A DNA stretch of 64,000 nucleotides from Acidimicrobiia bacterium (GTDB lineage: Bacteria; Actinomycetota; Acidimicrobiia; Spongiisociales; ZC4RG35). Where the stretch lies: the NCBI GenBank assembly GCA_965203555.1, contig CBDBCY010000004.1:2752001-2816000 (forward strand). Direction: 5' to 3'. The first letter of the stretch is position 1; the number at the start of each line of letters is the position of its first letter. The notes beneath the pieces were generated by a model that saw nothing but the letters and a program-made list of their open reading frames with translations, searched no databases and was not told the origin of the DNA. Made by a program: the position numbers and the translations under genes. Positions 1-64,000 of the stretch are shown one piece after another.

Positions 1-808
1 TCCGGGCGGGCAGGGGGGTTCCGTTCTCCAGGCGAGGGTTGCCCAACTGTTGGCTGACCGTGTCGTAGTCGGCGATCACCAACAATCGCACGCCCTGGGA
101 ACCACCGTCTTTTCCTTCCCGGGTGACCAGTTCGGCCAGGGCGTCGGCCATCCGCTGACCCGCAGTGGCCCGATTCCGAGGGTCTTCTTTGTGCCATAGT
201 TGGTTCATCATGTGAGACACCGCCGTCTCGACCCGAGCGCCGGTCACGGGGTCGAACCGCCCATACAGAACGGTCATTCCGTCATCCTGGTCGGTAGTGA
301 TCTTGGCGAACCGCCGGGAACGCTGATGCTCCAACCTCGACACACCGTCATCCTCGGAACGCTTCTGTTCGTGTTTGCGGACCATGCGGGCGAACTTGTC
401 CGGAGACTGGGAACGGGCACCGTCCAACAATTCGTCTTCGTTGATGGTTCCCCGACTGTTGGCGCCCGCCAGGATACGGGCGTTGTCAGCAGAAATCTCT
501 CCTTTTTGGAAACCCTCCCTCGTTTTGGGCAGTTCCTCCAATTCTTTGGCGGTCTCCACCTCCGTTCGGGCCTTCCGTCGGCCCAACAGCCCGTCTTCTC
601 GCAATATCGTTTCTACCTTCTCCGATCCTTGGCGGCGGCGCAACTCCGACACTGCTTCGGCGCGGACCGCGGCGGCTTGGTTCTGGGCGCGGATGGTGGA
701 CTGTATACGCTGCCGTAACTGCTCGGACGTAGCCCCGGCCGCTGGCAGGGAGGGTGCCAGCAGACGCACCCGGTTGGTGGAGTGCCCGTTCACAGATTCT
801 TTGTTCAT
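1..808 (-). CDS. DUF222 / 13E12-repeat family protein (usually HNH endonuclease), 3' end outside window
   Basis: Not in the ORF track. Manual translation from ATG 808 is open to the window edge: MNKESVNGH...FQKGEISADNARIL...GMTVLYGRFDPVTGARV...QRMADALAELV, typical of DUF222 proteins. HNH motif not visible in window. Confidence 0.75.
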   Translation of the reverse strand, partial: MNKESVNGHSTNRVRLLAPSLPAAGATSEQLRQRIQSTIRAQNQAAAVRAEAVSELRRRQGSEKVETILREDGLLGRRKARTEVETAKELEELPKTREGFQKGEISADNARILAGANSRGTINEDELLDGARSQSPDKFARMVRKHEQKRSEDDGVSRLEHQRSRRFAKITTDQDDGMTVLYGRFDPVTGARVETAVSHMMNQLWHKEDPRNRATAGQRMADALAELVTREGKDGGSQGVRLLVIADYDTVSQQLGNPRLENGTPLPAR

Positions 809-1128
809 GTCTACCAGTATGCAAGGGGGGTGTGACAACCACTCCTGTATATCACTAAGTTGTGAAAACAAACACTAAAAAGTTTCGCAACGTCCATCTT
901 GGCTCGACAGCTGCCGAAAGACACCCGACCCACCGGGCGCTTCGTGAAACCGGCCTCTCGGTCGGTTAAGGTTCCTCCCTCACATCACCTCCGCTCTCAA
1001 CCACAACACCCCACCCAGTGTGAACACGCCCTGGTGAAACGCCAGTTCCCGTTGATAGCCGCCGTCGTGGATAGTGATAGTCTCATAGAGGCAAGCCGAG
1101 GCGGGCCGATCGTGAGGGATTTGACAGA

Positions 1129-1776
1129 ATGGAGTTGTCGCAAGTCATGCGCACCATGTCGGGAGTCCGGCTCTACCTGCCCCAGGACGTTCCCGACGAG
1201 GTGATCTACGCAGCCCTGGACGATGCCCGGTTCGCTCCGAGCGGCGGCAACCGTCAGCCGTGGCGGGTGGTGGTGGTCCGCGACCCGGACATGCGCCGGA
1301 AGGTGAGCGAGATCAGTTCCCGGGAGTGGATGGTCTACACAGCCAAGTGGTATCCCTCTCCCGAGGACATCACTCCCGCCAAGGCGAGGAAACTTCAGGA
1401 AGGGACCGACTATCACGCCAACATGCACCAGGCGCCGGTGCATCTGTTCGTCTGGGCCGAACTGGAGGCGCTGGCTCTCATGGACCGTCACCTCGATCGG
1501 GTCAGCTTCGTGGGCGGAGGGTCCGTTTACCCCTTCGTGCAGAACCTGCAACTGGCTCTCTCCGCCCGCGGGGTGGGGTCTCGCATCACCTCGCTGGCAG
1601 TGCCCGCCGAGGCGGAGTGGGCGGAGATGATGTCCGTTCCCGGAGGCTACGGGCTGGCGGCGGTGATGACCATCGGGTATCCGGAGTGGAAAGCCACCCG
1701 TCTGTCCCGCAATCCGGTGTCCAGCTTTGCCCGGCACGAGTCTTTCGACGGGCCACCACTCGCCAATCCCCACTAG
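1129..1776 (+). CDS. nitroreductase family protein
   Basis: Motif ARFAPSGGNRQPWRVVVVRD, QNLQLALSARGVGS and C-terminal IGYP. Confidence 0.9.
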   Translation: MELSQVMRTMSGVRLYLPQDVPDEVIYAALDDARFAPSGGNRQPWRVVVVRDPDMRRKVSEISSREWMVYTAKWYPSPEDITPAKARKLQEGTDYHANMHQAPVHLFVWAELEALALMDRHLDRVSFVGGGSVYPFVQNLQLALSARGVGSRITSLAVPAEAEWAEMMSVPGGYGLAAVMTIGYPEWKATRLSRNPVSSFARHESFDGPPLANPH

Positions 1777-1791
1777 GAGGTGACAAACCGA

Positions 1792-2736
1792 ATGGATGTC
1801 ATGAAGCATTGGCCTTCCGACCAGTGGCCCGGGCACTCCGGCAACTGGGGCCGCTGGCCCAACGACCTGGGCACTCTCAATCTGCTGACCCCCGAGGCGA
1901 CTCTGCGGGGGGCGGCGGCGGTGCGGACTGGAAAGACCCTTCCTCTCTCCCGGCCTCTCGACCTGAAGGAGACCCACCAACGCTACACCGACCCGTTCGT
2001 GGTGCACGAGATCATCAAGGCCGATGAGGGGGGATACGAGGAGGGGGACCTCACCCAGTCGGCCGCCGACCGGCTGTCGACCCGGGTGCACGGCATGACT
2101 CACACCCACATCGACGCCCTGGCTCACATGGGATATCGCGGTCGCACCTTCAACGGTCATTTTTTTCCCGACGTGGTGACGATGTCCGAGGGAGTGAAGA
2201 TTGCCGAGATGGACATCACGCCCATGGCGGCCGTCGCCACCCGGGCGGTGTTCATAGACGTCGCCCGGCGTCGGGGCATTGAGGCGCTGGATCCGGGCGA
2301 TTCGGTGATGCCCGAAGAATTGGAGTACGCCCTGGACAGGATCGAACCGGGCGACGCGGTGGTGATCCGCATCGGCGGGACCATCAGGGTGGGGAAGGCG
2401 GCCACCGAGTTGAGCGAGCACGGGACCTGGCATCACGGGACCTGGGCGGGAATGGACACCGACTGCGTCGACGTGCTGGCCTCCCGGGACGTCAGCATGG
2501 TGGCCACCGACTCCCCGGCGGACACCTTCCCCCATCGTCACGAGGCCTACTGCCGCAGCCCGGTCCACGTCCTGGCGGAGGTGTTCTACGGGCTGCCCCT
2601 GATCCACAACATGGACCTGGAGGTCCTGGGCGCCGAATGCGCCCGCACCGGACAGGACACCTTCCTTTTCACGGTCAATCCGCTCAATCTGCCCAAGGGA
2701 ACCGGATCGCTGGTCACCCCGATGGCTGTGCTCTGA
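1792..2736 (+). CDS. cyclase family (kynurenine formamidase-like) metal hydrolase
   Basis: NWGRW..DLGTLN, HGMTHTHIDALAH, and C-terminal PLNLPKGTGSLVTPMA. AGGAGG lies upstream of ATG 1792; alternative start GTG 1780. Confidence 0.85.
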   Translation: MDVMKHWPSDQWPGHSGNWGRWPNDLGTLNLLTPEATLRGAAAVRTGKTLPLSRPLDLKETHQRYTDPFVVHEIIKADEGGYEEGDLTQSAADRLSTRVHGMTHTHIDALAHMGYRGRTFNGHFFPDVVTMSEGVKIAEMDITPMAAVATRAVFIDVARRRGIEALDPGDSVMPEELEYALDRIEPGDAVVIRIGGTIRVGKAATELSEHGTWHHGTWAGMDTDCVDVLASRDVSMVATDSPADTFPHRHEAYCRSPVHVLAEVFYGLPLIHNMDLEVLGAECARTGQDTFLFTVNPLNLPKGTGSLVTPMAVL

Positions 2737-3887
2737 TGGGCGCCGAACGCGGATACATCCAGACCGTCCTCGGCCCCATCGCCCCCGAGCAGGCGGGCGT
2801 CTCCCTGATCCACGAGCATGTGCTGCTGGATCTCACCAAGGGGATCACCGGGGTGGAGCAGTACAAGACCGGCGCCAAGAAGTACGTGCCGATCATGCGC
2901 CGGCCCGAGGCGGGCTGGGAACCGGGGGAGGAGGGTCCCGGGACCGCCGCCTCCTGGGGCGCCAAGTGGGGACAGCCCGTCACCTTGGAGAACCTCAACG
3001 ACCGCCAGAAGCACTGGGTCTACTACGGTGATCAGAAACTTGATTCCATCGACGACGCCATCTACGAGTTCGACCAGTTCCGCCGGGTGGGAGGGTCCAC
3101 CATCGTGGATCAGACCACCCGCGGCATGGGCCGCGATCCCCTCGGCCTGGTGGAGATCTCCCGGGCCACCGGGGTGCACGTCGTCATGGCCACCGGCTGG
3201 TACCTGGCCGACTATCACCCCCCCGACATGGACGAACTCTCCGAGGAACGGCTGGTGGAATTGATGGTCCGCGACATAGAGGTGGGGGTGGCTGGCGGAG
3301 TCAAGGCCGGCATCATCGGAGAGGTGGGGATGGACCACCCCATGCACCCCAACGAGGAGAAGGTGCTGAGAGCCTCGGCCAAGGCTTCGGTCGCCACGGG
3401 AGTTACGCTGTCGGTGCATCCGGGGTTCAATCCGGCATCGCCTTTCGACATTGTCAGAGTGGTGGACGAGGCCGGCGGAGATCTGAGCCGCACCATCATC
3501 GACCACTGCGACAGCCGGTTCAACACCTCGGCAGGCACCAACGTCTTCGACAGCGCACCGCTTCTCAAGATGGCCAGGACCGGCGTCTACCTGGCGTTCG
3601 ACACTTTCGGCTGGGAGGGATCGTTCCGCCAGCGCGCCCCGGTCGACCAGCCCAACGACGCCATCCGCCTCAACTGGCTCAAAGCAGTGGCCGACGCCGG
3701 GTATCCCGACCGGGTGCTGGTCTCCTCCGACATCGCCCTGAAGCACTGGCTGCGCCGCTACGGCGGCCACGGCTGGCGCCATCTGCCCGAGACGGTCCGC
3801 AACCTGATGCGCTACAAGGGCTTCGGAGAAGACCTGATCCACCAGATATTCGTGGACAACCCCCGAGAGGTGCTCACCAAGATTTGA
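2736..3887 (+). CDS. phosphotriesterase-related amidohydrolase
   Basis: IQTVLGPI, HEHV, GRDP, GIIGEVG, SVHPG, IIDHCD, LVSSDI. ATG overlaps the upstream TGA. Confidence 0.9.
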   Translation: MGAERGYIQTVLGPIAPEQAGVSLIHEHVLLDLTKGITGVEQYKTGAKKYVPIMRRPEAGWEPGEEGPGTAASWGAKWGQPVTLENLNDRQKHWVYYGDQKLDSIDDAIYEFDQFRRVGGSTIVDQTTRGMGRDPLGLVEISRATGVHVVMATGWYLADYHPPDMDELSEERLVELMVRDIEVGVAGGVKAGIIGEVGMDHPMHPNEEKVLRASAKASVATGVTLSVHPGFNPASPFDIVRVVDEAGGDLSRTIIDHCDSRFNTSAGTNVFDSAPLLKMARTGVYLAFDTFGWEGSFRQRAPVDQPNDAIRLNWLKAVADAGYPDRVLVSSDIALKHWLRRYGGHGWRHLPETVRNLMRYKGFGEDLIHQIFVDNPREVLTKI

Positions 3888-4203
3888 CCCCGCAGGTCCC
3901 GGTCTCGGCGGTCCGACTTTCGCCCCGGGCCGGCAGAGCTTGACCCCGGCCTGTCCGGGCGTTTGTCGATCGAGGCTACGTCCTGTCTCCAAATCCGCCT
4001 GCAAGTCGACCTTCTCGAAATGGGCCGCCAAGATGGGGCGATGAACGCCGGCAACCCGCGTTGACAGAGCCGTACCAGTGCTGCGGGTGTGGCTTCTGTA
4101 TCACAGAATTCGGACCGCGTTCCGAGGGGTTTTGCGGGATAGCACCCGTCAACATGAATCCGGCGCCCCCGATCTGCTGGTGAAGACCCCGCGCCTTCGC
4201 CGA

Positions 4204-5076
4204 TCAGTCAGGGTCCTTGGAGGCCAGTAGTTCTTCGATACGGTCCAAGCGCTGGCCGACCGCATCCAGCCGCTCGTTGACGGAATGGATTTCTTGGCGT
4301 AGTTCCCTCTTGTAGTTGCCCTCCACGAAGTGGGCTGCGACGGTGGCAGTGGTGAAGGACAGCACACCAATGCCCGACAGCATCAGGAGGGCCGCGGTGA
4401 CCCGGCCTCCGATGGTCACCGGAGTGATGTCGCCGTAACCCACCGTTGTCAACGTAACCAATGCCCACCACATGCCTTCGACCGGGTGATGGTCTTCGAA
4501 TACAGAGTAAAGGGAGCCTGCGCTCACCGCCAGACTACCGAACAGCACCAGCACCAATCCCAAAACTCGCATTCTCAGCAGCGGGCCGAGGATGTACATC
4601 CACGGATGCCGGGCAACCGCCAGCAGGCGGAATAAGACATGCTTGAGAAGGCGATACAGAGTCACGCAACTGTGGATGAGCACGGCCACCAGCACTATGA
4701 AGCGCAGCGCTCGAAAGGCGTCTTCCCCCACGGAACCGGAGAACGCCCCGGTCAGGAGGGGGTAGGCAAAAGGGATCACCGACAGGTGCAGCCAGGCTGT
4801 GCGCAGGTAGGCCCGCCGATTGTCGGCGAGGGAGAACAGCAATACGAATTCAAGGAAGAAGGCCGACCAGACGATCCAGTTGATGACAACCGCCACCCGG
4901 GCGGGCCATCCGTCGGTGGCGACCAATTCGAATACGAACATCGGCAGCACGGCCAGCGCCGACAACATTACGGGGACTTCCAGCCGACGTTGGACCGCAG
5001 CCGCCCGCGGACCCAGTAGGGCCTCCATCGAGCGGGGGTCCTCCGACAGATGGTCGGGATTGATCAGCGAACTCAA
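4204..5076 (-). CDS. potassium channel family protein
   Basis: Selectivity filter TTVGYGD, several TM helices, C-terminal coiled coil. Start may be ATG 5028. Confidence 0.9.
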   Translation of the reverse strand: MSSLINPDHLSEDPRSMEALLGPRAAAVQRRLEVPVMLSALAVLPMFVFELVATDGWPARVAVVINWIVWSAFFLEFVLLFSLADNRRAYLRTAWLHLSVIPFAYPLLTGAFSGSVGEDAFRALRFIVLVAVLIHSCVTLYRLLKHVLFRLLAVARHPWMYILGPLLRMRVLGLVLVLFGSLAVSAGSLYSVFEDHHPVEGMWWALVTLTTVGYGDITPVTIGGRVTAALLMLSGIGVLSFTTATVAAHFVEGNYKRELRQEIHSVNERLDAVGQRLDRIEELLASKDPD

Positions 5077-5151
5077 TTCGGAACGGAATATACCGCGTCC
5101 ACCAGCGTTTTGCGGCAGTTGCCCTCCGGCCGCCCCTCTCCTGGCCGGGAC

Positions 5152-5844
5152 CTACCTGGAGGCCAGCAGGGTGAGGATCCGGGCAGTGGGAAGGACCCGG
5201 GCGTATTTGGCGTCGAGGTCGGCAAGGCTGACCAGATGACTGAGAGAGACCCGGTCGAAACAGGCGTCTTCCGCCACCAGCATCTCGAATCCATGGGATG
5301 ATCCGTCCACGGCGGTCGCCCTCACGCATCCCGAGGTGGTCCCCCCGGCCACCACCAGGCTGTCGCATCCGCGATGAATCAGCGAGGAAACCAGGGGAGT
5401 GCCGAAAAAGGCGCTGGCCTTGGGCTTTCGGAGCACCCATTCGTCCGCTCGGGGTTCCAGGGCCGAAATGACCTGGCGGCCCTCGGGAACATCGGCGGTG
5501 GTGGTGCCCCGGGTAACCGGACCGGTCCAGCGCTGCCTCCCATCCGGCGTGGTGAAGATCACCGGCCGACCAGCAGAACGGAACGCCTCCAGCAACCTTC
5601 CGATGGCCGGGACAGCCGCCCAGGCCTTTTCCCCACACGCCTGCCGCCACGTTTTCTGAGCTTCGGCAACCGGCAGGTTGGGACCCACGAACGCTTCGGT
5701 GACATCCACCACCAACAGCGCGGGCGACATACCCGCAAAAGGCGCCCGCATCCGCGAGTACGCCGATAGGCTGGCGGCGTCCTCGGCGCCGAGCACCTCC
5801 CTCCAGTCGCCGGACTCGGGAAGAGGTCGGTTGAATTGGTCCAT
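5152..5844 (-). CDS. isochorismatase-family cysteine hydrolase (maleamate/N-carbamoylsarcosine amidase-like)
   Basis: ALLVVDV, KPKASAFFGT, GGTTSGCVRATAVD. Confidence 0.9.
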   Translation of the reverse strand: MDQFNRPLPESGDWREVLGAEDAASLSAYSRMRAPFAGMSPALLVVDVTEAFVGPNLPVAEAQKTWRQACGEKAWAAVPAIGRLLEAFRSAGRPVIFTTPDGRQRWTGPVTRGTTTADVPEGRQVISALEPRADEWVLRKPKASAFFGTPLVSSLIHRGCDSLVVAGGTTSGCVRATAVDGSSHGFEMLVAEDACFDRVSLSHLVSLADLDAKYARVLPTARILTLLASR

Positions 5845-6048
5845 CAGTACAGAAACCTTACCGGCACCGGGTCAGGGAGAATTCGGCCGGTCCGTCAATG
5901 GAAACAGGCGTCCTCAGCGTGATGCCTGCTCGCTTCGCTGAGAATATCCGAGCCTGTTGCAAGAGCAGGACACTCTCCGAATTCCGACAGCGCCCCGACC
6001 GTCAAACCCGAATAGCAAAGGTGAACCGGATGCCGTATCCTGTGGGGC

Positions 6049-6124
6049 GGGGCCGTAGCTCAATTGGCAGAGCAACGGGCTTTTAACCCGGAGGTCGTGG
6101 GTTCGATTCCCACCGGCCCCACCA
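6049..6124 (+). tRNA. trnK: tRNA-Lys (TTT)
   Basis: Acceptor GGGGCCG/CGGCCCC+ACCA, D arm TAGCTCAATTGGCAGAGC, anticodon loop CT-TTT-AA, T arm GTGGG-TTCGATT-CCCAC; 76 nt. Confidence 0.97.
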
Positions 6125-6164
6125 ACCAAACCAGTCTGCCAAACCGGGGGAGCCTCATGTCCCG

Positions 6165-6256
6165 AATCGTGATATCCCCCAGGTTTTGATCGTGATGTCC
6201 TTCCCGCACCCCTGCTAAGCCCCAGGTCAGGGGGTAGTGGGGCAGCATCCCACCAC
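6165..6256 (+). repeat. ~90-bp dispersed element, copy 1
   Basis: AATCGTGATATCC..GATCGTGATGTCC (23-bp period), CCCCAGGTCAGGGG, then a GTGGG/CCCAC hairpin. Aligns with 24102 and 30618. Confidence 0.8.
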
Positions 6257-6410
6257 ACACGGGAGTTCTTCAAAGGAGGTCCGACTAATCGCGGGATGCG
6301 CCCTGATCCTTCGCTAGTGTGTTGTTTCGCGAGTGAGAATATTTCGCCTACATGTCTTGGTCCCACCGCTCTGGGATTGTGTCTGATTGGAATAGGGCGG
6401 CTACGGCGTT

Positions 6411-9400
6411 GTGAGCGGTAACACACCGGAGTTCCACTATGGGCAAAGGGTGCGGTTGCCCGGTGAGAAGGGCATCGCGACAGTGGAGAGCCAAACACGA
6501 GCCGGAAACAAGACATTGTTGATCGTCTCCGGTCCTGATGGGGAATTGGGCAAGAGGTTTTTCAGTGCGGAGGAGTTCCGGCAGGTACGGGAAGTGACAG
6601 AGGACGGCTCGGCTTCTCCGGAGGTGGTCTTGGCGGGTCTTTGGGCGGAACGGATGATGGCTTCGGTTCGGTCTGCTACTTCCACGGTGCTGGCATCCAG
6701 CGTGTTGCGTCCCTACCCACATCAGATGTCCGCCGTGTACGGGCGAATGTTGCCCCAAGCTCGGTTGAGGTTCCTGTTGGCCGACGAACCCGGAACCGGC
6801 AAAACGATCATGTCTGGTCTTTGGCTGCGCGAAGCTCAGCGTTTGGGCATGGTGAAACGCGCATTGGTGGTGTGCCCTGCTCACTTGGTTCAAAAGTGGC
6901 AGGCCGACTTCGACCGGTTCTTCGGTGGTGGTCTTCGGGAGATCACTCTTGAGACCGTCCGACAGGGGGTTCTTTCTCTTTCGAAGCACACAACATGGGT
7001 GGTGTCGATGCACAGAGCCGCCATAAACCCGGCTGTGTTGGAGGGTATCCATCCCGACGAAGCCGGGTGGGACGCGGTCGTTGTTGACGAGGCCCATCGT
7101 ATGACTCCCACCGCGGAGACTTTCCACAATGTGGGAGAAGTGCTGTCGAAAGCTCCCCATGCGTTGTTTCTCACAGCCACGCCGCATCGAGGCAAAGAGT
7201 GGCTGTTCCAAGACCTGTTGAACCTGGTCGACCCGGAAGTGTTTCCACCCGGCGAACCGCCGCCTCGGGGAAGGCAACCTCGCAAAGTCGCGCGTCGGAA
7301 ACTGAGACCCGGACCGGTTCACTTCCTGCGACGCATGAAGGAGTCGCTGGTGGACTACGACAAACAGCGGAAGCTGTTCAAACCTCGAGAAGCCAACAAC
7401 GTCAAGGTACTCCTGAACGGTGTCGAGCAGGACTTCCATGACCGGGCGTTGACGCTAGTAGGCGACTTCTTTCCTCCCGAGGCCCGCCCGCTGGCAAGTC
7501 TCGTGTATGGCAAAAGAACAGCATCGTCGCTCCAGGCGCTGTCTAGGACCCTTCACCGCCGACACGAGAAAATGGGTATCGACCCCACCGCTCCGGTCGG
7601 CGAAAACTGGTATGACGAATCCGAGGACGACGGCGGCGAAGGGCGGATAGAGGGAGTCAAATCAACCGACGCCAAGGGAGAGAAAAAAGCAATTCTTGGG
7701 TTGTTGGGCGAGTTGGAACCCCTGCTCGGCCCCGGGTTGGCGGTGTCGAAGTGGGAACCCATGGTCAACAGCTGTTTGATTCCCCACGACGTCACTCCCG
7801 GCAGCGACAGGCAGGTGGTGGTCTTCACCGAATACGCCGACACCGCCGATTGGCTGGTCGACAAATTCGAGGATGCCGGATATACCAGCCGTCGCTACTC
7901 GGGGGCCGACGACCATCTCACCAGAGCCAAGACCCAGGCGAACTTCCGAGAAGGCGAGTTCCAAGTGTTGGTATCCACCGACGCCGGTAACGAAGGAATT
8001 GACCTCCAAACAGCCAACGTCCTAGTCAACTGGGACATTCCATGGTCGCTGGTTCGCTTGGAACAGCGACTTGGACGTATTCACCGCATCGGACAGCAAC
8101 AAAAGGCCTGGTTTTACAACCTGGTGGCATTAGGCACCCTCGAGGGTCAGGCTCACGAGAAACTGTTGGACAATTTGGTCAAAGCGGCCAACCAACTGGA
8201 TGGGAGAATCTTCGACAGTCTCAACGCTGTTATGGAACGCCTGGGCATGCCCGACCGTTTCGACATTCCGGGCGCAGCGACCGAGGACGAGATGATACGC
8301 ACATTCAACGACATGCGCACCGAAACCGAGCACCTCGAAAGCGACATCGACCTCGACCTGGCGAACACCGCCCGCAAATCCGAACTGCTACAGCGAATCG
8401 AACCCGACACGGTAGAACGGTTCCTTGACCGGCTGGACACCGCTAAGTTGGTCACCCTCGGTTCGGTGCCAATAGCCGACCACGGCTTCTACTATCTGAC
8501 CCCTGTCGGATGGGAACTTCCCCCCGGGTTCCGGACCGAAACGGGCGGAAGGGCTCTAGTGACCGCCAGAGAGAAACTACGCCAAATACTCATCGACGGG
8601 GGAAACCAAAGAGCCGAGAAAGCGACCCTTCTCACTCCCAGCCGCGCGGTATTCCACCGGTTCACACAAGCGATCCGGGAACGCACCGAAGCGGCCATGT
8701 GGCAAGGAACCGTCCTCTCCGACCCGTCCGCCCACGAGGACTACACGCTGTTTGCCTACGAAACCACCCTCCAAACCGGACACCAGAGCGGAACCGAGGA
8801 AGTGTCGTGGCTGATTGGCGTTGACCGGCACGGCATCGCCAATAGGGTGGCGTGGGAGACGCTCCCCAACCTTGCTTCCCCAACCGACTCCGCTCCCAAA
8901 CCCCTTGACCCAAAGACCGAGGCGTTAGCGGCGGAACATGCCGACCAGCTGGCCGCCGACGAAACCGAGAAACGCAAAACGAAAGCCCAAAAATGGGCAA
9001 CCCGGCTGAGGCGGGAACTGCGGGACTTGCCCAACGTAACCACCGAGCACATCCCCGACCTACAAACCCGCATCAAGCAAAGAAAACAACTGGATGCGAA
9101 CATCCGAGACAGAATCCGGGAAGCCAAACAACAGGCGGATATCAGTCACACGCAACCCCGCCGGCTGGGATGGGCACATGTGATAGCCGGTCGGCAAATA
9201 GAAAAGCATGCTGACAGCGAAACCGTGGCCATGCGCCATGTGACCCGCCTGCTCGAACAGGACGGATTCGTCGTCGACGACGTCCACACCGAAAACATAG
9301 GCTTTGACCTTCTCGCGGACCGGGGCGCCGAGCAACGCTGCGTCGAAGTAAAAGGCCGCGCCGGATCCGCATTTAAGGGCATCGAACTCACCGGCGGAGA

Positions 9401-9596
9401 ACTGGAAGCGGCCCGTCTCATGGGAGACGAATACTGGCTATACGTTGTGGAACATTGCGAAGACGGAACCGGTACCCTGTTCGAAGCGTGGCAAAACCCC
9501 GAAAAGGTTTTCCGTGACAAGTTCAAACCCGTACCCGTGGTGCGGCTACCGGGAAGCGCCCTGAAAGCTGCCCAGAACAGATCGAACAACCACTGA
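6411..9596 (+). CDS. SNF2-family helicase with C-terminal DUF3883 (NOV) PD-(D/E)xK nuclease
   Basis: LLADEPGTGKT, VVDEAH, LTATPH, STDAGNEGIDLQ, EQRLGRIHRIGQ; C-terminal GFDL..RCVEVKG..ELTGGE..YWLYVV. Confidence 0.92.
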   Translation: MSGNTPEFHYGQRVRLPGEKGIATVESQTRAGNKTLLIVSGPDGELGKRFFSAEEFRQVREVTEDGSASPEVVLAGLWAERMMASVRSATSTVLASSVLRPYPHQMSAVYGRMLPQARLRFLLADEPGTGKTIMSGLWLREAQRLGMVKRALVVCPAHLVQKWQADFDRFFGGGLREITLETVRQGVLSLSKHTTWVVSMHRAAINPAVLEGIHPDEAGWDAVVVDEAHRMTPTAETFHNVGEVLSKAPHALFLTATPHRGKEWLFQDLLNLVDPEVFPPGEPPPRGRQPRKVARRKLRPGPVHFLRRMKESLVDYDKQRKLFKPREANNVKVLLNGVEQDFHDRALTLVGDFFPPEARPLASLVYGKRTASSLQALSRTLHRRHEKMGIDPTAPVGENWYDESEDDGGEGRIEGVKSTDAKGEKKAILGLLGELEPLLGPGLAVSKWEPMVNSCLIPHDVTPGSDRQVVVFTEYADTADWLVDKFEDAGYTSRRYSGADDHLTRAKTQANFREGEFQVLVSTDAGNEGIDLQTANVLVNWDIPWSLVRLEQRLGRIHRIGQQQKAWFYNLVALGTLEGQAHEKLLDNLVKAANQLDGRIFDSLNAVMERLGMPDRFDIPGAATEDEMIRTFNDMRTETEHLESDIDLDLANTARKSELLQRIEPDTVERFLDRLDTAKLVTLGSVPIADHGFYYLTPVGWELPPGFRTETGGRALVTAREKLRQILIDGGNQRAEKATLLTPSRAVFHRFTQAIRERTEAAMWQGTVLSDPSAHEDYTLFAYETTLQTGHQSGTEEVSWLIGVDRHGIANRVAWETLPNLASPTDSAPKPLDPKTEALAAEHADQLAADETEKRKTKAQKWATRLRRELRDLPNVTTEHIPDLQTRIKQRKQLDANIRDRIREAKQQADISHTQPRRLGWAHVIAGRQIEKHADSETVAMRHVTRLLEQDGFVVDDVHTENIGFDLLADRGAEQRCVEVKGRAGSAFKGIELTGGELEAARLMGDEYWLYVVEHCEDGTGTLFEAWQNPEKVFRDKFKPVPVVRLPGSALKAAQNRSNNH

Positions 9597-9729
9597 CCCG
9601 TTGCAATTCCCGCGTAGGCTTTCACCATTAGTGTCTTGTGGCAAAATATATGCCAGTGAACCACCCACCTACCGACGAGGTACACATTTCAAATCGGTGC
9701 TTGCCGGAGACGCATCAAGGAGTGGGACT

Positions 9730-12429
9730 ATGAGCGTTCGCATGATCGAACGATGGTTTCCCTGCGCCGAGGTGTCCGAGCAGTCCGCCCGCGGCTGGGG
9801 GAGAGGCTTCGCCGAGAAAAGCCTATTCACCTGGTTCGCCTCCCGACCACTGGCACAAGCCAAAGCCGCGGTGATCTGTTCGCTGTTGCCCTGGCCCCCC
9901 GAACCGGAAGAACAGGAACGCCTCAAGGAACTCGTACGCCGGGCTATGACCGACTACGACGCGGCCAACCGCGAGTTGCGAGACGAACTGGCCCAGCACT
10001 ACCCGAACGGAGCGAAACTGTGCGACCCGTTCTCAGGACGGGCCATGATCCCCCTCGAAGCAGCCCGCCTGGGAGTCCAAGCGTGGGGAATCGACTACTC
10101 ACCGGTAGCCACCCTGTCGGGAATGCTATTAGCGGACTGGCCCATGCGCGACTGGAACAACGAACCCGACCTGCCCTTCGACGGCTACCAAGAACACAAG
10201 ACGAAACATTTCACCGAACCCCGACTCCTGCGCGACGTGCGGTTCGTTCTCGACCTAGTGGGAGACCGCTACGAACAAGCCATGGACCAGTTCTACCCCA
10301 AAGTAGACGGGAAACGCCCGTGGGGATATGTGTGGGCCGTCACCCTGCCCTGCGTGAACTGCGGCAACCGGTTTCCTCTCACTGGGAGTTTGAAGTTGCG
10401 CAATCCGGGAGTGCGGAAGGGCCTAGCAGATCCTGGACAGTCCTATCGGATCGTAGCCGATACCGAGTCAGGAACGTTCTGGACAGAAGTACATGATGGA
10501 TCACCGGTTGACCAACCCACCTTGGTAAAGGTCAAAGGCAAGCGGGGTAAAACAGCCATCTGTTGCTTCTGCCAACAGGCCCACCCACTGGACACAACCA
10601 GGCGTCTCATGAAAGACCAACTAGGCGAGGATGCTTTGATGGTGGTAGCCGATCACGACCCAGACACGCTTCGCCGATACCGGGTACCAGTTAAAGCTGA
10701 CGAAGCGGGCTTGTCAGGTGTTGATAAAGCGATGAGGATCGAATCTCCTTTCGGAATAGGCTTACCAGCGGTACCCATCGAAAGTATCGATCCACTTCAT
10801 CCAACACTTCGGCCTGTCGGGTATGGATATGACACCTGGGGAGGTTTATGCAATGCCCGGCAGACACTGGGCTTCATTCGGCTGGCCCGCATAATCAACA
10901 GTCTGTACGAAGACATGACTGTCCATGCAACGTTCAGCGCCGAATACGCAACAGCCTTGACGGGCTATGCCGCTTCCAACTTGGTGCGGCGACTAAAACG
11001 AAGCACAAGAAGTGCCACCCTCGGGGTGTCAAGACAGGACACCGGACACATCTATTTCAATGATTCAGGAATTAGCCACAGTTTTGATTACTTCGAGACC
11101 GGGTGCGGCATAGGCCCCGGAACCTGGTCTTCTCTTGGAGTCCACACCGTAAGAAGCCTGGCTAAACAAGTGGACCGGGTGGATGGTCGTCAGGCGATTA
11201 TTCAGCGAGGTTCAGCTACGGAACTGCCACTCTTGGACGGGTCGATGGATGCCGTGGTGACTGACCCACCCTACGACAACATGATCAACTACTGCGATTC
11301 TTCTGATCTGCTATTCGTGTGGTTGAAGCGGGCTTTAGTGACATCTGTACCGTGGTTTGGGATCACCACCGACCCCCACGGACTCCAAGAGAAGACTAAC
11401 GAAGCTGTGATTAAGTGTGGCAAACTCGGTGATGACCATCGTACGGAGTCGCATTACAAAGCGACTATCACAAAAGCCTTCGACCAGGCCCGCCTTAAAA
11501 CTCATCTGGACGGGATAGTCAGTGTTGTGTTTGGTCACGGTGATCCTGACGCGTGGACCCGAGTGCTTACGGCGATCACAGATGCGGGTCTGGTGCTTAC
11601 CGGTTCCTGGCCATGCAGTACCGAACAGGGTGGCAAGCAGACAGGGCAGTTCATTGACAACACGATCATGATGGCTACCCGTGCCGCTCAACCGAACCGC
11701 TCCGTAGGTGATCTTCGCCTCGTTTCCGAGCAAATACGGGAAGAGATTGCCCAACGGGTGCCCGTGTGGACTGCTGATGGGTTGGCAGACTCGGACCAGC
11801 GCATGGCAGCCATCGCCCCGGCTATGGAGGTTGTGGGACGCTACGAAAAGGTGCTAAATTTCACCGGCCAGCCGGTCCCCATAGAAACGTTTCTCGGTTT
11901 GGCGCATCAGGCCGTAGAAGACGCGGCCGACATCCGCATCGACGAGTTCCGCTTAGCCGATTTCGACGAGCGCACCCGGTTTGCTCTGTCATGGGCGCGG
12001 TTGTATGGCAGGAGAGTGGGCGCGGGTTCGGCTGCCCGATGGCAGCGGCTGTCCTACGACGTGACCGAAGCGGATGTGGCGGGAATACTGGTCAAGACCA
12101 GAGGTGGGCAACGGCTGGCCTATGGAATCGAGACTGCCAAACCCTCCCTGGATATCGACAGCGGCTTGATAGATGTCCTGCTGGCTATTGCCGAGTTGGG
12201 GCGTTCCCCGCGGGAGATCGCCACCCTTCTTCATATTGTGGGTCGGGACACCGACGAGCAGTTGTGGGCGGCGATGGGCGAAATGGCCCGGCTTGTTGGT
12301 GAAACCGACCAGGACGGGCAAACGTGGACATGGACGGTCCGTAACCGAAACTTCATCCGCGAGCAAGCGGCACGGACACAAGACCAGCGAGACAGGCCGG
12401 TCGAAACCGGGCAGGGCACCCTCCTATAG
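9730..12429 (+). CDS. DUF1156-family N6-adenine DNA methyltransferase with Zn-ribbon insert
   Basis: N-terminal LFTWFASRPL, motif I DPFSGRAMIPLEA, CVNC..CCFC, motif IV TDPPY. ATG 9730. Confidence 0.9.
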   Translation: MSVRMIERWFPCAEVSEQSARGWGRGFAEKSLFTWFASRPLAQAKAAVICSLLPWPPEPEEQERLKELVRRAMTDYDAANRELRDELAQHYPNGAKLCDPFSGRAMIPLEAARLGVQAWGIDYSPVATLSGMLLADWPMRDWNNEPDLPFDGYQEHKTKHFTEPRLLRDVRFVLDLVGDRYEQAMDQFYPKVDGKRPWGYVWAVTLPCVNCGNRFPLTGSLKLRNPGVRKGLADPGQSYRIVADTESGTFWTEVHDGSPVDQPTLVKVKGKRGKTAICCFCQQAHPLDTTRRLMKDQLGEDALMVVADHDPDTLRRYRVPVKADEAGLSGVDKAMRIESPFGIGLPAVPIESIDPLHPTLRPVGYGYDTWGGLCNARQTLGFIRLARIINSLYEDMTVHATFSAEYATALTGYAASNLVRRLKRSTRSATLGVSRQDTGHIYFNDSGISHSFDYFETGCGIGPGTWSSLGVHTVRSLAKQVDRVDGRQAIIQRGSATELPLLDGSMDAVVTDPPYDNMINYCDSSDLLFVWLKRALVTSVPWFGITTDPHGLQEKTNEAVIKCGKLGDDHRTESHYKATITKAFDQARLKTHLDGIVSVVFGHGDPDAWTRVLTAITDAGLVLTGSWPCSTEQGGKQTGQFIDNTIMMATRAAQPNRSVGDLRLVSEQIREEIAQRVPVWTADGLADSDQRMAAIAPAMEVVGRYEKVLNFTGQPVPIETFLGLAHQAVEDAADIRIDEFRLADFDERTRFALSWARLYGRRVGAGSAARWQRLSYDVTEADVAGILVKTRGGQRLAYGIETAKPSLDIDSGLIDVLLAIAELGRSPREIATLLHIVGRDTDEQLWAAMGEMARLVGETDQDGQTWTWTVRNRNFIREQAARTQDQRDRPVETGQGTLL

Positions 12430-12451
12430 GAAAGACACGAAAAGAGCAGTT

Positions 12452-15355
12452 ATGACCAACTCCCCGACTCCGTGGTGGAACATCATGACCCTCCGTCCAG
12501 AGGTGATCACTTCCGGCGGGATCATTTCCGACGTGCGGATGTCGCTCCACAGCGCGGCCATAGCCAGCGGCGTACGCGCTCCCTACTCACGTCCCGACTA
12601 CTACGGAGATATCACCCACCCGGCGGGAAGCCTGGTGGACTTCATGGCCCGGGTGGCGGTGCGTCTCGGGGTTCCCTACTCAACACAGACCCCAGCGGTT
12701 TGGAGACTCGATCAGGCAATGGGAGGGGGAAAGTCCCATGGGCTGGTCGGTCTTTGGCATCTTGCCACCCACCCTCGGCTACTGGCTGCCACCGACCTGG
12801 GTCAACAGGTCATCAAATCCGCTCTTGAAATCACCGGCCGACCCGTCGATCCCGATCTGAACAGTCCCCGCTGTGTGGTGTTGGACTGCGACAACACCAC
12901 CGCCACCGAAGAAGACTTCGGACCCGCCAAATCCCTTGGGGAGAGGTTCCTGTGGCGTTTGTTCCAACCCGACCACAACCCCTACGAAAAATACCGCCCG
13001 CACCTAACGAACAAAGCCAAACTAGGCGAGGCCCTCCAAACCGCAGGCCGTCCGGTCCTGGTGCTGATAGACGAGATCATGGACTACCTGCGGGTCACAG
13101 CCGTTAGCGACTACGACCAGGCTGTACTGGACATGGGATTCATCCGAGCCATGTTGGAAGCGGTCAACAACACTCCCAACTGCGCCATGGTCGTGGCGAT
13201 GATCGCGTCCGACAAGGACAACATGGCCATGACCGAAAAAGGAACCCAACTACGGGCCGAGATGGAAGGACAGCTTCGTCGACACGCTTCCATTACTGCT
13301 GTCACCTCCGGTGGGGACTTCGCCGACATAATCCAAAAACGACTGTTCACTAATCCTCCCCCCGGCGACATCACCGATCTGATATCGGACTCATATGCTG
13401 ACGCTATTACGCCGGCGTGGCAGAACAAGGTGTTCAAGAGATTGAACCATCCCGGCCGGGACGAGTTCCGCCGACAAGTGGCACGGTCGTATCCATTCCA
13501 CCCCAATCTGATCGCTTTGGCGGAGGACGAATGGGCAACCCATGCCGGTTTCCAAAAGGTCAGGTCCACGATCAACGTGTTCGCCTTAGCCGTTTATGAA
13601 CAAACCCGCCGGGGACAATCCGGCGAATGGGCACCACCGCTGATCGACAGCGGCGACCTTCCCCTCGACCATCCGCCCCTCCGAGACGCGTTGCTCAACT
13701 CCGGACTGGTAGAGGACCAAAAAACCAGCGCCAACCTGCGGGAGGTCGCCACCATAGACATAGCCGACCCGCACAATCCCTCCCGGGGAACCGCCCACCA
13801 ACTCGACGCCACACGAGAGCAAACATGGACTTGGGCTGCTCGCAACCCGCGGGCGGCGGAACGAATGGCCACTGCCATGTTCGTTCGGTCTCTCAACCCC
13901 CGGGTGGGAGGGACACGGGGTGCCACCGAAGCAGAAATCCTCGCCGCGTCTTTCGTTCCCACCGGAGGATACGAAACCGGCGACGCCGAAACCGTGTTCG
14001 GACAACTGGTCGAATCCGACCAGGGCATGGCCTCGGTTGACTTCATCCCCGGGCAGGGTCGCCGGGTTCCCAAGCGATGGTTTTTCGAGACCCGCAAAAC
14101 ACTGGAAATGCTCACCCGGGCGGAAAAGACCAGCATTCCCGACGCCGACCGGGACAAAGCAATCACCGATCGGGCGTTCGCTATCGCCCAAAGAACCCGA
14201 AAGCCGTTCGACAAGGTACTACTCGTAGAAGGACCACCAGTCCCCAAAGACGGCGTGACCACAGAAAAAAGCCAGCAGGTACTCAAAGAAGAACTGACCG
14301 ACAGTCGAGAAACCCGCCTTGCCATCTTGGACTCCCGATGGTTCTCTCTGTTCAACGGCGACGACTCCGCCACCCGCGACGCGCTAGAAGCCGGGTTCGG
14401 TCTCGGACCCCGACCACTGAGCACCGAATGGGCATCCTCGCTGGTGTTCGCCTGCGCCAACACCCTCCTACGCGCCCAAGCCCGCGGTCTCGCCGCCGAA
14501 TGGCTGGCCCGCAAACGAGTCTCGGAACTGCCATCCGTCGTCGCCGACTCGGACATGCACCAAAAAGCCAAAGAAGAAACCCGTAAAGCGCAACAACAAT
14601 TAGACAAGCGGGTGAGGCTGTGCTACCAGCACATCGTCTATCTCGCCCCCAAAAGCACCCACCAACGACAGGTGGGATACATCCGGATCAAGAAAGACAC
14701 CAGCACCGCCCTCCAAGCCTCCGACGTGTGGGCCGAACTAAACACCCGAGAAAAAGCCTTCGCTCCCGCCCAGTTCAACAAACAGGCGTTGTTGCACATC
14801 CTACGGGAACGCGACTACGGTCGTCCGTTGCGGGAGATACGAGACATGTGGTGGTCCAACCCGCACAAACCTCTACTCCCCGACGGGGAACGGGAACTTC
14901 AACGCGCGATCTACGAGGCTGTCAGCAACGGCGAAGCAACCCTGGTAGGGGAAAACCGAGAACCCCAACACGTCACCCGAATAGGCGACATCAACTTGAA
15001 CCTCACCACGGTACGCCTGCAACCACCTACACCACCCCCATCCTCGTGCGCCAAATGCAGTCACCCAGTTGACGATTGCGAATGCCCACAATCACCTCCA
15101 CCTCCACCCCCACCTCCGCCAACAGGCAAGCATTGGCAGGTGAACCTCAACACTGCGGCCTCTATCAACACCGAACAAGGCAACGCCGACATCGCTTACC
15201 TGTTGCGACTGCTGGCCAACTACATCGAAGAGGGAAAAATCGAACGGATCAACGACATGGCCCAACTAATAGTCGTCGGCGACCAAGACGACGTGGACGC
15301 CATAGAAGAACTGGCAAAGGACATCGGATCCAACATCACCATCCGCAGAATCTGA
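12452..15355 (+). CDS. DUF499-family AAA+ ATPase
   Basis: PWW..MTLRPEV N-terminus, Walker A QAMGGGKSH, Walker B VLIDEI, SYPFHP, FQKVRS. ATG 12452 follows the methylase stop. Confidence 0.9.
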   Translation: MTNSPTPWWNIMTLRPEVITSGGIISDVRMSLHSAAIASGVRAPYSRPDYYGDITHPAGSLVDFMARVAVRLGVPYSTQTPAVWRLDQAMGGGKSHGLVGLWHLATHPRLLAATDLGQQVIKSALEITGRPVDPDLNSPRCVVLDCDNTTATEEDFGPAKSLGERFLWRLFQPDHNPYEKYRPHLTNKAKLGEALQTAGRPVLVLIDEIMDYLRVTAVSDYDQAVLDMGFIRAMLEAVNNTPNCAMVVAMIASDKDNMAMTEKGTQLRAEMEGQLRRHASITAVTSGGDFADIIQKRLFTNPPPGDITDLISDSYADAITPAWQNKVFKRLNHPGRDEFRRQVARSYPFHPNLIALAEDEWATHAGFQKVRSTINVFALAVYEQTRRGQSGEWAPPLIDSGDLPLDHPPLRDALLNSGLVEDQKTSANLREVATIDIADPHNPSRGTAHQLDATREQTWTWAARNPRAAERMATAMFVRSLNPRVGGTRGATEAEILAASFVPTGGYETGDAETVFGQLVESDQGMASVDFIPGQGRRVPKRWFFETRKTLEMLTRAEKTSIPDADRDKAITDRAFAIAQRTRKPFDKVLLVEGPPVPKDGVTTEKSQQVLKEELTDSRETRLAILDSRWFSLFNGDDSATRDALEAGFGLGPRPLSTEWASSLVFACANTLLRAQARGLAAEWLARKRVSELPSVVADSDMHQKAKEETRKAQQQLDKRVRLCYQHIVYLAPKSTHQRQVGYIRIKKDTSTALQASDVWAELNTREKAFAPAQFNKQALLHILRERDYGRPLREIRDMWWSNPHKPLLPDGERELQRAIYEAVSNGEATLVGENREPQHVTRIGDINLNLTTVRLQPPTPPPSSCAKCSHPVDDCECPQSPPPPPPPPPTGKHWQVNLNTAASINTEQGNADIAYLLRLLANYIEEGKIERINDMAQLIVVGDQDDVDAIEELAKDIGSNITIRRI

Positions 15356-15596
15356 AGCTGCTGGTCGCCTGATGCGATGGGTCCGGTCTGGAGTTCGGGA
15401 AAACTTGGGCGTCCCTAGTAACCATTGAAAACTCCGAGAAGGATTGCATGGAAGAACGGAAACCGCGGCAGTCCACGGCTAACTAGCTGACTAAATGAAA
15501 CCCCCAATACCCCACAACCGTGGTGCCGGGTCACTGGGGCATCCCTGATCGAAGCAAACGGCAGGAGCGACATCTGGAAAGAAGTGTCACACCCAA

Positions 15597-15633
15597 TGTG
15601 ATGACGATCATCTTTTTTGTGATGACGATCATC
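15597..15633 (+). repeat. tandem 16-bp repeat TGTGATGACGATCATC x2
   Basis: Exact copies at 15597 and 15618. The core GATGACGATCATC recurs at 15805. Confidence 0.8.
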
Positions 15634-15800
15634 ATCACCTAAACCCGGGGAACCCCAAACAGAGAGCAATCAAACATTGGAGGACACCGGCCACAATCCC
15701 CCGGACCGGTGCGCCCACCGCGCCGCTTTCGAAATCAAGCCCAGTGACCCACCACCACCCAAACGCCAATACTCAGCAGCCTCCTAGCAGGTCTCCTTTC

Positions 15801-15854
15801 GGTTGATGACGATCATCGAAAGTCCCCAGAGTCGATCATCGAAATTCCCCACCC
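15801..15854 (+). mobile_element. isolated IS21-family-like terminal repeat remnant
   Basis: CGATCATCGAAAGTCCCCA and CGATCATCGAAATTCCCCA at 23-bp period, ending AAATTCCCCACCC, as in IS21-type ends. No istA/istB present. Confidence 0.55.
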
Positions 15855-16352
15855 TGGTTTGGTGTTTTGCCTGGTCAGGGGGCATGGGCGTGGATAGTGT
15901 TTCCACTACATTGGGGGGTTTGGACCCTTTTTTAGGGTTGGGTGATGGTGGTTTTGTCCCAGGTGCGGGTGTCGACTCCGATAGCGGCGAGTGCCCGGGT
16001 TTGGAGGGGGGTTCGTCGGGTGGTGAGGGTGATCTGGTGTTTGTTGGTGGTCAGGTTCACGCGGCGGATGCGGTTGAGCATCCTTAGTGCCCGGGCGGCG
16101 GTGAGGTGTTGGTGGTCGAGGTCGGGATCCCGTACATCGGCTTGGGTGAGAGCGCGGGTGATAAGCGTTTCCATGAGGGCGGCGTAAACACAGACTGCCA
16201 CATGCCCGCGGACCCGTTTTTCGGTCCAGTGTCTTACCGGTCGCAGTCGTAGGAAGTCTTTGAGCACCCGGAACCTGGTCTCAACCTTTTGCAACTGCCG
16301 GTAAGCGGCCACGATCTGGGTGGTGTCGGCCTGGGCGGTGGTGAGACTGGTG

Positions 16353-17756
16353 GGGCTTGTCAAATCGTCTGTGTGAGGGGGTGGGTTCATGGGTTTCAGT
16401 GGGTTAGGTTCATTCGGTTTGGGAAGTGGATTTCGAGTTGGTTGAGGGCTGTTTTCCAGCCGTGGGTTCCGGTGCCGAGGTTGCCTCCTCTCTTGTTGGT
16501 AATGTTGCGAGCGGCCAGGCGCAGCAGCTTCAGAGCTGATTGGTCGGTAGGGAAATGGCCTCTGGTTTTGGTGACTTTCCGCAACTGGTAGTGAACGCTT
16601 TCCACCAGGTTCGTGGTGTACACCACCCGGCGAAGCTCGGGAGGGAACCGCAGGAACGGGGTGAACTCTTCCCAGGCGCGTCGCCATATTCGTATCACTC
16701 CCGGGTAGCGGTTTCCCCATTGGTCGTCGAGTTCGTCCAACGCCTGGGCGGCTGTTTCGGCGTTCACCGCGGTGTACACGGCCCGCAGCCCTCTGACCAC
16801 CGTTTTGCGGTCTTTCCAGCTGCAAAGCCGCATAGAGGCCCGTATCAGGTGTATGACACAGGTCTGGACCAGCGCCTGAGGCCAAGTGGCCTCAATCGCG
16901 TCCGGGAGTCCTTTCAGACCGTCACAGCACACGATCAGCACGTCCTCGAGGCCTCGGTGGCGTATCTCGGTCAGCACTGACAGCCAGTACTTGGCGCCTT
17001 CGCTGCCGTCGCCCAACCACACACCCAGGACGTGTTTGCGTCCGTCCACATCGACGCCGACCACCACATACGCTGGGCGGTTGACAACAGTTCCGTCGGT
17101 TCGGACCTTGATGACCATGGCGTCTATGTACAGCAGGGGATAGCACCTGTCAAGGGGCCGGTTCTGCCATTCGGTGAGCTCCTCGACGATCCCGTCGGTG
17201 ACCTTGGACACCAGCGCCGGCGACACATCCACACCGTACATGCGCTTCAACTCCGAACGGATATCACGGGTGGACAGACCCCGGGCGTACAGGGCCACGA
17301 TGTTGGCGTTGAAGCCCTCCAAGCGCCGGGCGCCCTTCGGAACGATCTTCGGTTCGAACGTGGCGTTACGGTCACGGGGCACGTCCAGGTCCACCGCGCC
17401 GATCTCGGTAAGGACCTGTTTGGGAGTGGTCCCGTTCCGGCTGTTGCCCGTCCCATGGCCGATCGGGTCACCGTGCTCATAGCCCAGATGATCGGTCAGC
17501 TCCTCAGAAAGGGCCCGCTCCAGCACAGGCTTGGACTATCTCGGCCAACACACCATCGGGACCAAGCAGATCCACACCACCCGCCGCCGCATCAGAAACG
17601 ACCGCTTCCACGAGCTCGTCGGACACCACACCAGCAGCCACACCAGCCGGCTCCGCCATCACATGTTCAGTCATACATCATCTCCTCTCAGGCCGGGCTC
17701 TCACACCAGCCAAACAAATCAGAGAACCCACCTCACACAAACATTTATACAGGCTC
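16353..17756 (-). mobile_element. IS256-family element with 8-bp target duplication
   Basis: Imperfect IRs GGGCTTGTCAAATCGTCTGTGTGAGG / GAGCCTGTATAAATGTTTGTGTGAGG; GACTGGTG duplicated at 16345-16352 and 17757-17764. Confidence 0.93.
16396..17674 (-). pseudogene. IS256 transposase with frameshift near 17527
   Basis: NSRNG, VPRDR, CCDGLKG, YTTNLVES. The N-terminal MTEHV...LLGPDGVLAEI from ATG 17674 is out of frame with VLERAL. Confidence 0.85.
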
Positions 17757-19327
17757 GACTGGTGGTCAGCACGTAACGACCCGCCAGCAGCTTTTCATAG
17801 TCATGGTTGTCTTCGTTGTAGTGGTAAAGAAAACGCCCCGGGCCGATCTCCAAGTCGAACAACCGGGCGACCCGGCCGGTGCCGAGGATTCGTTGGGCGG
17901 CTCTCCCGATCTTGGCGGGGTCTTTGACCCCACCGGCGCGGACACGGCGTTCCAACGCCAACAACCGGGTTTCGGCTGTCTTGACGATCTGGGCGGTGCG
18001 TCGGGTGTCCCGCCGAGCACGGGCATCGGACTCGACCACCACAGTGCGGGTACCGTCCTCAAGGACGATGTCCGCCGCTCTGCTGCCGGGCTGGGATAGC
18101 TCCACCCATGCCGTGTCCCGGTCGACAGCGGCCAACGCTTGAGCAGTGATCGAGTCGCGACGCAGCCGGGTGGCCAACAGATGATCGTACCCGGCCCGGG
18201 CGACTGTTTCCAGGTTGGCGCCCGATACCAGACCCGGTCCGCTACTACACAGATTCGGCCTACCGCGAACCGCTTGGCCAGATCACCCAACACCTCGGCT
18301 AGGGTGGACGCGTCGTTGGTGTTGCCCGCGAACACATGATGGGCTATCGGGATCCCATCCTGTGTGCACAACAGACCGATCACTATCTGGGGTCGGTCCG
18401 GACGATGATCCCGCGAATACCCGAACACCCGCGACGGAAACCCTTCGGAGGATCGGGTGGAACCTTCGAAATAGGTGGACGTCAGGTCATAGCACACCAG
18501 CCGCAGGTTTAGGTTGGTCAAATCACATAACCGTCGATACAGATGCTCCTCGGTCTCCGCTTTGACATCGGCCACCGCGTCCAGGGCCCGGTAGTACTGG
18601 TCAAGCGACGGCGCCGACCACCCGGCCGGCATGACCACGTCATCGGTTGTCCATTCGGGCAGGCGACGTTTGGAACAAGGATCCACCAGCCGGTTGGCCA
18701 CCATCGCGAACACCGCATCCTCCAAAGCCCCAGCACCGCGTCTTCTGCCTATATGGGAGAAGAACCCGCCCAACTCCAGCTGATCCCACACCGCTTCTGC
18801 AGCTGCTACCCCTCCCACCGCAGGTGCCTGCTCGGCCGCTAACGCGTCGACATCGACGCGTCCTTTGTGCAGGTGGCGTTCCAACGCCGAAATGATGCGT
18901 CCCAACTGTCCGGTTTCGCGCAGAGCGGTGACTTCTCCCAGGCGAAGAAGGGTCCGATGAGCGACCTTCGACCCTTTGCGGACCGATTCCACCAACGACA
19001 GGTACTCGTACACCTTGTCGCCCCTCCGACGGCGGGAGGTCTTAACGAACACACCCCACAAAAACCCGCACCCCATCCCACCAACACAATGTCGCCACTA
19101 CAACACCCTACAGAACCAGCCCCTCACAACACAAAACCCCAGGTCAACACACCAATCACCGTCCATCCAACCCCCCGACCCGCCAAATTCCGGTCAAACC
19201 ATCCCCTGTTGTTCAAAGGACCATCCCCAAGGGCAACGACGCCGTCGGTTTTATATCCCACGCTGCTAGCCGCGAAAGGCGACCATCTGCGCAGTTGGGC
19301 GTGTCTGCAGTTCAGCTTAGGTGGGAC

Positions 19328-22300
19328 TCACTGTTGTCCCATATAGTGCCTTGTTAGGCAGTGCATGATCTGCTCACCGCGGTTGCTTAGTTTGTTGATG
19401 GCATCCGAGGAAAGGCCATAGAACCTTGTTTTGTAATTCACGACGTGACTGCGTGGAATCAGATCAGGTACAGGAATCGGTAGTCTGCTGTCGTCCATGC
19501 CCAGCATGGCTATTACGAATCCTTTCAATCCAGCAGGTGAGCCAACGGTGTCGAACAACCGGCTTCTCTCCAATGACCGCGCCCGACGGTACATCGAGTC
19601 AATGGATCTGCGCATTCTGCCTGTCCACCAATATGGACGGTCCGACCCTTCGAAGAGACCTTCATCGGCATCGCAAGCGATAATCCAATCAACTTCTTGA
19701 ACGTTTGTGCTGATTTTCGCTGACCGGCCTGGCATTAGACAGGAGATGCCCAGATTGTCGAATAACCCACCGTCGGACAGAATGACCCTCCGTCGATGCT
19801 CATTCCCGTTTTTTTCGATAAACGTTTTCGTGAAGTCCATAGCGGGGAAGAACGCTGGATGTGCAGCCGAGCAAGCAACCGCTTGTGTTACAGGAACCTT
19901 GTTGTCTTTAACGACGCCGTAACGCCAGGATCCGCTCTCAAGGTTTCCGAAGCGGAACGCTGACCCTGTTCGGAGATCACAGGCGTTGAGCACTACCGCA
20001 AGACCTTCACGAGTCACATCCGCCATCAAACGTTCACCGAACATGCCTTCAAGAGCGGATTGGAGAGCATGCGTCCGGCTTGTTCGCCGGGTCAGTGGGC
20101 CACCTGGACCGAGGAATAGGTTAGGAAGGCTTAACACCCCAGCGGTGATTGTCGTTGCCGCGCTTTGCAGGCGGTGCGATGGCCGCAACCATCGGCCGAG
20201 CACTTTCCTGAATAGACCTCGGCGCAATAACTCCATGATGTGAGCATCAAACTCGGGAAAAGTCATGTCGCTGTACGCCCAGAGGGCCGCTACCAGTGAA
20301 CCGGCTGAAACACCGGACACGACGCTCACCTGTTCCAGCAGGCCACGGTCGTGCAAGGCCCGAAGACAGCCCAGGTGGAAAGCTACAGCCCGCAGGCCGC
20401 CACCTGATAACGCAAGGCCGATACGGCCATATGTCGGAGTGGCGCTCTTAACCGGTTGTGCGATGGCTGAAGGCCACCGTTCGGTCTTGCGGTCACACAG
20501 GTAAGCGTTCCACGCTGTTCCCGTCGGACATCCACCAACAACGACCAGCAGTTGTTGGTGTTGTGGCGGTTCGTCATGGTGGACAATCGACATCATCCCT
20601 TTTAGGTCCGTAGGGCTTGCATTGGGGCTGCCATCGGGGTGAGTGTGCCACATGCCTATGGGCCGATGGGTTCCTTGGCTCAGGATGGCTAAGGCATCTG
20701 AGATCGAGCGGGATCCCTCTTTGCCACATGTGAATCCCGTTGAACTGGCCACACTGTCGGGCGGGGGACCAATGGCGGTGGTAACCGTTATGGTGCGAGT
20801 AGCGTTGTCGATTTCTCCAAAAAGCAACCCGCCCGTTTCGGCTCCAGCAGAGTGACGATGGCTCCTACGAATACTGGTCATTATTTCGTGCATGGCCGGT
20901 GGGTCGATGTTGACCGTGTAATCATGAACCGCGTCTTTCAGCCTTGTTGGACTGGAAAAGTGCAAAGACCGACTGACGGCGGTCTTCCTTTCGTTCGGAA
21001 CACCTAGTTCAACAAGGGTGGCTGTTGCCTCCGTTCCGGTGTGTAGTGCTGTGGCGGCTTCCCGAGCCAGGTAGGCCACGACTGCGGCAATGTCTGCATT
21101 TGCTCCAATGAAGGTTGGCGATGAGCATCCTGGTTCTGGCGAGAAGAGGTCGGTACGGGGGGGATCGGGCCAGAACTCTTGTGCAAAGGAATGCAGCCGA
21201 GGGTCAGCAAGGCAGGCAAGTTTGGTTCGCTGTCTTATCCAGGATGTGCCACCTCGCCCCGTGGGGGGTGCCACGGTCAAGAAGCCGCGGTTGGCCTGAT
21301 GGCCCAACAACATAGACATGAGCCACGGCTTCTTATCACGATCCCTTACAGCCAGTTCGAACCGCTTTGCCACGGTTGTGTTGGCTGTGGCATCTATCAC
21401 AATGTCGGCATCCCAAAGCGAACCATCTTGTTCACCCACCAATGGCAGGGCATCGCCATCATGCGTTTTGACCCTCTGTTCGAGTTCCGGTCGGATTCTG
21501 ACAAGTCGTTCCCGCAGAGCCTCCACCTTGGGTCGGCCTACGTCGGCGTGGTCGAATGACTGCCGAGAGAGGTGTCCTATCCGAACTCTGCCTCGATCAA
21601 TGAGGGTTAGCTCTTTGACTCCCACACGAGTTAGGTGTTCCGCAAGGTGGCTGCCTATGGCTCCACACCCCAACAAGGTGACCGTTTGACTAGCGAAGGT
21701 GGCCATCACTGACTTTGCATCCCGTCGCGTGGTTACCTCGGGCCGTGCTTCGTCTACGGGACACCATGAGAGTTTGACATCTCTGGACCAAGCTGTCATC
21801 TGGGAAGGAGGCTTACCATCTTCCGACAAAAGATCGTTGATGTTGCCCTTTAGCGGTACTGTGTTCCGCAACCGTATGACGTTCTTGGCGCTGATGTGCC
21901 ATGCTGCCAGATGTTGCCGCTCATCAACACCACGTAGGCCTCGCATGGGGGTGCCGATTATCACAAACAACGGCGTCCCCCTTTTGTTGTAATGCGCCGT
22001 AACGCGAAGCAACCACAGGAACCGTTTGAGAGGGAGGCCATGCTTGTCTAGTTCCGACAGCAAGCCGTCGAGGGAATCGGGGAAGTCGTATGGAAAGGGA
22101 AGGTGGGAAAGCACGACAGCGGCCTTGTACACATCAAGGTTCTTCCATTCCCCCGCAAGTGGGATCCATCGAGTTAGTTTCACCAGGTGATCCGCATGTC
22201 TCTCAATCGCCGCGAACCCCAACCAGGGTTCGTTATCGGGTATGGGGGTGTTGACCCTAGGAACTACGGTGGGGAGACCCTCTGACTCCAGCACTACCGG

Positions 22301-22720
22301 CGGATGCACGGCGGCCGCGATGGGAGCGAGGGTGTCTTGTGCTGCTCGCTCCAGCCATTCCACCAGTCGTTCAAGGAAGCCGTGCATGCCATCGCTGGGG
22401 TTCCACTCGATATCAGGTGCCAAGTACAGGCAAAGCAAGCCCCAGTTGACATGGCGATGCCCAGCCCACCGATCATGCGTCACGCACACCGTGGGGATCT
22501 TCCACGGAAACTCCTGGGGGATGAAGATGGCGATTTCTTCACGGGATCGGAGGGGGATGCCACGCTCAGACGATGGGAAGCGGGTATCAATCGAGACCAG
22601 AACGGGCCATCCTAGGTAACTGTTGGAAACCGCCTGGTTAAAGGAGATCTCGATGCTGTCACCCGCAGCCTCTATTCGTTGGAGCTCCTCAAGAGCCTGG
22701 CGTTGTCCCTCGCTTAACAC
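19328..22720 (-). CDS. E2 (UBC-like)-E1 (ThiF)-JAB isopeptidase-patatin phospholipase fusion
   Basis: E2: FPWKIP..HVNWGLLCLY. E1: GCGAIGS..IDRG..LSRQ, DATAN, EPGCSSPTF. JAB: ETGGLLFG..GMWHTHP..SPTD. Patatin: LSGGGLRA, GVSAG, DGG. Confidence 0.9.
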   Translation of the reverse strand: MLSEGQRQALEELQRIEAAGDSIEISFNQAVSNSYLGWPVLVSIDTRFPSSERGIPLRSREEIAIFIPQEFPWKIPTVCVTHDRWAGHRHVNWGLLCLYLAPDIEWNPSDGMHGFLERLVEWLERAAQDTLAPIAAAVHPPVVLESEGLPTVVPRVNTPIPDNEPWLGFAAIERHADHLVKLTRWIPLAGEWKNLDVYKAAVVLSHLPFPYDFPDSLDGLLSELDKHGLPLKRFLWLLRVTAHYNKRGTPLFVIIGTPMRGLRGVDERQHLAAWHISAKNVIRLRNTVPLKGNINDLLSEDGKPPSQMTAWSRDVKLSWCPVDEARPEVTTRRDAKSVMATFASQTVTLLGCGAIGSHLAEHLTRVGVKELTLIDRGRVRIGHLSRQSFDHADVGRPKVEALRERLVRIRPELEQRVKTHDGDALPLVGEQDGSLWDADIVIDATANTTVAKRFELAVRDRDKKPWLMSMLLGHQANRGFLTVAPPTGRGGTSWIRQRTKLACLADPRLHSFAQEFWPDPPRTDLFSPEPGCSSPTFIGANADIAAVVAYLAREAATALHTGTEATATLVELGVPNERKTAVSRSLHFSSPTRLKDAVHDYTVNIDPPAMHEIMTSIRRSHRHSAGAETGGLLFGEIDNATRTITVTTAIGPPPDSVASSTGFTCGKEGSRSISDALAILSQGTHRPIGMWHTHPDGSPNASPTDLKGMMSIVHHDEPPQHQQLLVVVGGCPTGTAWNAYLCDRKTERWPSAIAQPVKSATPTYGRIGLALSGGGLRAVAFHLGCLRALHDRGLLEQVSVVSGVSAGSLVAALWAYSDMTFPEFDAHIMELLRRGLFRKVLGRWLRPSHRLQSAATTITAGVLSLPNLFLGPGGPLTRRTSRTHALQSALEGMFGERLMADVTREGLAVVLNACDLRTGSAFRFGNLESGSWRYGVVKDNKVPVTQAVACSAAHPAFFPAMDFTKTFIEKNGNEHRRRVILSDGGLFDNLGISCLMPGRSAKISTNVQEVDWIIACDADEGLFEGSDRPYWWTGRMRRSIDSMYRRARSLERSRLFDTVGSPAGLKGFVIAMLGMDDSRLPIPVPDLIPRSHVVNYKTRFYGLSSDAINKLSNRGEQIMHCLTRHYMGQQ

Positions 22721-22751
22721 CTTCCAAAACCAACGGGATTAACCACTGGTC

Positions 22752-23861
22752 TCAGACTGCCCCTGCTCTTTTCAACCTGCTCTTTTGCTCCCGACCCCCT
22801 GGTTCAGTGCCTAGGAACGAAACGCCCGTGTGGTCCACTTCGAAAATGATGGGCGTGGGGTTCGCCACGTCTGGATGTTCACCCGTGCATAGGAACGTTT
22901 CGCATCTTTCCTGGTATCGGTTCTTTGCTTTGGCATGCGGGGGGTTGTCGCCGTCGCTGTTCTTGCCTGGTATCTGCTCCGAACTTGACACAGCCCAGCC
23001 AAGGTCGGCCTTCGCCTCCTCTAGCAGATCCAAAACGTCTCTACGCAGAAGATCTCGACCGTTGACTCGCTCATACATCACTGTTTTCGAACAGTGATGT
23101 GGCGCAAGCAAGACATCCCACTTCTTGTCGTTGACATCCGCAGTTGCTTCAAGGAGCCTCTTGACCGGTTCATAATCCAGATCGCCCAGCAACAGAGCCC
23201 GTCCCTCCCCAGCTCCGCACTTCACCGTGACCTGCAAACCTATGCTCGTCCGGTTCCGCTTGTCGCTTTCCATATCGTCTTTGAAGGGAGAGTGGACAAA
23301 GAGCCGCAGGTCTTTCGCCAGGAACCGCCCATCCACCTTCGTCACTTCGGAACCTGGTGCAGATACCACCGCGCTATCGAGGTGTGCAAAGTCGCCCTCC
23401 AACGATTCGTGGTACCCGACCACTCGAAACCTGTTACCACTTAATGGGTCAATACCCGTCCGGTACTTCTCCAAGCGCCGCATGGCCTCATCCCGCAACG
23501 CCTTCGCATCGTCAGCCAATTGGTCAGAATCTTCCGCGTCGATATCGGCAACCAACCGCGGGGTGAACCACAGTTCCCCAATCTCAACCCTTTCCACAAG
23601 ATCCTGGAATCCACTACAGTGATCCAAGTCATGATGTGTCGCTACATACGCGGCGAGATACGGACGGCCCATCCTCCGAGGAAGCAACTCGACAAGTTCG
23701 TCAACCACCGGATACCGAGGGTCATCGGAACTGTCGGCGGCCTTGACGTGGTTGATGTCAACCTGGAGTATGACATCCTCAGAAACAAGAATGGTTGTGC
23801 TGTCCCCAGTGCCCACGGGCCAAAAGACGAAACCCTTCGTTGGCAGATCACTTCTAAGCAT
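22752..23861 (-). CDS. ComEC-like metallo-beta-lactamase-fold hydrolase; C-terminus probably frameshifted (restored stop 22714)
   Basis: PVGTGDS, THHDLDHCSG, LLLGD, APHHCS. GAGGAGGAGG RBS precedes ATG 23861. Confidence 0.88.
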   Translation of the reverse strand: MLRSDLPTKGFVFWPVGTGDSTTILVSEDVILQVDINHVKAADSSDDPRYPVVDELVELLPRRMGRPYLAAYVATHHDLDHCSGFQDLVERVEIGELWFTPRLVADIDAEDSDQLADDAKALRDEAMRRLEKYRTGIDPLSGNRFRVVGYHESLEGDFAHLDSAVVSAPGSEVTKVDGRFLAKDLRLFVHSPFKDDMESDKRNRTSIGLQVTVKCGAGEGRALLLGDLDYEPVKRLLEATADVNDKKWDVLLAPHHCSKTVMYERVNGRDLLRRDVLDLLEEAKADLGWAVSSSEQIPGKNSDGDNPPHAKAKNRYQERCETFLCTGEHPDVANPTPIIFEVDHTGVSFLGTEPGGREQKSRLKRAGAV

Positions 23862-24101
23862 TAATGTCCTCCTCCTCTTACCGAGATGATGGTTCCCACA
23901 GACCGAGAACCGAAGTGCCAATAGGACTCTACAACGAAAGATGCCTGACAGGGGGCATTTATTCTCTGAGGTGCTCCTGCTGCTACCTGGTCTTGGCATC
24001 AGTGACCCGGAGTGCCGGTCAACTAGGAGGCGGTGCCCACGGCAACCCCATATTCCAGTCAATGAGCTCTTGCAGGGCCCCTAACTTCCTAACAGTGCTT
24101 C

Positions 24102-24192
24102 AATCGTGGTGTCCCCCCTGTGTTGATCGTGGTGTCCTCCGCAAAACCCCCCGCTTAGGCGCAGGTCAGGGGTGGTGGCAAACACGCCACCA
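24102..24192 (+). repeat. ~90-bp dispersed element, copy 2
   Basis: AATCGTGGTGTCC..GATCGTGGTGTCC, GCAGGTCAGGGG, TGGTGGC/GCCACCA hairpin. Confidence 0.8.
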
Positions 24193-24384
24193 AAGATATG
24201 TTGGCGATTTAGCCGGCCCGGCGAAGTTCTGGGGGGAACCTCAAGAAAGGAGATGAACTCTTTCCTTAGCCCGTCGCCGGATGCGTGTCACAGTGGGGGT
24301 TGGTCGGGTGGCATTTCCGTGTCGACTGGCGTCGGCGGGCTGCCTTATTGTTGGCAGTGTTCGTAGCGGCTGTATTCCCTGGGA

Positions 24385-24805
24385 CCCGAATGTGGCGGGT
24401 TGGTGTGTTGACCTGGGGTTTTGTGTTGTGAGGGGCTGGTTCCGTAGGGATTTGTAGTGGCGACAATGAGTTGGCGGAATGGGGTTCAGGCTGCTGGTGG
24501 GGTATGTTCGTTAAGACAACCCGCCGTCGAAGGGGCGACAAGGTGTACGAGTACCTGTTGTTGGTGGAAATGGGTACGCAAAGGAACAAAAAACCGGTCA
24601 CCGGACCCTGTTACGCCTGGGAAAAGGTCACCGCTCTGCGCGAAACCGGACAACTGGGACGCATCATCGCGGCGTTGGAACGCCACCTGCACAAAGAACG
24701 CGTCGACATCGACGCGTTGGCGGCCGAACAGGCACCGCCAGCGGGAGGGGCAGCAGCCACAGCAGCGGGGTGGGACCAACTGGGTCTCGGTGGGTTCTTC
24801 TCCGA
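24385..24805 (+). mobile_element. IS1634 5' remnant
   Basis: IR variant CCCGAATGTGGCGGGT and degenerate MFVKTTRRRRGDKVYEYL...WDQLGLGGFFS, cut off by copy B. Confidence 0.85.
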
Positions 24806-26740
24806 CCGGAATTTGGCGGGTGGTTTGGTGTTTTACCAGGTCAGGGGGCATGCGCGTGGATAGTGTTTCCACTACATTCGGTGATTTGGACCCTTTTAGG
24901 GTTGGGTGATGGTGGCTTTGTCCCAGGTGCGGGTGTCGACTCCGATGGCGGCGAGGGTCCGGGCTTGGAGGGGGGTGCGTCGGGTGGTGAGCGTGATCCG
25001 GTGCTTGTTGCTGGTCAGTGTCACGCGGCGGATGCGGTTGAGCATTCTCAGTGCCCGCGCGGCGGTGAGGTGTTGGTGGTCGAGGTCAGGATCTCGGATG
25101 TCGGCTGCGGTGAGAGCGCGGGTGATGAGCGTTTCCAACAGGGCGGCGTAGACGCAGACGGCTACGTGTCCGCGGACTCGCTGTTCGGTCCAGTGTCGTA
25201 TTGGTCGTAGTCGCAGGAAGTCTTTGAGCACCCGAAAGCGGGTCTCGACCTTTTGCAATTGGCGGTAGGCGGCCACGACTTCGGTGGTGTCGGCTTGCGA
25301 GCGGGTGAGCCTGGTGGTCAGCACGTAGCGACCCGCCAGCAGCTTCTCATAGGCCTGAGCCTCTTCGTTGTAGTGGTAGACGAAGCGACATGGGCCGATC
25401 TCCAGATCGAACAACCGCCCCACCCGACCTGTGTTGAGGATTCGTTGGGCGGCTCTTCCGATCTTGGCGGGGTCTTTCACCCGGCCCGAGCGGACGCGGT
25501 GTTCCAACGCCAACAACCGGGTTTCAGCTGTGGTGATGATCTCGGCGGTGCGTCGCGTGTCCCGACCAGCCCGAGCGTCGGACTCGACCACCACCGCGCG
25601 GGTCCCGTCCTCCAGGGTGACATCTGTGGCTCTGCTGCCGGGTTGGGGCAACTCCACCCATACCGTGTTCTCGTCTACAGCGGCCAACGCTTCGGCGGTG
25701 AGCGGGTCGCGGCGTAGTCTGGTGGCCAACAGATGATCGAACCCGGCTTGGGTGACTGTTTCCAGGTTGGAAGCTGACATGAGACCCCGGTCGGTGACCA
25801 CGCAGATCCTGCCCACCGCGAACCGCTTGGCCAGGTCATCCAACACGTCCGTTAGGGTGGAGGCGTCGTTGGTGTTCCCCGCGAAAACGTGATGGGCTAT
25901 AGGGATCCCGTCCGTGGTGTACAACAGACCGATCACGATCTGGGATCGATCCGAGCGATGATCCCGCGAGTACCCGAACATTCGCGACGGAAACGCGTCG
26001 GAGGGTCGGGTGGAACCTTCGAAATAGGTGGACGTCAGGTCATAGCACACCAGCCGCAGGTTTAGGTTGGTCAAATCGCACAACCGTCGATACAGATGCT
26101 CCTCGGTCTCCGCTTTGACATCGGCCACCGCGTCCAGGGCACGGTAATACTGGTCAAGCGACGGCGCCGACCACCAGGGCGGCATGACCACGCCATCGGT
26201 TGTCCATTCGGGCAGGCGACGTTCGGAACAGGGATCCATCAGCTGGTTGGCCACCATCGCGAACACGGCATGCTCCAAAGCCTCGGCGCCTATACCAGCA
26301 AAGAACTCGCCCAACCCCAGCTGGTCCCACACCGCCGCTGCGGCTGCTACGCCGCCCACTGCCGGCGCCTGCTCGGCCGCTAACGCGTCGATATCGACGC
26401 GTTCTTTGTGCAGGTGGCGTTCCAACGCTGCGATGATGCGTCCCAGTTGCCCGGTTTCTCGCAGAGCGGTGACTTCTCCCAGGCGTAAAAGGGTCCGGTG
26501 ACCGACTTTTGTTCCTTTGCGTACCGATTCCACCAGCGACAGATACTCGTATACCTTGTCGCCCCTTCGACGGCGGGTGGTCTTTACGAACATATCCCAC
26601 AATGCTAGCAGACCGCACCTTGTCCCACCAACACAATGTCGCCACTACAACACCTTGCAGAACCTGCCGCTCACAACACAAAACCTCAGGTCAACACACC
26701 AATCACCGTCCACCAAACCCCCTGACCCGCCAAATTCCGG
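24806..26740 (-). mobile_element. IS1634-family copy B (complete ends, no matching TSD)
   Basis: CCGGAATTTGGCGGGT at both ends; flanks TCCGA and CCAGA differ. Confidence 0.92.
24896..26593 (-). CDS. IS1634 transposase
   Basis: Intact ORF with YDLTSTYFEG, VTDRG, VETRFRVLK and LRPIRHW. Confidence 0.93.
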   Translation of the reverse strand: MFVKTTRRRRGDKVYEYLSLVESVRKGTKVGHRTLLRLGEVTALRETGQLGRIIAALERHLHKERVDIDALAAEQAPAVGGVAAAAAVWDQLGLGEFFAGIGAEALEHAVFAMVANQLMDPCSERRLPEWTTDGVVMPPWWSAPSLDQYYRALDAVADVKAETEEHLYRRLCDLTNLNLRLVCYDLTSTYFEGSTRPSDAFPSRMFGYSRDHRSDRSQIVIGLLYTTDGIPIAHHVFAGNTNDASTLTDVLDDLAKRFAVGRICVVTDRGLMSASNLETVTQAGFDHLLATRLRRDPLTAEALAAVDENTVWVELPQPGSRATDVTLEDGTRAVVVESDARAGRDTRRTAEIITTAETRLLALEHRVRSGRVKDPAKIGRAAQRILNTGRVGRLFDLEIGPCRFVYHYNEEAQAYEKLLAGRYVLTTRLTRSQADTTEVVAAYRQLQKVETRFRVLKDFLRLRPIRHWTEQRVRGHVAVCVYAALLETLITRALTAADIRDPDLDHQHLTAARALRMLNRIRRVTLTSNKHRITLTTRRTPLQARTLAAIGVDTRTWDKATITQP

Positions 26741-27176
26741 CCAGAGTCGATCACCAAATGAGAAGCCCTCATCTGATGGGCGTATGCCTGGGGGCACCGC
26801 GCTCGACGATGTACCGGGTGCTCTTTCCGCAGGGGGCCTGTCCCGCCTTTCCGCCCTGGACGGTACCACCAGTGTCCCCATCCGCTATGGCCTTGCCTAT
26901 CGCCTGAGCGAACAGTCATCGGTTGCAATCAGCATCGGTCGCGTCCCAAGGGGTTTCCCGAGTGATGTGTACATCAAGGGCCTCGACCTACTGGACTTTC
27001 CCAACATCTGAGTCTGAGTGATATGAACCGAATCAGCGTCATCCAAGGTGACTCCCACGAGGACACGGGCCGGTGTCGAAATGCAGCCAGGAGTCACTAA
27101 CCTGTCTATCCTGACCACTATCAAGCGCGACCGATTTGGTCAAGGGGTATTGAGAGCAGTTCCCTTAAGGACGGAT

Positions 27177-28112
27177 ATGAACACCTACCGGAGACTTACG
27201 GAACCCGCGTGGCAGGCCCTCTCAGAAGCCCTTTGCACCTACTTTTGGTTCAAGAAGGACTTTGAAACCTTGGTCCGTGTCCGCTTTTCTGAAGCCCCCG
27301 ATGCTCTGGCAGTGGTGAACTTCAATGAGACCAAACGCACTGCTACAGGCCAACTCATCGGGGCGCTACGACTCAAGGAGAATAAGTACCAGGAGGTGGT
27401 GATTGATGCGCTGGTGGCGTTAAACGAGTTTGATCCGGATTTTCACCATCTTGCTCGCCTCGATGGTGGCCCAAAGCTAGTAGCTAATGCCAGAGCCTCT
27501 CACAGAGCGGTCCGAGCCGTCGTTCAGCAGTACTCGGAACTCGTTGCGCAAAGGGAGGCGGCGCGCCGGGAGGCAAGAAATATCGCGGCCAAAGAGTCCG
27601 CTCTGCGACTGCATGAGAGTCGGCTTGTTGATCTCCATGGCGAGTTTATGAGAATGCATAAAATGGATGACGAACGCCATGAGCGAGGACGAATACTGGA
27701 AGGGTTTCTGAACAGCCTGTTCGAATTGTGGGATCTCTACCCCCGAGCGGCGTACTCAATCGAGCATGAGCAGATTGATGGCGCATTCACTCTTCGGACC
27801 GACGACTATATCCTCGAAGCACGATGGTGTTCAAAGACCCTTCAACCCAAGCACCTCAATAATTTCAGGATGAAAATAGACGGCAAGGCGCGAAATACCC
27901 TCGGTCTCTGCGTTGCAATTAACGGTTTCACCAAGGGGGCCATATCTAAGCACTCGGGTGGTCAAACGCCATTAGTGCTAATGGATGGCGCCGATCTCCT
28001 TCCAATCCTCGAGGGGCGTATCGCACTCGTTGAAGTTCTCCAAAGAAAGAGGAGGCATGCAGCAGAGACAGGGAACCCCATGTACCGGCCGTGGCAGAAC
28101 GACAAGGAATGA
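27177..28112 (+). CDS. Mrr-like restriction endonuclease with helical N-terminal domain
   Basis: RGRILEGFLNSLF, EQIDG, YILEARW, NGFT, LVLMDG. Confidence 0.8.
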   Translation: MNTYRRLTEPAWQALSEALCTYFWFKKDFETLVRVRFSEAPDALAVVNFNETKRTATGQLIGALRLKENKYQEVVIDALVALNEFDPDFHHLARLDGGPKLVANARASHRAVRAVVQQYSELVAQREAARREARNIAAKESALRLHESRLVDLHGEFMRMHKMDDERHERGRILEGFLNSLFELWDLYPRAAYSIEHEQIDGAFTLRTDDYILEARWCSKTLQPKHLNNFRMKIDGKARNTLGLCVAINGFTKGAISKHSGGQTPLVLMDGADLLPILEGRIALVEVLQRKRRHAAETGNPMYRPWQNDKE

Positions 28113-28228
28113 ACCTACCTGACGAGTCCGAGGAGTCCTCCCCGTAGACGCGCCCTCTCGCAACTCTGATGATTGGGAGGAGTTCCAGTGTAGCAGTCGG
28201 GCACACTGTGCTAGGAGGCGAACTATGA

Positions 28229-28294
28229 CCCGAATTTGGCGGGTGAATTGGTGTTTCCCCAGGTCAGAGGGCATGCGCGTGGACAGTGTTTCCA
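28229..28294 (-). mobile_element. IS1634 right-end remnant (66 bp)
   Basis: CCCGAATTTGGCGGGTG...GCATGCGCGTGGACAGTGTTTCCA matches the right ends of the full copies. Confidence 0.85.
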
Positions 28295-28602
28295 TTTCGG
28301 AAGGGCATACGAGTTCCAGCCCGTTTCTCCTAGCGAACATTCTCGCTGTTCCCCAGCCGGTCCGCTTGTTCCCGTCCACGAACGGGTGGATGAAGACGAT
28401 GCTGGCCGTGTAGCAGGCCGCTATCCGGGCCAGGTTCTCCATACCCTCGTAGTACCAGCGTCTCTGAGGCCTCGTTATGGCCTGCTCGAGAAGCCCTTGG
28501 TTGCGGATGCCGTGCCTGCCGCCGTGGTTCTCTATGGCAAGATCGTGGAAAGTCACCCATATGGTCGAGAACAACCCAGTTCGGCCCTTGCTTGTCCTCC
28601 AA
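28295..28602 (-). pseudogene. doc: Doc/Fic toxin, frameshifted and 3'-truncated
   Basis: HPFVDGNKRT and HD..IENHGG..GLLE motifs; extra G near 28557; 3' end replaced by the IS end. Confidence 0.85.
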
Positions 28603-28623
28603 TGGTGGCCCCCCTCTTGGGTG

Positions 28624-28800
28624 CTAGGCGTCAGCCAACATTTGGAGCAGTTCGCTGTCCTCCTCCAGTATCTCCCTGATCCATCGGCGGCTCTCTTCCT
28701 CGGTAGGAGGGGAGTCGCGCAGGGGAATGCCGTTGTCCACCCTGTATCGGAACTCTTCCTCGGATGTTCTGCCGTTCGAGCAGATCATGTCATTGCTCAT
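28624..28800 (-). CDS. putative antitoxin of Doc (58 aa)
   Basis: Manual ORF MSNDMIC...IREILEEDSELLQMLADA directly upstream of doc; C-terminal helix resembles Doc partners. Confidence 0.55.
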   Translation of the reverse strand: MSNDMICSNGRTSEEEFRYRVDNGIPLRDSPPTEEESRRWIREILEEDSELLQMLADA

Positions 28801-28993
28801 CGGTGGGGGCCTCGATCTCGGTTCCCGACATTATAGAGGCCGCTCTCGGCCCGTCGGGGAGCCGTTTCGGGGTCGGGAAGCGTGGCGTCTCCACCAGTGC
28901 GACTACCAAGATCCCCCAATCCGTCATCTCCCAAGGTGTCACAGGACAAAGGCCGCCACCTCTCAGACACGCCAGAAGATAAGCTGCAAGAGC

Positions 28994-29433
28994 ATGACAT
29001 CACGAGTCCGAGAGTCCACGGTTGACATGGACTGCTTGGTGACGGACATGATCAAGCGAGGCCCCTTCAACGTGCAACGACCTGCCGAACTGTCCAAGAT
29101 TCACTTCGAGCAACTCCGATCGATCCTTGCCAAAGTCATCGACATGTACACCCTTACGGGGATCTCGCGCCTTGGCAGCCGGGACCCCGGATTATGGACG
29201 GCGTTACCCTGGTCGAGTTGTTCAAACGCCGCGATTTCGAAGCTGCCGAGAGTTATCTCGCTATAGAGTCGGGTTTTCTACCTGCGTAACCACACTTTGA
29301 CAACGTCGTGTCGGCCTACGACGATGGGTTATTGAGGTACTGCACTCCCCAATCGCGGTGTCCTCCGCGAACCTTCGGCTACGCAGATCAAACGTGATGG
29401 ACCGACACCCCGTGATGACGTGTTGGCGGTTTA
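28994..29433 (+). pseudogene. decayed antitoxin plus RES-toxin start (paralog of 33151-33765)
   Basis: Frameshifted ORF ending RRDFEAAESYLAIESGFLPA* (29289), then RYCT.NRGVL, cut by IS3. Confidence 0.65.
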
Positions 29434-29620
29434 TGAATCACCCCGGGAGTCACCCCGGGTTTTCTGGAGACTTTCTATCTTGAGAGGATGGAGAATTATG
29501 GGAAGACCTAGCAGGTATGCGTCGGAGGTGCGAGAGCGTGCGGTGCCGCTCGCAGTGGGCGGCGATCTGTTCCGTTGCGGAGAAGTTCGGATGTTCGCCG
29601 GAGACGCTGTGTAAGCTGGG
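29434..29620 (+). mobile_element. IS3-family left end with internally deleted orfA
   Basis: TGAATCACCCCGGG..TTTTCTGGAGACT end; MGRPSRYASEVRERAV and SQWAAICSVAEKFGCSPETL. Confidence 0.85.
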
Positions 29621-29799
29621 CAGGGAAGGGATACCTCGAGGCCCAGCCTTGTCCCGGTCGAGGCAAGTCCTATCTTCTCTACGACCCGTCCGTCGTCCAG
29701 AGGGCCGCCGACTTGAGGGACCTCGGCTGGCTCGGGATCCCGGTGAACAAGGCCGTCGATATTTTGGACGGTTACGCGGAGCTCCGTTCCGCGCGTTGA
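29617..29799 (+). pseudogene. MerR-like HTH remnant
   Basis: WAGKGYL..GRG..YDPSVVQRAADLRDLGWLG pattern; 5' end missing. Confidence 0.4.
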
Positions 29800-29935
29800 G
29801 GCCCACCGATCACGCCGACCACCAGGCGACGATCACCGATTAGGTCGCTGCCCTTCGATTTTGGGTTGTAATGTCTGGTGATAGTCCGCTAGCCCCGGTG
29901 GACACATTCGAGTCCTAGGAAAACGTCGAGTGTCC

Positions 29936-30238
29936 TCAGAACAGCCACCCAAAGTTACGCTCGCCGGGTTCGGCTTGGAATACCCAATTCTCGAACCTGT
30001 CCACGAAGACCACCAGTGGACGACTGATGCCGTACCCCACATAAGCGACCACGTTGGGGCGCTCTGAGGGTTCCAGCCGCCATTTCTCCCAAGGAGGTTT
30101 CTTTGGTTCCGGGTTCAGCGTCAGAGCTTCCGCCAAAGGCAAGACCTCTATTGGCTCGTCGAGAACCGCCTCGACGTCGTAGGGGGTAATCCAGTCCCTG
30201 AGCGCCGATTGGGTTATGTAGGGAGCCGCGTCTTGCAA
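29936..30238 (-). CDS. BrnT/RelE-like small toxin candidate
   Basis: ITQSAL..ITPYDVEAVLDEP..YVG..RPLVVFV..VFQAEP pattern; lies directly after a small partner gene. Confidence 0.45.
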   Translation of the reverse strand: MQDAAPYITQSALRDWITPYDVEAVLDEPIEVLPLAEALTLNPEPKKPPWEKWRLEPSERPNVVAYVGYGISRPLVVFVDRFENWVFQAEPGERNFGWLF

Positions 30239-30244
30239 GTCGTA

Positions 30245-30526
30245 TCAAACAACGGGGGACAGGAGCGACTCCACGGCGGACCTCTGCTCGGGGCGCAACA
30301 GGTTGAGAAGGCGGCCCCTGTCTTCAGCGGGGCGGCTGGCGATTTTTCGTGTGGCGTGGGATGGGTCCAGGGCGTTTAGGACATACTCCCAGTCCGCATC
30401 TGTATAGGAGTCGGCTATCCCCCTCGCTATGCGCCTCCCCCGCTCCCTCTGCTCGGACTCGACGAACCAACCGGTTGGGTCTCTGTCCGGTTCTGCAGCG
30501 CCCTGCGCTTTGACGGGGTGCTCCAT
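30245..30526 (-). CDS. hypothetical protein, candidate antitoxin
   Basis: 93-aa helical ORF ending 6 bp before the toxin candidate. Confidence 0.5.
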   Translation of the reverse strand: MEHPVKAQGAAEPDRDPTGWFVESEQRERGRRIARGIADSYTDADWEYVLNALDPSHATRKIASRPAEDRGRLLNLLRPEQRSAVESLLSPVV

Positions 30527-30617
30527 GAAGACCAGCGTAATCGTCTCTCGGGGAGACCACAGCCACGATCATCAATAGTGGGGAAATCGGGCGTGGCATT
30601 TCGACCAGTTTCCATCC

Positions 30618-30708
30618 GATCGTGGTGACCCACCTGTTTTGATCGTGTTGTCCTCTTGACACCCCCGGTTAAGCCCCTGGTCAGGGGTGGTGGCCAACAC
30701 CCCACCAC
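30618..30708 (+). repeat. ~90-bp dispersed element, copy 3
   Basis: GATCGTGGTGACC..GATCGTGTTGTCC, CCCCTGGTCAGGGG, GTGGTGG/CCACCAC hairpin. Confidence 0.8.
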
Positions 30709-30798
30709 CAAGGGGTGATGAAGTGTGCGATCGATAGTGCTTCACTCGCTGCGGATCGCGGGTTGGCCATATTTGACGGTTGTATTGACATATTTGGT

Positions 30799-31044
30799 AT
30801 GGCATCCAAGACGACCATTGCCTTTGACGACGAGATGGAGGCCGCGCTTGAGGAACTGATGGCGCTGGACGGCACGATGCGGTTGGCCATCAAGCGAGCT
30901 CTCCTCGCTGAGGTCAAGCGCCGTCGGCGTAGCCGGGCTCTGCTTGACATGATTGCTGCCTGGGAGGTCCGCGAGGGGCCTATCGATGCTGTGCATCTCG
31001 AGTGGGCTGACACTGTGCTCGACCGTCAGGGCGTTGATCGTTGA
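30799..31044 (+). CDS. vapB: VapB-like RHH antitoxin
   Basis: KTTIAFDDE N-terminal strand-helix and WE..EGP C-terminus; overlaps the PIN gene. Confidence 0.75.
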   Translation: MASKTTIAFDDEMEAALEELMALDGTMRLAIKRALLAEVKRRRRSRALLDMIAAWEVREGPIDAVHLEWADTVLDRQGVDR

Positions 31045-31403
31045 TTATCGACGCAGGGCCGTTCATCTCAGACAGCGAGCACCTGAACTCTCGTCTTTGG
31101 GCACTGGTGAAGCGCGCAGCCGAACGGGGCGAGCAACTCCACACAACGCACCCTGTGTTGGCGCAGGTCTGGCGCGATCCCGCCCGGCAGGCCAACCTGA
31201 GCCGAGCGCTGCGCTGTTTCGACGTGCATGCGCTGGACGAGTCGGTTTCTGTCGGCCGGCGACCGGCAGCCACTGGCACCTCCGATGTCGCAGATGCCCA
31301 CCTCGCCGTGGTGGCCGAGCAACTCGGCACATTCATCGTCACCACCGACCACGGCGACATGTCAAAGTTAAACGCCCGCTTCGAGCGCTACACCGGGACC
31401 TGA
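31041..31403 (+). CDS. vapC: PIN-domain (VapC-like) toxin
   Basis: IIDAG, VLAQVWR, TSDVADAHL, VTTDHGD. Confidence 0.8.
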   Translation: MIIDAGPFISDSEHLNSRLWALVKRAAERGEQLHTTHPVLAQVWRDPARQANLSRALRCFDVHALDESVSVGRRPAATGTSDVADAHLAVVAEQLGTFIVTTDHGDMSKLNARFERYTGT

Positions 31404-31644
31404 CCATCCGGCCCACCTTGTACTCAACCGGCACGGGCCCCATGGGATGGAGTTCGCCAACGCCGCTCTTCCCAATCAGCCCGCATTTGTCCGACCAGAT
31501 CGGCTCTGCCCGTAGTTGACGGACTCCGCGAGGGCTTGTTGCGACACCCGAGTCGACTCGCTGGTGTGGTGAGCACGTAGCGACCCGCGAACAGCTTTTC
31601 ATAGGCGAATGCCTTGACCGTTGAGAGGGTTTATGCTGTGTGTG

Positions 31645-31974
31645 ATGAGCAACCCCGTCTTAAACACCTCCCCTGCGGATCTAAGTGACATGTCTGACGA
31701 AGAACTCGACAGAGGGTTGGGAGATTACTCCGATTACATAACAGAAAACGGGGCCTTCGCTCGAGGGGACACGCTGTTCGCTACCGGCCACTGCATCGAA
31801 GATAGAGACGTGTGGTTCGACATCCTAACGGTCACCCTGGACGACATCATGAGAGAGTGTGCAGTGCCCGAGGAACAGAGAGAACAACGACAATTGCGGT
31901 ACCGTGTCTTCGCGGAGCACTTCCTTCAGCACTACGACGGGCCAGAAAAAACGGTTCCCCTGCTAGAGGATTGA
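31645..31974 (+). CDS. acidic hypothetical protein, candidate antitoxin
   Basis: Clean ORF followed by an RBS and the start of a gene (VAPYMYWPS) truncated by IS1634. Confidence 0.55.
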   Translation: MSNPVLNTSPADLSDMSDEELDRGLGDYSDYITENGAFARGDTLFATGHCIEDRDVWFDILTVTLDDIMRECAVPEEQREQRQLRYRVFAEHFLQHYDGPEKTVPLLED

Positions 31975-32021
31975 AACCGAGAGGGGGACCTGGTGGCTCC
32001 CTACATGTACTGGCCCTCAGA

Positions 32022-33060
32022 CCCGAATTTGGCGGGTGGTTTGGTGTTTTGCCTGGTCAGGGCGCATGCGCGTGGATAGTGTTTCCACTACATTCGGTGG
32101 TTTGGGGCTTTTTTAGGGTTGGGTGATGGTGGCTTTGTCCCAGGTGCGGGTGTCGACTCCGATAGCGGCGAGGGTCCGGGTTTGGAGGGGGGTGCGTCGG
32201 GTGGTGAGGGTGATTTGGTGCTGGTTGGTGGTCAGGTTCACCCGGCGGATGCGGTTGAGCATTCTTAGTGCCCGGGCGGCGGTGAGGTGTTGGTGGTCGA
32301 GGTCGGGATCCTGGACATCGGCTGTGGTGAGAGCGCGGGTGATGAGCGTTTCCATGAGGGCGGCGTAAACACAGACTGCTACGTGCCCGCGGACCCGTTG
32401 TTCGGTCCAGTGTCTTACCGGTCGTAGTCGTAGGAAGTCTTTGAGGACCCGGAACCTGTTCTCGATCTTTTGCAACTGCCGGTAGGCGGTCACGATTTGG
32501 GTGGTGTCGGCTTGGGCGGGTGTGAGACTGGTGGTGAGCACGTAGCGACCCGCCAACAGCTTTTCATAGGCATGGTTGTCTTCGTTGTAGTGGTAGAGAA
32601 AACGACCCGGGCCGATCTCCAGATCGAACAACCGGGCGACCCGCCCGGTGTTGAGGATTCGTTGGGCGGCTCTGCCGATCTTGGCGGGGTCTTTGACCCC
32701 ACCGGCGCGGACGCGGCGTTCCAACGCCAACAACCGGGTTTCGGCTGCTTGGATGATCTGGGCGGTGCGTTGGGTGTCCCGCCCGACGCGGGCGTCGGAC
32801 TCGACCACCACCATGCGGGTACCGTCTGAGAGGGTGATATCCGCCGCTCTGTTGCCGGGTTGGGGCAAATCGACCCATACCGTGTCCCGGTCAACATCGG
32901 CCAACGCTTGGGCGGTGATCCGGTCGCGGCGTAGCCTGGTGGCCAACAGATGATCGTACCCGGCCCGGGCGACCGTTTCCAGGTTCGAAGCTGACATGAG
33001 ACCCCGGTCCGCTACCACACAGATCCGGCCCACCGCGAACCGTTTGGCCAGATCACCCAA
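32022..33060 (-). mobile_element. IS1634 copy C, 5'-truncated
   Basis: Right IR at 32022; transposase C-terminal 315 aa (32113-33060) only. Confidence 0.9.
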
Positions 33061-33150
33061 TCAAGGAGGCGATGTGTGTCTACTTGGCGTTCTGCACGTC
33101 AGGGGATAGGGAGGGCTGCTACAATAGTGACCGTCTTGTCAGCAGACCCG

Positions 33151-33450
33151 ATGCCATCGGTGGCGCTTGCTCACGAATCCGATTTTGAGGACTTTGTGGT
33201 TGCCATGTTTCAAGGAGTTCCCTATAGCAAGGGCCGACCCTGGGGGCTTTCGCGATATGACCTCGAGAATATCAAAGCTATCGTCTCTGACCTCCGGGCC
33301 ATGTTCGGGGTGACCAACCGACAGGCGTTGTATCAACCCGGCTGGCAGCAACTTCCGAACACTGCCTCCATTATGGATCACCTCAAGAACCGAGACTACG
33401 AGGCTGCTTGGGACTTCATTGAGATAGAAAGCGGTTTCCTGCCCGCCTGA
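33151..33450 (+). CDS. putative RES-associated antitoxin
   Basis: Directly upstream of a RES gene; ends NRDYEAAWDFIEIESGFLPA. Confidence 0.55.
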   Translation: MPSVALAHESDFEDFVVAMFQGVPYSKGRPWGLSRYDLENIKAIVSDLRAMFGVTNRQALYQPGWQQLPNTASIMDHLKNRDYEAAWDFIEIESGFLPA

Positions 33451-33468
33451 CCGGTCTCGGGGCATTCC

Positions 33469-33765
33469 GTGGATATTGGTTCAGCCATACTCTACGCGGG
33501 TTCTGAGTGGCGGTTCTGCAGCATACACAGGGACGTGCTGAACGCTACCGGTTCGACGATAGAAGGAGGGAGATTCAACCCACCCGAGATCCCCGCTTTG
33601 TATTTCTGCGATATCAGGGAGTGCAGCGAAGCCGAATACACAAAGCAACTCTCGGCAGCCCAGCAGTGGGCCGTTCTTAACCCACCGGTGTTCACCGGTG
33701 GCGGCCAGTGCGGTGCTCGCCGTAGCAGGCCCGGGTGGTCAGTACCCCGAGACTCGACGCGGTGA
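33469..33765 (+). pseudogene. RES-domain toxin, N-terminal half only
   Basis: WRFC..GS..EGGRFNPP..ALYF..AEY; the C-terminal S/R motif is absent. Confidence 0.75.
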
Positions 33766-33852
33766 TCGACGCGGGTGCCAAGTCGCTGAGCGGCAACGGA
33801 CCGGAAAGGACCGTCCCTCTGTTAGAGGACTGAGAGCGGAAGGGGGACATTA

Positions 33853-34344
33853 GTGCCTCCCTACATGTACTGGCCATCAAAATACGCGGAGTTCGATTTC
33901 GATGAGGAGTCTGCTTTCAAGAACCGCGTGTCGGGAAGCGACATCTTCTATGTTCTTTCCCTACCACCGAGAATGGCGCGCAGGTCCAGGGGCGAACCGT
34001 CGGCATACGATGTGACATACAGTGGCGGGAGGATGATCGCCCGCCCGACCATAGCTGTGGGAGAATTTCCTGCGGGCTATCTTCTCGAGGTCGGGGTTTT
34101 CGTAGAGACTTTCGCCAACCGGGAGAGGTGTGCTACGTGTTCCACGCTCTCTGTCGCTAGGAGACTGCCTGGTCAAAGGGGAGTTGAGCGCCGGCCGGGT
34201 GGTGGGGTTAGGTTGACTGTTTGCCCGGTACTGCGGTCACCGGTGGGGTTTCCCCCTGATATCCACGAGACGGAAGAGGAGGGTTCTGTTCATGACATCG
34301 GGACTTTGCCGCTTTACCACCAGCGGGTGGTGACCAAACCCTAA
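33853..34344 (+). CDS. BrnT-like toxin candidate (3' part probably scrambled)
   Basis: FDFDEESAFKNRVSGSDIFYVL and IAVGE..AGYLLEVGV. Confidence 0.45.
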   Translation: MPPYMYWPSKYAEFDFDEESAFKNRVSGSDIFYVLSLPPRMARRSRGEPSAYDVTYSGGRMIARPTIAVGEFPAGYLLEVGVFVETFANRERCATCSTLSVARRLPGQRGVERRPGGGVRLTVCPVLRSPVGFPPDIHETEEEGSVHDIGTLPLYHQRVVTKP

Positions 34345-34429
34345 GGTCGGAATCCTTCCTTGAAAACGTAACTGCTGGGCTGTCAGCGGCTTTCTGTGTG
34401 TAGCAGTTTCTTGCCCGAACCGACGCAGG

Positions 34430-34560
34430 TTCCGGTCACCACGATCAATGTGAGAACCGTCCACCAGCATCGACGCCACCAACGACAGCTCCCTCCGACC
34501 CGGAAGGGAACCACCTGCCCGACCGTCCATCGTCACGGTGTCGTCTGCACGTCGGGTAGA
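34430..34560 (-). pseudogene. IS1380-like transposase fragment
   Basis: DTVTMDGRAGGSLPGRRELSLVASMLVDGSHID resembles IS1380 transposase N-terminal regions. Confidence 0.5.
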
Positions 34561-34782
34561 TGCTCTTGGACCTGGCCGGGCGGTTTGGGTTCTTACCCGA
34601 GAGTTTGTTGGAAGTTATGGGCGGATCGCCAGTGCCAGTGCTCCGAGGGTCTGACCGGCGAGACTGAACGCCCGGCGCCAACGGTCCTTCGGGCCGCTTT
34701 TCCCTGATCACCGAGATGGACTCGATCAGGTTGCGACTATCTGGTTGAGGAGGGGTGATAACTAGTGGTAGCATCAAGGGAT

Positions 34783-35193
34783 ATGAACTCTCCCAATGGG
34801 AGAAGCCCCCGCCTTCTCAGGGCTGCAGAGGTGCCGCCTCTGATGGATCCGGAGTACGACGGGAGAGGCGGTTGGGTAGCACTTGCTCAGTTTGCCCAGC
34901 ATTGGAATCACAACCCCGAGCACCGGGAGTGGATGAAGTCCACCCCCTTGCCGGATACCGCCGATCCGAGAAGGGGCGCCTTGGTGGCTGCCCTTGTTCA
35001 CGCCCTTTGCATCAGGGATGGCTCTTCCGTACCCGATTGGGTGTTGGGTTGGTGTCATCCCACTGCGGTGTGGGCGTCGGCATTTGGCGTTGACGCGGAT
35101 TCGCCCCTCGGGCGCAGCGTGCGTGCCCAATGTCCGGCTGTGTGCGACTATCACCGGGCCTATTTCGAGGTCAGCTTCAGAGACCGTCAATGA
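34783..35193 (+). CDS. partner/antitoxin of DUF6036 nucleotidyltransferase
   Basis: WVALAQF..ALVAALVHALC..G..VPDW; ATGA overlap with the NTase gene. Confidence 0.6.
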   Translation: MNSPNGRSPRLLRAAEVPPLMDPEYDGRGGWVALAQFAQHWNHNPEHREWMKSTPLPDTADPRRGALVAALVHALCIRDGSSVPDWVLGWCHPTAVWASAFGVDADSPLGRSVRAQCPAVCDYHRAYFEVSFRDRQ

Positions 35194-35690
35194 CTGACTT
35201 GGATCGAGACTTCCTACAGGAAATCTTTGCCGAGATCGACTGCGAGGTCGCCGAATCGGTCGGTGAGCATATATTGATAGTCGGGGGTGCCGCCCTGATC
35301 TTTGCTGGATTGCCCAGGGGAACAACAGATGTTGATACCGTGTCCCGGCTGTCTCCGGAGCCCCTGCGGCAGGCGATACGCGCGGTTGGGGAACGCCACG
35401 ATCTGCCCTATGACTGGGTTCAATGACAGGACACGCCACTTCTTGGGTTCTGATGATCTCTCGGTGTGCGAACATCGGGTGGTGTTCGAGGGGCAGAACA
35501 TCAAGATACTCCGCCCACATCTGCCGTGCCTTCTCGCTATGAAACTCCGCAGTGGTCGAATGCAGGACAGGGGGCATTGCTCCAATTGATCTCATGGGCT
35601 TTCCCCGATGAACCCATCACCGCGTACACGGAGTGGTTCGTTGGCGATCTTGCCAAGAGGATAAAGAGTGATGACGAACCGGTCCGATGA
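35190..35690 (+). pseudogene. DUF6036 / AbiEii-like nucleotidyltransferase, frameshifted
   Basis: IVGGAAL..RGTTDVD, then DW/FND and LLAMKLRSGR.QD in different frames. Confidence 0.8.
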
Positions 35691-35901
35691 TGTCCAATGG
35701 AGAGAGGCTTGCCTGAGGGTGGACAGGGCTGCTTCCCTACTAGAGGCTACCCGAAAGAGCGTGGATCCAAATGTATGGGAGGCCCGAGATCGATGGGCAG
35801 AGGTTGCTCGCGGATGGTTGAGGGGAACTGAAAGCATTGATGATGTAATGGAGGCATCCCGCGGATTTGAAATGGCGACCGAAACGGCCACATCAACTTG
35901 A
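35671..35901 (+). CDS. small helical protein, weakly VbhA-like
   Basis: AASLLE and ARGWLRGTESIDDV; weak resemblance only. Confidence 0.35.
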   Translation: MTNRSDDVQWREACLRVDRAASLLEATRKSVDPNVWEARDRWAEVARGWLRGTESIDDVMEASRGFEMATETATST

Positions 35902-35966
35902 CACCGATTCCTAACCGAGGGGGCAGAGTTTCCTCCCGTATTCCCTTGATGAATCACTATTCCTCA

Positions 35967-36047
35967 TCTATTCCTGTCTATTAACCGGCCCTCTGACCTG
36001 GGGTTTCTCTCTGTTGCCTTACTATTCGTGGTTTAAACGAGGGGGTC
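35967..36047 (+). repeat. 81-bp direct repeat, copy 1
   Basis: First 46 bp identical to 37491-37536; remainder similar. Confidence 0.92.
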
Positions 36048-37449
36048 ACCGCGGAGCGGTCCCCAGCGACCAGAAGGCGCCTCGACCGTGGCCTTCGACA
36101 CGAACCAGGCCGTGTTCTCGTAGTTTGTTCAGCATGGCCCTCACGTCGGGTCCCCCCACGCCGAGCAGCTCGGCCAGTTCGCCGCGTTTTGCGGATCCTT
36201 TAGCGAGCCTCGTCAAGATCCTCGCCTCGTCGGCGGTCAGGTTCAAGGTACCACTGCCATCGGCGGCCAGCCAGTAGCCGGAACGGGGAATGCTGCATAT
36301 CACCTCCGCGCCGGTGGTGGCGAAAACGGGTCGACCGATCCCGGCCTCCGCGCACAGACGGACCATTCTCAGGGTGCCCGATCCGAGTTGTTCCACGAGT
36401 CCCCGTCTGAACAGACACGCCATGATGTTCGGGTTCCACGGCCGGGACCCATGGGGCACGTACAGATCGGCCGGAGTGAGTCCGAACGGAAGCCCTCCCG
36501 GGGACACTACTTCCACACGGTCGGAGTAGACGCGGACCTGGATCCGTCCGGCCGTGGCGTAGTCTCGGTGGGCAAGTGCATTGGCGAGTGCTTCGCGTAT
36601 CACCTCCTCGGGTATCTCCAGTCCCACATTGGCCTGCCATCCGCTGATGTGAACCGGACGATGCAGATGGTTTCGGCAGAACTGCATAGCTCGTCTCAAT
36701 GATCCGAAGATGTTGTCTTCCACGATCTGCAGGTCCCGGATTTCTTCACCCAGGTGGGTGCCATCCACCGCGGCGAGATGACACCCGAGGGCGGTGTATT
36801 CGCTGCGAAAGAAGTCGGGAGTGCCGAATAGCGCTATTGCGCCCCGGGTCGGGCGATCCCTGTTGTCCAGTAAGTTCATGGCTTGAAGAATCTCGGATAC
36901 CGAAGCCTTCGGGTCGAATCCGCCTCGACCCTGCGCGATCACCTCGTCGCGAAAGGACAGCACCTCTTGGGCGTCTATTGCGTCCGCCTGTCTTCTGGAT
37001 TCGCCTGTCTCCCAGCGATCGAAGGTGTGAGCCCGTTCCAATACCAACTGCAGTTGCTGCTCCGGTGGCATCTCCACGGTGGAGGTGCCTGAACGGACGT
37101 AGTAGGCGCCTTTGTACGTATAGGGCTTCATGTTCCCGGAGGGCACGGCGGCCACCAGCACCTCGCGACCGCGACCGTCAGGTACCGGGACTCGCTCTAT
37201 GGAAGGAGGGTATGCCGGGTAGATAGCCTCTCGACATGTCGCGGTGATCTTTTCGAGTGTTCTGTCCGCCACATCCTGTCCCACCACTCTCCCGTCGCTA
37301 CAGATTCCGAACAGAACGGATCCGCCCCGTCCGTTCAACATGGCCGACAGCGTTCGGGCCGCCTCTCGTCTTCTGCCCGTGGACAACTTGAATTCGACCC
37401 GCTCCGACTCACCGCCTGCGGCGAGCCTTTCGATGTCGGAGAAATCCAT
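36046..37449 (-). CDS. AlbA_2 (Schlafen-like) + HATPase_c_4 (RecG-C-like) + wHTH protein
   Basis: ESERVEFK..AMLNGRGGSVLFG; REALANALAHRDY, SPGGLP, EQLGSG; C-terminal wHTH GHGRGAFW. Confidence 0.88.
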   Translation of the reverse strand: MDFSDIERLAAGGESERVEFKLSTGRRREAARTLSAMLNGRGGSVLFGICSDGRVVGQDVADRTLEKITATCREAIYPAYPPSIERVPVPDGRGREVLVAAVPSGNMKPYTYKGAYYVRSGTSTVEMPPEQQLQLVLERAHTFDRWETGESRRQADAIDAQEVLSFRDEVIAQGRGGFDPKASVSEILQAMNLLDNRDRPTRGAIALFGTPDFFRSEYTALGCHLAAVDGTHLGEEIRDLQIVEDNIFGSLRRAMQFCRNHLHRPVHISGWQANVGLEIPEEVIREALANALAHRDYATAGRIQVRVYSDRVEVVSPGGLPFGLTPADLYVPHGSRPWNPNIMACLFRRGLVEQLGSGTLRMVRLCAEAGIGRPVFATTGAEVICSIPRSGYWLAADGSGTLNLTADEARILTRLAKGSAKRGELAELLGVGGPDVRAMLNKLREHGLVRVEGHGRGAFWSLGTAPR

Positions 37450-37490
37450 ATCGGCTCCTGTGGGACTTCGGGGCCTCTCGCCTTTTCCAT

Positions 37491-37571
37491 TCTATTCCTG
37501 TCTATTAACCGGCCCTCTGACCTGGGGTTTCTCTCTATTCCCTAACTATTCGGGTCTTAAAACGGGGGGTC
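37491..37571 (+). repeat. 81-bp direct repeat, copy 2
   Basis: TCTATTCCTGTCTATTAACCGGCCCTCTGACCTGGGGTTTCTCTCT shared exactly with copy 1. Confidence 0.92.
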
Positions 37572-37618
37572 TTTTACTAGTAATGTAAGGGATTGAGAGG
37601 CTAGGAGGTGAAAGCACC

Positions 37619-38269
37619 ACGTACAGCGAAGTTAGTGGGCGAACAGACGTTGGCGAAGGCGTTGTCGCGGGCATCTACTCCTTTCCACAAGCGGCAGAGA
37701 TCATAGAACGGCGGCATGACGCAACACGCCGCCAGTTACGCCGCTGGCTGGCCGTGGTCACCCCGCCAACAACCGGTAACCCTGAATCCAATGTGATCAG
37801 CTTTCTCGATCTTGTGAGTCTTGAAACGGTATGCCGCTTTAGAGACCAAGGCACCTCACTGCAGAAAGTGAGGAAGGTCTTCGAGGCACTCCGCAGTGCA
37901 GAACCTGGCATAGCGCACCCTCTTGCCCGCCGATCCTTTTTCACTCACGGTGTCAGCGTCTGGGCAAGGGTGAACGGCCACACCCAACAGATCGTCGGCC
38001 GATACCGGGAGAACCTGACCTTCACCAGGGCCATCAAGACCTTGGCGCATGAGATCCGTTTCGTGAATGATGTTGCGGCCGCATGGGACATTTCTCCGTG
38101 GGTTGCGATCGATCCTGCGGTTCGCTTCGGAGCACCGGTGGCGCGCGGCACACGTATCCCGGTATCAACCGTCATGGCAAATCTTGCCGAAGCCACGGAA
38201 GAGGAAGTGGCTGACTGGTACCAGCTAAGCGTCTGCCAGGTCAGAGGCGTTGCAGAGTTCGCGGCGTAA
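37619..38269 (+). CDS. VapB45-like HTH + DUF433 antitoxin (canonical start codon unclear)
   Basis: GIYSFPQAAE..LRRW in frame upstream of the ORF-track start; SFLDLV; IDPAVRFGAPVARGTRIP. ACG sits where an ATG is expected after AGGAGG. Confidence 0.75.
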   Translation, partial: TYSEVSGRTDVGEGVVAGIYSFPQAAEIIERRHDATRRQLRRWLAVVTPPTTGNPESNVISFLDLVSLETVCRFRDQGTSLQKVRKVFEALRSAEPGIAHPLARRSFFTHGVSVWARVNGHTQQIVGRYRENLTFTRAIKTLAHEIRFVNDVAAAWDISPWVAIDPAVRFGAPVARGTRIPVSTVMANLAEATEEEVADWYQLSVCQVRGVAEFAA

Positions 38270-38544
38270 CCTCCTTGACGTCCGTTTCCGCCTCGATGCC
38301 AACATTTCTTACCGCGTTGTAAAGAACATAAACCCTGACAGAGAACATCTAACCCATGTCTCCTTCTGTCCTCCGCTCGCATTGGACACCCCGGTCGGTC
38401 CGAAGCAGTAGATGTAGAGGTAGCCAAATGGTGCGCCGCCAACCGTTATGTGATCGTCACCTGTGATTCGGACTTCCGCGGCCGTTCTGCTGGTACCCGA
38501 GCGCTTACTTGCCTTGGAGTCGAAGCGATTGTGTTTACGTATGA

Positions 38545-40492
38545 CCGGAATTTGGCGGGTTGGGGGGTTTGGTGGGGGGTGATTGGTGTGTTGACCTGGG
38601 GTTTTGTGTTGTGAGGGGCTGGTTCCTTAGGGTGTTGTAGTGGCGACATTGTGTTGGTGGGATAGGGTGTGATCTGCTAGTATTGTGGGATATGTTCGTT
38701 AAGACCACCCGCCGTCGGAGGGGCGACAAGGTGTACGAGTACCTGTCGTTGGTGGAATCGGTCCGCAAAGGGTCGAAAGTCGGTCATCGGACCCTTCTTC
38801 GCCTGGGAGAAGTCACCGCTCTGCGCGAAACCGGACAACTGGGACGCATCATTTCGGCGTTGGAACGCCACCTGCACAAACAACGCGTCGATATCGACGG
38901 GTTAGCGGCCGAGCAGGCACCTGCGGTGGGAGGGGTAGCAGCCGCAGCTGCGGTGTGGGACCAGCTGGGTCTGGGCGGGTTCTTCTCCCATATAGGCAGA
39001 AGACGCGGTGCTGGGGCTTTGGAGCATGCGGTGTTCGCGATGGTGGCCAACCGGCTGGTGGATCCTTGTTCCAAACGTCGCCTGCCCGAATGGACAACCG
39101 ATGACGTGGTCATGCCGGCCGGGTGGTCGGCGCCGTCGCTTGACCAGTACTACCGGGCCCTGGACGCGGTGGCCGATGTCAAAGCCGAAACCGAGGAGCA
39201 TCTGTATCGACGGTTATGTGATTTGACCAACCTAAACCTGCGGCTGGTGTGCTATGACCTGACGTCCACCTATTTCGAAGGTTCCACCCACAAAACCGAA
39301 GCGTTTCCGTCGCGGGTGTTCGGATATTCGCGGGATCATCGCCCGGACCGACCCCAGATCGTGATCGGTCTGTTGTGCACCACCGACGGGCTCCCCATCG
39401 CCCATCACGTGTTCGCAGGCAACACCAACGACGCGTCCACCCTATCGGAGGTGTTGGGTGATCTGGCCAAACGGTTCGCGGTAGGCCGAATCTGTGTAGT
39501 AGCGGACCGGGGTCTCATATCAGCTTCCAATCTGGAAACGGTCGCCCAGGCCGGGTTCGATCATCTGTTGGCCACCCGGCTACGCCGCGACCGGGTCACT
39601 GCCCAAGCGTTGGCCGCTGTCGACCGGGACACGGTATGGGTCGGGTTGCCCCAACCCGGTACGAGAGCTGCGGATATCGTCCTCTCAGACGGTACCCGCA
39701 CGGTGGTGGTCGAGTCCGACGCCCGCGTCGGGCGGGACACACAACGCACCGCCCAGATCATCCAAACAGCCGAAACCCGGTTGTTGGCGTTGGAACACCG
39801 CGTCCGCAAAGGCAGAGTCAAAGACCCCGCCAAGATCGGCAGAGCCGCCCAACGAATCCTCAACACCGGGCGGGTCGCCCGGTTGTTCGATCTGGAGATC
39901 GGCCCGGGCCGTTTTCTTTACCACTACAACGAAGACAACCATGCCTACGAGAAGTTGCTGGCTGGTCGCTACGTGCTCACCACCAGTCTCACACCCGTCC
40001 AGGCCGACACCACCCAAATCGTGGCCGCCTACCACCAACTGCAAAACGTCGAGAACAGGTTCCGGGTGCTCAAAGACTTCCTACGACTGCGACCGGTAAG
40101 ACACTGGACCGAACAACGGGTCCGCGGGCACGTAGCAGTCTGTGTTTACGCCGCTCTCATGGAAACGCTCATCACCCGCGCTCTCACCCAAGCCGATGTC
40201 CGGGATCCCGACCTCGACCACCAACACCTCACCGCCGCACGGGCACTAAGAATGCTCAACCGTATCCGCCGGGTGGAACTTACCACCAACAAGCACCAAA
40301 TCACCCTCACCACCCGACGCACCCCCCTCCAAACCCGGACCCTCGCCGCTATCGGAGTCGACACCCGCACCTGGGACAAAGCCACCATCACCCAACCCTA
40401 AAAAAGCCCCAAACCACCGAATGTAGTGGAAACACTATCCACGCGCATGCGCCCTGACCAGGCAAAACACCAACCCACCCGCCAAATTCGGG
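38545..40492 (+). mobile_element. IS1634-family copy D, intact, 5-bp TSD TATGA
   Basis: IRs CCGGAATTTGGCGGGT / ACCCGCCAAATTCGGG; TATGA at 38540-38544 and 40493-40497. Confidence 0.95.
38692..40401 (+). CDS. IS1634 transposase
   Basis: Intact ORF, closely similar to copy B. Confidence 0.94.
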   Translation: MFVKTTRRRRGDKVYEYLSLVESVRKGSKVGHRTLLRLGEVTALRETGQLGRIISALERHLHKQRVDIDGLAAEQAPAVGGVAAAAAVWDQLGLGGFFSHIGRRRGAGALEHAVFAMVANRLVDPCSKRRLPEWTTDDVVMPAGWSAPSLDQYYRALDAVADVKAETEEHLYRRLCDLTNLNLRLVCYDLTSTYFEGSTHKTEAFPSRVFGYSRDHRPDRPQIVIGLLCTTDGLPIAHHVFAGNTNDASTLSEVLGDLAKRFAVGRICVVADRGLISASNLETVAQAGFDHLLATRLRRDRVTAQALAAVDRDTVWVGLPQPGTRAADIVLSDGTRTVVVESDARVGRDTQRTAQIIQTAETRLLALEHRVRKGRVKDPAKIGRAAQRILNTGRVARLFDLEIGPGRFLYHYNEDNHAYEKLLAGRYVLTTSLTPVQADTTQIVAAYHQLQNVENRFRVLKDFLRLRPVRHWTEQRVRGHVAVCVYAALMETLITRALTQADVRDPDLDHQHLTAARALRMLNRIRRVELTTNKHQITLTTRRTPLQTRTLAAIGVDTRTWDKATITQP

Positions 40493-40771
40493 TATGACTT
40501 GGTTGGCCTCCATACTCAGATCAGCACCATTGGGCGCCGCTTGCCGGTGTGGCAACAACAACTTTTGAAGGATCCATACGGTTCACGGGTGTGGCTGCAG
40601 TACCGGAGAGGGTCCTTACGTCGGGACAAATGAGAGAAGGGTGTAGGGGAACCTCATCCTGAACTCGCTGGTTTCCCCACCGTAGCCCGGTTGGGATGAT
40701 GGCAACAACGGTCGGGTTGTTACCGGCGCGTCCCGGCCCCATGGTCCGCCCCGAGGGTATTGTGCTGGCTG

Positions 40772-41272
40772 ATGAATGAGACATACCGAACCATCCTGGG
40801 CCTTCGGGCTATCCGGGAGTATCAGAACCGTCCCCTTGAGGAGGCACACCTCAACCTGGTGCTGGAGGCGGCCCGGTGGACGGGCAGCGCCAAGAACCTG
40901 CAGAACTGGGCGGTGATCGTTGTCCGCGACTGGGACCAGATCGAGCGGGTGGCGGCGTGCGGCAAAGGCGCCGGGCCGCTGCGGGCTGCGCCGGTGACGC
41001 TGGTCCTGGTCCAGGAACCGGGGGCGTACGAGTTGGACACGGGACGGATGGCGCAGAACATCATGCTGGCGGCGGATTCTCTGGGCATGGCTACCTGCCC
41101 CATCACCCTGCACAGGGACGGTGACGCGGCCCGGGTGCTCGGACTGCCGCCCGGCTGGCGTTGCCGCTACGCCATCTCGCTCGGATACCCGGACCCCGGC
41201 GCCCGTCCTGCAAACTTCGGGGGCCGAAAGCCCATCGGGGAGATCACCCACCACGACTCCTTCGGCCGGTGA
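40772..41272 (+). CDS. nitroreductase family protein
   Basis: RAIREY, ARWTGSAKNLQNW, DTGRMAQNIMLAA, LGYP. Confidence 0.9.
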   Translation: MNETYRTILGLRAIREYQNRPLEEAHLNLVLEAARWTGSAKNLQNWAVIVVRDWDQIERVAACGKGAGPLRAAPVTLVLVQEPGAYELDTGRMAQNIMLAADSLGMATCPITLHRDGDAARVLGLPPGWRCRYAISLGYPDPGARPANFGGRKPIGEITHHDSFGR

Positions 41273-41323
41273 CCGAACGGATGAAGGGTCGGAATCCTTG
41301 TTGAGATCTGAAATGTCGGGTTG

Positions 41324-41824
41324 TCAGCGGCTCTTCAGTATGTTGCGGACTCTTGCCCGAACCGACGGTGCCTCCGATTCGCCGGCCCTGGCCAGCATAC
41401 GGTCCGTCTCTTCCCGGTATCGAGGGAAACGAAGCGACAGTTCGTTGAATCCGTTGTAGGCCCAAGCCCTGAGGAACTTGTTGTCGCTTTCGAGACAGGA
41501 GTGCAGAAACTGCTCGAGACCGGCGCTCTCTTCCTCGGCAATATCGAGATAGGGAAGGCATTGGAGGATATGCAGTTTGCTTTCCCAATGCTCCTGATCA
41601 GAGAGTACGCCGAGAATCGCACGGGAACCTCCAGGGGAAGGGGAATGGCCCGTTTCGAGATGTCTCTTCAGCAGCCAGGTCGCCGCCCGTTGCAGTCCGA
41701 CATCCGCAGTGTGCTCCAGAACCGTCGCAAGAAAGTCATCTTCATCGCTGTATCGCTCATATGTCGACTGCAACGCGGTGGCGGACCTGTTGTCCCAGGA
41801 GGCGATCTCTTCCAATAATGTCAT
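41324..41824 (-). CDS. alpha-helical (HEAT/AlkD-like) hypothetical protein
   Basis: ATWLLK, KFLRAWAYNG, SVRAR; helical-repeat appearance. Confidence 0.65.
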   Translation of the reverse strand: MTLLEEIASWDNRSATALQSTYERYSDEDDFLATVLEHTADVGLQRAATWLLKRHLETGHSPSPGGSRAILGVLSDQEHWESKLHILQCLPYLDIAEEESAGLEQFLHSCLESDNKFLRAWAYNGFNELSLRFPRYREETDRMLARAGESEAPSVRARVRNILKSR

Positions 41825-42161
41825 CTCACATTCGGTTCCTGCGATGTCGGGGCAGCCTTTTGGCCAGCCTACCGATGACGCCGGTCCTGGTCCGGGCACC
41901 GGGGAAGTACAAACTCGATATGGGACTCATGGCGGGGACCGTCATGCGGCGGTCAATGCTTTGGGGCGGACACCGGACCTGCGGCGCCGGCTCGTCTGAC
42001 GCGGTTCACCACCTCTACAGTGAGATGGGCCTTGCCCCGGATTTGGATTTCAAACAGCCGTATCCGAGTCGGGAGGACCCTGTAGAAGCCGACCCTACCC
42101 GCATGTGCGAACTGCCGGTAGGCCTGAGCGAGGTCGATCTGGGCCGGATATGATCAGCCGC

Positions 42162-42353
42162 ATGGAGAGACCTGCGGTGCCGACATCGGAACCTGGTGTA
42201 GGGACCGGGGAATGCACTCTGGCGGACATTGAGGCATACGCAGGGGTAGTCGTTGACCGCACAGGGGACTACGAAGCCGGGCGAACCACCTTTTACGCCA
42301 CCCCCGAGGAGTTCCTCGATTATGTAGCGTCAGTGATGCGCGAGTCGGAGTGA
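42162..42353 (+). CDS. small acidic antitoxin-like protein
   Basis: DYEAGRTTFYATPEEFL tail typical of RelE partners; precedes a toxin pseudogene. Confidence 0.55.
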   Translation: MERPAVPTSEPGVGTGECTLADIEAYAGVVVDRTGDYEAGRTTFYATPEEFLDYVASVMRESE

Positions 42354-42370
42354 CTCTTGGAGGGAGGGGG

Positions 42371-42672
42371 ATGCCCACTTTCGAGCGAACCAGAGCTTTG
42401 ATCGCGATCTTCGCCACCTCACAAGACAGCAACGGGATCGATTCTTCGTCGCCGTCATAGCCTTCATCGAGGATCTGTCGGCTATAGAGGCGGGCCGGAC
42501 GGACAGGTTCCGCCCGGGTCTTCGCGTAAAGGGAGTGCAAGGCGTACCGGGTATGTTTGAGATGACTTGGGCACCCGATGGGCGCGCCACCTTTTCGTGG
42601 GGCGAACTCGTCAGGTCAGGGAAATAGCATGTGGTGTGGGAACGTTGCGGGGACCACAGCATTCTTCCGTAA
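42371..42672 (+). pseudogene. RelE-like toxin with frameshift and premature stop
   Basis: MPTFERT / FDRDL..FRPGLRVKGVQG..FEMTWAPDGRATF..GK*HVVWERCGDHSI. Confidence 0.75.
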
Positions 42673-42972
42673 CCTCAGCGCCGACTCCCATGCCTGCCCT
42701 TTGATACCGGACGCGCCGCTCCCGGCCGCCAAGGGTTGCCTGGTCGGACTCACCGCGGTGCCTTCACCCACCCCCGTCGTCGCACTCTTCCCAAGATTGC
42801 TTGACGACCCGCCTGGTGTCCAGATTGCCCCACCCCATTGCGGCCTTCGCCTTACCGACTCTGGACCTCCGAGTAGGAGTTTCCAATTCGTAGTGTCCTC
42901 TCGCTTTTAACTGTGGTGCCCTAGCGGCACTTCCGGCTGGGGTTGATGCCCCCCGGTATTGGATGCGTTCCT

Positions 42973-43767
42973 TTACTCAAGACGCTGGGCACGGAATCCA
43001 CCGTCGACATGCAGCAGTTCCCCGGTGATGAAACCTGCCTTCTCCGACAGCAGGAACACGATGGCCTCGGCCAAGTCCCCGGTGGTCCCCAGCCGTCCCA
43101 GGGGGTACTCCGCGGTGGCCGCCTCGGTGTCCAGTACTCCCTGGGCGGCGATGCGCTGCAACATGGGGGTCAGCACCATTCCAGGGATGACCTGGTTGAC
43201 CCTGATCCCGGCCGGCGCCCACTCCACCGCCAACACCCTGGTTAGTCCTGCGATCCCCGCTTTGGCGGTGGTGTAGGCGGCCCGGCCCGGAAACCCGAAG
43301 TCCTGGGCGATGGATCCCACGGTCACTATCGCCCCGCCGCCCGCATCCCTCATCGCCCGACCGGCAGCCTGGCACCAATAGAAGGTCCCGTCGATGTGGG
43401 CCTTCAGCACTTTCTGCCAGTGCTCGGCGGGCAACTCGAAACTGTCCCCGACGATATGGACACCCGCGCAGGTGACCAGCATGTCGATGGGCCGGTTCCA
43501 GTTCTCGATCTCCGCCGCCGCGGCGTTCACGGCGGCCGGGTCGGTTACATCGCACTGCACGAAGCGGACCCGGTCTCGGCCAAAGCGTTCGATCAACTCT
43601 GCGGACCGGCCTTCGTTCAGGTCGACCAGCGCGCAGGCCACGTCCGGGCGTTTTTGCAGTAGCAGTTCGGCGGTTTTCCAGCCGATCCCGCTGGCACCGC
43701 CGGTGATCGTCGCCACGGAACGGACTCGAATACTAATTCTCTTTCCTACTTTCCGCTCTTCGATCAC
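42973..43767 (-). CDS. SDR family oxidoreductase
   Basis: TGGASGIG, YTTAK, FITGELLHVDGG. Confidence 0.93.
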   Translation of the reverse strand: MIEERKVGKRISIRVRSVATITGGASGIGWKTAELLLQKRPDVACALVDLNEGRSAELIERFGRDRVRFVQCDVTDPAAVNAAAAEIENWNRPIDMLVTCAGVHIVGDSFELPAEHWQKVLKAHIDGTFYWCQAAGRAMRDAGGGAIVTVGSIAQDFGFPGRAAYTTAKAGIAGLTRVLAVEWAPAGIRVNQVIPGMVLTPMLQRIAAQGVLDTEAATAEYPLGRLGTTGDLAEAIVFLLSEKAGFITGELLHVDGGFRAQRLE

Positions 43768-43873
43768 GCAGTTTCATGACGATCGGGGTCACCTCGGGCC
43801 AGATGGGTTCCCATTGACTTCCCACAATGGATCGTAGCCACCCCAGAGGCTTTCTGGTGGGACACGCAACTGA

Positions 43874-44977
43874 TCAGCGCAACAGGACGACGCCGAAGAG
43901 CGGCACCAGGATGAACATTCCCAGCACGTAGGCCAAGGCCAGCGAGCGTCGCGCCACTGCCACCTTGGCGAGAGTTTCGGCCCCGCGGATGGGAATCTGC
44001 CTAAGGGTGGTGAACGGGTAGAGCAGCAGGATCCCTCCGACATTGAACAACGTGTGGACCAGCGCGATGGTGAGCGCTTCGGGCCGACTCGTCGCCAGAG
44101 CCGCCAGCAGTGCCGTGATGGTGGTGCCCACATTGGCGCCCAGGGTGACCGGAAAAGCGTTGTGCAGCGACAGAACCCCGGCGGCGGACAACGGGATCAG
44201 CAACGAGGTGGTGATGCTCGACGACTGCACAGAGATCGTGACCAGCGCCCCCACCACCAGGGCCACCACACCGCTGCCTTTGCCGAGAGCCCTGTTCAGG
44301 GACCGCTCCACGCGGTCGGCCACCAGGCGGCGCATGTTCTTGGTTACGAACGCCAGCGCTACCAACACGCTCACGATCCCACAGGCGACGAGTAGCGTGC
44401 CGAGCGTGTTGCCATCTGCTCCGAGGCTGTTCCACAGGTTCTCAAGCCAGCCGACCGGTTCCTTGACCAATGCCTTTATAGGACTCTTCCACTCAGTGCC
44501 GGCCGCACCGACCAGGGGTTCGCTGATTCGTTCGGCCAGGCTCGAAATGGCGCTGGTGAGCAACTCCAGCGGCAACAGAACCGTGACGATCACGACGTTG
44601 AAAAAGTCGTGCACCGTCGCTGCCTCGAAGGCCCGTTTGAACTCCGCGGACCTCCTCATGTGGGCGAGCGACACCAGCGTATTGGTCACCGTCGTGCCGA
44701 TGTTGGCGCCCATCACCATCGGTATGGCGTGTTCGAAACCCAACACACCGGAGGCCACCAGGCCGACTATCACCGATGTGCTGGCCGAAGACGACTGCAC
44801 CAGCACGGTTCCGAGAATCCCTACAAAGAGCCCGGCGAGCGGGTTGCTAACGCTGGAGAAGAGGCTCTCCTGGGTGTCGGCGCCCAGGAGTTTGATGCCG
44901 GACTCCAGTGAAGAGACGCCAACGAGGAACACATAGATCAGGCCCACTACGAGTCCGGCCCTTGCCAGAGGCGGCAT
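43874..44977 (-). CDS. Na/Pi cotransporter (NptA/SLC34-like)
   Basis: Duplicated VQSSS motif, GANIGTT/GANVGTT and HDFFN. Confidence 0.92.
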   Translation of the reverse strand: MPPLARAGLVVGLIYVFLVGVSSLESGIKLLGADTQESLFSSVSNPLAGLFVGILGTVLVQSSSASTSVIVGLVASGVLGFEHAIPMVMGANIGTTVTNTLVSLAHMRRSAEFKRAFEAATVHDFFNVVIVTVLLPLELLTSAISSLAERISEPLVGAAGTEWKSPIKALVKEPVGWLENLWNSLGADGNTLGTLLVACGIVSVLVALAFVTKNMRRLVADRVERSLNRALGKGSGVVALVVGALVTISVQSSSITTSLLIPLSAAGVLSLHNAFPVTLGANVGTTITALLAALATSRPEALTIALVHTLFNVGGILLLYPFTTLRQIPIRGAETLAKVAVARRSLALAYVLGMFILVPLFGVVLLR

Positions 44978-45908
44978 CAAGCGATCACCCTCCAAGCCGT
45001 CACCCGCCCTGGTCGAAATTCTCATGTGGTCGACATCGTCACAGAGCGTGGGCAGCCTGCGGTATTCGGCAGCTTGATTGGTGCCTCCGGGGCCGACCGC
45101 GGGTACAGGATGCCGCGCTCGGTCCTCCGGACACCGGGGAACCCTTCTCTGCTCAATCCCATGGAACTGAGATCCCGGCGCCACTGCCATGACCATCCGC
45201 GCCGCACGTCCGCGACGCCGGCCCGGTTGTCCCAACGTGCTCGGCGAGGTGGAGGTGTCTTGTCACGTGGTCAAGCGTTCCTGCGCCCGGTCTCGCAATG
45301 GCATCTGGTGGGAGGTGAACTCTTTGTCGGTCCTGACGCGGTGACTCCGGGCGCCAAGCAACTGCCTGATAAGTCAGTTTGGGCCTGTGCCTCGAAGGTG
45401 GCCCACTGCCCGGATGCAGTGGGCCGGGTCGCTGGGAGTCTCACGGTTCTTCGTTTGACCACGACCACATGATATCGCGATGTCTCGGCACTGCCTCGAC
45501 CCTACCGGGATTTCCTCGACGAAATCAGGTGCTCCAGGCCGGCTCTCCTTTCAGGTGGTAAACCTGACGTCGCCAGGCCAACCGACACGCCCGGGGCGTT
45601 CTCAGATGCGAGGCATCATGGGCCCCAGGTGCGCCATTTTCAGGGTCTAGGGCAGCCAAATCACAGTAAACCGTGCGCGGTCCATTTGGCAGGGTTGCAC
45701 TCGGCGGTGTTTTTCCTGTACGCCAATCGGCAGGCCGACGCCATCGTTTTCCGAAAGGACCTGGCCCGGCTGGAAGAGGGTGACTTCGCCGATTCTTGAT
45801 ATTGCCAAAGGATTCTCAATTGCGGTGTCCCCTCTCAAAATGTGGTGTCCGCCCGGAACTGTCCCTGCTGAAGGCCAGGTCATGGAAGGACACCTAGCAT
45901 TGGGTTTT

Positions 45909-47063
45909 ATGACTCACTCCCTGCTGGAGGCGGCCCGCGCGCTGGGTCCTGCTATCAGCGCCCGCTCGGCGGAGATCGAGGCGCTGGGCACGCTGCCGAC
46001 GGATCTGGTTGATGAGATCAGGCCCACCGGGGCGTTCCGCCAGTGCGTGCCCGACGATCTGGGCGGACCGGGAGTGACCGCCACCGAGAGCCTGACCGTC
46101 TTCGAGGAGTTCGCCTATCACGACGGATCGGTCGGCTGGTGCGTGGCCATCGCATCCGCCACGTCACTGCTGGCCTCGTACCTGCCCGATCCCCATGCCG
46201 AGGCCCTGTTCGGCGATCCCGGGGCGATCGGCGGAGGATTCGTGATGCCCCGAGGGCGAGCGACGCCGACCGACGGCGGCCTGCGGGTGTCGGGACGCTG
46301 GCAGTGGGGGTCCGGCACCAAGCACTGCACCACCATCGGGGGCGGTTGTCTGGTGGTCGGCCCCGACGGGCGGCCCGAGCCGCGGGGCGACGGCCTGGCC
46401 GCGCCGTTCGTGTTCATGGATCCCCAGGACATCCGGTTCATCGACACTTGGGACGTGGCCGGCCTGGCCGGCACCGGCTCGGTCGACTTCGAGGCCCGGG
46501 ATGCGTTCGTTCCCGAGGGGCGCTGGGTGCAGATCCTCACCGACAGGCCGGTCCGGGACAACGTCTGGTCCCGATTCTCGTTCTTCGGGTATCTGGCCTG
46601 CGGGGTGGCGGCCACGGCGGTGGGAATCGCCCGCCGCTCCATCGACGAGTTGCTGGAGCTGGCCGGGGCGAAGAAGCCGCAGGGCAGCACGCGCACACTG
46701 GCCGAGCGGGCCGCCACGCAGTACGAGACGGCGCGGGCGGAAGTGAGGCTGGCGGCGGCCTGGTCCCTGATGCTCGATGCGGTGGAGGACACATGGCAGG
46801 TTTCGTCGGCGGGTGGGCGGTCAACCATCGATCAGAGGCGACGGATCCGCCTCGCAGCCACCCACGCCACCCAGACGGCGGCCGGTGTGGCCTCGTCGAT
46901 GTTCACGACCGCGGGTGGGGCGGCGGTGTATCGCACAAGCCCCGTCCAGCGCTGCTTCCGAGACAGCGCGGTGGCGGCCCAGCACGCCATGGTGGCGCCG
47001 CGAACCCTGGAAACCGCCGGCCGCCTGCGCATGGGGCTGCCCACCGACACCACCACGCTGTGA
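45909..47063 (+). CDS. acyl-CoA-dehydrogenase-fold flavin monooxygenase (HsaA/NcnH-like)
   Basis: DGSVGW, SGRWQWGSG, DTWDVAGLAGTGS, QRCFRD..QH. Confidence 0.88.
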   Translation: MTHSLLEAARALGPAISARSAEIEALGTLPTDLVDEIRPTGAFRQCVPDDLGGPGVTATESLTVFEEFAYHDGSVGWCVAIASATSLLASYLPDPHAEALFGDPGAIGGGFVMPRGRATPTDGGLRVSGRWQWGSGTKHCTTIGGGCLVVGPDGRPEPRGDGLAAPFVFMDPQDIRFIDTWDVAGLAGTGSVDFEARDAFVPEGRWVQILTDRPVRDNVWSRFSFFGYLACGVAATAVGIARRSIDELLELAGAKKPQGSTRTLAERAATQYETARAEVRLAAAWSLMLDAVEDTWQVSSAGGRSTIDQRRRIRLAATHATQTAAGVASSMFTTAGGAAVYRTSPVQRCFRDSAVAAQHAMVAPRTLETAGRLRMGLPTDTTTL

Positions 47064-47172
47064 TCGGGTGCTGACCCGTTCTGGTCGGTCAGCGCCATGT
47101 GGGTGATTCCGGCGATAGTGGTCATCGTTATCGACCTGTTACCCGGCGCCTCGGTTTGGCTGGGAGACACCG

Positions 47173-48321
47173 GTGGGTAGTCGACGCAGGATGCCGATCC
47201 TGCCGGTCGAGGCGTACACCTCCCGGGAATGGTTCGACCGCGAGCAGGAGCGCATATTCTCTCGAACCTGGGCCTTTGCGGGCCTGGCCGGGGACATCGG
47301 CGAGCCGGGCCGGTACACCTCGGTCCAGGCCGGGCTGAACAACATCTTCATCGTGATGGGACGCGATCGCCGGTTGAGGGCCTTTCACAACATCTGCCGT
47401 CACCGGGGGACCCAGTTGCTGAGGGCGGTGGGCAACACCCAGCGGGCCATCGTCTGCCCCTACCACGACTGGACCTATGACCTGGAGGGGAGTCTCATCT
47501 CCGTGCCCAACCGGGAGCGGGAGTTCCCCGACCTGGACATGGCCTGCCTCGGGTTGAAGAAGGCCTCGGTCGACCTGTGGCGCGGGATGCTGTGGGTGCA
47601 CCCCGACTCCCATGCCGGATCGATCATGGAATGGTTCGGAGAGGTGGAACCGCACCTGGGCCCTCACGACGTCGATCGACTGGTGGAGTACCCCAAGGGC
47701 CGGACGGAATACGAGATCGCCGCCAACTGGAAGATCGTGGTGGAGAACTACATCGACGGCTACCACCTGGGGCATCTTCACTCCGGCACCCTGGCGATGT
47801 ACGACCACTCGCGCATCGAATCGGGTTTCGTCGGCCCCCACTTTGCCTTCTGGGAACCGTTGGCGCCCGAGTACGCCGAGGAGGTGGAGAAGAAAGCGCC
47901 GTACCCCCTGGTGGTCCCGCCTGACCGGTTGGGAGCGTGGGTGCCGATGCTGTTCCCGGGCATCGGGTTGGGGGAGACCGAGAGTTCCTGGTCGGTGTTC
48001 CATGTGACCCCGTTGACGCCCGACCGGACCCGGGTGGTGATTCGCACCAAGGTGGCCGACGCCTCTTCGTGGGCATTCGGGTGGCAGTCCATCCGGTCCT
48101 ACGGTTTCTGGGCCAGGCGAAGCGGCGGCAAATACGAAGGCGACTCCTCCGACCCGATGGCCTCCGGCGATTTCATGGCCGAGGACGTCTACGCCTGTGA
48201 ACAGCAGCAACGGTCGCTTCGAAGCCCTCATTTCCGGCACGGTCCCTCCTCCATCAGGGGCGAGGCGGGAGTGCGGCGGCACCAGGAGTTGATTCTCGAG
48301 TGGGTGGAAGGGAGTCGGTGA
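47173..48321 (+). CDS. Rieske oxygenase alpha subunit (choline monooxygenase/GbcA-like)
   Basis: CRHRG..CPYH; NWK..ENYIDGYH..LH; EDVYACEQQQ. Confidence 0.92.
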   Translation: MGSRRRMPILPVEAYTSREWFDREQERIFSRTWAFAGLAGDIGEPGRYTSVQAGLNNIFIVMGRDRRLRAFHNICRHRGTQLLRAVGNTQRAIVCPYHDWTYDLEGSLISVPNREREFPDLDMACLGLKKASVDLWRGMLWVHPDSHAGSIMEWFGEVEPHLGPHDVDRLVEYPKGRTEYEIAANWKIVVENYIDGYHLGHLHSGTLAMYDHSRIESGFVGPHFAFWEPLAPEYAEEVEKKAPYPLVVPPDRLGAWVPMLFPGIGLGETESSWSVFHVTPLTPDRTRVVIRTKVADASSWAFGWQSIRSYGFWARRSGGKYEGDSSDPMASGDFMAEDVYACEQQQRSLRSPHFRHGPSSIRGEAGVRRHQELILEWVEGSR

Positions 48322-49376
48322 AGGGCAGGTTCCATCGGCTCCGGGTGCTCCGGACGCGAGCCGAGACGAGGGACGCCACCAGCCTGTTCTTCCACGTGCC
48401 CCCTTCGCTGAGGGAAACGTTTCGCTGGCTGGCCGGTCAGCACGTCACTGTTCGTTTTGACCTCGATGGCCGGGAGAGACGGCGATCCTATTCCATCTCC
48501 GAGACTCCCCTTGCAGGGCGCCCTTTGAGCATCACCGTCAAGCGGGTTCGTGGAGGGCTGGTCTCCAACCACATTAATCAGAATGTGGTCCCGGGGGAGA
48601 TCATCGACGTCATGCCGCCCTTCGGGGGGTTCTGTCTCGAACCGGACACCCGGGCGCGCCGGACCTACTACTTCTTCGGCGCGGGAAGCGGCATCACGCC
48701 CCTGTACTCGATGCTGTGCTCGGTCCTTTCGGCGGAGCCGCACTCGGCGGTGCTTCTCCTGTACGGCAATCGGCATGCCGACGCCATCATATTCCGAGGG
48801 GACCTGGCCCGGCTGGAAGAGGACTCGGAAGGGCGTTTGACGGTCCGGCACGTCCTGTCGTCTCCTTCCCGGAAGCCTTCGTTCCAGCCTTGGCGGCGCG
48901 GCAGGATAGACGCAGAGAAAGTCGCCGGGTTTATCGAGGAGCATCCCCCCTACGCCCAGGACACCCGGCACTACATCTGCGGCCCGGGCGACATGAACCT
49001 GGTGGTTCGGCAGGCATTGCTCGGGATTGACGTGGCGGAGGAGCGCATCCACACCGAAAGCTACGGACCGGTCTTGCCCCCGGACGATTCGATTCCGGGG
49101 GTTGCCGCAGCTATGAGAGTGCGGCTGGATGGGAAGTTGCTCCCGGTGCCGGTCGCTTCGGGCCAGACAATTCTGGGTGCGGTGCGGGCTGCCGGGGGAC
49201 GGCCCCCTTACTCATGTGAGTCGGGAGTTTGCGGGGCGTGCCGGGCTCGCCTGCGGGGAGGCTCCGTGCATCTGCGGGCGCGGATGGCGCTCACCGATGC
49301 CGAGGTGTCCCGCGGCGTCATCCTCACCTGCCAGGCCCTGCCCACCACCTCCCAGGTCGCGGTGGAATACGACTGA
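48318..49376 (+). CDS. FAD/NAD(P)-binding reductase with C-terminal 2Fe-2S domain (PaaE/KshB-like)
   Basis: RSYS, GLVS, GSGITP, YICGP, CESGVCGAC..LTC; GTGA overlap with the oxygenase. Confidence 0.92.
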   Translation: MKGRFHRLRVLRTRAETRDATSLFFHVPPSLRETFRWLAGQHVTVRFDLDGRERRRSYSISETPLAGRPLSITVKRVRGGLVSNHINQNVVPGEIIDVMPPFGGFCLEPDTRARRTYYFFGAGSGITPLYSMLCSVLSAEPHSAVLLLYGNRHADAIIFRGDLARLEEDSEGRLTVRHVLSSPSRKPSFQPWRRGRIDAEKVAGFIEEHPPYAQDTRHYICGPGDMNLVVRQALLGIDVAEERIHTESYGPVLPPDDSIPGVAAAMRVRLDGKLLPVPVASGQTILGAVRAAGGRPPYSCESGVCGACRARLRGGSVHLRARMALTDAEVSRGVILTCQALPTTSQVAVEYD

Positions 49377-49621
49377 CAGGACCAAGGCGTTCGATCCTTA
49401 CTTCCTCCTCCCGGTGGTTCGGCGCCTCGAGGTTGACTACCCGAGCGCAGCTTTGTCGGCGGCTTGCGTCACCTGTACCTGCACACCGCGGGTTCATCAG
49501 GAACACACATGGGTAACCTCATCTGAAACAGCGACGTGTTCAAGCAAGAGATGCGCTTTCCAGCCGAGTCGTACAGTCGGATCGGCATTGATCACAACTT
49601 TGTGCGTCCGAATCACGTTCT

Positions 49622-50212
49622 ATGCGGGTTGTCGTAGCTGTCTTAGTTGCCGGGCTTGTGGCGAGTTGCAACGGAAGCGACGGCAAGGAGACGATCGAGG
49701 GTCAGTTGTCCCACAGGGATGTGAAATGCCGGGAGGCAATCGATGTGGTAGAGGCGCCTGGTCCCTTTTACAGAGTCCACGGCGCCGGTGACGGGTTCAT
49801 TGCGTTGCCCAAAGAGCAGATGCAACTCGGGCGGCGGGGGGAGGCGGGTTCGGGCTACGAGGACTACCGGTTCTCCAAGTTCGGGTTGCCTGTGCGCCGT
49901 TTCCGTCAGGTGTCGCTCGAGATCGTCGGGGCCCCCGACAAGGCGATGCTCAGCTATGGCGGGGGTGATTCGGCGCCGGTCGGAGCTTTGACCGCCGGAC
50001 CCTGTGACACGGATGGTGATGAATGTGTTATCGAGCCCACCGAGCAGATGAGTGTCGGGCCTTGCGGCTCGGATCGCGGCGAATGGGTTGTGTGGGCGGG
50101 CGGAATCTGGGTGAACGAGCCCGGCTGTGTTGAACTCGTCGCCAAGTCCGATGACGAGGAGATCGCGGCGTGGCTGGCAGTCGGCGCCTCCTGCGACGGG
50201 GTAGCTGCGTAG
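49622..50212 (+). CDS. putative lipoprotein
   Basis: Signal peptide ending LVAS-C. Confidence 0.65.
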   Translation: MRVVVAVLVAGLVASCNGSDGKETIEGQLSHRDVKCREAIDVVEAPGPFYRVHGAGDGFIALPKEQMQLGRRGEAGSGYEDYRFSKFGLPVRRFRQVSLEIVGAPDKAMLSYGGGDSAPVGALTAGPCDTDGDECVIEPTEQMSVGPCGSDRGEWVVWAGGIWVNEPGCVELVAKSDDEEIAAWLAVGASCDGVAA

Positions 50213-50414
50213 TGGTGGGCGAACGCTGCCGGTTGAGTCGCCTTGGCCTGAACCTGCCAGGTACGAGGCGCGCGGGGGCATATGCGCCCTGTTCCGCAGG
50301 AGTCGGCATCCTGATTCAGGCGGCATGCCCGGTGCCGACCATCCGATCCCAGAGCCTTCGTGAGGTGTAGGTTGAGGGGGATGGAATGCCTGGGGGTACC
50401 GTAGGAGGTCGGCT

Positions 50415-51131
50415 ATGCGACTGCTTGTCTTTCAGCACATCGATTGCGAACATCCCGGTCGCCTGCGCGACTTTCTGCGGGCCGACGGTGTCGAGTGGAC
50501 CGCGGTGGAACTCGACAGGGGCGACCCGATCCCGCCTCTGGAGGACTACGACGCCCTGTGGGTGATGGGCGGTCCCATGGATGTGTGGGATGTGGACGAG
50601 CACCCGTGGCTCGTGCAGGAAAAGCGGGCCATCCGGCGCTGGGTGCGGGAGATGGAGCGACCCTTTTTGGGCCTGTGTCTGGGACACCAGTTGCTGGCGG
50701 ATGCCCTGGGCGGCACTTGTGGCCCACAGCGCCCGCCCGAGATCGGCGTATACGCCGTGGAGCTGACGTCCGAGGGCCGGGCCGATCCGATCTTCGACCG
50801 GATGGGCGAGCGCCAGGTCGTCCTGCAGTGGCACTCGGTGCGGGTGGCCCAGCCGCCCGATGACGCGGTGGTGCTGGCGAGTTCCCCGTACTGCCGGGTG
50901 CAGGCCATGCGGGTGGGCCGGCGGGCGTGGTCGATGCAATACCACCTGGAGGTGGAGAGGGACACGGTCCGCAATTGGGGTGCGGTCGATGCCTACCGGG
51001 AGGCTCTGGAATCGGCCCTCGGTCCTGACGCCATCGACTCCCTGGCCGCCGAAGCCGACCACCACATGGAGGGCTTCGCGGTGGCCGCCCGGCGCCTGTA
51101 CCGCAACTTCATGGCTGCCGCCTGCTCATGA
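50415..51131 (+). CDS. type 1 glutamine amidotransferase-like protein
   Basis: GGPM, GLCLGHQ, QYHLE. Confidence 0.92.
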   Translation: MRLLVFQHIDCEHPGRLRDFLRADGVEWTAVELDRGDPIPPLEDYDALWVMGGPMDVWDVDEHPWLVQEKRAIRRWVREMERPFLGLCLGHQLLADALGGTCGPQRPPEIGVYAVELTSEGRADPIFDRMGERQVVLQWHSVRVAQPPDDAVVLASSPYCRVQAMRVGRRAWSMQYHLEVERDTVRNWGAVDAYREALESALGPDAIDSLAAEADHHMEGFAVAARRLYRNFMAAACS

Positions 51132-51358
51132 CAGCCCTGGAAGGTCGAATGTCAGAAGTTAGGCCTGGTGGGTTCCTCCGGATGCTCGTCCCGGGGGAGG
51201 GCGCCCGCCTGGGAGAATGACATGAGCTGTCCGCAGCAGCGAGACAGGTTACAGACGCCGCATCGGTTGGTGCCGCTTACCTGTTGGACAGGGAAACCAG
51301 GATCACAGGGGGGTTGCTGTGGTGTTGAGAAGTCCCGCTGGTCAGTAGATTTGTCCGG

Positions 51359-53704
51359 GTGGGTGGTGTCGACGGCCGCGACTTGATCCGGGTGACCGGG
51401 GCGCGGGAGAACAATCTCAAGGATGTCAATGTCGAGATCCCCAAGCGCCGTTTGACAGTGTTCACCGGAGTCTCGGGATCGGGGAAGAGTTCCTTGGTTG
51501 TCAATACGATCGCCGCCGAATCACAGAGGTTGATCAATGAGACGTACAGCGCTTTCGCGCAGGGTTTTCTGCCGAAAACGGCGCGGCCCGAAGTCGACGT
51601 GCTCGAAGGGCTGACCACCGCCATCATCGTCGACCAGGAGCGGTTGGGGGGCGACACCCGTTCCACGGTGGGTACCGCCACCGACGCCAACGCCATGCTG
51701 CGGATCCTGTTCAGCAGGCTGGGTCAGCCGCACATCGGTTCGCCCAACGCGTTTTCTTTCAATGTTCCTTCGGTCCGGGCGAGTGGTTCGATCACGGTCG
51801 AGCGCGGCGCCGGCAAAGCGGTGAGGAAGACTTTCAGCCGCACCGGCGGTATGTGTCCCACCTGTGAAGGCCGGGGAACGATGCCCGACATCGACTTGAC
51901 GCAACTCTTCGACGACTCCAAGTCGCTGGCCGAAGGAGCGTTCAAGATCCCCGGCTACAAGGCGGGCGGGTGGATGGTGAAATCTTTCACCGAATCCGGG
52001 TTTGTCGACCCCGACAAGCCGATCCGCGACTACACCGAGACCGAGATGGCCGATTTTCTGCACCGGGAACCGGTCAAGGTCAGGATGATGGGAATGAACG
52101 CCACCTACGAGGGTCTGATCCCCCGGGTCAAGAAGTCGTTTTTCTCCAAGGACCGCAAGTCGATGCGACCTCACATCCGAGCGTTCGTGGACCGGGCCGC
52201 CATCTTCACCGCCTGTGCAGACTGCGGCGGCACCCGGCTCAGCGAGGCGGCCCGCTCCTCCAGGATCGGTGGGATCAACATCGCCGACGCCTGCGCCATG
52301 CAGATCACGGATCTGGCCGGGTGGGTGTGCAGCCTGGACGAGCCGTCGGTGGCGCCGCTGCTGGAGGCCCTGCGGCACACGCTCGAATTGTTCGTGAAGA
52401 TCGGTTTGGGATATCTGTCGCTCGACCGGCCGTCGGGCACGCTGTCGGGTGGCGAGGCGCAGCGCACCAAGATGATCCGCCATCTCGGGTCGTCGCTCAC
52501 CGACGTGACCTACGTGTTCGACGAACCGACGGTCGGTCTGCACCCGCACGACATCCGGCGAATGAACGACCTGTTGCTGAGGCTTCGCGACAAGTCCAAC
52601 ACCGTGCTGGTAATCGAGCACAAGCCGGAGGTGATCGAGATTGCCGACCACGTGGTCGACCTCGGTCCCGGCGCCGGCCGCGAAGGAGGCGAGGTGGTGT
52701 TCGAAGGAAGCGTCGAGGGGTTGCAGGCCAGCGACACCAGGACCGGGCTGCACCTCGACCACCGGGCCTCGTTGAAGCGGTCGGTGCGGAGGCCGTCGGG
52801 GGTTCTGGAGGTGCGGGGGGCGAGCACCCACAACCTCCGCGACGTGGATGTCGACATCCCGCTCGGGGTGCTGGTGGTGGTGACCGGGGTGGCCGGAGCG
52901 GGCAAGAGCTCACTCATCGGGGGCTCGGTGTCCGGCCGGGACGGAGTGGTGACGGTCGACCAGACCCCGATCCGCGGCTCGCGGCGGAGCAACCCGGCCA
53001 CCTACACCGGCATGCTCGATTCGATCCGCAAGGCGTTCGCCAGGGCCAACCGCGTCAAGCCATCGCTGTTCAGCGCCAACTCCGCGGGCGCCTGTCCCAA
53101 CTGCAAGGGCGCCGGAGTCGTCGACTTCGACCTGGCGATCATGGTCAGCGTCCCGGTGGGGTGCGAGGAGTGCGAGGGCAGGGGGTTCCAGAGCGAGGTG
53201 CTCGGCTACCGACTGGGTGGCCGCAACATCAGCGAGGTTCTCTCCATGTCGGTGACCGAAGCCGGGGAGTTCTTCGCGGCAGGCGACTCCAGGGTCCCGG
53301 CAGCCCATCGCATCCTCGGCCGACTTTCCGACGTCGGGCTCGGCTACCTCACCATCGGCCAACCACTCACGACGCTGTCGGGCGGTGAAAGGCAGCGGTT
53401 GAAGCTGGCGATCCACATGGCGGAGAAAGGGGGAATCTACGTGCTGGACGAGCCGACCAGCGGCCTCCACCTGGCCGATGTCGACCACTTGTTGAGACTC
53501 TTGGACCAACTGGTGGATTCCGGCAAGTCGATCATCGTGATCGAACACCATCAGGCCGTGATGGCCCACGCCGACTGGATCATCGACGTAGGCCCCGGCG
53601 CCGGCTATGACGGAGGCCGGATCGTGTTCGAGGGCACACCCGCCGACCTTGTCGCCGACCGGTCGACTCTCACCGGACAGCACCTCGCCGAATACGTGGT
53701 GTAG
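51359..53704 (+). CDS. UvrA-like (class II / DrrC-like) ABC ATPase
   Basis: Two ABC modules (GVSGSGKSS, LSGGE, DEP) with Zn fingers; shorter than canonical UvrA. Confidence 0.9.
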   Translation: MGGVDGRDLIRVTGARENNLKDVNVEIPKRRLTVFTGVSGSGKSSLVVNTIAAESQRLINETYSAFAQGFLPKTARPEVDVLEGLTTAIIVDQERLGGDTRSTVGTATDANAMLRILFSRLGQPHIGSPNAFSFNVPSVRASGSITVERGAGKAVRKTFSRTGGMCPTCEGRGTMPDIDLTQLFDDSKSLAEGAFKIPGYKAGGWMVKSFTESGFVDPDKPIRDYTETEMADFLHREPVKVRMMGMNATYEGLIPRVKKSFFSKDRKSMRPHIRAFVDRAAIFTACADCGGTRLSEAARSSRIGGINIADACAMQITDLAGWVCSLDEPSVAPLLEALRHTLELFVKIGLGYLSLDRPSGTLSGGEAQRTKMIRHLGSSLTDVTYVFDEPTVGLHPHDIRRMNDLLLRLRDKSNTVLVIEHKPEVIEIADHVVDLGPGAGREGGEVVFEGSVEGLQASDTRTGLHLDHRASLKRSVRRPSGVLEVRGASTHNLRDVDVDIPLGVLVVVTGVAGAGKSSLIGGSVSGRDGVVTVDQTPIRGSRRSNPATYTGMLDSIRKAFARANRVKPSLFSANSAGACPNCKGAGVVDFDLAIMVSVPVGCEECEGRGFQSEVLGYRLGGRNISEVLSMSVTEAGEFFAAGDSRVPAAHRILGRLSDVGLGYLTIGQPLTTLSGGERQRLKLAIHMAEKGGIYVLDEPTSGLHLADVDHLLRLLDQLVDSGKSIIVIEHHQAVMAHADWIIDVGPGAGYDGGRIVFEGTPADLVADRSTLTGQHLAEYVV

Positions 53705-53852
53705 GCCCAGAAGCCCTCACCCTGCGTTCTCGTCGTCCCGCCACGCCTGCTCGCCGTCCCACAGTTGTCCGGTTGAGATTCTCCTGCTGTCCGAAAGATC
53801 GCGACTCTGTTACTGTGGGAGTCCGCGAGATTCCCTGAAAGGGGTCGAGTAG

Positions 53853-54278
53853 CTATGACCCCTGCGGATAGTCGTAGTTGAACATCCAGTTGATGCCGTA
53901 CTTGTCCGTGCAACCTCCGAAGTAGGCGCCCCAGAACGTGTCGCCCAGCGGCATGGTGACTTTCCCACCCTCGGAGATCTTGTTGAACAGTTCGTCCGTC
54001 TGTTCGCGGCTCTCCGTTTGGTAGGAGATGGAGAAGTTGTTGCCCTGCTCGACGGGCGGAGCGAAGGCGCTCGGAACGTCGCTGCCCATCAGAGCCGTGC
54101 CGCCGATGTCATAGCAGACGTGCATGACCATGTCCATCTCCTCCTCCGGCATGCCCATCCGGTCCGGTATGTCGCGAAAGGTCGCGAACGAGGAGAAGTC
54201 GCCGCCGAACACCGACCGGTAGAACTCGAAGACCTCGCGGCAATTGCCGTTGAAGTGCAGGTAGACGTTGAGCGCCAT
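53853..54278 (-). CDS. VOC family (PhnB-like) protein
   Basis: YLHFNGNC..FY..VFG; TFWGAYFG..DKYGINW. Confidence 0.92.
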   Translation of the reverse strand: MALNVYLHFNGNCREVFEFYRSVFGGDFSSFATFRDIPDRMGMPEEEMDMVMHVCYDIGGTALMGSDVPSAFAPPVEQGNNFSISYQTESREQTDELFNKISEGGKVTMPLGDTFWGAYFGGCTDKYGINWMFNYDYPQGS

Positions 54279-54435
54279 GAAATCCTCCAGGGTAACTATT
54301 GGCCGTCATCCAGCATATCAAGTCGAATGACCGCGGCCGGCTACCGAGAATATCCAGGGCTCTCCTGGGCCGCAGCAGGACAGAAAGGCGACTACAGGGG
54401 GCTGACCGTGTCCCCTCTCCGATCCGTAAACCTTC

Positions 54436-54957
54436 CTACGATCTCTCGGGAAGCCGGTCCGCAAAGTAGTCCAGTTGGACCGCACAGGCCTCCTCTACCA
54501 GGTGGGGACCGCTCACCTCGATGTGACGCTGGCCGCTTTGAAGAATGTTGCGGCAGCCGACGCCCCGCATGGTGGGGCAGTGGTCGTTGACTCCGGTGAT
54601 TCTCAGCAGGTCGTGTTCGGACATCCCGTACACCGTCCGGTTTATTCCACCCCAGTACATGGCGCCGCTGCACATGGCGCAGGGTTCGCAACTGGTGTAA
54701 AGGGTGGCGGTGGCGATCTGCCCGGGACTGAGGATGGCAACCGCCTTGTTGATCAGGTTGGACTCGGCGTGGTTGAGGGGGTTCCGTTCGGTGAAAGTTG
54801 TGTTCTCGGCTTCGAGGAGGATATTGCCTTCGGGGTCTGCGAGGAGTGCGCCGAACGCCATGTCACCTCTGGCGGCGGCACTGGCGGACAGTTCGATGGC
54901 TCGGCGGAGAAGCTGCATGTCCAGTGCGCCCGAATCTGCTGCATCTGTTTCGGTCAT
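54436..54957 (-). CDS. nucleoside/guanine deaminase
   Basis: HAE and EPCAMC zinc motifs. Confidence 0.92.
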   Translation of the reverse strand: MTETDAADSGALDMQLLRRAIELSASAAARGDMAFGALLADPEGNILLEAENTTFTERNPLNHAESNLINKAVAILSPGQIATATLYTSCEPCAMCSGAMYWGGINRTVYGMSEHDLLRITGVNDHCPTMRGVGCRNILQSGQRHIEVSGPHLVEEACAVQLDYFADRLPERS

Positions 54958-55085
54958 GCCGCCGATGCTAAGCGAAAAGGATGGGCGACAGCGTCGCAGG
55001 GGACCTTTATTTGGATCCCCACATCAACCCTCCGACCAGAACAGTGAGAGGATTAGCGGCTGGCATTCCCCTTCCGGACGCCTAT

Positions 55086-55133
55086 TTGACATCTACTGGT
55101 TTGGTGTTATAAAATGGTTTGCAATACAAACCA
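55086..55133 (+). promoter_or_regulatory. sigma70-type promoter with palindromic operator
   Basis: TTGACA at 55086, TATAAA/TAAAAT at 55108-55115, and TGGTTTG-N5-CAAACCA at 55115-55133, upstream of a membrane protein + HTH operon. Confidence 0.65.
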
Positions 55134-55147
55134 CACCGGAGGTTCAA

Positions 55148-55780
55148 ATGCGAAGTTCAGAAGGGGGAGAGGCTGCACTCACCCCTCAAGAGAGTTGGGA
55201 AACGATCCATACCACGATGGACAGGACGCGGAGTTCGATGTACCTGGCCGGATCTTCGACGATTCTGCTGCTGTGGGGAGCTCTCACGGCGGTGAGTTAC
55301 TTCTTCGAATACTGGCTCCAGACCGGCGCATCCGATTTGGTGGAGCAAAGCCCATGGGTGAGAGCGCCGTTTTACGGCGCCTTCATAGTCGTCGGAATAG
55401 TCGGCAGCGCCATAATCGGACACCGGGCGGGAAGCAGGAACGTGACGAGGGACGTCAGTAGAGCGGTCGGCATACGGGTATTCCTTTTCTGGGGGGCGGT
55501 GGTGGCGGCGACCTTGTTCATTCCGGCGGCCGCGGGGATGTGGACGGCTGAAGCGGGGCACAACATACCCGTAGTTGCCATCGGGATAGTCACTTTGGGA
55601 TTCATCTTGTTCGGCATCATGACCGACCCGTTGCTGGCGGCGGTTGGGTTTGGGATTGCCGCCGCCTACTTTCTTCCCCGCTTTCTGGCCGGTGACGCTG
55701 CTTACGCGGTTTCGGCGGTGGCGACCCTGGCGGTCGTGGGTCTTGGCGCGATGTGGTTGCGCAAGAGCGGGATCCGGTGA
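55148..55780 (+). CDS. multi-pass membrane protein
   Basis: About six hydrophobic helices; GGAGG RBS; GTGA overlap with the regulator. Confidence 0.75.
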   Translation: MRSSEGGEAALTPQESWETIHTTMDRTRSSMYLAGSSTILLLWGALTAVSYFFEYWLQTGASDLVEQSPWVRAPFYGAFIVVGIVGSAIIGHRAGSRNVTRDVSRAVGIRVFLFWGAVVAATLFIPAAAGMWTAEAGHNIPVVAIGIVTLGFILFGIMTDPLLAAVGFGIAAAYFLPRFLAGDAAYAVSAVATLAVVGLGAMWLRKSGIR

Positions 55781-56100
55781 GCGACAAACCTGTCGTCCTT
55801 GATGAGATCGTCCATCAGTCGGTCCGATTGCGAATAATGACTCAGCTGGTCTCCCAGCCGGAGGGGGCCCGGGTTGCGTACCGGTTCATCCAGAAAACAC
55901 TGGATCTGACCGGCGGAAACCTGACCATGCACCTGCGCAAGCTCCGGGATGCCGGTTACGTCGCCATCAGCAAGGAATTCCGGGATGAAAAGCCGTCAAC
56001 GTGGGTACAGGCCACACCCGCCGGACGTCAGGCATTTGCGGACTATCTCGCCGATCTGGAGAAGGTGTTGAACGCAGTAGGGTTCGGGACCGCCGGGTAA
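55777..56100 (+). CDS. winged-helix transcriptional regulator (HTH_34)
   Basis: LDEIVHQSVRLRIM, LTGGNLTMHLRKL, TPAGRQAF. Confidence 0.9.
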   Translation: MSDKPVVLDEIVHQSVRLRIMTQLVSQPEGARVAYRFIQKTLDLTGGNLTMHLRKLRDAGYVAISKEFRDEKPSTWVQATPAGRQAFADYLADLEKVLNAVGFGTAG

Positions 56101-56287
56101 AACATGATGCTTGCTCGCTTTCGGGATTGAGGTCCCGGGAGGTCGAGTTCAAGAGATGCCGACAGATGTCGTCAGCGCCGGTCTGCTGTATGTTTGCTAC
56201 ATGTCCAGGCGGTCCGCCTCGGCCACGTCGGCATCCTGTTCAGATGTCCATAACGAACCGATAAACGATAACCTTTATCCTAAGCAT

Positions 56288-58918
56288 ATGATCTCCGATG
56301 GCGAAGTGTCCCTCCGATTGTCATGGCATAGTCTTTCCCCGGAGGAGGCGACGGCGGAATTGGATTCGTCGCCCGGTGGATTGGCGGGGGAGGAGGCCGC
56401 CGATCGCCTAACCCGGCACGGCCCCAACCAACTGGTCGGCGCTCCTCCCGTCTCTCCGTTCCAGTTGCTGTTGGACGAGTTCCGAACTCCCCTGGTAATC
56501 GTCCTGCTCGCCGCCGCCCTGGTGCTGGTGGGAGTGTCGGTGCTGGGTGAGGACTCGGACCAACTGGTCGATGCCGTGCTCATCGGTCTGATCGTGTTGC
56601 TCAACGCCGGCTTGGGCTTCACGCAAAACTACCGGGCCAACCGGGGCATCGAATCTCTCAACCGGTTGGCCGCTCTGTCCGCCGAGGTCCTCAGAGACGG
56701 TGTGCCCGAGAAGATCGACGCCAAACTGGTAGTTCCCGGCGACGTGGTGCTGCTGGAAGAGGGCGACCGGGTTCCCGCCGACGGGCGTCTGCTGGAGAGT
56801 GTTCACCTACGCATCGACGAATCGGCTCTCACCGGCGAGAGCGTGCCGGTGGCCAAGACCAGCGCGTCGTCACCGGAGGGCGCCATTCTGGCCGAACGCT
56901 CCTCGATGGTTTACAGCAGCACCGTGGTGATGCGGGGGCGGGGGAGGATGCTGGTGACCGACACCGGGATGCGCACCGAAGTCGGAAAGATCGCTGAGGA
57001 GGTGCAGACGACAGACGATGAGCCCACGGTCTTTGAGCGAGAGGTGGGAAAGCTGGCCGTGCGGATCGGGTGGGCAGTAGCCGTCCTGATCGCCGTCGTG
57101 GCGGGGCTGCAACTTCTGATCGGGGAACTGACCGTGCTGGAGACATTCATCACCGCCGTGGCCCTGGCGGTGGCGGCGGTGCCCGAGGGGCTCCCGGTGG
57201 TGCTCACTCTGGCGCTGGCGTTCGGGACTCGGCGGATACTGGAAAGACGGGCCCTGGTGCGCTCCCTGCCGGTGGTGGAGATCGTGGGGGCGGCCCAGGT
57301 GATCTGCAGCGACAAGACCGGGACCATCACCGAAGGGAGGATGACGGTACGGCAGGTCTCCACCGCCAACGAGGACGTGGCCTCCGATCAGGTAGCCGCC
57401 GACGGTGTGGACGGGCCGCTGGCCATGGCAGTGCTGGCGGCGGGCTTGTGCAACAACGCCCACCGTCATCCGGATCACGGTTATGTGGGCGACCCCACCG
57501 AGACTGCACTCCTGGAACTCGCCGACCGCGCCGGGGCGTCGCTGGAAAGCTATGAGCGCAGCGCCGAGATTCCGTTTGCGTCGGAGCGGAAGATGATGTC
57601 GGTGGTGGCGCACCACCCGGGTGACGCCGACGGGCTGATGCTCACCAAGGGTGCGCCCGAGGTGGTCCTGCCGATCTGTGACCGCCTGGCCACGCCGCAG
57701 GGCGTGCTCTCCCTCACCGACGAGCAGCGGTCGGCCCTGGTGGAGAAGAACCGGGCGCTGGCCGGACAGGCCCTCCGGGTCCTGGCGCTGGCCTACAAGC
57801 CGCAGGGCGCCCAAGCCCGGCCCACCGAGGAGGGACTGATCTTCGCCGGTCTGGCGGCGATGAGCGATCCGCCCCGGCGGGAAGCCGCCGAGGCGATTGC
57901 CGCCGCCCGGCGAGCCGGCATTCGGGTGGTGATGATCACCGGCGACCACACGCTCACCGCCGCCGCCATCGGGCGGGAAGTGGGCCTGGAAGGAGAGACG
58001 GTGGAAGCCAAAACCCTGGACGAGATGGACCAGGACCGTCTGGCAGAGGTGATCAGGCACACCGACATCTTCGCCAGGGCCGAGCCCCGCCACAAGGTGA
58101 AGATCCTCAGGGCGCTCAAGGAGGACCACGACGTGGTGGTGATGACCGGCGACGGCGTGAACGACGCTCCGGCACTCCACAACGCCGACGTGGGGATCGC
58201 CATGGGCATCAAGGGCACCGACGTGGCCAGAGATACCTCCGACATGGTGCTCCTGGACGACAACTTCGCCACGATCGTGTCGGCGGTGGAGGAGGGGCGC
58301 CGCATTTTCGGCAACATCAAGAAGTTCGTGAACTACCTTCTCACCGGCAACCTCGCCGAGGTGCTGGTCATCCTGGTTTCAACCGTGTTCGGTTATCTGC
58401 CGATCACCGCCGTGCAGATCCTGTGGATCAACCTGGTCACCGATTCGGGGCCGGCGGTCGCCCTGGCGGTGGACCCGGCGCCCAAAGGGGTGATGCGAGA
58501 ACCTCCCAGCCACGGGGCGGTGCTGGGACGATCGATGGCGGCCCTGGTCGGGACGGTGGGAGTGATCGTTTCCATCATCCTGTTGGCGACATTCTTCGTG
58601 GCCCTCGGCCTCTGGGACTTGGAAACCGCCCGCACCGCCACGTTCACCGGTTTTGTCATACACGAGTACCTGCGCCTGCTGGTCATCCGGGTCCAGGAGC
58701 AAATGCCGCCGTTCACCAACAAGTGGCTGTGGATCTCGGTAACAGTGAGCCTCCTGCTCCAGGTGGGCATCATCTACACGTCCTTCGGCAACATCGCCTT
58801 CGGCACGGTGGCGCTCGGCCTCGGCCCGTGGGTCATCCTCCTGGCCGGCCTGGTGGTGGGTTTCATAACCACAGTGCTGGCCAGCCGATGGGTGGTCCGC
58901 CGCTTCGGCCCCCTCTAA
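56288..58918 (+). CDS. cation-transporting P-type ATPase (type IIA, Ca2+-like)
   Basis: TGES, PEGL, DKTGT, KGAPE, TGDGVNDAP, WINLVTD. Confidence 0.95.
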   Translation: MISDGEVSLRLSWHSLSPEEATAELDSSPGGLAGEEAADRLTRHGPNQLVGAPPVSPFQLLLDEFRTPLVIVLLAAALVLVGVSVLGEDSDQLVDAVLIGLIVLLNAGLGFTQNYRANRGIESLNRLAALSAEVLRDGVPEKIDAKLVVPGDVVLLEEGDRVPADGRLLESVHLRIDESALTGESVPVAKTSASSPEGAILAERSSMVYSSTVVMRGRGRMLVTDTGMRTEVGKIAEEVQTTDDEPTVFEREVGKLAVRIGWAVAVLIAVVAGLQLLIGELTVLETFITAVALAVAAVPEGLPVVLTLALAFGTRRILERRALVRSLPVVEIVGAAQVICSDKTGTITEGRMTVRQVSTANEDVASDQVAADGVDGPLAMAVLAAGLCNNAHRHPDHGYVGDPTETALLELADRAGASLESYERSAEIPFASERKMMSVVAHHPGDADGLMLTKGAPEVVLPICDRLATPQGVLSLTDEQRSALVEKNRALAGQALRVLALAYKPQGAQARPTEEGLIFAGLAAMSDPPRREAAEAIAAARRAGIRVVMITGDHTLTAAAIGREVGLEGETVEAKTLDEMDQDRLAEVIRHTDIFARAEPRHKVKILRALKEDHDVVVMTGDGVNDAPALHNADVGIAMGIKGTDVARDTSDMVLLDDNFATIVSAVEEGRRIFGNIKKFVNYLLTGNLAEVLVILVSTVFGYLPITAVQILWINLVTDSGPAVALAVDPAPKGVMREPPSHGAVLGRSMAALVGTVGVIVSIILLATFFVALGLWDLETARTATFTGFVIHEYLRLLVIRVQEQMPPFTNKWLWISVTVSLLLQVGIIYTSFGNIAFGTVALGLGPWVILLAGLVVGFITTVLASRWVVRRFGPL

Positions 58919-59146
58919 CGGCGACTCGGGGACCGGAACGCTGCCCCTTTGTCAGGGGGAATCTCGTCCATCTACAAACACCCTCTTGAGGGCGGTTCTG
59001 CAATTCCCCTGCCTTGCAAAAGAGTGGCCTCCTCAGCCACCTCCACTAGGGTGCGGTTGAGAAGCGATGGCCAAACACCCCTCTCAGGCTGGGGGGAGTG
59101 CTGAACGGGACCACGCCAGGAAGGCAGAAAGCATCGGAGGAGCATC

Positions 59147-59356
59147 TTGAGCGGCGAAGCCACCGAGCGGGAAGTGGAAGAACGATTCAATATGGTGAGA
59201 GGTCTTTACGGGGACCGCCTGGACAGTGAGCAACTGGAGGGGGTGCGGAAGGGGATCGAGAGCATTGTGGCAGCGTCGCAGGCCTTGAGAGCTGTGAAGC
59301 TCGACAATGGCGATGAGCCGTTCTGGGTATTCGCCCCCTACCGGGAAGAGGGCTGA
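59147..59356 (+). CDS. small GatC/AtzG-like amidase partner
   Basis: 69 aa ending L.NGDEP..VF; RBS present; ends 4 bp before the amidase. Confidence 0.6.
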   Translation: MSGEATEREVEERFNMVRGLYGDRLDSEQLEGVRKGIESIVAASQALRAVKLDNGDEPFWVFAPYREEG

Positions 59357-59360
59357 CATC

Positions 59361-60773
59361 TTGTCGGACAGCTTCGCCTTCATGAGCGTCCGGCGACTGG
59401 GCGACCTGGTTCGCCACCGGGAGGTGTCGCCGGTGGAGCTTGCCGAGTTCTTCCTGGACCGGTTGGAGACGCTGGGACCGGACTACAACGCGGTGGTCAC
59501 CGTTACGCGGGAGCGAGCGATGCGGCAGGCGAGACGGGCGGAGCGGGAAATCGCTTCCGGCCGGTACCGAGGTCCGCTGCACGGCATTCCCTACGGCGTA
59601 AAGGATCTGCTGGCCACGTCGGACGGCATCCCGACGACCTGGGGAGCGGCGCCGCTGCGCAACCAGACCTTCGACTACGACGCCACCGTGATACGGAAGC
59701 TGGAGGAAGCGGGAGCGGTGCTGGCCGCCAAGCTGGCCATGGTGGAGTTGGCCGGCGGCGGAGGCTACTGGCAACCCGACGCCTCCTTCACCGGCCCCGG
59801 CATCACACCTTGGGACAAGACGAGATGGAGCGGTGGGTCGTCCACCGGATCGGGCGCCGCGACGGCCGCCGGCTTGGTGCCTTTCGCCATCGGTTCCGAG
59901 ACTATGGGTTCCATCATGTCGCCTTCCAGCAATTGCGGAGTGACCGGCCTGCGTCCCACCTACGGGCGGGTAAGCCGGTACGGAGCGATGGCTCTTTCCT
60001 GGACGCTGGACAAGCTGGGGCCGCTGTGCCTCACCGCCGACGACTGCGGCCTGGTGCTGGAGGCGATCTCCGGTCCGGATCCCAAGGACCCGACGACGAC
60101 CGATCGAACTTTCAGCTACGACGACTCCGACGTTGGTTCGCGGTATTTTCGGATCGGTGTTCTGGAGAACGTGGCCGACAACACAGATGACGCCACGCGC
60201 CACAACTTCGAGCGGGCCGTGGAAACGCTGGGACCGGTATCGGACTTCGAGAAGGTGCGTTTCTCCGACCTGCCGCACGAGGCGATCAACTACACGATCC
60301 TGTTCGCGGAGGCTGCCAGCGCCTTCGATGAGATTGTGGACAGCGGGATGCTGGCGGAACTGACCGCGCCGGAGGACCGGTTCGGATCCTATCCGCGGGT
60401 GGCGGTGCTGGCGAAGGACTACATCAAGGCGATGCGCCTCAGAAGACTCATGGCCGAGAACGCCGATAAGGTGATGTCACGGTTCGACGCCCTGGTCGGA
60501 CCCTCGCGGGCGGGTGTCGCGCCGGCGCTGAACCAGGATTTCCGGAGGGCGGCCCGGGGCGGAAAGAAGGACGCCATGCTGGGGGTGGGAAACGGGGCCG
60601 GGCTTCCGGCCATATCTGTGCCGAGCGGTTTTTCGGCAGGGGGTTTGCCCACGGGAATCCAATTCATGGGCCGGGCCTATGAGGAGAACGCGGTGTTGGC
60701 GGTGGCCCGCACCTACCAGTCGCTCACCGACTGGCACGAGCGCCACCCTCCCGACCTGCTTCTGCCTGGTTGA
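59361..60773 (+). CDS. amidase signature family protein
   Basis: GIPYGVKD, GGSSTGS, GSETMGSI. Confidence 0.93.
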   Translation: MSDSFAFMSVRRLGDLVRHREVSPVELAEFFLDRLETLGPDYNAVVTVTRERAMRQARRAEREIASGRYRGPLHGIPYGVKDLLATSDGIPTTWGAAPLRNQTFDYDATVIRKLEEAGAVLAAKLAMVELAGGGGYWQPDASFTGPGITPWDKTRWSGGSSTGSGAATAAGLVPFAIGSETMGSIMSPSSNCGVTGLRPTYGRVSRYGAMALSWTLDKLGPLCLTADDCGLVLEAISGPDPKDPTTTDRTFSYDDSDVGSRYFRIGVLENVADNTDDATRHNFERAVETLGPVSDFEKVRFSDLPHEAINYTILFAEAASAFDEIVDSGMLAELTAPEDRFGSYPRVAVLAKDYIKAMRLRRLMAENADKVMSRFDALVGPSRAGVAPALNQDFRRAARGGKKDAMLGVGNGAGLPAISVPSGFSAGGLPTGIQFMGRAYEENAVLAVARTYQSLTDWHERHPPDLLLPG

Positions 60774-60861
60774 GCCGTAAGTTGTCGCCAAGTTCCCGGC
60801 CGTCGCGGCGGTCGATGGCCATGCTGCCCTGGTCGGCCCCCCTCAACAGACAGTGGTGGTT

Positions 60862-61092
60862 TCAGATTGAGTTGCTGAGGTGCGCTCTTTGGTTGTCCTG
60901 CTTTGCCCGGTGAGCCTCCGCCCCGTATCGTATAAGCAATACACCACTAATGGTGGTGAGAGCGGCCAGAATCAGCACGAAGGATCTCTCTCCCGGGGTG
61001 AGCACCAATTCCCCAGAGCCCTGCGAAGCTCCCGCCACCCACATGAAAGCGGCGATGGCTAAGGTGACAACACCGAAGATAACACCTGCCAT
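60862..61092 (-). CDS. small two-TM membrane protein
   Basis: Two hydrophobic segments only. Confidence 0.45.
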   Translation of the reverse strand: MAGVIFGVVTLAIAAFMWVAGASQGSGELVLTPGERSFVLILAALTTISGVLLIRYGAEAHRAKQDNQRAHLSNSI

Positions 61093-61212
61093 GGGCTACA
61101 GAAGTATAGAACCCCCATGGTGAGGAGGGCCCACCACCACACAAGCCACATGACGATAGCTTTCTTACAAAGAAAATGAGAGAAGCCCAGCACCCAAAAA
61201 CTTGAACACGCC

Positions 61213-62466
61213 CTAGCGACCCATGACCGCCGGCGGAGGCACCACTGCTCCTTTCTGCATCACCATCCGCATGGATCGCAGGGCCCGGATGTCCCCGAGG
61301 GGATCGCGGTCCACTACTATGAGGTCCGCTTCCTTGCCCGGTTCGACCGTGCCTACCAGATGGTCCAGACCGACGGCCTGCGCCGCCACCGAAGTCGCGG
61401 AGCGGATGACGTCGGCGGGATTCATCCCCGCCTGGACCTGGAGTTCCAACCCGAGGCAGTAATCGCCGAAGGTCTGGATCGAGTCGGTGCCGGCCACGAT
61501 CGAGACCTCCCATTCCGACCAGAGCCTGCCAAGGAACTCCACCTGACGCTCGCACTTGATGTTGAGATCTTCCAGCCTCTGGTTCTCCTCCGCGGTCAGA
61601 TCATGCCCCTGCTCTCGTCGCGCCAGGAGCTTTTCTCGCTTCCGGTAGCCGGTCTGCACCGTTGGGCTGACACGGACACCCTGCCGGGCGATTCGTTCGG
61701 CGATCCACGGGCTGAAGCGGTAGGCGCCGTCCGGCTCGATGAAGGTGGCGTGCTCGATGGAGTCCACGCCTGCGTCCAGGGCGTTGACGATGCTCTGGGT
61801 GGCTATGCAGTGGGCGGTGGTGGGCTTGCCCAGGTTGTGGGCCTCGTCCACGATGGCCCGCAACTCCTCCACGCTGTAGGACGGTCGACGGTTGTCGGTT
61901 CCGGCGGTGCCGCCGCCGGAGGCCATGATCTTGATGAAGTCGGCGCCGTCCCCGACCAACTGGCGAACCGCCTTGCGCACGCCCTCCACTCCGTCGGCCT
62001 CCTGGTTGCACCACCAGAAGTGGCCTCCGGTGACTGTCACCGGGCGGCCGCTGAGCAGCAGTCGGGGCGCCAGCGCCAACCCCTGCCGCACGCCCCGGCG
62101 CAGATCGAAGGTGACCTGGTTGCGGGCGCCGCAGTCCCGCAGGGTCGTGACGCCGGCGCTGAGGTGGATGTGGGCGTTGCGGGCGGCGCGCAGCAGCATC
62201 ACCTGGTCGGAGTCGCGCTCTATGACCTCCTCGTAGGTGGCGTCTCCGGCGCCGAACATGAGATGGGTGTGAGCGTCGATCAGGCCGGGCAGCAGGTACC
62301 CGTCGCGGTGGTCCATCTCTCGCACCTGCGGTCCGCGGGGCGCCTCGACCTCGCCTTCGGCGCCCGCAGCCGCAATGCGGGACCCCTCCACCACTACGAC
62401 GGCATTGCGCACGGGTGGCGCCCCGGTGCCGTCGAAGAGGGCCTTGGCCCGGATAACCGTCTGCAT
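61213..62466 (-). CDS. metal-dependent amidohydrolase
   Basis: PGLIDAHTH, IKIMASGG, AH, IEH, AGTD, GKEADL. Confidence 0.93.
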   Translation of the reverse strand: MQTVIRAKALFDGTGAPPVRNAVVVVEGSRIAAAGAEGEVEAPRGPQVREMDHRDGYLLPGLIDAHTHLMFGAGDATYEEVIERDSDQVMLLRAARNAHIHLSAGVTTLRDCGARNQVTFDLRRGVRQGLALAPRLLLSGRPVTVTGGHFWWCNQEADGVEGVRKAVRQLVGDGADFIKIMASGGGTAGTDNRRPSYSVEELRAIVDEAHNLGKPTTAHCIATQSIVNALDAGVDSIEHATFIEPDGAYRFSPWIAERIARQGVRVSPTVQTGYRKREKLLARREQGHDLTAEENQRLEDLNIKCERQVEFLGRLWSEWEVSIVAGTDSIQTFGDYCLGLELQVQAGMNPADVIRSATSVAAQAVGLDHLVGTVEPGKEADLIVVDRDPLGDIRALRSMRMVMQKGAVVPPPAVMGR

Positions 62467-62585
62467 GTTGCCCGCCGCGTCCCCCTGAGTGTCACATCGG
62501 TAGCCGGCGCTTGCCTGGCATGATATCAGCGCACCGGATCGGCGTTCCGGCTGGGTGTAGAGTGTTCATATAGCGGAGGTTCGCC

Positions 62586-62963
62586 ATGGCTTTGCAACTG
62601 GACCACACAATTGTGCCCGCCTTTGACAAGGTGAAGTCCGCCAGGTTCATCGCCCGGATCTTCGGCCTGGAATACAAGGGGACCTGGGGGCATTTCGCGC
62701 CCGTCAAGGTCAATGACACGCTGACGCTCGATTTCGACGACTCCGATGACCCGCGTTCCAACCACTACGCCTTCCTGGCTTCGGACGAGGAGTTCGATGC
62801 GGTGCTGGGGCGCCTCAAGGACGACGGCATCCCTTTCGGAAGCGGTCCCCGCTCCCGGGCGGACGGCAGGATCAACCACAGGCACCGGGGACGCGGGTTC
62901 TACTTCGAGTGCGAGAACGGTCACGTGTGGGAGGTCATCACCCACACCTACATAACCGAATGA
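62586..62963 (+). CDS. VOC / glyoxalase family protein
   Basis: LDHTIV, HYAF, GRGFYF..GHVWEV. Confidence 0.92.
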   Translation: MALQLDHTIVPAFDKVKSARFIARIFGLEYKGTWGHFAPVKVNDTLTLDFDDSDDPRSNHYAFLASDEEFDAVLGRLKDDGIPFGSGPRSRADGRINHRHRGRGFYFECENGHVWEVITHTYITE

Positions 62964-63128
62964 GACCGGCGCGCCTGACGAACCGCGTCAGTGCTTCGGG
63001 ATAATGTGTGTTCACGTATGTCTGTGGATGGCCGCAGGGAGGGCATTCGAGAGGGAGTTGGCGCGGCGCCGGATGCAAAAGGCGCCAGGACCAAAGGACG
63101 GGCGGGTTGTCGGATCGGCGCTGGTTGA

Positions 63129-63857
63129 ATGTTGAAAGCGGCTGTTCTCACCCGCCAGGGACAAGGCAGAGCGGTCAACCAGGATCGGGTGGTTGTCCAT
63201 GACACAGTCGTTGACAGTGAACAACCCACCACAGCTGTGTTCACCACCGAACTCCCGAGCCTGGTGGCCGTGCTCGACGGACTCGGTGGCCACCCTGCCG
63301 GTGACGTTGCGGCAGCCCTGGCAGCCGAGGTCATCGCTTCCGCGGGCTCCGGGGTCAGAGGCGAACAGGACCTGGTTGCTCTTGTGGAAGAAGCCAACCG
63401 GTTCCTGTATCAAACGATGGCCACCTACCCGATACTGCAGTACATGGGGACCACCGTCGCCGGTGTCCTGGTCACATCCGATACGGTCACCGTGTTCCAT
63501 GTGGGCGATTCCCGGGTGTACCTGCACACCGGCGAGGATCTGGTGCAGGCCACGGTGGATGACTGGCGGGACGGGTATATCACCCAAACCCTGGGAGGCA
63601 ATGGCTCCTTTGAACCCGTCCGTGTGCATACCGGCACGCAGCCCCTGGAGGACCGAAGGATCCTGGCGGCAACCGATGGGCTGTTCGCTCACACCGACCG
63701 GGCAACCCTCTGCCACGCCATGGACGCACCGCTCGAGGCAGTGCCCTGCCGACTGTCCCAGGTGGCCATCGAGTCGGGAAACCTCGACGACTTCTCGGTG
63801 GCGGTTGTCGAACCGGGCGCGCCTTCCCGATCAGGCGACTTCCCATCCGGGTCGTGA
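63129..63857 (+). CDS. PP2C-family protein phosphatase
   Basis: R.VNQD, DGLGGH, HVGDSRVY, TDGL, DDFS. Confidence 0.92.
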   Translation: MLKAAVLTRQGQGRAVNQDRVVVHDTVVDSEQPTTAVFTTELPSLVAVLDGLGGHPAGDVAAALAAEVIASAGSGVRGEQDLVALVEEANRFLYQTMATYPILQYMGTTVAGVLVTSDTVTVFHVGDSRVYLHTGEDLVQATVDDWRDGYITQTLGGNGSFEPVRVHTGTQPLEDRRILAATDGLFAHTDRATLCHAMDAPLEAVPCRLSQVAIESGNLDDFSVAVVEPGAPSRSGDFPSGS

Positions 63858-64000
63858 GGGCTGTCCCGAGCGTGGAACGCTCCGGGCGGCTTGGCCCAAG
63901 GTGCTGGGACGGGTTGGCCGGCCGACCGGCTCCGGTCTGACTGCCCGGCTTACCGGGGGGTGAGGGTGGTTTGCGGGCTCGAAGAGCTGCCCTTCACAGC

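Follow-up and report, generated by a model that had tools for sequence, protein, structure and literature searches.

A 6A-MBL anti-phage system whose MBL tail lies one base out of frame, probably through a very recent deletion

The locus

The window, that is, the whole stretch of DNA analysed here, comprises 64,000 nt from an Acidimicrobiia bacterium (GenBank assembly GCA_965203555.1, contig CBDBCY010000004.1, positions 2,752,001 to 2,816,000). Within it, a module bounded by insertion sequences (IS) at 19197-24399 contains two genes only, which adjoin each other on the same strand.

15855-19196, minus strand: second copy of the IS found on the right, at the left module end (repeats D1-D6), split by a Mutator-family IS with a transposase ORF at 16396-17526 (Pfam Transposase_mut, 7.4e-111)
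19328-22720, minus strand: E2-E1-JAB-patatin fusion gene, 1130 aa, GTG start at 22720 (Pfam)
19745-20416, minus strand: patatin domain, residues 769-992 (Pfam)
20507-20884, minus strand: JAB domain (Prok-JAB), residues 613-738 (Pfam)
21290-21697, minus strand: E1/ThiF domain, residues 342-477 (Pfam)
22274-22612, minus strand: E2 domain (Prok-E2_A), residues 37-149 (Pfam)
22752-23861, minus strand: 6A-MBL enzyme gene as assembled, 369 aa from ATG 23861 (NCBIfam NF058524; translation)
24400-24803, no strand given: inverted fragment of the same IS end, abutting the module (inverted repeats I1-I7; 'opposite strands' joint 19055/24500 in contigs)
24821-26743, minus strand: IS copy to the right of the module, with a 568-aa DDE_Tnp_1 transposase ORF at 24896-26602 (Pfam; repeats D1-D6)

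The two genes form a 6A-MBL anti-phage system and belong to the subtype in which a patatin phospholipase is fused to the E2-E1-JAB ligase/peptidase. As in 6A-MBL systems generally, an MBL-fold protein adjoins a single polypeptide that carries E2, E1 and JAB in that order, and both proteins pass their NCBIfam equivalog cut-offs. The MBL protein scores 255.3 bits with NF058524 ('6A-MBL_enzyme'; cut-off 220) over residues 13-346, and the ligase 356 bits with NF058523 ('6A-MBL_cap2_3'; cut-off 320), the profile match ending at residue 724. This copy differs in the patatin fused to the C-terminus of its ligase and in an MBL conjugation tail that is out of frame. Pfam gave no match to the MBL protein, whose identity comes from NCBIfam and from its fold; by structure comparison, its predicted model is nearest to the ComEC MBL domain 9ic4, and the protein keeps all of the invariant residues. 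The gene likely starts at ATG 23861 and not at TTG 24062, because homologues align from that methionine.

The ligase-patatin gene looks intact. All columns that are invariant among 33 aligned sequences are retained in it, such as C97, G351/G353/G356, C532, E628, H692, H694, S702 and D705, as well as G774-G775, R777, S805 and D983 further on. Judged by likeness to Cap2 and Cap3, the residues up to D705 would provide the E2 cysteine, the GxGxxG motif and crossover-loop cysteine of the E1, and the E...HxH...S..D set of the JAB. The PADLOC E1-E2 match to this ORF stands at 5.5e-84. Relatives often have the patatin fusion as well (46 of 80 loci), and the 1130 aa of the ligase fall inside the span of 1120-1183 aa seen in those 46 fused homologues.

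As far as the accessible parts of the sources go, 6A-MBL corresponds to type 6a among the operons of Iyer, Burroughs and Aravind 2006 (PMC1779556, Table 1), and owes its name and its experimental test to van den Berg et al. 2024, as cited in PMC13276650, PMC11601596 and 10.1101/2025.09.30.679545. In their discussion, Ye et al. (PMC11601596) state that MBL pathways conjugate their enzyme via a fused E2-E1. Only brief mentions of '6A-MBL' or 'MBL pathways' were found, and the open texts gave no description of the tail motif or of the patatin fusion, although supplements may hold such data.

A tail hidden behind a run of five G

As assembled, the MBL reading frame (minus strand, 22752-23861) ends in ...EPGGREQKSRLKRAGAV*. 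Three features of the sequence lie at this end of the gene.

22795-22799, minus strand: run of five G on the coding strand (22799-22795; C5 on the plus strand), site of the one-base difference; a contig from another public sample has one more C behind 22794
22752-22754, minus strand: premature TGA that ends the assembled frame; 31 nt separate it from the start codon of the ligase
22714-22794, minus strand: hidden tail of 26 codons (SGAKEQVEKSRGSLRPVVNPVGFGRC) plus TAA, recognised by identity to the end of a homologue, family motif, structural model and predicted contacts

The assembled frame reads ...LGTEPGGREQKSRLKRAGAV up to the TGA at 22754-22752. Its last 13 residues (REQKSRLKRAGAV) are out-of-frame sequence that closes with RAGAV, behind a complete MBL fold, and the tail of the x-G-[FY]-G type is absent from this ORF. 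The alternate frame, open from 22803, reads TRGSGAKEQVEKSRGSLRPVVNPVGFGRC and, behind the G run, SGAKEQVEKSRGSLRPVVNPVGFGRC*; its TAA (22716-22714) overlaps the GTG of the ligase gene (22720-22718), and, measured from where the terminal Gly codon ends, the ligase start is 3 nt away. The initial annotation had placed the MBL tail one base out of frame behind the G run, and both frame translations bear this out, as does the nearest homologue, P0003: 26 of the 27 hidden residues are identical to its C-terminus (BLASTP E 6e-17), compared with 88% identity in the gene body. By sequence comparison, this match is far beyond chance.

A tail motif and gene overlap across the family

Among the matches listed, 119 of 120 homologues have x[FY]G among their final 12 residues, and 0-8 variable residues come after it; GFG accounts for 97 of the 120 and GYG for 14. 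Of 80 species-representative loci, 79 have this tail and none shows a truncation like that of the MBL in the window. In the homologue alignment, the terminal Gly does not vary. The alignment of C-termini that had been proposed as a check thus yields a conserved Gly motif, and homologous MBLs do not resemble the RAGAV end, which would have told against a lost tail. A motif that is nearly universal, with an invariant terminal Gly, argues for strong selection.

The overlap between the two genes, which the initial annotation had also described, stands as well and is in fact a family trait. After 7 of the 80 loci had been dropped, 73 were usable, and in 71 of them the ligase start lay between -4 and +12 nt, counted from where the terminal Gly codon ends. 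In the family, the MBL ends in a short, putative docking helix, a disordered stretch, the invariant Gly within x-G-[FY]-G (VGFG in the hidden tail) and 0-5 variable residues, which in the hidden tail are the two residues RC. In 11 of the 120 listed homologues the protein ends exactly at the Gly and the system nevertheless keeps its JAB domain; therefore, trimming cannot be the only role of the JAB. The invariant Gly in x-G-[FY]-G, an extension of 0-5 residues that coincides with the overlap at the ligase start and a predicted E2 docking helix are family measurements that frame the biochemistry of these systems.

The model of the MBL agrees with the suggestion that its tail is flexible. It is confident overall (pLDDT 86.2), whereas block means from residue 351 are 38-56, with a helix at 360-368. 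In the predicted complex of the ligase E2-E1 part (1-590) with P0003, ipSAE was 0.75, compared with 0.00 for the best of 3 controls; the ipSAE mark is reached by 58 of 80 solved complexes and by 2 of 110 mismatched pairs. Runs agreed in at least 89% of contacts, with a partner pLDDT of at least 87. The predicted contacts involve MBL residues 354, 356-368 and 372-383 plus a patch at 272-323, and ligase residues 12-132, among them 95-101, which surround the invariant Cys97. Most of the predicted contacts with the ligase come from the tail and its preceding helix. The frameshift falls after MBL residue 357, and the 26 residues that are lost are predicted to sit on the E2 domain of the ligase and not in the E1 adenylation site.

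Both alleles in public contigs

Two public sequencing runs from the same study, X1 and X2, contain the locus. In X1, the run is G5, in a contig of 5299 nt (depth 4.2) without differences from the window. In X2, it is G6: a contig of 466 nt (depth 8.4) shows no substitutions and one extra C at the run, and the X2 pieces, which cover 4470 nt of the locus, differ from the window by one substitution and the indel. Neither set of contigs shows the two alleles together. X1 is perhaps the source sample of the genome, which would make it no independent support for G5. Its depth is only 4.2, the platform of both runs is unrecorded and contigs lose rare variants; a homopolymer error or a mixed G5/G6 population is therefore possible in X1.

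Other sources added little. In metagenome_contigs, a pattern for the two alleles matched 0 stretches, so this source gave no further independent observation. The window's own MBL, truncated or in its G6 version, is absent among the 120 listed matches (best match 88% identical), which is evidence neither way. Only 2 of 40 related genomes have a homologue (47% and 34% identity), so there is no close orthologue DNA to compare at the run.

Origin and consequences of the one-base difference

The initial annotation had offered a sequencing error, a recent inactivation or a slippage switch. That both G5 and G6 exist favours a real and recent change and leaves error a lesser chance. On balance, we favour a real, very recent one-base deletion that removed the conjugation tail. 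In the strain assembled here, a G6 run would have lost one G, while a second sample holds the same gene with that G; hence, this is probably a very recent natural knock-out, and its recency is suggested by the fact that nothing else in the system has decayed. The MBL fold would still be made, but helix, tail and Gly, the 26 residues at its end, would give way to 13 unrelated residues, and translation would stop 31 nt before the ligase start instead of overlapping it.

If an intact system works as Type II CBASS does on cGAS, the terminal Gly of the MBL would be adenylated by the E1 domain, transferred to the E2 cysteine and then joined to a target; the JAB would reverse conjugation and, where an extension is present, presumably trim it. 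As the G5 protein lacks helix, tail and Gly, it would no longer be docked or conjugated, and translation of the ligase would probably be uncoupled, leaving the 6A-MBL system off or stuck in an unprimed state. The truncated MBL keeps the whole catalytic fold and could retain some activity.

The main competitor is that the organism really has G6, with the tail in frame and the system intact, and that G5 is an artefact of sequencing or assembly. We consider this a real but lesser possibility. A one-base change in homopolymer length is the commonest long-read error, and the genome, 3.4 Mb in 4 contigs, resembles a long-read assembly. The only other run with the locus has G6, the hidden tail shows no decay, and the G5 sample is shallow and may be the source of the genome. 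On the other hand, five bases is a short run, and a separate k-mer assembly of X1 also gave G5, within the 5299-nt contig identical to the window, which requires several concordant accurate reads. Nor is the assembly riddled with homopolymer frameshifts: a frame-switch signature was seen at 264 of 5278 coding G/C runs of at least five (5.0%), compared with 4.3-5.0% at three control pentamers. This genome-wide test is coarse: a few dozen errors could escape it, and the MBL site itself goes unflagged, because the hidden tail is too short.

That the run is an evolved on/off switch, either a G5/G6 contingency tract (phase variation) or a site of -1 slippage yielding some full-length protein, seems improbable. 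Both run lengths do occur in near-identical DNA from one study, a ribosome slipping by -1 with GGU in the P site, where the G run ends, would make precisely the G6 protein, and a costly abortive-infection system would benefit from such control. However, phase-variable tracts usually have at least seven bases, and the run here has 5-6 and does not recur at a set position in the 80 relatives. In the last 123 nt of their MBL genes, runs of at least five occur at 2.8/kb (1.85/kb in the gene body), at scattered positions and never longer than seven, and the amino acids at the run site are not conserved (PGG, PDG, PAG and others). Phase variation was consequently ranked low, as was programmed -1 ribosomal frameshifting, since the zero frame CCA GGG GGT gives A GGG GGT and not a canonical X XXY YYZ slippery heptamer. 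The contigs of X1 and X2, each with one allele, also speak against a switch, for which no support was found.

A bolder version, in which the run acts as a population-level switch of a suicidal defence, most cells being tail-less and rare DNA or ribosome slippage restoring VGFG, is very improbable. If true, a sponge symbiont would obtain a bet-hedged mix of armed and disarmed cells, and tail and helix would be the only handle of the ligase on its enzyme.

It is also conceivable, and least probable of all, that the mutation is real and functionally neutral, with MBL and patatin acting without conjugation, so that loss of the tail removes a regulatory layer only. The MBL fold, all its invariant residues and the ligase-patatin gene are indeed kept; nevertheless, selection on the tail appears strong across the listed homologues, and the lost segment makes most of the modelled contacts with the ligase. 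In CBASS, the analogous system, protection was lost when the terminal glycine was mutated (10.1101/2022.03.31.486616). Taken by itself, the finding amounts to a recent inactivation of an ordinary kind, or to an error, in a system already known.

Relation to known conjugation systems

Patatin is a usual CBASS effector. In Type II CBASS, as described in the accessible text of Ledvina et al. (10.1101/2022.03.31.486616), an ATG7-like fused E2-E1 (Cap2) acts on the disordered, Gly-ended C-terminus of the CD-NTase, and a JAB (Cap3) reverses the reaction. The 6A-MBL system shares the fused E2-E1, the JAB peptidase and a Gly-ended disordered tail on the enzyme of its own operon. In contrast, its substrate is a ComEC-like MBL hydrolase, and the JAB and patatin of the window are on the same chain as the ligase. 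No CD-NTase (cGAS/DncV-like) gene was found in the module at 19197-24399, whose first protein is the MBL, which sets the locus apart from Type II CBASS. To our knowledge, there is no known second messenger for the 6A-MBL system.

In proteins of the Atg8 family, the C-terminus consists of an aromatic residue, a Gly and a short extension that is cleaved off by a protease ahead of the step of the ATG7 E1. Similarly, the MBL tail ends in G-[FY]-G plus 0-5 residues. The E1 of the system belongs to the family that Ledvina et al. call closest to ATG7 (10.1101/2022.03.31.486616). The MBL, however, lacks the ubiquitin fold of Atg8/LC3, and the peptidase is a JAB metalloprotease, whereas Atg4 is a cysteine protease. 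We take this resemblance as a lead only.

The accessible texts gave no test of the role of the tail in 6A-MBL. The G5 and G6 alleles, which differ by one base and by nothing else in the gene pair, form a natural control pair for asking whether 6A-MBL functions only when the MBL tail is conjugated. They also hold a warning for annotation. The NF058524 profile stops at residue 346, so annotation pipelines will take this truncated copy for a full member; whoever counts 'functional' 6A-MBL systems should look at the tail as well.

The gene pair and its frameshift

19328-22720, minus strand: ligase ORF of 1130 aa, with Prok-E2_A (residues 37-149), ThiF (342-477), Prok-JAB (613-738) and Patatin (769-992)
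22752-23861, minus strand: MBL gene as assembled

The MBL protein is matched by the NCBIfam profile NF058524, 'anti-phage 6A-MBL system MBL-fold protein' (255.3 bits, curated cut-off 220), and the ligase by NF058523, '6A-MBL system cap2_3 protein' (356 bits, curated cut-off 320), as well as by the PADLOC E1-E2 and JAB models. This gene pair corresponds to operon type 6a in Table 1 of Iyer, Burroughs and Aravind 2006 (PMC1779556), and 6A-MBL is cited, from van den Berg et al. 2024, as a validated Pseudomonas aeruginosa defence (PMC13276650; 10.1101/2025.09.30.679545). The system is already known, and what is particular here is its broken tail.

The MBL gene likely begins with the ATG at 23861, since homologues align from that Met, and encodes 369 aa as assembled, ending in ...FLGTEPGGREQKSRLKRAGAV with a TGA at 22754-22752. 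Near this end, the coding strand carries a G5 run (22799-22795). Shifted back by one base, the reading frame stays open from 22803, encodes TRGSGAKEQVEKSRGSLRPVVNPVGFGRC and ends in a TAA (22716-22714) that overlaps the GTG (22720-22718) of the ligase. This GTG is the first start codon past an in-frame stop six codons upstream; in the assembled allele, 31 nt separate it from the MBL stop. The initial annotation had described this Gly-motif tail as hidden one base out of frame; all of its coordinates are correct on re-reading, and the tail is confirmed by the nearest MBL homologue (P0003), to whose C-terminus the hidden frame is identical at 26 of 27 positions (E 6e-17). NF058524 has 346 positions and matches the window protein at residues 13-346 only; it is thus blind to the helix and Gly-ended tail, and gives the truncated and the intact protein nearly equal scores (255 and 259 bits).

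The Gly-ended tail across the family

A search with the 369-aa protein, in which 8000 candidates were scored, returned 1419 proteins at E <= 0.001. P0003, the closest among the matches listed, has 383 aa, is 88% identical and ends in EPPGGSGAKEQIEKSRGSLRPVVNPVGFGRC. Among the best 120 of the 1419, 119 carry x[FY]G inside the last 12 residues (GFG in 97, GYG in 14, other forms in eight), the lone exception being VGHG followed by 21 residues. The Gly is followed by no residue in 11 of these proteins, one in 3, two in 56, three in 34, four in 12, five in 2 and eight in 1; the sequence of this extension differs greatly between proteins. Aligning 30 sequences shows an invariant terminal Gly (G381 of P0003) and, 12 residues before it within an A-R-G motif, a second Gly that is almost invariant. 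The initial annotation had asked whether homologous MBLs instead resemble the RAGAV end of the assembled protein; as no such ends were seen, that objection fails.

The family pattern, in the listed homologues and in the loci of other genomes, is an aromatic residue, a Gly and a short removable extension. Atg8/LC3 shows the same pattern prior to cleavage by Atg4. This E1 falls in the group that the Ledvina preprint (10.1101/2022.03.31.486616) places closest to ATG7, and the likeness is possibly a meaningful parallel.

Predicted fold, complex and mechanism

An AlphaFold2 model of P0003 (30-row alignment; pLDDT 86.2, pTM 0.86) shows a globular fold to about residue 349, a short helix at 360-368 and a tail with block mean pLDDT of 38-56. 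The ComEC MBL domain (9ic4, E 2.4e-11, TMt 0.72) and Pce, a phosphorylcholine esterase, are its nearest folds, and beta-CASP RNases come next, so the model places the 6A-MBL enzyme among phosphodiesterase- or nuclease-type MBLs.

When P0003 was modelled with the E2-E1 part of the window ligase (residues 1-590, 33-row alignment), the complex obtained an ipSAE of 0.75 (runs 0.74-0.77), whereas the best of three controls scored 0.00; of 80 solved complexes 58 attain the mark used for this score, as do 2 of 110 mismatched pairs. At least 89% of contacts recur between runs, partner pLDDT is at least 87, and the model supports binding of P0003 to the ligase E2-E1. Confident predicted contacts lie at MBL residues 272, 299-300, 310, 314, 317-323, 354, 356-368 and 372-383, and at ligase residues 12-132, which constitute the E2 domain and include 95-101, flanking the invariant Cys97. 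The model places the tail on E2, not at the E1 adenylation site. Since the frameshift comes past the residue equivalent to 357 of P0003, the assembled protein lacks nearly the whole predicted interface.

Ye et al. (PMC11601596) state that a fused ATG7-like E2-E1 serves Type II CBASS, Pycsar and MBL pathways to attach the enzyme of the pathway itself to unknown targets, and that the JAB peptidases of these pathways cut conjugates and/or pre-proteins. By analogy with CBASS, the E1 domain would adenylate the terminal Gly of the MBL, which would be passed via Cys532 and Cys97 before the MBL is ligated to a target. The JAB domain would reverse this conjugation and probably also removes the RC that follows the Gly. 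Nevertheless, because the 11 homologues that end at Gly need no trimming and still have a JAB domain in their systems, deconjugation is likely its main role. The G5 allele, in turn, would yield an MBL that the ligase cannot grip or conjugate, and would reduce ligase-patatin translation.

State of the remaining parts

The window ligase retains every invariant column of a 33-sequence alignment, including C97, the GxGxxG glycines and C532, E628, H692, H694, S702 and D705 of JAB, and G774-G775, R777, S805 and D983 of patatin. The MBL body likewise keeps the invariant H-x-D-x-D-H and the later His/Asp positions. To judge from these residues and from the 26/27 identity of the hidden tail, nothing else in the gene pair has decayed; either the one-base change occurred very recently or it is not real.

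The two-gene module (19197-24399) is flanked by copies of one DDE_Tnp_1 IS and resembles a composite transposon. Contig depth climbs to 111-234 at the IS repeat.

15855-19196: IS copy left of the module, split by a Mutator-family IS (transposase ORF 16396-17526)
24821-26743: full IS copy right of the module, with an inverted piece of the IS end (24400-24803) in front of it

Real allele, error or switch

The source genome comprises 3.42 Mb in 4 contigs, and allele data came from contigs, rather than reads, of two public sequencing runs of one study. In run X1, a 5299-nt contig (depth 4.2) is identical to window 19131-24429 and carries G5. In run X2, a 466-nt contig (depth 8.4) over 22566-23030 has 0 substitutions and one extra C behind 22794, that is, G6. 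Together, seven pieces from X2 span 4470 nt of the locus and show, relative to the window, a single substitution besides the G-run indel; an intact allele thus exists within essentially the same element.

G5 could reflect a sequencing or assembly error at the G run, and X1 may be the source sample of the assembly, which would favour this explanation. Nevertheless, a separate k-mer assembly of X1 gives G5 without a difference over 5.3 kb, for which several accurate reads must have agreed. In addition, the best coding frame was determined on either side of every genomic G/C run of 5 or more: it changes at 264 of 5278 coding sites (5.0%), compared with 4.3-5.0% at three control pentamers. There is thus no genome-wide excess of homopolymer frameshifts, although this coarse test could miss a few dozen. 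An error is rather unlikely, and G5 is quite probably a real allele.

It is unlikely that the run is an evolved switch, acting by phase variation or -1 slippage. Low-level -1 slippage at GGU would yield the full-length protein. The run is, however, short for a switch, and A GGG GGT is a non-canonical slippery heptamer. Relatives have no conserved run here: the last 123 nt of 80 genes hold 28 scattered runs of 5-7 (2.8/kb, versus 1.85/kb in gene bodies), and the amino acids at the site vary among homologues. Nothing in the heptamer, the runs of the 80 relatives or the site residues points to selection for -1 slippage. Overall, the initial interpretation is supported by the family tail motif, the gene overlap and the presence of both alleles, and the locus is a known system whose conjugation tail has been knocked out by a one-base change that is probably real and very recent.

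Loci in other genomes

Scanning species-representative genomes gave 240 relatives, of which the best 80 loci, from Acidimicrobiia, Chloroflexota, Acidobacteriota, Proteobacteria, Planctomycetota and other groups, were retained. An E2-E1 ORF lies downstream of the MBL gene within the set distance limit in 78 of the 80; in L075 the contig ends first, and in L065 the nearest E2-E1 pieces are about 1.7 kb or more downstream. The E2-E1-JAB-patatin fusion is uninterrupted (1120-1183 aa) in 46 loci, and 13 further loci have a same-strand downstream patatin ORF (10 with E <= 1e-88). The MBL ends in [FY]G plus 0-5 residues in 79 of these 80 loci (VGHG in L021), and none of them has a truncation like that of the window.

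Measured from the final base of the codon for the terminal Gly, the ligase start codon begins at -4 to +12 nt in 71 of the 73 loci that could be used (4 were dropped for an unaligned ligase N-terminus, 2 for lack of a downstream E2-E1 gene and 1 for lack of a start codon); in the hidden frame of the window, this distance is 3 nt. Thus, the short post-Gly extension is the stretch where the MBL and ligase genes overlap, which fits the translational coupling proposed in the initial annotation.

Some loci depart from the common ligase architecture. At 2294-5791 of L048, a 1166-aa E2-E1-JAB protein has about 400 C-terminal residues with no patatin match, which may be a different fused effector. In L029, L044, L063, L065 and L068, the ligase gene is found in 2-5 ORFs, interrupted or truncated; with L013, it is damaged in about 6 of the 80 loci, none of which shows damage to the MBL tail. 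L013 (7149-7300; the DNA of L002, genome G007) comes from the sole relative of the same genus in which a homologue is clear (47% identity). Its E2-E1-JAB-patatin gene has a frameshift about 30 codons in, away from any homopolymer: the N-terminus VTPGQEQALDDLRAVE... hits a stop, and the alignment picks up in another frame. L013 would be the second broken 6A-MBL copy in this lineage.
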